From NCBI GenBank assembly GCA_046497275.1, contig JAWOFX010000166.1:1-25914 (forward strand): 25,914 nucleotides of DNA, given 5' to 3'. Every line of letters starts with the position of its first letter. The first letter of the stretch is position 1. Source of the DNA: Promethearchaeia archaeon (GTDB lineage Archaea > Asgardarchaeota > Lokiarchaeia > Sigyniarchaeales > SOKP01). A program made the translations under genes and the position numbers. The notes below the pieces were generated by a model. That model saw only the letters and a program-made list of their open reading frames with translations, was not told where the DNA came from and searched no databases. Shown here piece after piece: positions 1 to 25,914 of this stretch.

Positions 1-670
1 CCCCAGTATAACACACCCTCAGAGGTTCCATTTCTTTGTCAATAGGAATCTTGCGAAAATGCTCATCTATAGTTCTATCAAAATTAGATAATTTCATCAC
101 ATTATTTTCGTTATCAAGTAAATTCATCAAAGTATGAACTACTTTGGTAGTTAATGATTTGTTTTTTTCTCGACATCTAACAAGTCCTTCAATATGGCTT
201 ATTCTTTCAACATAGTATGCTTTGAGCAAGAATAAGAGCGTGTTTCTTAAAACTTTATAGTCATTAATTTTCCTTCCTGTTCTTTTTTCTAATTTAGGAA
301 ATACCCCTAACCATTCAAGATTTCTGAAATCATCTTGATGTAGATAATACATTCTAACATCCTTGAAGCCCATGTTCTTCAGGATTCTTTTCTGGACAAC
401 CCCATACAATCCTGCTCGACAAGGTCCGTGGTCAGCAATCATCATAAAGTCTTTAACATTATAATTACGATATAGGTTTATCATTTCACCAAGAATGACT
501 TTAAATGGAAAACAAACGAATTCAGGAGAATTTTTTACTCCTTCACTAACTATTTCAGTGTTTACTAGAGGGGGATCAACTACTTCAATACCTGGAAGAT
601 CATGGAAGAAAGCTTTGAAAAAAATATAACTCCACCCCATTCGTGAAAATGAGACTCTAACATTTACCAT
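1..670 (-). CDS. 2-hydroxyacyl-CoA dehydratase D-component-like / CoA-activase-associated protein (partial, runs off the left edge)
   Basis: Not in the ORF track; translated by hand from ATG at 670-668: MVNVRVSFSRMGWSYIFFKAFFHDLPGIEVVDPP...SPEFVCFPFKVILGE...DHGPCRAGLYGVVQKRIL...EPLRVCYTG. The frame is open to the window edge. The SPEFxCxPFK and GPCR motifs are typical of the family. It overlaps the activase stop by 7 nt. Confidence 0.85.
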   Translation of the reverse strand, partial: MVNVRVSFSRMGWSYIFFKAFFHDLPGIEVVDPPLVNTEIVSEGVKNSPEFVCFPFKVILGEMINLYRNYNVKDFMMIADHGPCRAGLYGVVQKRILKNMGFKDVRMYYLHQDDFRNLEWLGVFPKLEKRTGRKINDYKVLRNTLLFLLKAYYVERISHIEGLVRCREKNKSLTTKVVHTLMNLLDNENNVMKLSNFDRTIDEHFRKIPIDKEMEPLRVCYTG

Positions 671-1695
671 TTACCACACCTACTATTCCATCGTGCGAAT
701 ATCGCATCATCCTTTTCTCTTCCAGTGACTCTATTTTTATCTTCTTTCCTGACAAGATATTTAATTGTACATCTATTTGCACAATCATTACAGACAAATG
801 AACCTGGAGCTAAGTTCATTTCACTAACTTTTAGGCCATGAAAAGAAGATAATTGTCCATTTACATGTTCCCTTGCCAAAATGGCTGAACCAAATGCTCC
901 CATTACGTAATAATTTTCATGAATAATGACTTCATGTCCCAATTCTTCTTCAAAAGCATTTTTGATTCCGGAATTCGCTGCGACCCCTCCTTGGAATACA
1001 AAGGGAGGCCGAAGCTTTTTACCCTTGCAAACATTATTCAAGTAGTTTCTCACAAGAGCTTTACACAATCCCTTGATGATTGATTCTTTAGAATATCCTT
1101 CTTGTTGTTTACTGATCATATCAGATTCGGCAAAAACTGTGCATCGTCCTGCAATTGAGACTTCCTCTTCTGCTCGAAGAGCGTAATCCCCAAACTCTTC
1201 AATTGGAACCTTAATCCGAACTGCTTGATGATCTAGAAAAGATCCAGTTCCGGCAGCACAAACACTGTTCATGTTAAAATCTGTTACAATACCATTTTTC
1301 ATCAATATAACTTTGCTATCTTGTCCCCCGATTTCAAGAATTGTTCTCACGTCAGGGGTATAAGTTGAAGCTCCAATTGCATGAGCAATTATTTCAGGTT
1401 TTGCTATATCTGCACCGATAAGAGCCTTTATTAAATACCTAGCAGAACCTGTTGTCCCAACACCACAAATGCTTTTTTCGATGTTTTCGGGAAGGACTTT
1501 TTTCATGTATTTTAGATTTTCTTGTGTAGAAACAATGGGAGAACCATCATTTCTGGTCCAAGTTGCATACAATAACTCATTTCTCTCATTAATTATTGCA
1601 CATTTCGTGGAGACACTTCCAACATCTATTCCTAAATATAACTTATCATCCACAGTATCTGAAAGAACATTTTTGATAAATTCTGGTTCATTCAT
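664..1695 (-). CDS. CoA-substrate-specific enzyme activase (BcrAD/BadFG/HgdC-type ASKHA ATPase)
   Basis: Motifs YLGIDVGSVSTK, LEIGGQDSK, MNSVCAAGTGSFLD, GRCTVFAESD and FQGGVAAN, plus a C-terminal CxxCxNxC. ATGA overlap with the upstream gene at 1692-1695. Confidence 0.92.
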   Translation of the reverse strand: MNEPEFIKNVLSDTVDDKLYLGIDVGSVSTKCAIINERNELLYATWTRNDGSPIVSTQENLKYMKKVLPENIEKSICGVGTTGSARYLIKALIGADIAKPEIIAHAIGASTYTPDVRTILEIGGQDSKVILMKNGIVTDFNMNSVCAAGTGSFLDHQAVRIKVPIEEFGDYALRAEEEVSIAGRCTVFAESDMISKQQEGYSKESIIKGLCKALVRNYLNNVCKGKKLRPPFVFQGGVAANSGIKNAFEEELGHEVIIHENYYVMGAFGSAILAREHVNGQLSSFHGLKVSEMNLAPGSFVCNDCANRCTIKYLVRKEDKNRVTGREKDDAIFARWNSRCGKW

Positions 1696-4103
1696 TTGTA
1701 TTTCTTCCTCTTTATCATTTCGATAAAAGATTCTATTCTTGTAGTTATTTGAGATTCTCCAGTATGTTCATCTAATGTGAGATCAATAAAAGGTTTATCT
1801 TTCATGTCAAAATCTTGCATTACTAGTTCTTGAATCAAAGAATCAGGACCACATGCAAAAGAAATCAAGAAAATGCCCCCATCAATCTCTTCATTATGGA
1901 TAACATAATCAGATAATTGCATCAATTCATCTTCATTGTCCCAGAAATTGCAAAGATTATCATCAATTTCAACTCTTCTTGAGAAGATTTCCTGTGGAGC
2001 ATTTTCAACAGTTACAACATCAACAAAATAGGATTTGAGAATATCCATTAATCCATGATTAATAATTGGTTCATAAGTATTGTATGGATGGCCAAGAACC
2101 ATAATTGAAAGTGGATAATTTTCATAATCTTTGTTAAGTTTAGGTTGAGATCTTTTCTTAAAGTTATAATTTGGATATTCTTCAAAAGGATACATTTTTA
2201 AAAGTGCATCAGGGACAAGAATTCCATCCTCAATCAACTCATGGAATTTTTCAAGTTTTTTATATCCATTCTCATACGCGAGTTTTGATTCTTCTTTTGA
2301 TTTATTTAATTTTTTTCCAAAATCTATTACTGATTTCATCATTGAATGTTCTCTGGCATTAAAAGTCCATTCAATAACGGGAATTTTAGAAACTGCTGAG
2401 TGTTGGGTGACATCTGGAAGAATAATGAATTTCGGACAATAATAATGATCCTTACTATCACTAATGAGTCGTGGAACAAATATAAAATCTAGATCGGGGT
2501 GATTTCTTGATAAATAATTCACATGACCATAATGAATCTTCATTGGAATGCATAAATCGGTTGCAGATTGATTAGATCCCTTTGTAAGAATTTCTTTGTT
2601 TGTTTCTGGACTCACAATAACTTCGCAACCAAGAGATGTAAGTATTCCTTCCCATAATGGAAAATACTTGTAAAAATACAGGGAACGTGGGATACCTATC
2701 TTCAGTCTTTTCGCCTTTTCATTTTTTTTCTTATAATTCATCTTTTCGTACAAGTTTCGAAATAGGTTCTTGGGATCCGTTCGTTCTTTTACTTTATCAT
2801 ATATTTTCTTGTTATATACCTTCCAGAACAAGTCTTCCTCGTAGAAATTGTGAGTTATCAGAGTTTTCATTCCTCTAAGCTCATAAACCTTTTCTTCTAG
2901 CGCTTTATAGAAGTTAAATCCCTTTCTTTTTTGCTCGAACCCATAGATGGCAAAATCTATGAATAGTTCATCCTCGATGGGAGCGACCATTTCTTGATTG
3001 AGCCATGGGTAGAACTTGTACTCATCTAGTTTGTTTTTTTGCATTCGGTAAGGGACAATCCAAACCGGGAAGTAATCAAATAATTCCAGGTACCAATTGA
3101 AAAATTCTTCCGCGTGAGAGAATGGTATGAAAACATCAACAATCACGTCCGGTTCTCCCCCTTTCTTAGTTAAAAATGGTAATCGTTCGCTGATGTTAAG
3201 AATATTTGTCGATCCAAGTATAAAGGGCCCTACTAACCACCGGACTAGTTTACTCTCAAAAATTCCTCCAGCAATATTCCGTATCGACCAGTGACAATCT
3301 GCATCATATCTGAAAAAATAATCTATGGTGGAGAGGAAGTCTCGCTTTTTTTTCATCGCACTTTTATAATAAATATCGTAGAAATATTTATTCTTGTAAG
3401 GAGCTTCCTCCTCATCAACGAAGCTGGCAACGCAGAGTACGTTCATATTCTCGGAGAAGATAAGCCCGTCCATCATTTCAATATCTTGCTTTTCGTAATG
3501 TTGCTTGATAGCTTCCATGTATTCACTAAAAGTATTGTAGTGGATGTAATCGATGCGGACGCACTCTTTTGCTGGAACGAGCTTGAACTTCAAGAGCGTG
3601 ATGATTGCGATCGTACCGAAACTCCCGTGCAACATTTCGAATATTTCATGGTTATCACTTTTCGTGCATAAAATTATGTCACCTGTTCCCGTCACAATCT
3701 CTATTTCTTCACAGGAATCGAAAAATCCCCCATACTTGAAAGACATGGATTCAACTGAACATCCTGCTACTGCCCCGCCTATCGTGATTCCCTTGAGCTC
3801 GGAAACGCATTTCGGTACAAGCCCATACTTTAAGGTTTCTCTTGCAAGCTTGACAAAAGTAACTCCTGCTTCTGCAGTACACATCCTAGTCTCCGTGTTT
3901 ATCTCAATAATGTCTGTAAGCGACCTCACATCTATCGGCTTGTCACTATATTTCGGTTTATCCGGCTGTGGAGCCATATGGGAAACGCTCGCCTTTTTTA
4001 GAGAGAAAAATTCCCCCGGCTTCGAGTTATCGTACGCATTTCTAACCATCTCAGAGATCGCTTCTACTTTTCTTTTATGTATTGCTAGTTTTTCTTCACT
4101 CAT
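1692..4103 (-). CDS. Fusion protein: N-terminal FAD-linked (PCMH) oxidoreductase related to Delta24-sterol reductase / actinobacterial BfaA-type proteins, plus C-terminal DUF2229 / acyl-CoA dehydratase-activase-related domain
   Basis: N-terminal ~460 aa: VEAG-like AEAGVTF, ITIGGAVAGCSVESMSFKYG, GSFGTIAII, and KERTDPKNLFRNLYEK (typical end of this family). C-terminal ~340 aa: LKIGIPRSL, DLCIPMKIHYGHV, YYCPKF, VLGHPYN, SFACGPDS, LTLDEHTGE...TRIESF. Confidence 0.85.
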   Translation of the reverse strand: MSEEKLAIHKRKVEAISEMVRNAYDNSKPGEFFSLKKASVSHMAPQPDKPKYSDKPIDVRSLTDIIEINTETRMCTAEAGVTFVKLARETLKYGLVPKCVSELKGITIGGAVAGCSVESMSFKYGGFFDSCEEIEIVTGTGDIILCTKSDNHEIFEMLHGSFGTIAIITLLKFKLVPAKECVRIDYIHYNTFSEYMEAIKQHYEKQDIEMMDGLIFSENMNVLCVASFVDEEEAPYKNKYFYDIYYKSAMKKKRDFLSTIDYFFRYDADCHWSIRNIAGGIFESKLVRWLVGPFILGSTNILNISERLPFLTKKGGEPDVIVDVFIPFSHAEEFFNWYLELFDYFPVWIVPYRMQKNKLDEYKFYPWLNQEMVAPIEDELFIDFAIYGFEQKRKGFNFYKALEEKVYELRGMKTLITHNFYEEDLFWKVYNKKIYDKVKERTDPKNLFRNLYEKMNYKKKNEKAKRLKIGIPRSLYFYKYFPLWEGILTSLGCEVIVSPETNKEILTKGSNQSATDLCIPMKIHYGHVNYLSRNHPDLDFIFVPRLISDSKDHYYCPKFIILPDVTQHSAVSKIPVIEWTFNAREHSMMKSVIDFGKKLNKSKEESKLAYENGYKKLEKFHELIEDGILVPDALLKMYPFEEYPNYNFKKRSQPKLNKDYENYPLSIMVLGHPYNTYEPIINHGLMDILKSYFVDVVTVENAPQEIFSRRVEIDDNLCNFWDNEDELMQLSDYVIHNEEIDGGIFLISFACGPDSLIQELVMQDFDMKDKPFIDLTLDEHTGESQITTRIESFIEMIKRKKYK

Positions 4104-4517
4104 GTCAAAAATATTTCACGCCTCTTTTCGCTTTCTTTTTTCCAGCTTGCATTCTCTTCTTTTGAATCGTCAACCTCCAATTGGATATTTGTGAAGATGA
4201 TTCACTACTCTCTCGAAGCAATAACGCAGCATTTTTCATATTCCTTCTTTTCATAATAAAAAAAATTAGTCAAATTATATTAATTTTTCTGTGAATTTAA
4301 TAACCCTACTATGCCAAAAACTATAATTACCCACCAAACAAAAGATATCTCTTTCATTTTCTATAATAGAAATTAAAGCATTTAAACTATGGAAAAAATA
4401 TCGAAAGTTTTTGCTTTATTAATAGTTCATAATATTCTAAGATATTTTCATTGAATAAATAGTTGAAATTATTTACAAATGTATAATCTAATTGGTAAAA
4501 TTATATCATATTAAAGG

Positions 4518-5741
4518 TCACATTCTTTCAACTAATATTGATAAAATATTATTCCCAAAACCTCCAAAATTGCATGTGATACCTGTTTTAGCACCTTCAA
4601 CTTGTCGTTTTCCTGCCTCTCCTCTCAACTGCCAGACTAATTCAATAACTTGGGCAACACCAGTAGCCCCTAATGGATGCCCTCGTGCTTTTAAGCCTCC
4701 TGAAGGGTTTATTGGTATTTCACCTCCTATTTCTGTCAACCCCTCATGGGCTGCCTTTGCTCCCTCCCCTTTTTTAAAAAATCCTATATCCTCACTCTCA
4801 ACTGCTTCTAAAATTTCAAATGCATCATGCAATTCAGCTACATCAATATCTTTAGGACCTAAACCCGCCATTTTATATGCTTGGTTTGAGCAAATTTTTA
4901 GAGCTTTTAGAGTAGTCATATCCTCTCTTTCATACACAATATGTGTGTCAGTGGCTTGTCCTATTCCGGAAATCATAATAGGATCTTCACAATACTGTTT
5001 ACTTTTTTCGGCATTACACAGAACTAATGCAGCTGCTCCATCAGAAATAGGGCAAATATGGAATAATCTTAATGGATCTGCAATAATTGGATTTGTTTTA
5101 TCATCTTTTAGAAATTCTTGAACATTATCCCAATGGCCTTTACCTTTTTTAATAGCGGAATTCATAAAATCTTCTATAGGTCTTTGAAAATGAGCGTATG
5201 GATTTAAAGCACCATTTTTGTGGTTTTTTATCGCAATATCGGAAATCCATTCCAATTTAGAGTTATATTTATCTAGATATGCTCTTGTCAATAGCCCTCC
5301 ATAAGATGGTAATGAAACCCCATGAATTCTTTCCGCCTCATTGTGGGTTATAGTAGCCACAGTGGAAGTAATAAATCCGGGTGTGGAGATATGGGTCATT
5401 TTTTCCCCACCTGCAACTAACACTAAATCACTCAATCCTGATGCTATAGCTTGAAATCCCGCTTTTATAGCAGAACCACCACTTGCAGGTCCATTCTTTA
5501 AATGATCTGCCCCTGCAGGTAGTAAGCTTATCCTATCTACTAAAGCATTAGCAACTCCACTCATATGATTCAATATTTCTGGACTCATCACACCCACATA
5601 CACAGAATCAAAATCTTTATTACTCGTATTTGAATCTTCAATTGCTTTTAGCGAAGCTTCTGATAATAAATCTAATAAATTTTTATCATTTAATTTTCCA
5701 AATTTTGTATGTCCTACTCCGATAATGGCTACTTTATTCAT
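4518..5741 (-). CDS. Archaeal/SCP2-type thiolase-domain protein with the canonical nucleophilic Cys replaced by Pro
   Basis: KVAIIGVGHTKFG, VLVAGGEKMTH, ISDGAAALVL, ELHDAF, NPSGGLKARGHPLGATG. The expected CASG reads PASG (P85). Upstream GAGTGA RBS. Confidence 0.88.
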   Translation of the reverse strand: MNKVAIIGVGHTKFGKLNDKNLLDLLSEASLKAIEDSNTSNKDFDSVYVGVMSPEILNHMSGVANALVDRISLLPAGADHLKNGPASGGSAIKAGFQAIASGLSDLVLVAGGEKMTHISTPGFITSTVATITHNEAERIHGVSLPSYGGLLTRAYLDKYNSKLEWISDIAIKNHKNGALNPYAHFQRPIEDFMNSAIKKGKGHWDNVQEFLKDDKTNPIIADPLRLFHICPISDGAAALVLCNAEKSKQYCEDPIMISGIGQATDTHIVYEREDMTTLKALKICSNQAYKMAGLGPKDIDVAELHDAFEILEAVESEDIGFFKKGEGAKAAHEGLTEIGGEIPINPSGGLKARGHPLGATGVAQVIELVWQLRGEAGKRQVEGAKTGITCNFGGFGNNILSILVERM

Positions 5742-5799
5742 AATTACTCACTCTTTTCTTATTATACTGATTAATTAATTGGTTTTTTAAAACTAATAT

Positions 5800-7476
5800 T
5801 CAAAACACTTGTCTATTTTTATATTCTCCAAAGATTTCTCTTAATACATCACATATTTCCTGAAGTGTAGCATATGTTTTCACAGTTTTTATCATTATTG
5901 GCATAATATTTTCACCCTTTTTTGCCACTTCTCTTAATCTATTAAGATGCTCTCTAACTTGATCATTATCCCTAGTTTTCCTTAATTCTTCTAATTCTTT
6001 AATTTTTTGTTGTTCTATAGATTGATCAAATTCGAATGTCGGTATTTCATAATCTTCTTCAATTTTATAAGTATTTACCCCAATTATTTTATCCTTCCCA
6101 CTTTCAATTCGTTTTTGTTTTAAATATGCATTTTCCAAGATTTCTCTTTGAATGAAATTATCATCTATTGCCCTTGGCATTCCTCCCAAATCTTCAATCC
6201 TATTGATATATTTCATTGCTTCCTCTTGTAATTTATTAGTTAAATATTCAATTATATAAGAACCTCCAAAAGGGTCCACTATATCTGTAACTCCTGACTC
6301 GTGAGCAAGTACTTGTTGAGTTCTAAGAGATAATCTTACGGAATCTTCTGTTGGCAAACATAGGGCTTCGTCAAAAGAATTTGTATGAAGTGATTGTGTT
6401 CCTCCTAAGATTGCTGCTAAAGCTTGGACAGTGACTCTAACTATATTCACATGTGGTTGTTGTGCTGTTAATGTGACGCCAGCCGTTTGAGCATGAAATC
6501 GTAGTTTCAATGAATTATTTTTCTTAGCATTGAATCGTTCTCTCATTATTTTTGCCCATATCCTTCTAGCTGCCCTAAATTTGGCAACCTCTTCAATGAA
6601 ATTATTTTGAGCTGTAAAGAAAAAGGACAACCGAGGAGCAAAATCATCAACATTTATTCCGCGTTTTACAACTTCTTGAACATAAGTAATCCCATTTGCT
6701 ATGGTGAATGCAATCTCTTGTATGGCATTCGAACCTGCTTCCCTCATATGATATCCACTAATACTAATTGTATTAAATTTCGGTAGATTTTTTGAGCAAT
6801 AATCAATAACATCAACTGTTAGCCTCAATGAAGGTTCTGGTGGAAATATATATGTTCCTCGAGCAACATATTCTTTCAATATATCATTTTGTACGGTGCC
6901 TCTTAATTCATCTTGTTTTACACCTTGTTTTTCTGCTACTGCAATATACATTGCTAATAATACTGCTGTAGGAGAATTTATTGTCATACTTGTCGATACT
7001 TTATCTAGAGGAATTCCATCAAACAATATCTCCATATCTTTTAATGACCTTACTGAAACACCTACCCTACCAACTTCTCCTTCACATAAATCATTGTCCG
7101 GATCATAGCCCATCTGTGTAGGTAAATCAAAAGCGACAGAAAGTCCTTTCTGACCTTGCGAGATTAAATATTTAAATCGCTCGTTTGTTTTTTTCGCATC
7201 AGCAAAACCACTATATTGTCTCATGGTCCATATCCTTCCTCTATACATAGTTGGATATACACCCCTAGTAAAGGGATATGCTCCTGGATAATTGAGATCT
7301 TCGATAAAATTAAGATTTTTAACATCCTCAGGATCATAAACTTGTTTTAAATCTATGTTTGATGGGGTTTTGAACTCTTCTTTTCTTTCTCCTTTTTTTA
7401 AATATTTAGACAAAATTTCCTTTTCCCATCTTACTCTCTCTTCCCTTATTTCATTTAATTCTTTTTCGGAAAACAT
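5800..7476 (-). CDS. Methylmalonyl-CoA mutase, large (substrate-binding, N-terminal domain) subunit of the split archaeal type
   Basis: [25 protein letters not shown] (Tyr specificity position of MCM), [46 protein letters not shown]. There is no C-terminal B12-binding domain. GAGGA RBS. Confidence 0.93.
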
Positions 7477-7496
7477 TTTTATTCCTCTTTATTAAT

Positions 7497-7862
7497 TTAA
7501 GCCACTGGTTTAAATTTATAAGATTCAATTTCTTTGCCATCTAAATCATCACAAATTTTCATATTAATTAGTTCTAATTTCATTCCTATTGTTAGATTTT
7601 CCTTTTCCGTAAGTTGACCAAGTGCTTTTATTCCGTTCTCAAATTCTACGATTGCTAGTGCATAGGAATCTTTATTTCTAAATTCCATTGGTGCTGCTTT
7701 TAAAATGGTGTAAGTTAATAATTTAGCATGGCCTTTAGGGTTAATTTCTTCAAAAAGTTCATTTTTACATTTTAAGCATCTTAAATGGGAGTTTTGTTGT
7801 AAATATCCGCATTTTTTACATTTTTTCCATTTAATGGTATATTGATTATTCAATGCTCTCAC
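7497..7862 (-). CDS. DUF35-family Zn-ribbon/OB-fold protein (thiolase partner)
   Basis: CKKC...CLKC zinc ribbon followed by LLTYTI...AP..F...YALAIVEFENG.K.LGQ...IGMKL. GTG start; an in-frame TAG lies just upstream. Confidence 0.88.
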   Translation of the reverse strand: MRALNNQYTIKWKKCKKCGYLQQNSHLRCLKCKNELFEEINPKGHAKLLTYTILKAAPMEFRNKDSYALAIVEFENGIKALGQLTEKENLTIGMKLELINMKICDDLDGKEIESYKFKPVA

Positions 7863-7953
7863 ATTCTTTTTCTATTATCATAAAAAATGATTTCTGTTTT
7901 ATAATATTAGAGATATAATTTTTTAAAATATTATTTTTAAAATGTTAAGAGAT

Positions 7954-7967
7954 ATTACTTAAGTAAT
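7954..7967. promoter_or_regulatory. Perfect 14-bp palindrome (ATTACTTAAGTAAT) in a divergent promoter region; candidate operator
   Basis: It lies near the middle of the ~200-nt gap between the divergent DUF35 and acyl-CoA dehydrogenase operons. The high AT content lowers its significance. Confidence 0.35.
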
Positions 7968-8076
7968 TTTTGCGTAGTATCGTTAAAATCCAACTATTTA
8001 CCATCATATCTATAAATATTTACGCATTATTTTAATAAAATTAATAATAATTTATGAATAAGTTAAAGTGGTTTTA

Positions 8077-9294
8077 ATGGAAGGACAAATTAAATTTGAG
8101 GATTTGGATATAAAATTTGGATATTCATGTTTACCCGAGAGATTACATTACTTTAGTAAAGAAGAAAATGATTTTAGAATGGAAGTACGTGAATGGTGTA
8201 AAAATAACGTGGAACCAGTGGTTGAAAAGATTGATAGAGAAAGAAATAAGGAATTAGCTATTGAAACCTTAAAAAAAATGCCTTATTTAGATATTATTAT
8301 CCCAGAAGAAGCAGGTGGATTAGGCAAAGGATTATTATATCGAACTATTTTTGGTGAAGAATTAACCGCATACAGTTATGCGCTGGCAAGTATATTTGGA
8401 GCATCCTCTTGTCTTTATACTGGACCTATCATAGAATATGGAACTCCAGAGCAGAAAAAAAAATACCTTTCAGGAATCGGAGATGGTACTAAAATTGGAG
8501 CAATAGGTATTACAGAACCTACGGGTGGATCTGATGCTATAGGAGGTATGAGATTATCAGCTGAAAAAAAGGGAGATTACTATGTAATCAATGGTGAGAA
8601 ATGTTTCATTACTAATGGAAGCTTTGCGGACTATATTCTATTATATGGGATTACAAATAAACAAGTAAAACCTCATAAGGGTATGACTGCATTCATTTTT
8701 GAAACAGATACTCCAGGGTTTGAAGTGGTTAAAGACTATAAACATATGGGACGAAGAGGAATGCCAAACTCATATTTAAGATTTAATAATTGTGAAGTTC
8801 CCGCAGAAAATGTATTGTATAAAGAAAATGAAGGATTAGAAATTTTGTTGTTTGGTTTAGATGGAGAGAGGACATTTACAGCATCCCAATATTTGGGTGT
8901 AGCAAGAAGTGCATTTGAAGTTGCATATAAATATGCTAATAGACGTGAACAATTTAAAAAACCAATATCTCGTTTCGAAGCTATTTCATTTAAAATAAGT
9001 GAAATGTTTATGTCTATTGAATTGAATAGAATAGCTGTAACTCAAATTGCCAGAATGCTAGACGATGATAAATATTGTAGACCTCTTGTTGCAGCAATAA
9101 AAGCTCGTCTTGCAGATGATGCTGTTAAAATAACTCAAGAAGCAATCCAAGTCACTGGAGGGATTGGATATTCCGATGAATATCCTTTAGAACGTTATTA
9201 TCGTGATGCGAAGATAGCTCAAATATCTGCGGGCACCGTAGAAATTTTGAAATATTTAATCTCAAGAGAATTACCTAGAATGTATGGTGAGTGA
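8077..9294 (+). CDS. Acyl-CoA dehydrogenase (isovaleryl-CoA DH/LCAD-type catalytic arrangement)
   Basis: ITEPTGGSD, INGEKCFITNG, GLDGER, RREQFKKPI, IQVTGGIGY, ERYYRDAKIAQISAGTVEI. ATG 8077 is preferred over the GTG at 8068. Confidence 0.93.
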   Translation: MEGQIKFEDLDIKFGYSCLPERLHYFSKEENDFRMEVREWCKNNVEPVVEKIDRERNKELAIETLKKMPYLDIIIPEEAGGLGKGLLYRTIFGEELTAYSYALASIFGASSCLYTGPIIEYGTPEQKKKYLSGIGDGTKIGAIGITEPTGGSDAIGGMRLSAEKKGDYYVINGEKCFITNGSFADYILLYGITNKQVKPHKGMTAFIFETDTPGFEVVKDYKHMGRRGMPNSYLRFNNCEVPAENVLYKENEGLEILLFGLDGERTFTASQYLGVARSAFEVAYKYANRREQFKKPISRFEAISFKISEMFMSIELNRIAVTQIARMLDDDKYCRPLVAAIKARLADDAVKITQEAIQVTGGIGYSDEYPLERYYRDAKIAQISAGTVEILKYLISRELPRMYGE

Positions 9295-9300
9295 AGGAGG
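9295..9300 (+). promoter_or_regulatory. Shine-Dalgarno site (AGGAGG) of the crotonase gene
   Basis: Directly after the dehydrogenase stop and 9 nt before ATG 9310. Confidence 0.75.
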
Positions 9301-9309
9301 CGTTATTAT

Positions 9310-10104
9310 ATGAGTGAAAAAGTAAATATTAAAATTGAAAATGATGATGTTGCAATCTTGAAATTGAATGACCCTGATAATTATAATCCTTTAAATCTGG
9401 AAATGGCTAAAAAATTATTAGCAAAATTGGAAAGTTTACGGGATAATACCAAAATCAGAGTAATAATAATTACTGGAAGTGGTAACGCATTTTCAGCGGG
9501 GGGAGATGTAAAAAAGTTTAAAGAAAGCATTGAAAATGGAACACCCGGTCAGTTTATGGATGATTTGACAAAAGACCTATATAAAATCGCAGAAATAGTA
9601 AGATTATATCCTAAACCCGTCATTGCGGCTGTTAATGGTTGGGCAGTAGGTGCTGGAATGAATCTTGCTCTATCATGTGATATAATTATCGCCTCAGAGG
9701 AAGCAAAATTTCGACAATCATTTTCCAAACTTGCTCTAATTCCGGGATTTGCTGGTACTATTTTCTTAAGCCGCCAATTAACGTGGCAACAAGCTACTGA
9801 AATGGCTTTTTTTGGAGATACTTATACTGTAGATAAAATGGATAAGCTTGGATTTATTAATGAAATTACTTCTCCAGACGAATTAATGGATATTGCATTA
9901 AAATGGGGAAAACGTCTAGCTAAGGGTCCTACCTTGACTTATGCGAGAACGAAGAAGCTATTTTTTGATTCTCTAGGCAGATCTTTTGACGAACAATTAA
10001 AAATAGAAAGAGGAATGCAGATTAAATCTGCTGAAACGATCGATTTTAAAAATGGAGTTTTTGCGATAATTGACAAGAAAGAACCAGAATTTTCTGGAAA
10101 ATAG
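9310..10104 (+). CDS. Enoyl-CoA hydratase/isomerase (crotonase) family protein, PaaG-like
   Basis: LNDPDNYNPLN, FSAGGDV, KPVIAAVNGWAVGAGMNLALSCD, and C-terminal DFKNGVFAIIDKKEPEFSGK. Confidence 0.92.
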   Translation: MSEKVNIKIENDDVAILKLNDPDNYNPLNLEMAKKLLAKLESLRDNTKIRVIIITGSGNAFSAGGDVKKFKESIENGTPGQFMDDLTKDLYKIAEIVRLYPKPVIAAVNGWAVGAGMNLALSCDIIIASEEAKFRQSFSKLALIPGFAGTIFLSRQLTWQQATEMAFFGDTYTVDKMDKLGFINEITSPDELMDIALKWGKRLAKGPTLTYARTKKLFFDSLGRSFDEQLKIERGMQIKSAETIDFKNGVFAIIDKKEPEFSGK

Positions 10105-10125
10105 TTAAAAATAGGTGAAGTCAAA

Positions 10126-11358
10126 ATTTTAGCAACTAAAAAAGTCCCCGCGTTTAAAGATGTAGTTATAGTCGACTACCTAAGAACCCCGTTTTCACGT
10201 AGTCGCCCAAAGCAACCAGAGAGAGATGTTTTTCATGACATCCCTGCAGATCAATTATTAGCCAAAATTGTGAAGGAATTGGTAGGTAGAAATAAATTTA
10301 ACCCCACTCAAATTGATGAAATCATAACAGGGTGCGCAAATCAAGTGAAGGAAAATTTTCTATACGGTGGACGACATTCCGTATTTTTAGCAGAATTACC
10401 TGAAACAGTGGCTGCTATGGGGATTGATAGACAATGTGGATCAAGTATGTCTAGCATTCATATAGGTGCGATGGAAATAATGACAGGAAATTCTGAAATA
10501 GTTCTGGGGTGCGGTATGGAACATATGACAAGAATTCCTAGAGGAACTGATTTAACACTTCGACATAAAGAATTGGGTGATAAAGAGAAATATCCAGATC
10601 ATGCAAAATATGATCTTAATACGGGATTTTCGATGTTACAGACAGCTCAGAGATTATGGGAAGAGAATCCAGATATTACACGAAAAGATATGGATAAATT
10701 TAGTCTAGAATCACATGATAAGGCAGCTAGGGCTCGAGATAAGGGATTTTTTGATGATGAAAACTTAGCCATTGAAGGAAAACTTCCTGATGGTAAAAAA
10801 AAGACAATTAGATACGATCAAGCGATTAGAACAGGTTCTGATATGGAAATTATGAGTAAACTTCCAGTAGTCTCTAAGGGAATTAATAAAGAACCTCAAA
10901 TTACCGCGGGTAATAGTTCACCTTTAAACGCGGGAGCGAGCGCATGCATCTTAATGTCAGAATCTTTAGCAGAGGAGTTAGGAATAAAACCTTTAGCTAA
11001 GATTGTATCTATGGGATGGGCAGGAGTTAATCCAGGTATTATGGGATCAGGACCTGTTCCTGCGAGTGAAAAAGCGCTTTCAAATGCAAGATTAAAAGTG
11101 GAAGATATCGATTTTTGGGAAATAAATGAAGCATTTGCAATAGTGCCTTTATATGCCAAAAAAATGTTAAATATCGATCCTGAAATAATTAATATAAATG
11201 GTGGAGCTATCGCCATTGGACATCCGTTAGGAGCTACAGGGGCAAGGTTAGTCGGGACTTTAGCACGAATCCTTCAGAAGCAAGGAGGAAATTACGGTCT
11301 TGCCACAGCTTGTGTGGGAGGAGGACAGGGAGTGGCAACAATAATAGAAAAAGTATAG
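10126..11358 (+). CDS. Acetyl-CoA C-acyltransferase (conventional thiolase); probable non-canonical start (ATT 10126 or TTA 10129)
   Basis: All catalytic motifs are present (RQCGSS, NEAF, GHPLGATG, CVGGGQG). The conserved N-terminal DVVIVDYLRTPF is encoded at 10159-10194, upstream of the first canonical start (GTG 10270). AGGTGA RBS at 10113-10118. Confidence 0.9.
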   Translation: MLATKKVPAFKDVVIVDYLRTPFSRSRPKQPERDVFHDIPADQLLAKIVKELVGRNKFNPTQIDEIITGCANQVKENFLYGGRHSVFLAELPETVAAMGIDRQCGSSMSSIHIGAMEIMTGNSEIVLGCGMEHMTRIPRGTDLTLRHKELGDKEKYPDHAKYDLNTGFSMLQTAQRLWEENPDITRKDMDKFSLESHDKAARARDKGFFDDENLAIEGKLPDGKKKTIRYDQAIRTGSDMEIMSKLPVVSKGINKEPQITAGNSSPLNAGASACILMSESLAEELGIKPLAKIVSMGWAGVNPGIMGSGPVPASEKALSNARLKVEDIDFWEINEAFAIVPLYAKKMLNIDPEIININGGAIAIGHPLGATGARLVGTLARILQKQGGNYGLATACVGGGQGVATIIEKV

Positions 11359-11497
11359 GATATTTACTTTTCTTTCTTATTAAGAGATTTCTAATTAAAT
11401 CTTCTTTTTGATTGGGGATCTTTTTATTAATTTTTGAAATGATGATAAAATCAATTATACAATCATAAAACTTTAATTTTTCGCACAATTTTCCCGA

Positions 11498-12958
11498 TTG
11501 ATGACTGGAGCACTTGAGGATAAGGTTTTTAAAGATATATCATTCATTAATGATATCAAATCGATGGCAGTTATTGGTCCGTCTGAGAGAAGGAATTTCT
11601 TTTTTTTAAGAAATCATCAAGAAAATTTTAAAGGCGATTTATACGCAGTACATCCTTCTATAAAAAAGATTCCTGGATTTGATGATGGAACAGAGGGAAA
11701 AATCTATGAATCGGTAAAGGATATACCTAATGAGATTGATTTTGTTTTTATCGCAGTCCCCAAGTCAGAAATTATAAAAGTTATTGATGATTGTGTGCAA
11801 AAAGGTGTTAAATTAGCTACAGTTTTTACCGCAGAATTTTCTGATTCTGGAACAGATGAAGGTAGGAAATTGGAGATGAAATTAATTGAACACGCTAATA
11901 ATAAACTGAGAATACTCGGACCAAATGGTATGGGGATATATTACCCAAAGTTAGGTATTACTTGGAGAACAAAATTTCCCATTGAATCTGGAAATATTGG
12001 TTTTATAGCTCAATCCGGTGGAATATGTAATATTGCCATTTATACTGCTAAAGAGTATGGCATTAATTTTTCAAAAGTATTTTCGTTTGGAAATGGAGCA
12101 GATTTAGATTTCGTTGATTTACTCTACTTTTTAGGAAATGATCCTGAGACAGAGCTCATTCTATGTTATTTGGAGGGAATTAATAAAAATAGAGCGAAAG
12201 ATCTAAAAAAAATCTTAGAATATATTCAAAAACCAATAGTTATTTTAAAAGGAGGTAAATCTAATAAAGGTAAGATTGCTGCTAAGACTCATACTGCGTC
12301 GATTTCTGGAAATAACCGGATTTGGACTTCTCTATTTCAACAATATAATTTAATTGAAGTCGAGAGCTTAGAACAATTACTAAATATTGCCAGAATAATA
12401 GATTTTTATGGAATAAATAATATTGAAAATATTGCAGTATTTAGCATTAGTGGAGGCTATGGTGTTGTTTTGGTGGACATGATCGAAAATAAGAGTATGA
12501 ATATTCCAGATTTTAGCCCAGAGATTCAGGAAAAACTAAAAAAAGAGTTTTTCGTGCATGGAACAAGTCCTAAAAATCCTTTAGACGTAGCAGCTCAATT
12601 GACTTTTAGTGATTCGGTTAAAAAAATAATAGATATTGCATTAAAAGATAAAAAAATGGATGCCTTAATAATGGATTTCCCGAGTTGGTATTTCAGTTAT
12701 AAATTTTTTATAAATCCAGATCCTAATTATGAGAAGAATGTTATTGACGCATTAAGTTTGGGAAAAGTACATAATAAGCCATTGTTTCCGATTATTCAAC
12801 CCACAAGTACACCAGAAGAACAAATTCGTATATCAAGAATTTTAGCAACTAAAAAAGTGCCCGTGTTTAGAGACCCTTTAGAATTGATACCTTTATTGCC
12901 AAAAATTTCTGATTATTTGAAAAAGAAAAGAAAAAGAGATAAAAAATCAGTTATATAG
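11498..12958 (+). CDS. CoA-binding protein, acyl-CoA synthetase (NDP-forming) alpha-subunit-like
   Basis: MAVIGPS, RILGPNGMG, IGFIAQSGG, FSFGNGADL, YLEG, LKGGKS...AKTHTAS (phospho-His position), NPLDV. There is no ATP-grasp domain. Start is TTG 11498 or ATG 11501. Confidence 0.88.
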   Translation: MMTGALEDKVFKDISFINDIKSMAVIGPSERRNFFFLRNHQENFKGDLYAVHPSIKKIPGFDDGTEGKIYESVKDIPNEIDFVFIAVPKSEIIKVIDDCVQKGVKLATVFTAEFSDSGTDEGRKLEMKLIEHANNKLRILGPNGMGIYYPKLGITWRTKFPIESGNIGFIAQSGGICNIAIYTAKEYGINFSKVFSFGNGADLDFVDLLYFLGNDPETELILCYLEGINKNRAKDLKKILEYIQKPIVILKGGKSNKGKIAAKTHTASISGNNRIWTSLFQQYNLIEVESLEQLLNIARIIDFYGINNIENIAVFSISGGYGVVLVDMIENKSMNIPDFSPEIQEKLKKEFFVHGTSPKNPLDVAAQLTFSDSVKKIIDIALKDKKMDALIMDFPSWYFSYKFFINPDPNYEKNVIDALSLGKVHNKPLFPIIQPTSTPEEQIRISRILATKKVPVFRDPLELIPLLPKISDYLKKKRKRDKKSVI

Positions 12959-13055
12959 AATTTAATGAGTTTTCAAAGTTAACGAAATTATTTTTTAGCG
13001 GTAAGATTTTTTATTTTTCAATTCCACTATGGAGAGGCAAATTAACTTTTATTAA

Positions 13056-13460
13056 TTATTCACAATAATTATGATGGGCGCAAATCTCTTTCATTTGGAT
13101 TGAAAAGTTCTTAAATTGAGATATATTACTATAGTCGAAATTTTTACCATATTCTTCAATAAATTTAACAGCTATTAATTGACCTGTTTCTCTCCAAATA
13201 TGAATGGAATCTTCTTGATCAACTAAGAGAATTATACTAATAGGATATTTGGGGATAATAATGCAGTTATGTCCTTTCTTTCCTTCTGTAGAGATTAGCA
13301 CGACCGTTCCGATATCTAATTCCTCGGAAATATTTTGAATTGCAGATAAAAAGCCACTAAAGATATCAGAATGGTCAGAATCGAATTTTGTTTCTTCTTG
13401 ACGATATTCAAATAAGGTTAAACCCGTATCGATATGTTGTATTAAAGCTATATCCAACAT
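13056..13460 (-). CDS. Small longin/roadblock-like protein (Asgard-type)
   Basis: 134 aa with a beta-beta-alpha-beta-beta-beta-alpha pattern: IALIQHIDTGLTLFEY, IFSGFLSAIQNISEEL, IILLVD. Assigned by pattern recognition, not by a profile search. Confidence 0.6.
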   Translation of the reverse strand: MLDIALIQHIDTGLTLFEYRQEETKFDSDHSDIFSGFLSAIQNISEELDIGTVVLISTEGKKGHNCIIIPKYPISIILLVDQEDSIHIWRETGQLIAVKFIEEYGKNFDYSNISQFKNFSIQMKEICAHHNYCE

Positions 13461-13660
13461 TTTAATAATTTATAATCTTACCCTTGAGATTTAAATATTT
13501 CTGTTAGAATATCAAAATTCGAATCGATTTATCAAACTCGGAATTCTTGAGATGCTGATTTTAAGTCAAAAAAATACCATTAGCAAATAATTTTTAATAA
13601 TTGGAAATCATTTTGAAAAGAATCAAAAATCAAAGAAAATTCAATATATTAGGACTTAAT

Positions 13661-14236
13661 ATGAATTATTGGTTTGTAAAATTATCTAAGTTTCTCTCTT
13701 TTATCTTAAGGCATCATCCAGAAAAATATAATATTAAATTGGATGATCAAGGATATGCTAATTTAACAGAAGTTTTAATAGTTTTGAATAATAGATTTAA
13801 ATCCCAAGGAATTACACTCAATACTCTAAATGAAATGATTAAGAAATCGGGAAAAAAAAGATTTGAAATAAGAAATAATAAAATTAGAGCATATTATGGG
13901 CATAGTATTGAGAAAAAAATAAAAATACCCAAATTAAAAGAAAATGAATACCCCAAAGAACTATATCATGGAACAACTGAAAAGGCATTTAAAAAGATTA
14001 AAAATGAAGGAATTATGAAGAAAGAACGCCAATATGTTCATCTTTCTAAAGATATAAAGACAGCAATAAAGGTTGGTAAAAGACGAACCAAAAATCCCTT
14101 AATTCTTAAAATTGATATGGATGAAGCTAAGAAAGAAGGGGTAAACTTTTATAAGTCAGGCGATATCTTTCTCGCAGATTATATTCCAGCTCAATGCATT
14201 TCACTAGTATATGAGAAGCATGAAGGTTTAAATTAA
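13661..14236 (+). CDS. kptA: RNA 2'-phosphotransferase (Tpt1/KptA)
   Basis: LSKFLSFILRH, KKRFE, IRAYYGHS, LYHGT, RQYVHLS. ATG 13661 (after AGGA) is preferred over the TTG at 13601. Confidence 0.93.
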   Translation: MNYWFVKLSKFLSFILRHHPEKYNIKLDDQGYANLTEVLIVLNNRFKSQGITLNTLNEMIKKSGKKRFEIRNNKIRAYYGHSIEKKIKIPKLKENEYPKELYHGTTEKAFKKIKNEGIMKKERQYVHLSKDIKTAIKVGKRRTKNPLILKIDMDEAKKEGVNFYKSGDIFLADYIPAQCISLVYEKHEGLN

Positions 14237-14298
14237 TTTAAAAAGTTAGATGGGATTTCTCATAAAAAAACAATGAAAATTGATTTAATATAAATTTC

Positions 14299-15471
14299 CT
14301 ACAACTTATTTTTGATAAAATTTTCAATTCTTTCTAACCCTATTCTTATATTTTCCATATTGGTGGGATAGGAAATTCTCACATATCCCTCTCCATTTTC
14401 ACCGAAAGAGATTCCAGGTGTGGTAGCTACTAAACCCTCCTCTAATAATTTCATAGAAAATTCTAAACTTGTAATATCAAGTTTTTTAATATTTGCAAAT
14501 ACGTAAAATGCTCCCTTAGGATTTAAGCAACTTAATCCCTCAATTTGATTTATTTTTTCTACTATAAAATCTCTCCTTTTCTTATAAATGCGACGCATGT
14601 CTAAAGTCTCGTTTTCACATTTAAGAGCATGAAGAGCAGCAGTTTGAGACACAGAAGGAGCACAGATAAAGAAGTTTTGTTGGAGGGCCATCATTTTTTG
14701 GATTAATTTAGGTGAAGAGATAATATACCCAATTCTCCATCCCGTCATTGCCCAGAATTTTGAGAATCCATCGAGAATAATCACACGATCGTGAATAGCT
14801 TTATATTTCTTCTCACTTAAAGAAGGTGAATTATTCCTTTCATATGTAATTTCAGAATATATCTCATCAGAGATAATCCAAATATTATTATTTTTAATAA
14901 TTTCATAGATTTCTTCGAGAGTATCTTCAGGAATAATTTGTCCAGTCGGATTTGATGGACTATTTATGATAATTGCTTTTGTTTTTGAATTAATCAGATT
15001 TTTCAAAGTTTGAGTATTAAAATTAAATTCCTCCTCTTCATAGATAGGTAAATATTTAGGTTTTCCTCCGAAAAAATTGATATAATTCTTATAGCACGGA
15101 TATCCAGGATCTGTAAGAATTACTTCTTCTCCAGGGTTTAATATAGTAGAAAAAGTAAGTAAAAAGGCTGGACTTGTTCCACAAGTGATCATAAATTGGG
15201 TTTTTGGATCAAATCGTATTCCTCTAACTCTAAATTTATAATCAGAGAGGGCTTCTCTCAGCTCTAAAAACCCTAATGAATGGGTATAGTGGGTTTTTCC
15301 GTTCTTGATATCTGCTGTACATCCATCAATTATTCTAGTAGGTGTATCAAAATCAGGTTCACCAATTTCCATATGTATAATATTTTTACCTTCTTCTTCC
15401 AACTCTAATGCTCTTTCGAGGATTTTCATAACCATAAAGGGTTCTACAGAATCCAATCTTTTTGAAAACAT
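14299..15471 (-). CDS. PLP-dependent aminotransferase class I/II (aspartate aminotransferase-like)
   Basis: GEPDFDTP, NSPSNPTG, SDEIY, DGFSKFWAMTGWRIGY (PLP lysine), GAFYVF. Confidence 0.93.
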   Translation of the reverse strand: MFSKRLDSVEPFMVMKILERALELEEEGKNIIHMEIGEPDFDTPTRIIDGCTADIKNGKTHYTHSLGFLELREALSDYKFRVRGIRFDPKTQFMITCGTSPAFLLTFSTILNPGEEVILTDPGYPCYKNYINFFGGKPKYLPIYEEEEFNFNTQTLKNLINSKTKAIIINSPSNPTGQIIPEDTLEEIYEIIKNNNIWIISDEIYSEITYERNNSPSLSEKKYKAIHDRVIILDGFSKFWAMTGWRIGYIISSPKLIQKMMALQQNFFICAPSVSQTAALHALKCENETLDMRRIYKKRRDFIVEKINQIEGLSCLNPKGAFYVFANIKKLDITSLEFSMKLLEEGLVATTPGISFGENGEGYVRISYPTNMENIRIGLERIENFIKNKL

Positions 15472-15582
15472 TTTTTAATTCAAGAAGGTTAATGAGTTAA
15501 CTTATTATTTTGATATGAAATTAATAAATTTAATGAATATTATTAACTAATCTAAATTTTTCTTACAGTGGGAAAATAAATT

Positions 15583-16830
15583 CTAACTTATATCATTATT
15601 ATAATCGTGAACTGCTTCCATCATCGCTACTATATTTTCAGGTGGGACATCTGGTAAAATATTATGGACAGTATTCCAAATGTAGCCTCCACCTTCAGAA
15701 AATATTTCAAGAAGTTGCCATACATGTTTTTTTACATCTTCGGGAGATTTTTTAGGTAATACGTTTCGAGTATCAGCACCACCTCCCCAGAAGGTAATTT
15801 CATTCCCATATGTGTCTTTTAGAAGCTTGAGATCCATTCCCTTGGCATTAATTTGAACGGGATTTAATGTATCGATTCCTAATTCTATAAAATCAGGTAT
15901 TAAAGGAACAACTGAACCACATGAATGTAATAAAATTTTCATATTAGAATTTTTTTTAATGTAATCGCAAACTTGTTCTAGCTTAGGTTTTATTAATTTG
16001 CGAAAAATGTTAGGATTCATGAATGGTCCTGAATTCTCACCATAATCATCTGCAATACAAATAATATCCACTAAATCACCTACATACTTGCAAATCAAAT
16101 AAAGTGAAACCATTTGGAACTCTAAGATAAGATCTAAAAATTCATCAACTTCATTAGGGCGTCTAATAAAATCAATGAGGAATTTATCCATTGGTTTCAT
16201 GGAAGTACCAAACTGAAAAAAACTTATTCCTGTGGACATCACTAAAGCTTTATCTGATTCGCTTCTAAGTTTTTTAATTCGCTTTCTTAAATCCCTCCAA
16301 AATCCCTTATTTTCTAAATGGTCGAATGGTGGAGAAACCATTTCAAAGCCAGCCATTTTAGGAAGAGCTTTTAGAAATTCATTCATATTTTTCGGATATC
16401 CTTTTTCATATGGATAATAGGTTTGATCAATGACTAAAGCATCTTTTGACATACGTGCTAAGACAACCCCTTCTGAATTAACAACTTCTAATGAGCCATC
16501 ATCATTAAATATAGGTTGGAACCACGAAGGAAATTGTGCTTTAATTCCATTTATCTCAACATCATACCAATCATCTTCTTGAGTGTTAAAAGCTCTGCCG
16601 ACATCTATGGCATCTATTTTAAATCGTTCAATCAATTCATTTTCCACTTGAGCAAGCTGTTGAGAGAGATCATAAATTCTAACATGTCCTTCGTTGATAT
16701 TTAAATATTTTTTAAGACGATAATAGGCTATTGCTGATATACTTGAAGAAGGATGAGATCCTATATCGATAGGTACTCTATCTGGTTCTTTATGATCAAT
16801 TGCTGCTAAGACTCGTTCTCGTGAGTTCAT
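15583..16830 (-). CDS. Uroporphyrinogen decarboxylase family protein (MtaA/CmuA-like methyltransferase superfamily)
   Basis: MNSRERVLAAIDHKEPDRVPID, ADDYG, LHSCG, LNPVQ, FWGGGAD, HNILPDVPPENI. Confidence 0.88.
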   Translation of the reverse strand: MNSRERVLAAIDHKEPDRVPIDIGSHPSSSISAIAYYRLKKYLNINEGHVRIYDLSQQLAQVENELIERFKIDAIDVGRAFNTQEDDWYDVEINGIKAQFPSWFQPIFNDDGSLEVVNSEGVVLARMSKDALVIDQTYYPYEKGYPKNMNEFLKALPKMAGFEMVSPPFDHLENKGFWRDLRKRIKKLRSESDKALVMSTGISFFQFGTSMKPMDKFLIDFIRRPNEVDEFLDLILEFQMVSLYLICKYVGDLVDIICIADDYGENSGPFMNPNIFRKLIKPKLEQVCDYIKKNSNMKILLHSCGSVVPLIPDFIELGIDTLNPVQINAKGMDLKLLKDTYGNEITFWGGGADTRNVLPKKSPEDVKKHVWQLLEIFSEGGGYIWNTVHNILPDVPPENIVAMMEAVHDYNNDIS

Positions 16831-16963
16831 AAGTTCTATTATATTAAGTATTCCAAATATTTAATAATCAAATCTATTTTTTAAATCAATCTTACGAGTA
16901 TATAGTAATTGCTTAAAAAAAATAAATTAATACTTTTTTAAGATTAATAACCTAACAATATCT

Positions 16964-17518
16964 ATGAAAACACAAGTTAAAAAAACCTTGACTCCAATAA
17001 TATCTCCAGCAGTAGTCGTTTCGGTTGGAGATTGGGATAATGCTAATTTAATCACACTTGCATGGGTTGGAAGAGTTGTTTCAAAGCCTCCCATCATGTC
17101 TATTTCCATCCGTCCCTCTCGATATTCCTTTTCTTTAATCGAAGAATTAAATGAATTTGTCATTAATGTACCTTTTACAGAAAATGTAAAACAAGTTGAT
17201 TTCTGTGGAACAAGAACAGGTAAAAAAGTAGATAAATGGGACGCTTTAAATCTAAGGAAGGAAAAAGCAACTAAGATATCGGTCCCTCTCATAAAAGAAT
17301 TTCCTATTAATATTGAATGCACCGTGGTTAAAAAATTAGAAATTGGGACTCATATGATCTATTTAGGAGAAGTCCAAGCGGTAAATGTGGAGGAAAAATT
17401 ATTACATAATGGACAACTTGACCCTTCTCAGCAAGACCAAGTAGTCTATATTCCACAAAACTATTATAAACTGAAGGACGCAATTGAGATTCAAGGGTTT
17501 TCTTTAAATCCTGTTTAG
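16964..17518 (+). CDS. Flavin reductase family protein (flavoredoxin-like)
   Basis: NLITLAWVG, PPIMSISIRPSRYS, EFVINVP, DFCGTRTG, PINIEC, GTHMIYLGEV. Confidence 0.9.
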   Translation: MKTQVKKTLTPIISPAVVVSVGDWDNANLITLAWVGRVVSKPPIMSISIRPSRYSFSLIEELNEFVINVPFTENVKQVDFCGTRTGKKVDKWDALNLRKEKATKISVPLIKEFPINIECTVVKKLEIGTHMIYLGEVQAVNVEEKLLHNGQLDPSQQDQVVYIPQNYYKLKDAIEIQGFSLNPV

Positions 17519-17849
17519 AATAATTAATTATTCTAATCTATTTCTTTTTTTAATTTATAAAAGGAAAAGGCCTTCATTTTTTTTCAATAAACCCAAATAA
17601 AATATGCTTATTATAATCTGTCTAAAAGTAGAAATATTTGAATCGAAAATATTCAAATTGCCTAATTAATAAACAAAATTTATAAGATTTAATGATCTCC
17701 TCTTTCTTTTTTTCCTTTATAAGAAAAATTATTACATATTTGATTTTAACAAAAAGTTAATAAGTTTTCTATCTTATCATATTAAAGGTAAATAGTAATA
17801 TATTAACCAAATAAAATATAAATATAATTTATGGAAAAAGTTATAAAAT

Positions 17850-18146
17850 ATGAGTAAAGAGACAGGTTTTGTTAAATGGTATGATTCTCGCAAAGAATAG
17901 GGGAATTTCCTCTATTTGTGAATGGGATACGGATTTATCAAAGCCAAAGATGGGAGAGATATATTTGTACATTACTCCGCGATAGAGGGAGAGGATGATG
18001 AATATAAATCTCTAAATGAAAACGACAAAGTGGAATTTGAGATTGTTAAAGGAGAAAAAGGCCCAATGGCCAAGAAAGTTGAAGTCATAGAAGCAGCAGA
18101 TAATAGTAAAAGTTTGTATAGTAGTGGAAAGGGATTTCGGATATAA
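17850..18146 (+). CDS. csp: Cold-shock domain protein (CspA family), split by a 30-nt intron; spliced product 88 aa (join 17850-17893, 17924-18146)
   Basis: Exon 1 encodes [15 protein letters not shown] and exon 2 encodes [22 protein letters not shown]...[23 protein letters not shown] (RNP1 and RNP2 motifs). The ORF track shows only the downstream part (17922). Confidence 0.9.
17894..17923 (+). other. Putative bulge-helix-bulge (BHB) mRNA intron, 30 nt
   Basis: Central 4-bp helix UCGC(17888-91)/GUGA(17918-21); 3-nt bulges AAA(17892-94) and AUG(17922-24); 10-bp inner stem 17895-904/17908-917; 4-bp outer stem 17884-87/17925-28. It contains in-frame TAG and TGA. Confidence 0.85.
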
Positions 18147-18194
18147 TAATAATTAATCTCAGTTTAATAAAAATTAGTTAGCACGATGAAATGG

Positions 18195-18216
18195 TTTTTT
18201 ATATTCTTATTTTTTT
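18195..18216 (+). terminator. Possible archaeal oligo-T terminator after csp
   Basis: Two T-tracts (6-7 T) about 50-70 nt after the csp stop codon. Confidence 0.3.
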
Positions 18217-18327
18217 CTTAATTTAATAAATAAATAGAATTTAGATCATATTTTAAAGTATGAGCTTTTTATTTGCAAAAATAACATTTATTTTAAACAA
18301 GACTAATATAAAAAGGAAATTCTAACA

Positions 18328-18522
18328 ATGGTAGGAGAAAAAGATAAAGATACTAAAAATGACAAGGCAAAAAAAGTTGCTGAAGTAATGGTAGCAAATA
18401 TGAAGGCGAATATGGAAGACCCCGACTTTTTATTAAAAAAAGAGCGAAGAATGCAAGAGGCAGCAAATAAAGTACTCAAGAAGAGAAAAGAAAGAGAAGA
18501 AACAAATAAAGAAAAGCAGTAA
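18328..18522 (+). CDS. Small, highly charged hypothetical protein (64 aa, probably helical)
   Basis: ATG preceded by AAGGA; purine-rich K/E codon pattern like neighbouring genes; no family recognised. Confidence 0.65.
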   Translation: MVGEKDKDTKNDKAKKVAEVMVANMKANMEDPDFLLKKERRMQEAANKVLKKRKEREETNKEKQ

Positions 18523-18664
18523 TCCTTTTTTATGAATAATAATTTCTACGAAACTGTAAATAATGGTTTGACATCTCAATAGCTAATAAAGAAAGTTAAA
18601 ATTAGAAAAAATATTACTCTAAATATTGTAGAATACAACCAATTTACATTGAAGTGGATACTTT

Positions 18665-20113
18665 TTGTCAGATAAAGAAATAATTGAACTTTTTTTAAAC
18701 CCAAAATCTGTTGCCCTTATAGGAGCATCTAAAAATCCTATGAAAGGGGGATATCGCATTCTGAACAATCTTGTCGCAAATAATTTTGAAGGGAAAGTTT
18801 ACCCGGTCAACCCAAATACTGATGGGGAATTATTTGGGAAAGAAATTAAAAAGTCTGTGTTAGATATTGATGATGAAGTTGATTTAGCTATTTTTTACGT
18901 GCCAAATAAATTGATTCCAGATCTATTATCTGAATGTATTGAGAAAGGCATTAAGGGAGCACTTATAGAAGCATCTGGTTTCGAAGAGATTGGAGAGGCA
19001 GGACTTGATTTACGTGATGAAATTTTAAAAATCACTGATAATTTCTCAAAAATTCGAATTGTGGGGCCAAATTGCATGGGATTGACTAGGATTGATACAG
19101 ACAGTAAATCCAAAGATAAAGGTGGTTTTTTCTCATCTTTTCTCGTTTTTGACAAATATAAAAGAGGAAATATCGGTGTTATAAGCCAAAGTGGGATGGT
19201 AAACGGAGGTTATTTTACACACTTAACTACGAAATACCCTGGTTTAGGTTTCCGTTATATTGCTTCAGTAGGAAATAAGATGGACCTAACTGAAAACGAA
19301 TTTCTTGAATATATGATTCAAGATGATACAGTAAATGTGATTGCAATATATCTTGAATCTTTTGATAATCCTCGACGATTTATTGATTTATGTAAGCAAG
19401 CAAAAAAAATGCCGAGAAAAACAATTATTCTTGTGAAAGGAGGGATAACATCTGAAGGGCAAAGAGCTACTTTAAGTCATACGGGGGCACTTTCAGAGAG
19501 CGAGAGATTAATTAAGGCAGTGATACAACAATCTGGAGCAATAAAGGCAAATAGTTTCTATGAACTCTTCTTATACGCGCGAACCTTCTCAATGATGTAT
19601 AGCGAAAATAAGACTCTACCAACTAAAGGAAATCTTTCCATTATCGTAGGATCTGGAGGAGCAGGAACGATTCTTACAGATTTAATAGCAAGAAACGGAT
19701 TAAGTCTTCCAGAATTGAGTGAAGAAGCATATGATAGGTTAGTAAAGATTTTTCCGGATTGGATGCCACCTAATCGATTCGCTCTAGTGGATATTTGGCC
19801 TGCAATGGAAAAAGCGATGGGAAATAAATCTGATCCCAATATGGTAATTAAAATTGCGTATGATGCAGTATTGGGAGATCCTAAAATAGAAGGATTATTT
19901 AATATGATGTTTTGTTCAAAACAATTTCGCCCTATGAGTAATGTAGATATCCTTATTGATATTATTAAGAAAAATTCCAAGCCCGTTTTTTTCTTTTTAA
20001 TTGGGGAAAGTAAAGAATTAAAACAAATTTCAAAAAAGCTGAGTGAAAACAATATTCCAAATTTCTCTAATCTTGAAGAATTGGTGAAGAATTTTCAAAT
20101 TTTGATTCATTAA
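18665..20113 (+). CDS. CoA-binding protein, acyl-CoA synthetase (NDP-forming) alpha-subunit-like
   Basis: FLNPKSVALIGAS, VYPVNP, RIVGPNCMG, VISQSG, SVGNKMDL, YLESF, LVKGG...LSHTGALS (phospho-His). TTG start; no ATP-grasp domain. Confidence 0.9.
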   Translation: MSDKEIIELFLNPKSVALIGASKNPMKGGYRILNNLVANNFEGKVYPVNPNTDGELFGKEIKKSVLDIDDEVDLAIFYVPNKLIPDLLSECIEKGIKGALIEASGFEEIGEAGLDLRDEILKITDNFSKIRIVGPNCMGLTRIDTDSKSKDKGGFFSSFLVFDKYKRGNIGVISQSGMVNGGYFTHLTTKYPGLGFRYIASVGNKMDLTENEFLEYMIQDDTVNVIAIYLESFDNPRRFIDLCKQAKKMPRKTIILVKGGITSEGQRATLSHTGALSESERLIKAVIQQSGAIKANSFYELFLYARTFSMMYSENKTLPTKGNLSIIVGSGGAGTILTDLIARNGLSLPELSEEAYDRLVKIFPDWMPPNRFALVDIWPAMEKAMGNKSDPNMVIKIAYDAVLGDPKIEGLFNMMFCSKQFRPMSNVDILIDIIKKNSKPVFFFLIGESKELKQISKKLSENNIPNFSNLEELVKNFQILIH

Positions 20114-20288
20114 ATTTTACAAGTAATTCGAATCCTTTCACTACTTTTATAAGAATATGGTATTGTAAAAATATACGTGCTGAAGGTTGGGAATTCTCTC
20201 TATAGGAAACTAAGATACATTTTAGCAAACTTTTTATTTTTATTAATCCTAATTGTAAAAAACCTAATTATAAAGTTTTAAAATCTCG

Positions 20289-22727
20289 ATGATAAAGCAA
20301 AATTACGCAATAAAGATTACTGATAAAGAAAAGTCTCAAATCCTTAAGGATCTTTTTACTGAGAAAAAACTATATGTATTTCTTGTTGGTGCGGGAATTT
20401 CGATGGATCCTCCTTCTTGTGTACCTTCCGCGCGAATGTTTGTTCGTCAATTATTCAAATATTATGCTCCTGCTGATGAAACTGATAGATTATCTTATTT
20501 AAAGTCATTGAGATATGAATTTTTAGTAGAAAAGGTTCAGAATATGTTTGATAAAGAGATAAAATTTTTAGATTATCTTGATCTTATCAAAGAACCAAAT
20601 GCAATTCATTTATTTCTCGCTAATATGATTCTACGATACAACTACATTATTACAACAAACTTTGACTATTTGATTGAATTGGCTGTAAAAAAGCGACTTT
20701 CGATTTATCCAATGTATAGTACTCATCATCAAAAACTAAAAGTGATTATTCAAAAAGAAGATTATGGGCAGAATGTATCATTCCAGTATCCAATAATAAA
20801 ATTACATGGTTCTAAATGGGATTGTATAAATAGGAGGCTAACTAAGGATTCTCTAATTACAACTTTGAGTGCTCTTGGGAGGGATCGAGAGGAGGGCAAA
20901 ACCTTCTCGATTGAACCTTATAAAAAAATATTAATAGACTACGTTACGCAAAATAGAGATCTGATCATTATGGGATATTCGGGCAGCGATGATTTCGATA
21001 TTAGTCCTATGCTAGCGGAATTAAATAATATTAGAAATTTAGTCTGGATTGATCATGATCCCGATGGAGAATTTGGAGATGAAGAAATATACAAATTCGA
21101 TTCAAAAAATAACTTAGAGGAAATAGAAAGGTCGAAAGAGATCTCGAAATTAGATAAGATTCTTTCACGATTAGCAATAATAAAGAAAATTAATGTGTTT
21201 AAAATTAAAGCGAAAACGATTATATTTGTTAAAAAGATATTAGCGCCGATTTTTCATGAACAATTTTATGATTTAAACGAGACAATACCCAAGGATTATA
21301 TTAATTTTGATGAATACATGAAAGAGAATCATTTTAAGGTTTCAGATTCAAGCAAATATAAATTTGCTCATGAAATATATTATGATTTAGGAGTAGTGGA
21401 TGCTGCAGAAAGAACAGCTCTAAGATGTTTAGAGTTATCAATAAAAGAGAATGATATATCAAATCAAATATATGCAACAAATGCCTTAGGATTAATATTT
21501 CTCATGAAGGGGCAATACAATAGCGCATTGGAAAAATTTGAAGAAACTTTACAATTAACAATTAAGCACAACCAAAAAAATGAAAGATTTGCTGTTAATT
21601 TAAATATAGGAAAACTTTATATGAAAATTGGTGATTTAAAAAATGCATTACAGTATACCAATGAAGCAAATAATTTTATTACTGAGGAAACTCCCGATAT
21701 TCTCAAATTTGCATTGATTAATAATTTAGGAACAATTTATAGAGATTTAGGAGATAACCCAAATGCGATTAAAAATATTGAAAGCGCTTTAGCAATAGCA
21801 GAGAGGATGGGAGATTTATTTGGAAAAGCTTTATGCCTAAGTAATCTTTCTGGGATATATACTTCCCAAGGTAATTTAAATCAAGCTTTAAAACTTTCTT
21901 TAGAAGCACTAAAAATTTATGAGCAGCTAGGAGATTTAGCTGATATGAGTAATACTTTAAATACAATCGGTAATATTTATCGGTTTGTTGGAAATTATAG
22001 GGATGCATTAAAATTCTTGGAGAGAGCGATTAATATTTCCACAGAAACTAAAAATTTAAGAACTAAAGCATTAGCATCAAATTCGATGGGAGTAATCTAT
22101 TATAACTTGGGAAAATTCAATTTAGCAATAGAAAATTATGTTGAAGCATACAATATTCGGCAACAGATCGGAGATCTTTCTGGTCAGGCTACTTCTTTAA
22201 ATAATATAGGTTTGATACATCGTAATCAGAGACAATATGATAAAGCTCTGGAAAATTTTAATCAATCAATTGCTATTGCTGAGGAGATAGGAGAAAAAAA
22301 GCATTTAGGAATACGATATGGGAATCGTGCATCTATTTATGAAGTGAAGGGTGAATTTGGAAAAGCTCTCGAAGAATATGAAAAAGCTCTTAGCGTCGAA
22401 CAATCATTAGAAAACCGTGAAGGAATTGCAAATCAACTTACAAATATTGGAGGGATATTTGGAGATTTAGGAAAATATGAAAAACTTTTTAGGAATTATA
22501 ATGACGCATTAGATATTTATAGGCAATTAAACATTAAACCAGGGATTGCAAATGCGCTTAATAATTTAGGAGTTGCCTACTATAAATATAAAAAAGATTA
22601 TAGTAAATCTATTGAATATTTACAAGAATCATTAAAATTGTACAAAGAGGTGGGACAGACTTCAATGATAATGGGTGTATCTCAAAACTTAAATCACATT
22701 ACACAGGAATATAATAAAAAGAGATAA
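20289..22727 (+). CDS. SIR2-like (SIR2_2) domain plus tetratricopeptide repeat protein
   Basis: FLVGAGISM, IITTNFDYLIE, IIKLHGS and IMGYSGSDDFDI in the N-terminal ~300 aa; C-terminal repeats of the type A..LNN.G.IY...G.Y..AL..Y. Confidence 0.88.
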   Translation: MIKQNYAIKITDKEKSQILKDLFTEKKLYVFLVGAGISMDPPSCVPSARMFVRQLFKYYAPADETDRLSYLKSLRYEFLVEKVQNMFDKEIKFLDYLDLIKEPNAIHLFLANMILRYNYIITTNFDYLIELAVKKRLSIYPMYSTHHQKLKVIIQKEDYGQNVSFQYPIIKLHGSKWDCINRRLTKDSLITTLSALGRDREEGKTFSIEPYKKILIDYVTQNRDLIIMGYSGSDDFDISPMLAELNNIRNLVWIDHDPDGEFGDEEIYKFDSKNNLEEIERSKEISKLDKILSRLAIIKKINVFKIKAKTIIFVKKILAPIFHEQFYDLNETIPKDYINFDEYMKENHFKVSDSSKYKFAHEIYYDLGVVDAAERTALRCLELSIKENDISNQIYATNALGLIFLMKGQYNSALEKFEETLQLTIKHNQKNERFAVNLNIGKLYMKIGDLKNALQYTNEANNFITEETPDILKFALINNLGTIYRDLGDNPNAIKNIESALAIAERMGDLFGKALCLSNLSGIYTSQGNLNQALKLSLEALKIYEQLGDLADMSNTLNTIGNIYRFVGNYRDALKFLERAINISTETKNLRTKALASNSMGVIYYNLGKFNLAIENYVEAYNIRQQIGDLSGQATSLNNIGLIHRNQRQYDKALENFNQSIAIAEEIGEKKHLGIRYGNRASIYEVKGEFGKALEEYEKALSVEQSLENREGIANQLTNIGGIFGDLGKYEKLFRNYNDALDIYRQLNIKPGIANALNNLGVAYYKYKKDYSKSIEYLQESLKLYKEVGQTSMIMGVSQNLNHITQEYNKKR
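21810..22410 (+). repeat. 40-codon (120-nt) periodic TPR-like repeat array inside the SIR2-TPR gene
   Basis: GGAGA(T/A) (Gly-Asp/Glu) recurs at 21810, 21930, 22170 and 22290, all in a 120-nt register. The array extends on both sides in more degenerate form. Confidence 0.75.
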
Positions 22728-22755
22728 AAAATAAAATAGAAAATTATGAAAATCT

Positions 22756-24744
22756 TTATAATTCTTCCTTGATTTCCTTGTAGTAATCAAGAGAATCGGG
22801 GTTTCTGAGAGCTCCTCTATTTGATACATCCATTCCATGAAGAATCTTAGTGATAGCTATCTCAACCTTTTTCCCTGAGAAGGTATAAGGTATAGTTTCC
22901 TCAGGAACCTCCTTTATTATTGCGGGCACGTGTCTAGGTGAGGCTTTTTCTCTCAAAGTTGTTTTAATTTTATTTTTCAAATCATCATCTAAAGTTATAT
23001 CGCCAGCTAGTTCAACAAATAAAATTACTTCAACATTTCCTTGATCGTCTTTATGGCCTATGGCCAAGCTATCAGCAACTTCAGGTAGCTGTTCTACCAC
23101 ATTATAAATTTCTGATGTTCCAATTCTAACGCCCGATGGTTTAAGTGTCGCATCAGACCTTCCCCAAAAAGTAATGCCACCCGTATCACTATGATATACA
23201 ATCCAGTCACCGTGTCGCCACACATTCATGCCCAGTTCATCATAATATTCAAAATACGCAGATTTATATTTTGACATATTCTCATTATCACCCCAGAAAT
23301 AGATTGGCATAGATGGGGCTGGTGCTTCACAAACTAATTCAGCCTGTTGGTTTCTTATTGGTTCACCATTTTCATCATAAGCCTCAACTTTCATAGCCAA
23401 AGCAGGACCTTGTAATTCTCCTGAATATACCGGAAGAATAGGTAGTGCCCCCGCAAAGCAACCGTTAATATCCGTTCCACCAGAAATCGAATTAAAGTAA
23501 AGATCCTCTTTAATTTGATTATAACACCATTCAAATCCCTCTGGACTTAGAGCACTCGCAGTTTGAGAGATTTCTCTTAAAGATGATAAATCATATTCTT
23601 CTTTTGGTTTTAATCCTTGTCCCATAAGGAAATGAATATATGTAGCTGAAACCCCAAATATAGTTATCTCATATTTTTCAATTAATTCGAACATTCGTAA
23701 TGGATCTGGATATAGTGGATTTCCATCGTAAAGAAATATCGTTGCTCCTACAGCTAATGAACTGATTAACCAGTTCCACATCATCCAAGAGGGAGCTGTA
23801 ATATAATTTATTACATCGTCTCGTTTAAGATCAGTAGATAGGACCAATTCTTTTAAATGATTTAGCAATACACCTCCTCCACTCTGCACCATACATTTTG
23901 GTTTTCCAGTAGTTCCAGATGAGAACATAATATATATTGGATGGCTGAATGGTAATTGTTCATATCTCTGTTCAGGGTTTTCATCCTCAGAAATAAAATC
24001 ATCCCAATGAACCGAATTAGATATATTACTTATATCGGGTTTATCATCTGATATATAAGATACTATTACCACTTTTTCGAGAGATGGAATAGCATCTACC
24101 ACCTCCTTTACATTTGGGAGGATATTAAAGGCTTTATCTTTATAGAAATATCCATCTACAGCAAAAAGAACTCTTGGTTCAATTTGAGCAAATCTATCGA
24201 TAACTGCCCTTGCTTGAAGTTCTGCTCCACAAGATGCCCATATTGCCCCAATACTCGCTGTTGCTAACATTGCGATAGGGGTTTCGATTAAGTTTGGAAT
24301 ATAAGATACAACTCTATCTCCTGCTTTAATCCCCATTTCACGAAGAGAGTTTGCTAATCGAGCCACCTCTTTATTTAATTGCTTATAGGTTATTTTTCTG
24401 GTTTTTTTAGTTTCTCCTTGAAAAATAAAAGCTAATTGTTCATCGTTGTATCGTAAGAGATTTTCAGCAAAATTTAATCGTGCTCCCGGAAACCAATTAG
24501 CTCCTGGAAATTTACTAAGATCATCTACAACCTTTTCATATTCTTCAGATGCTACAATATCAGCAAATTCCCAAAAAGCAGCCCAAAAATCAGGTATTTT
24601 TTCTACGGACCATTCATAAAGATCTTTTGCATCTTTAATATTTGCATCATAATTTTTATTCGCAAATTCAATGAATTTCGTCACATTCGCATTTTCAATC
24701 CACTTTTTAGAAGGTTCCCATAATTTTTTTCTTGTATGTGAAAT
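22756..24744 (-). CDS. Acetoacetate-CoA ligase (acetoacetyl-CoA synthetase); probable ATT start at 24744
   Basis: WFPGARLNFAENLL, YIMFSSGTTGKPKCMVQ, SISGGTDI, VWRHGDW, GRSDATLKPSGVRIGTSEIY, PYTFSGKKVE. The conserved LWEPS N-terminus lies upstream of the first canonical start (GTG 24684); GAGGAG RBS at 24756-24751. Confidence 0.92.
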   Translation of the reverse strand: MSHTRKKLWEPSKKWIENANVTKFIEFANKNYDANIKDAKDLYEWSVEKIPDFWAAFWEFADIVASEEYEKVVDDLSKFPGANWFPGARLNFAENLLRYNDEQLAFIFQGETKKTRKITYKQLNKEVARLANSLREMGIKAGDRVVSYIPNLIETPIAMLATASIGAIWASCGAELQARAVIDRFAQIEPRVLFAVDGYFYKDKAFNILPNVKEVVDAIPSLEKVVIVSYISDDKPDISNISNSVHWDDFISEDENPEQRYEQLPFSHPIYIMFSSGTTGKPKCMVQSGGGVLLNHLKELVLSTDLKRDDVINYITAPSWMMWNWLISSLAVGATIFLYDGNPLYPDPLRMFELIEKYEITIFGVSATYIHFLMGQGLKPKEEYDLSSLREISQTASALSPEGFEWCYNQIKEDLYFNSISGGTDINGCFAGALPILPVYSGELQGPALAMKVEAYDENGEPIRNQQAELVCEAPAPSMPIYFWGDNENMSKYKSAYFEYYDELGMNVWRHGDWIVYHSDTGGITFWGRSDATLKPSGVRIGTSEIYNVVEQLPEVADSLAIGHKDDQGNVEVILFVELAGDITLDDDLKNKIKTTLREKASPRHVPAIIKEVPEETIPYTFSGKKVEIAITKILHGMDVSNRGALRNPDSLDYYKEIKEEL

Positions 24745-25055
24745 ATTTAACTCCTCTATTTTTGATAATTTATTGAATATATTTTATTAATCTCTGATAA
24801 ATTTTAAAATTGAATATTTTAGTTTTAGTTTTTTATCACTTTTTAATCCTCTTTTATGTCTATTATTAACGATACTAATAAAGAGATTGAGTGGTAATAT
24901 ATGATCTTAGCTTATATCAATTATTTTATTTCAATAACAAATTTATTTGTTATTATGATTAATTTAATTGTTATACTCAATGAAATTAACTACAAAAGAA
25001 CAAATATTAATTTTATATCAACATATAATACATAGGACAATATTAAACTAAAGGG

Positions 25056-25914
25056 ATGAATATTATGGAAATGAAAATATTAAAAGAAGGAAGTGGTGAA
25101 ATTTTTTGTAAAAATACACCTTCAGAGGTACGAAAATGGACTAAAGAAAATAAAACTCGGATCTTAAAAGATAAACGTATGAGGATAAAGGATGCGGTAA
25201 AAAAGTACATTAATGATGGTGATTATCTTGCAATTGGCGGTTTTGGCCATATAAGAATACCGATGGCAATAATTTATGAAATTGTAAGACAAAGAATAAA
25301 AAATCTATCAGTCGCAGGACATACTGCTGTCCAAGATATTGATGTTTTAATGGCTGGAGGTTGTGTGAGTTCAGTTGATATTTCTTATGTAGTCGGTTTT
25401 GAGCTTAGAGGTTTATCTGGGGTTCAAAGAAGGCTTTTTGAAAGTGGAGAAGTAAAAAAAACGGATTATACAAACGGAGCAATGTCCTATAGATTAAGAG
25501 CGGGAGCTCAAGGTATACCTTTTATTCCTGTGAAGGTAATGCTAGGAACAGATACAATGATGCATTCTCCGGGAAAAGTAGTGAAATGTCCATTTACTGG
25601 AGAAAAAGTGTTATTACTACCCTCATTAAATCCAGATGTTTGTATCCTCCATGCTCATCGTGCAGACATGTATGGAAATGTGCAGATTGATGGTCACATA
25701 GTAAAGGATGACTTACAGGCTAGAGCATCAAAAAGAGTAATAGTCTCGTGTGAGGAGCTGATTTCTACCGATAAAATAAGAGCGGAACCCGGCAGAACAA
25801 TTATTCCTTTTTATATGGTAGATGCCGTCATAGAACAACCTTGGGGTTCGCACCCCGGAAATATGCCCTATAAATATTATTTTGATCATAAATTCACTGA
25901 AGAATATTTAAGTG
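25056..25914 (+). CDS. CoA-transferase subunit A (glutaconate CoA-transferase GctA-like), partial, runs off the right edge
   Basis: Not in the ORF track; translated by hand: DGDYLAIGGFGHIRIPMA, RAGAQGIPFIP, PSLNPDVCILHAHRADMYGNVQIDG, VIVSCEEL, VDAVIEQPWGSHPG. Start is ATG 25056, 25065 or 25071. Confidence 0.9.
   Translation, partial: MNIMEMKILKEGSGEIFCKNTPSEVRKWTKENKTRILKDKRMRIKDAVKKYINDGDYLAIGGFGHIRIPMAIIYEIVRQRIKNLSVAGHTAVQDIDVLMAGGCVSSVDISYVVGFELRGLSGVQRRLFESGEVKKTDYTNGAMSYRLRAGAQGIPFIPVKVMLGTDTMMHSPGKVVKCPFTGEKVLLLPSLNPDVCILHAHRADMYGNVQIDGHIVKDDLQARASKRVIVSCEELISTDKIRAEPGRTIIPFYMVDAVIEQPWGSHPGNMPYKYYFDHKFTEEYLS

Follow-up and report, generated by a model that had tools for sequence, protein, structure and literature searches.

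The window analysed here, 25,914 nucleotides of contig JAWOFX010000166.1 from a Promethearchaeia archaeon, contains a cold-shock protein gene (csp) with an interrupted reading frame. The frame from the start codon ATG at 17850 (plus strand, as are all window features below) meets TAG at 17898 and TGA at 17919, and the cold-shock domain is picked up again at GYGFI. The question raised by this locus is whether the gene is broken or split. It is very probably split, by an archaeal bulge-helix-bulge (BHB) intron of 30 nt that interrupts the Lys codon at the head of the RNP1 motif (K/GYGFI) and is removed from the mRNA.

Exon 1 (17850-17893) is composed of the ATG, 14 codons, and the AA of the Lys codon. 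The intron, with both in-frame stops, occupies 17894-17923, and exon 2 (17924-18146) begins with the final base of the Lys codon and continues from RNP1 to the stop codon TAA at 18144-18146. When 17894-17923 was deleted in silico, an ORF of 267 nt coding for a protein of 88 aa was obtained. This protein matches positions 2-65 of the 66 positions of the Pfam CSD profile (PF00313; E 2e-25, 88.9 bits) and carries the RNP1 (KGYGFI) and RNP2 (VFVHY) motifs, and the proposal of the first-pass annotation that excision restores a cold-shock-domain protein of 88 aa is thus confirmed over nearly the whole profile. The peptide across the splice junction (DSRK-GYGF) is WYDSRKGYGFIK. An AUG at 17922-17924 is the start of another ORF of 74 aa (17922-18146), which covers profile positions 13-65 only and is still above the Pfam CSD threshold. 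Automatic annotation would call a truncated csp from this AUG, masking the intron.

The bases at both ends of the insert form a strict hBHBh' motif. The outer helix h is formed by AUUC (17884-17887) and GGAU (17925-17928), with all four pairs present (A-U, U-A, U-G, and C-G). The central 4-bp helix H joins the exon sequence UCGC (17888-17891) to the intron sequence GUGA (17918-17921) by U-A, C-G, G-U, and C-G pairs. The 5' bulge is AAA (17892-17894), and the 3' bulge is AUG (17922-17924), the same AUG that opens the 74-aa ORF. The intron hairpin h' (17895-17917) has a 10-bp stem, 17895-17904 with 17908-17917, including two G-U pairs, and a 3-nt loop AUU (17905-17907). All bases, pairs, and stops listed in the first-pass annotation were found in the sequence. 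In archaeal pre-tRNAs, the corresponding layout is h-H-B-h' or h'-H-B-h, where h is the anticodon stem and H is formed by positions 32-35 and the intron, and splicing cuts fall after the second base of the bulge. In the window, this rule sets the cuts at 17893/17894 and 17923/17924.

The BHB-constrained fold has -16.1 kcal/mol versus -16.4 kcal/mol for the unconstrained minimum, a difference of 0.3 kcal/mol, and the 66-nt segment around the intron has a folding z of -2.4 versus shuffles. The exact 3-nt bulges do not appear in every unconstrained minimum-energy fold; that of the 66-nt segment of the window is one without them. A strict scan for hairpin-type BHB motifs gave 7,122 motifs on both strands of the 3.85-Mb genome with 32 allowed lengths, which corresponds to a chance of about 3e-5 per fixed position and length. 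In csp, the position and length of the motif are exactly those needed to restore the CSD frame, and the same is seen in five further genes. No Rfam family was found in 17600-18400 at E up to 1. A self-splicing group I or group II intron was rejected, as the insert has 30 nt versus a ribozyme core of hundreds of nt and the Rfam search was empty.

Seven CSD matches and five intact CSD genes were found in the genome (3.85 Mb, 98.9% complete). Two intron-less csp paralogues, L001 (G000:C3) and L003 (G000:C100), have a common leader GGTTTTAAA(A/T)TTG about 20 nt upstream of the start. The leader ends in a TTG start and reads 'VLKL' in translations of many Promethearchaeota, and a role in translation initiation or regulation is possible.

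Inserts of 29-31 nt were identified at the same codon in five more csp genes. Of these genes, one is in the same genome, three belong to congeners, and the last belongs to another genus. The second interrupted csp of the same genome (G000:C121:8511-8547, minus strand, locus L059) has a frame-shifting insert of 29 nt with central helix CCGC/GCGG and bulges AAC and AAA. In the eight RNA runs, 0.50-0.65 of the sampled CDS words of this gene were present, versus up to 1.00 in DNA runs, a difference that does not count as evidence for splicing of this gene. The congeners have inserts of 30 nt (G004:C7), 29 nt (G002:C25), and 31 nt (G001:C5). In the other genus (G122:C79:71881-71941, locus L151), the insert is 29 nt long and its central helix, CUAG/CUAG, is palindromic. 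This last intron sits between copies of a 13-nt direct repeat, GACTCTAGAAAAG, which could be a trace of intron insertion. The survey covered about 150 csp matches listed in 41 related genomes; 45 loci were checked, and all except G004:C7, G002:C25, and G001:C5 have the uninterrupted 24-nt spacing. A site-specific pattern search of all 135 genomes of the family and of 400 genomes of the phylum added G122:C79 alone, and an insert at this site was found in 0 of 265 Asgard genomes outside the family. Several hits of the pattern were discarded. L141, L143-L146, and L154 were false matches (L141 and L146 by translation, the rest by the matched sequence), and in L142 and L153, both csp genes with no intron, the pattern caught an upstream TGGTTT.

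The central helix is retained in all five homologues, and both bulges and the inner hairpin are retained as well. Among the six genes, five different central helices are present: UCGC/GUGA, CCGC/GCGG, UCGU/GCGA (twice), CCAG/CUGG, and CUAG/CUAG. Pairing is kept in 24 of 24 cells, and each position varies on both sides, so that the five homologues carry compensatory variants of the helix of the window. The pairs were counted directly, since in the MAFFT alignments A1 and A2 the G001 and G122 sequences are shifted by one column relative to the structure. Every gene has an inner hairpin of 5-10 bp, formed by differing stem sequences. The outer helix is full only in the window copy, with 1-3 of four pairs in the other five genes and 1-2 in four of them. 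Covariation of the stems in orthologues, which the first-pass annotation had proposed as a check, is thus present in the central helix. Its description of the motif as canonical applies to the window copy; most of the other five have a weak outer helix and are of the relaxed HBh' type.

Cutting after the second base of each bulge gives W-[FY]-x-x-R-K-G-[YF]-G-F in 6/6 genes. Two of these genes, G001 and G122, use AGA for Arg and have the whole motif displaced by 1 nt upstream; the intron phase is 1 instead of 2, and the frame is restored all the same. Such a shift would be difficult to account for if the splice sites were not set by the structure.

Part of the csp locus is represented in twelve metatranscriptome runs, which come from three salt-lake studies. 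One RNA contig per study (X3, X9, and X13) was compared with the window, together with DNA contig X2 from an independent sediment metagenome. The RNA contigs X3 (632 nt), X9 (290 nt), and X13 (376 nt) match over 603, 320, and 386 nt of the window, respectively, on both exons, reaching 17893 in exon 1. Each of them is without exactly 30 nt at 17894 and is otherwise identical to the window, the untranslated flanks included. RNA depth is 0 in bin 17897-17923, and DNA contig X2 has a depth of 67.4 across the intron bins. X2 (623 nt) is continuous through the intron, with two SNPs elsewhere. The junction CGCAA/GGGA is unambiguous, because a slide of the deletion by one base in either direction alters the joined sequence. 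The share of sampled words in X3 (0.66) is about that expected for a spliced contig over 17798-18400. No unspliced csp RNA is among X3, X9, and X13; these are assembled contigs, not raw reads, and contigs drop minor forms. An unspliced csp RNA would be the precursor, and the spliced form its product. The first-pass annotation had derived the removal of exactly 17894-17923 from the BHB cut rule and, independently, from homology, and had asked for reads over the junction. The RNA contigs of all three studies have the predicted junction, and the DNA contig has no gap there.

The same contigs would also be obtained if the salt lakes hold an intron-less csp allele that is transcribed, while the copy in the window is never spliced. 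Contig X2, the intron-bearing DNA, comes from samples other than those of the salt-lake RNA, congeners have intron-less orthologues, and a run guessed to be hypersaline-lake DNA holds 0.61 of the C121 words, the same as the RNA runs. Such a DNA polymorphism is nevertheless very unlikely. The RNA contigs agree with the window at every base other than the missing piece, whereas the independent X2 has two differences and retains the intron. The missing piece ends precisely at a BHB cut site on either side, and a motif kept by compensatory change in six genes would be unexplained if it were never used. Moreover, a precise intron-less allele would most simply come from spliced RNA.

The contigs also bear on the ends of the csp transcript. 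X3 begins at 17798, and X13 begins at 17799, immediately preceded by a loose end of Illumina adaptor, while DNA contig X2 extends upstream to 17638, past both starts. These positions (17798-17799) hint at a candidate transcript start about 51 nt before the ATG, and hence a 5' UTR of about 51 nt, in so far as contigs, which cannot prove a start, can do so. X9 and X13 stop at 18173 and 18184, respectively, the depth of X9 falling from 48.7 to 7.5, and X3 continues beyond. This gives a weak hint of an approximate 3' end of the main transcript at 18173-18184, ahead of a T-rich tract.

Decay of the interrupted csp genes into pseudogenes, the hairpin being the remnant of a mobile element or of a duplication, is most improbable. 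With five intact CSD genes, the loss of one or two would be tolerable, and the direct repeat at the G122 insert would suit a remnant. On the other hand, the reading frames on both sides of the insert are intact, the CSD motifs are conserved, and other lesions are absent in all six genes. The csp gene is transcribed, and its RNA is without the insert; the central helix covaries; and the insert has no second copy in the genome.

Retention of the insert in the mRNA and its omission in translation, either by bypass of the T4 gene 60 type or by stop read-through combined with a frameshift, is scarcely credible. As in gene 60, an in-frame stop is present two codons past the take-off site and a stable hairpin lies in the gap, but the RNA contigs do not contain the insert. 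The inserts vary in sequence and in length (29, 30, and 31 nt), so that a separate hop would have to be fitted to each, a conserved matching pair of take-off and landing codons is not present, and inserts of 29 and 31 nt change the frame, so read-through could not rescue those genes. An artefact of assembly or binning, with the 30 nt as a chimeric join or the contig as contamination, is suggested by no more than the state of the genome, a MAG of 188 contigs with 98.9% completeness and 4.4% estimated contamination, and its probability is practically negligible: the independent metagenome assembled the same insert in the 623-nt X2, the same kind of insert is present in other genomes, and the close csp relatives all belong to Promethearchaeota/Promethearchaeia MAGs, in agreement with the Asgard host suggested in the first-pass annotation.

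Under the split-gene reading, the intron has a patchy distribution. According to the C-terminal tails and a maximum-likelihood tree, the six intron-bearing genes fall in four supported clades, and all four include intron-less orthologues. In clade A, the intron is present in three of six genes, and G002_C91 is without it though its protein is nearly identical to that of G000_C121. In clade B, only the window gene carries it, and it is absent from G001_C17 and G006_C12. G002_C25 in clade C and G122_C79 in clade D are the only intron-bearing members. Where an orthologue is without the intron, the boundaries of the missing stretch are exact and fall on the cut sites.

Identity among the introns of C20, C121, and G004 is 61-77%, versus about 50% between unrelated introns of the genome, which would fit common descent or transfer between paralogues. 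The identity of the G001 and G122 introns is at the background level. The csp introns are single-copy and have no ORF inside, and no homing endonuclease gene was found beside csp in the window. A dispersed repeat as the source of the intron was rejected, the window insert having no other copy in the genome; a 16-nt perfect match on C75 lies in an open frame with no BHB and was taken as a chance match. Judged from sequence comparison, the pattern would require gain at a single site several times or precise loss many times. On the split-gene reading, csp paralogues in a single Promethearchaeia family have a small set of related mini-introns at this site, often gained and lost, and the intron in the window is one of them.

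The genome also has at least three other protein-coding genes with BHB inserts of 30-31 nt. These are the gene for TFS, with an insert of 30 nt in the Zn ribbon (G000:C130:8739-8775, plus strand), a UbiA/DGGGP-synthase-like prenyltransferase with an insert of 30 nt in the NDxxD motif (G000:C111:36425-36461, minus strand), and a family-3 glycosyltransferase (Glycos_transf_3) with an insert of 31 nt (G000:C171:12130-12166, plus strand). In all three, the spliced junction gives one contiguous Pfam alignment. A further candidate, C156:56216 (31 nt), was rejected, having no Pfam support. The genome-wide search for BHB motifs in apparently broken genes, suggested in the first-pass annotation, had a mixed outcome. 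With an ORF-fusion filter, the strict scan produced flat histograms of length and did not exceed the shifted-cut controls across the genome, and a scan limited to csp-like features gave a modest excess over such controls (11 versus 3-6, and 6 versus 2). The three Pfam-backed genes were recovered in these scans. The csp intron probably belongs to a wider class of BHB introns of about 30 nt in protein-coding genes of this genome.

The genome encodes candidates for the enzymes needed. EndA is present in two paralogues, an alpha-like protein of 201 aa encoded at C46:30392, with the catalytic alpha subunit of A. pernix (Aeropyrum; 3P1Z_B) as the best PDB match (E 3e-38), and a divergent protein of 200 aa, encoded at C168:8310, which appears to be without the catalytic His. 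RtcB is present in two copies, one of them on C100. An RtcB gene and an Archease gene adjoin at G000:C145:7959-9723 on opposite strands and are convergent, with their 3' ends about 40 nt apart. [quoted passage not shown] Kaneta et al. (PMC5829648) report such an enzyme for Asgard archaea, and Yoshinari 2006, as cited in PMC5829648, linked heteromeric EndA to pre-mRNA splicing. ARAGORN recognised 19 tRNA genes only, nine of them with introns, in this genome of 98.9% completeness; most tRNA genes are probably too interrupted for recognition, which agrees with the reports of heavily interrupted tRNA genes in Asgard archaea (PMC11291895; bioRxiv 10.64898/2026.10.13.758758).

EndA and RtcB, with Archease, presumably act on csp as follows. 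In the pre-mRNA, exon bases 17884-17891 would pair with intron bases 17918-17921 and exon bases 17925-17928, which would put one 3-nt bulge on each strand, with 4 bp between them, above the 10-bp intron hairpin. A heteromeric (alpha-beta)2 EndA would cut after the second base of each bulge, and RtcB with Archease would join the exons. The product would be the mRNA for the complete 88-aa cold-shock-domain protein, the step that is seen at the RNA level. From unspliced csp RNA, only a peptide of 16 aa or a fragment of 74 aa without beta-strand 1 would be made.

In the searchable literature, spliced BHB introns of coding sequences are known from crenarchaeal cbf5 only (2002-2009), and no BHB intron was found described there for csp or for any mRNA of Asgard archaea, subscription-only papers being outside this search; the first-pass annotation, which knew of none, was in line with this. 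The cbf5 gene (pseudouridine synthase) has a BHB intron in its pre-mRNA in Crenarchaeota (Watanabe 2002; Yoshinari 2006; Yokobori 2009, PMC2738675). As in cbf5, the csp intron is an EndA-type BHB inside a coding sequence, in a lineage with heteromeric (alpha-beta)2 EndA; it is gained and lost among close relatives, and its splicing is seen in RNA. Unlike cbf5, csp is an unrelated gene family in another phylum (Asgard/Promethearchaeota), its intron is not a member of the cbf5 intron family and occupies one site repeatedly, in four paralogue clades, and the evidence consists of metatranscriptome contigs and not of RT-PCR or in vitro cleavage. With the BHB introns of archaeal tRNA genes (PMC11291895; bioRxiv 10.64898/2026.10.13.758758; Marck & Grosjean 2003), the csp intron has in common the geometry, the cut rule, the presumed enzymes, and the small size. 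It differs in that the substrate is an mRNA and the exon side of the motif consists of codons, versus the anticodon arm in tRNA genes, so that coding and pairing constrain each other. In Haloferax volcanii, a BHB intron is present in a 5' UTR (Schwarz et al. 2020, PMC7714728). That case likewise has an mRNA as substrate of the splicing endonuclease, as presumed here, but it concerns an untranslated leader, whereas in csp the coding sequence is interrupted and the protein is impossible without splicing.

The splicing of HAC1/XBP1 relies on the nuclease IRE1, twin stem-loops with 7-nt loops, and tRNA ligase or RtcB, and it is a regulated stress switch. The parallel drawn to it in the first-pass annotation is an analogy only, in which the use of a protein endonuclease and the type of ligase would be shared. 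Both systems would be independent of the spliceosome, with a protein endonuclease acting at two structured sites and a tRNA-type ligase (presumed enzymes in csp), and in both a small intron alters the reading frame or the product. The structure in csp is a BHB and not a pair of 7-nt loops, and the nuclease would be EndA/TSEN versus IRE1. The IRE1 RNase domain (PF06479) had no match in the genome and none in any control genome either, so the search had no positive control.

With RNA-level support, csp is a second gene family, unrelated to cbf5, for splicing of the tRNA-endonuclease type in a coding sequence. Compared with cbf5, the gene, the phylum, and the recurrence in several paralogues are new, and the mechanism is that of the cbf5 intron. 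This rare mode of mRNA splicing is thereby extended to the Asgard archaea, the closest archaeal relatives or source lineage of eukaryotes. Since the intron comes and goes among orthologues within a genus and recurs in paralogues, recent gain and loss of introns in archaeal protein genes can be observed directly. Gene callers report such genes as truncated or as pseudogenes, and the Asgard proteomes used in studies of eukaryogenesis are therefore probably mis-annotated at these loci.

The csp gene codes for an RNA chaperone, and its message must fold in order to be spliced, which makes it a candidate for feedback control. Cold-shock proteins melt RNA structure and EndA needs a folded BHB, so high levels of the protein or a higher temperature would lower the splicing of csp; regulation of csp splicing by temperature or by the protein is a putative, attractive idea. 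If true, autoregulation of csp would be a post-transcriptional switch similar to that of HAC1/XBP1. It is a doubtful possibility that EndA-dependent introns of about 30 nt form a large set in the coding genes of Promethearchaeia which is turning over, and that csp splicing is a control point. If so, introns would be gained repeatedly at the same site without a homing endonuclease, for example, by reverse splicing or paralogue conversion, and splicing of mRNA would be part of ordinary gene expression in these close relatives of eukaryotes.
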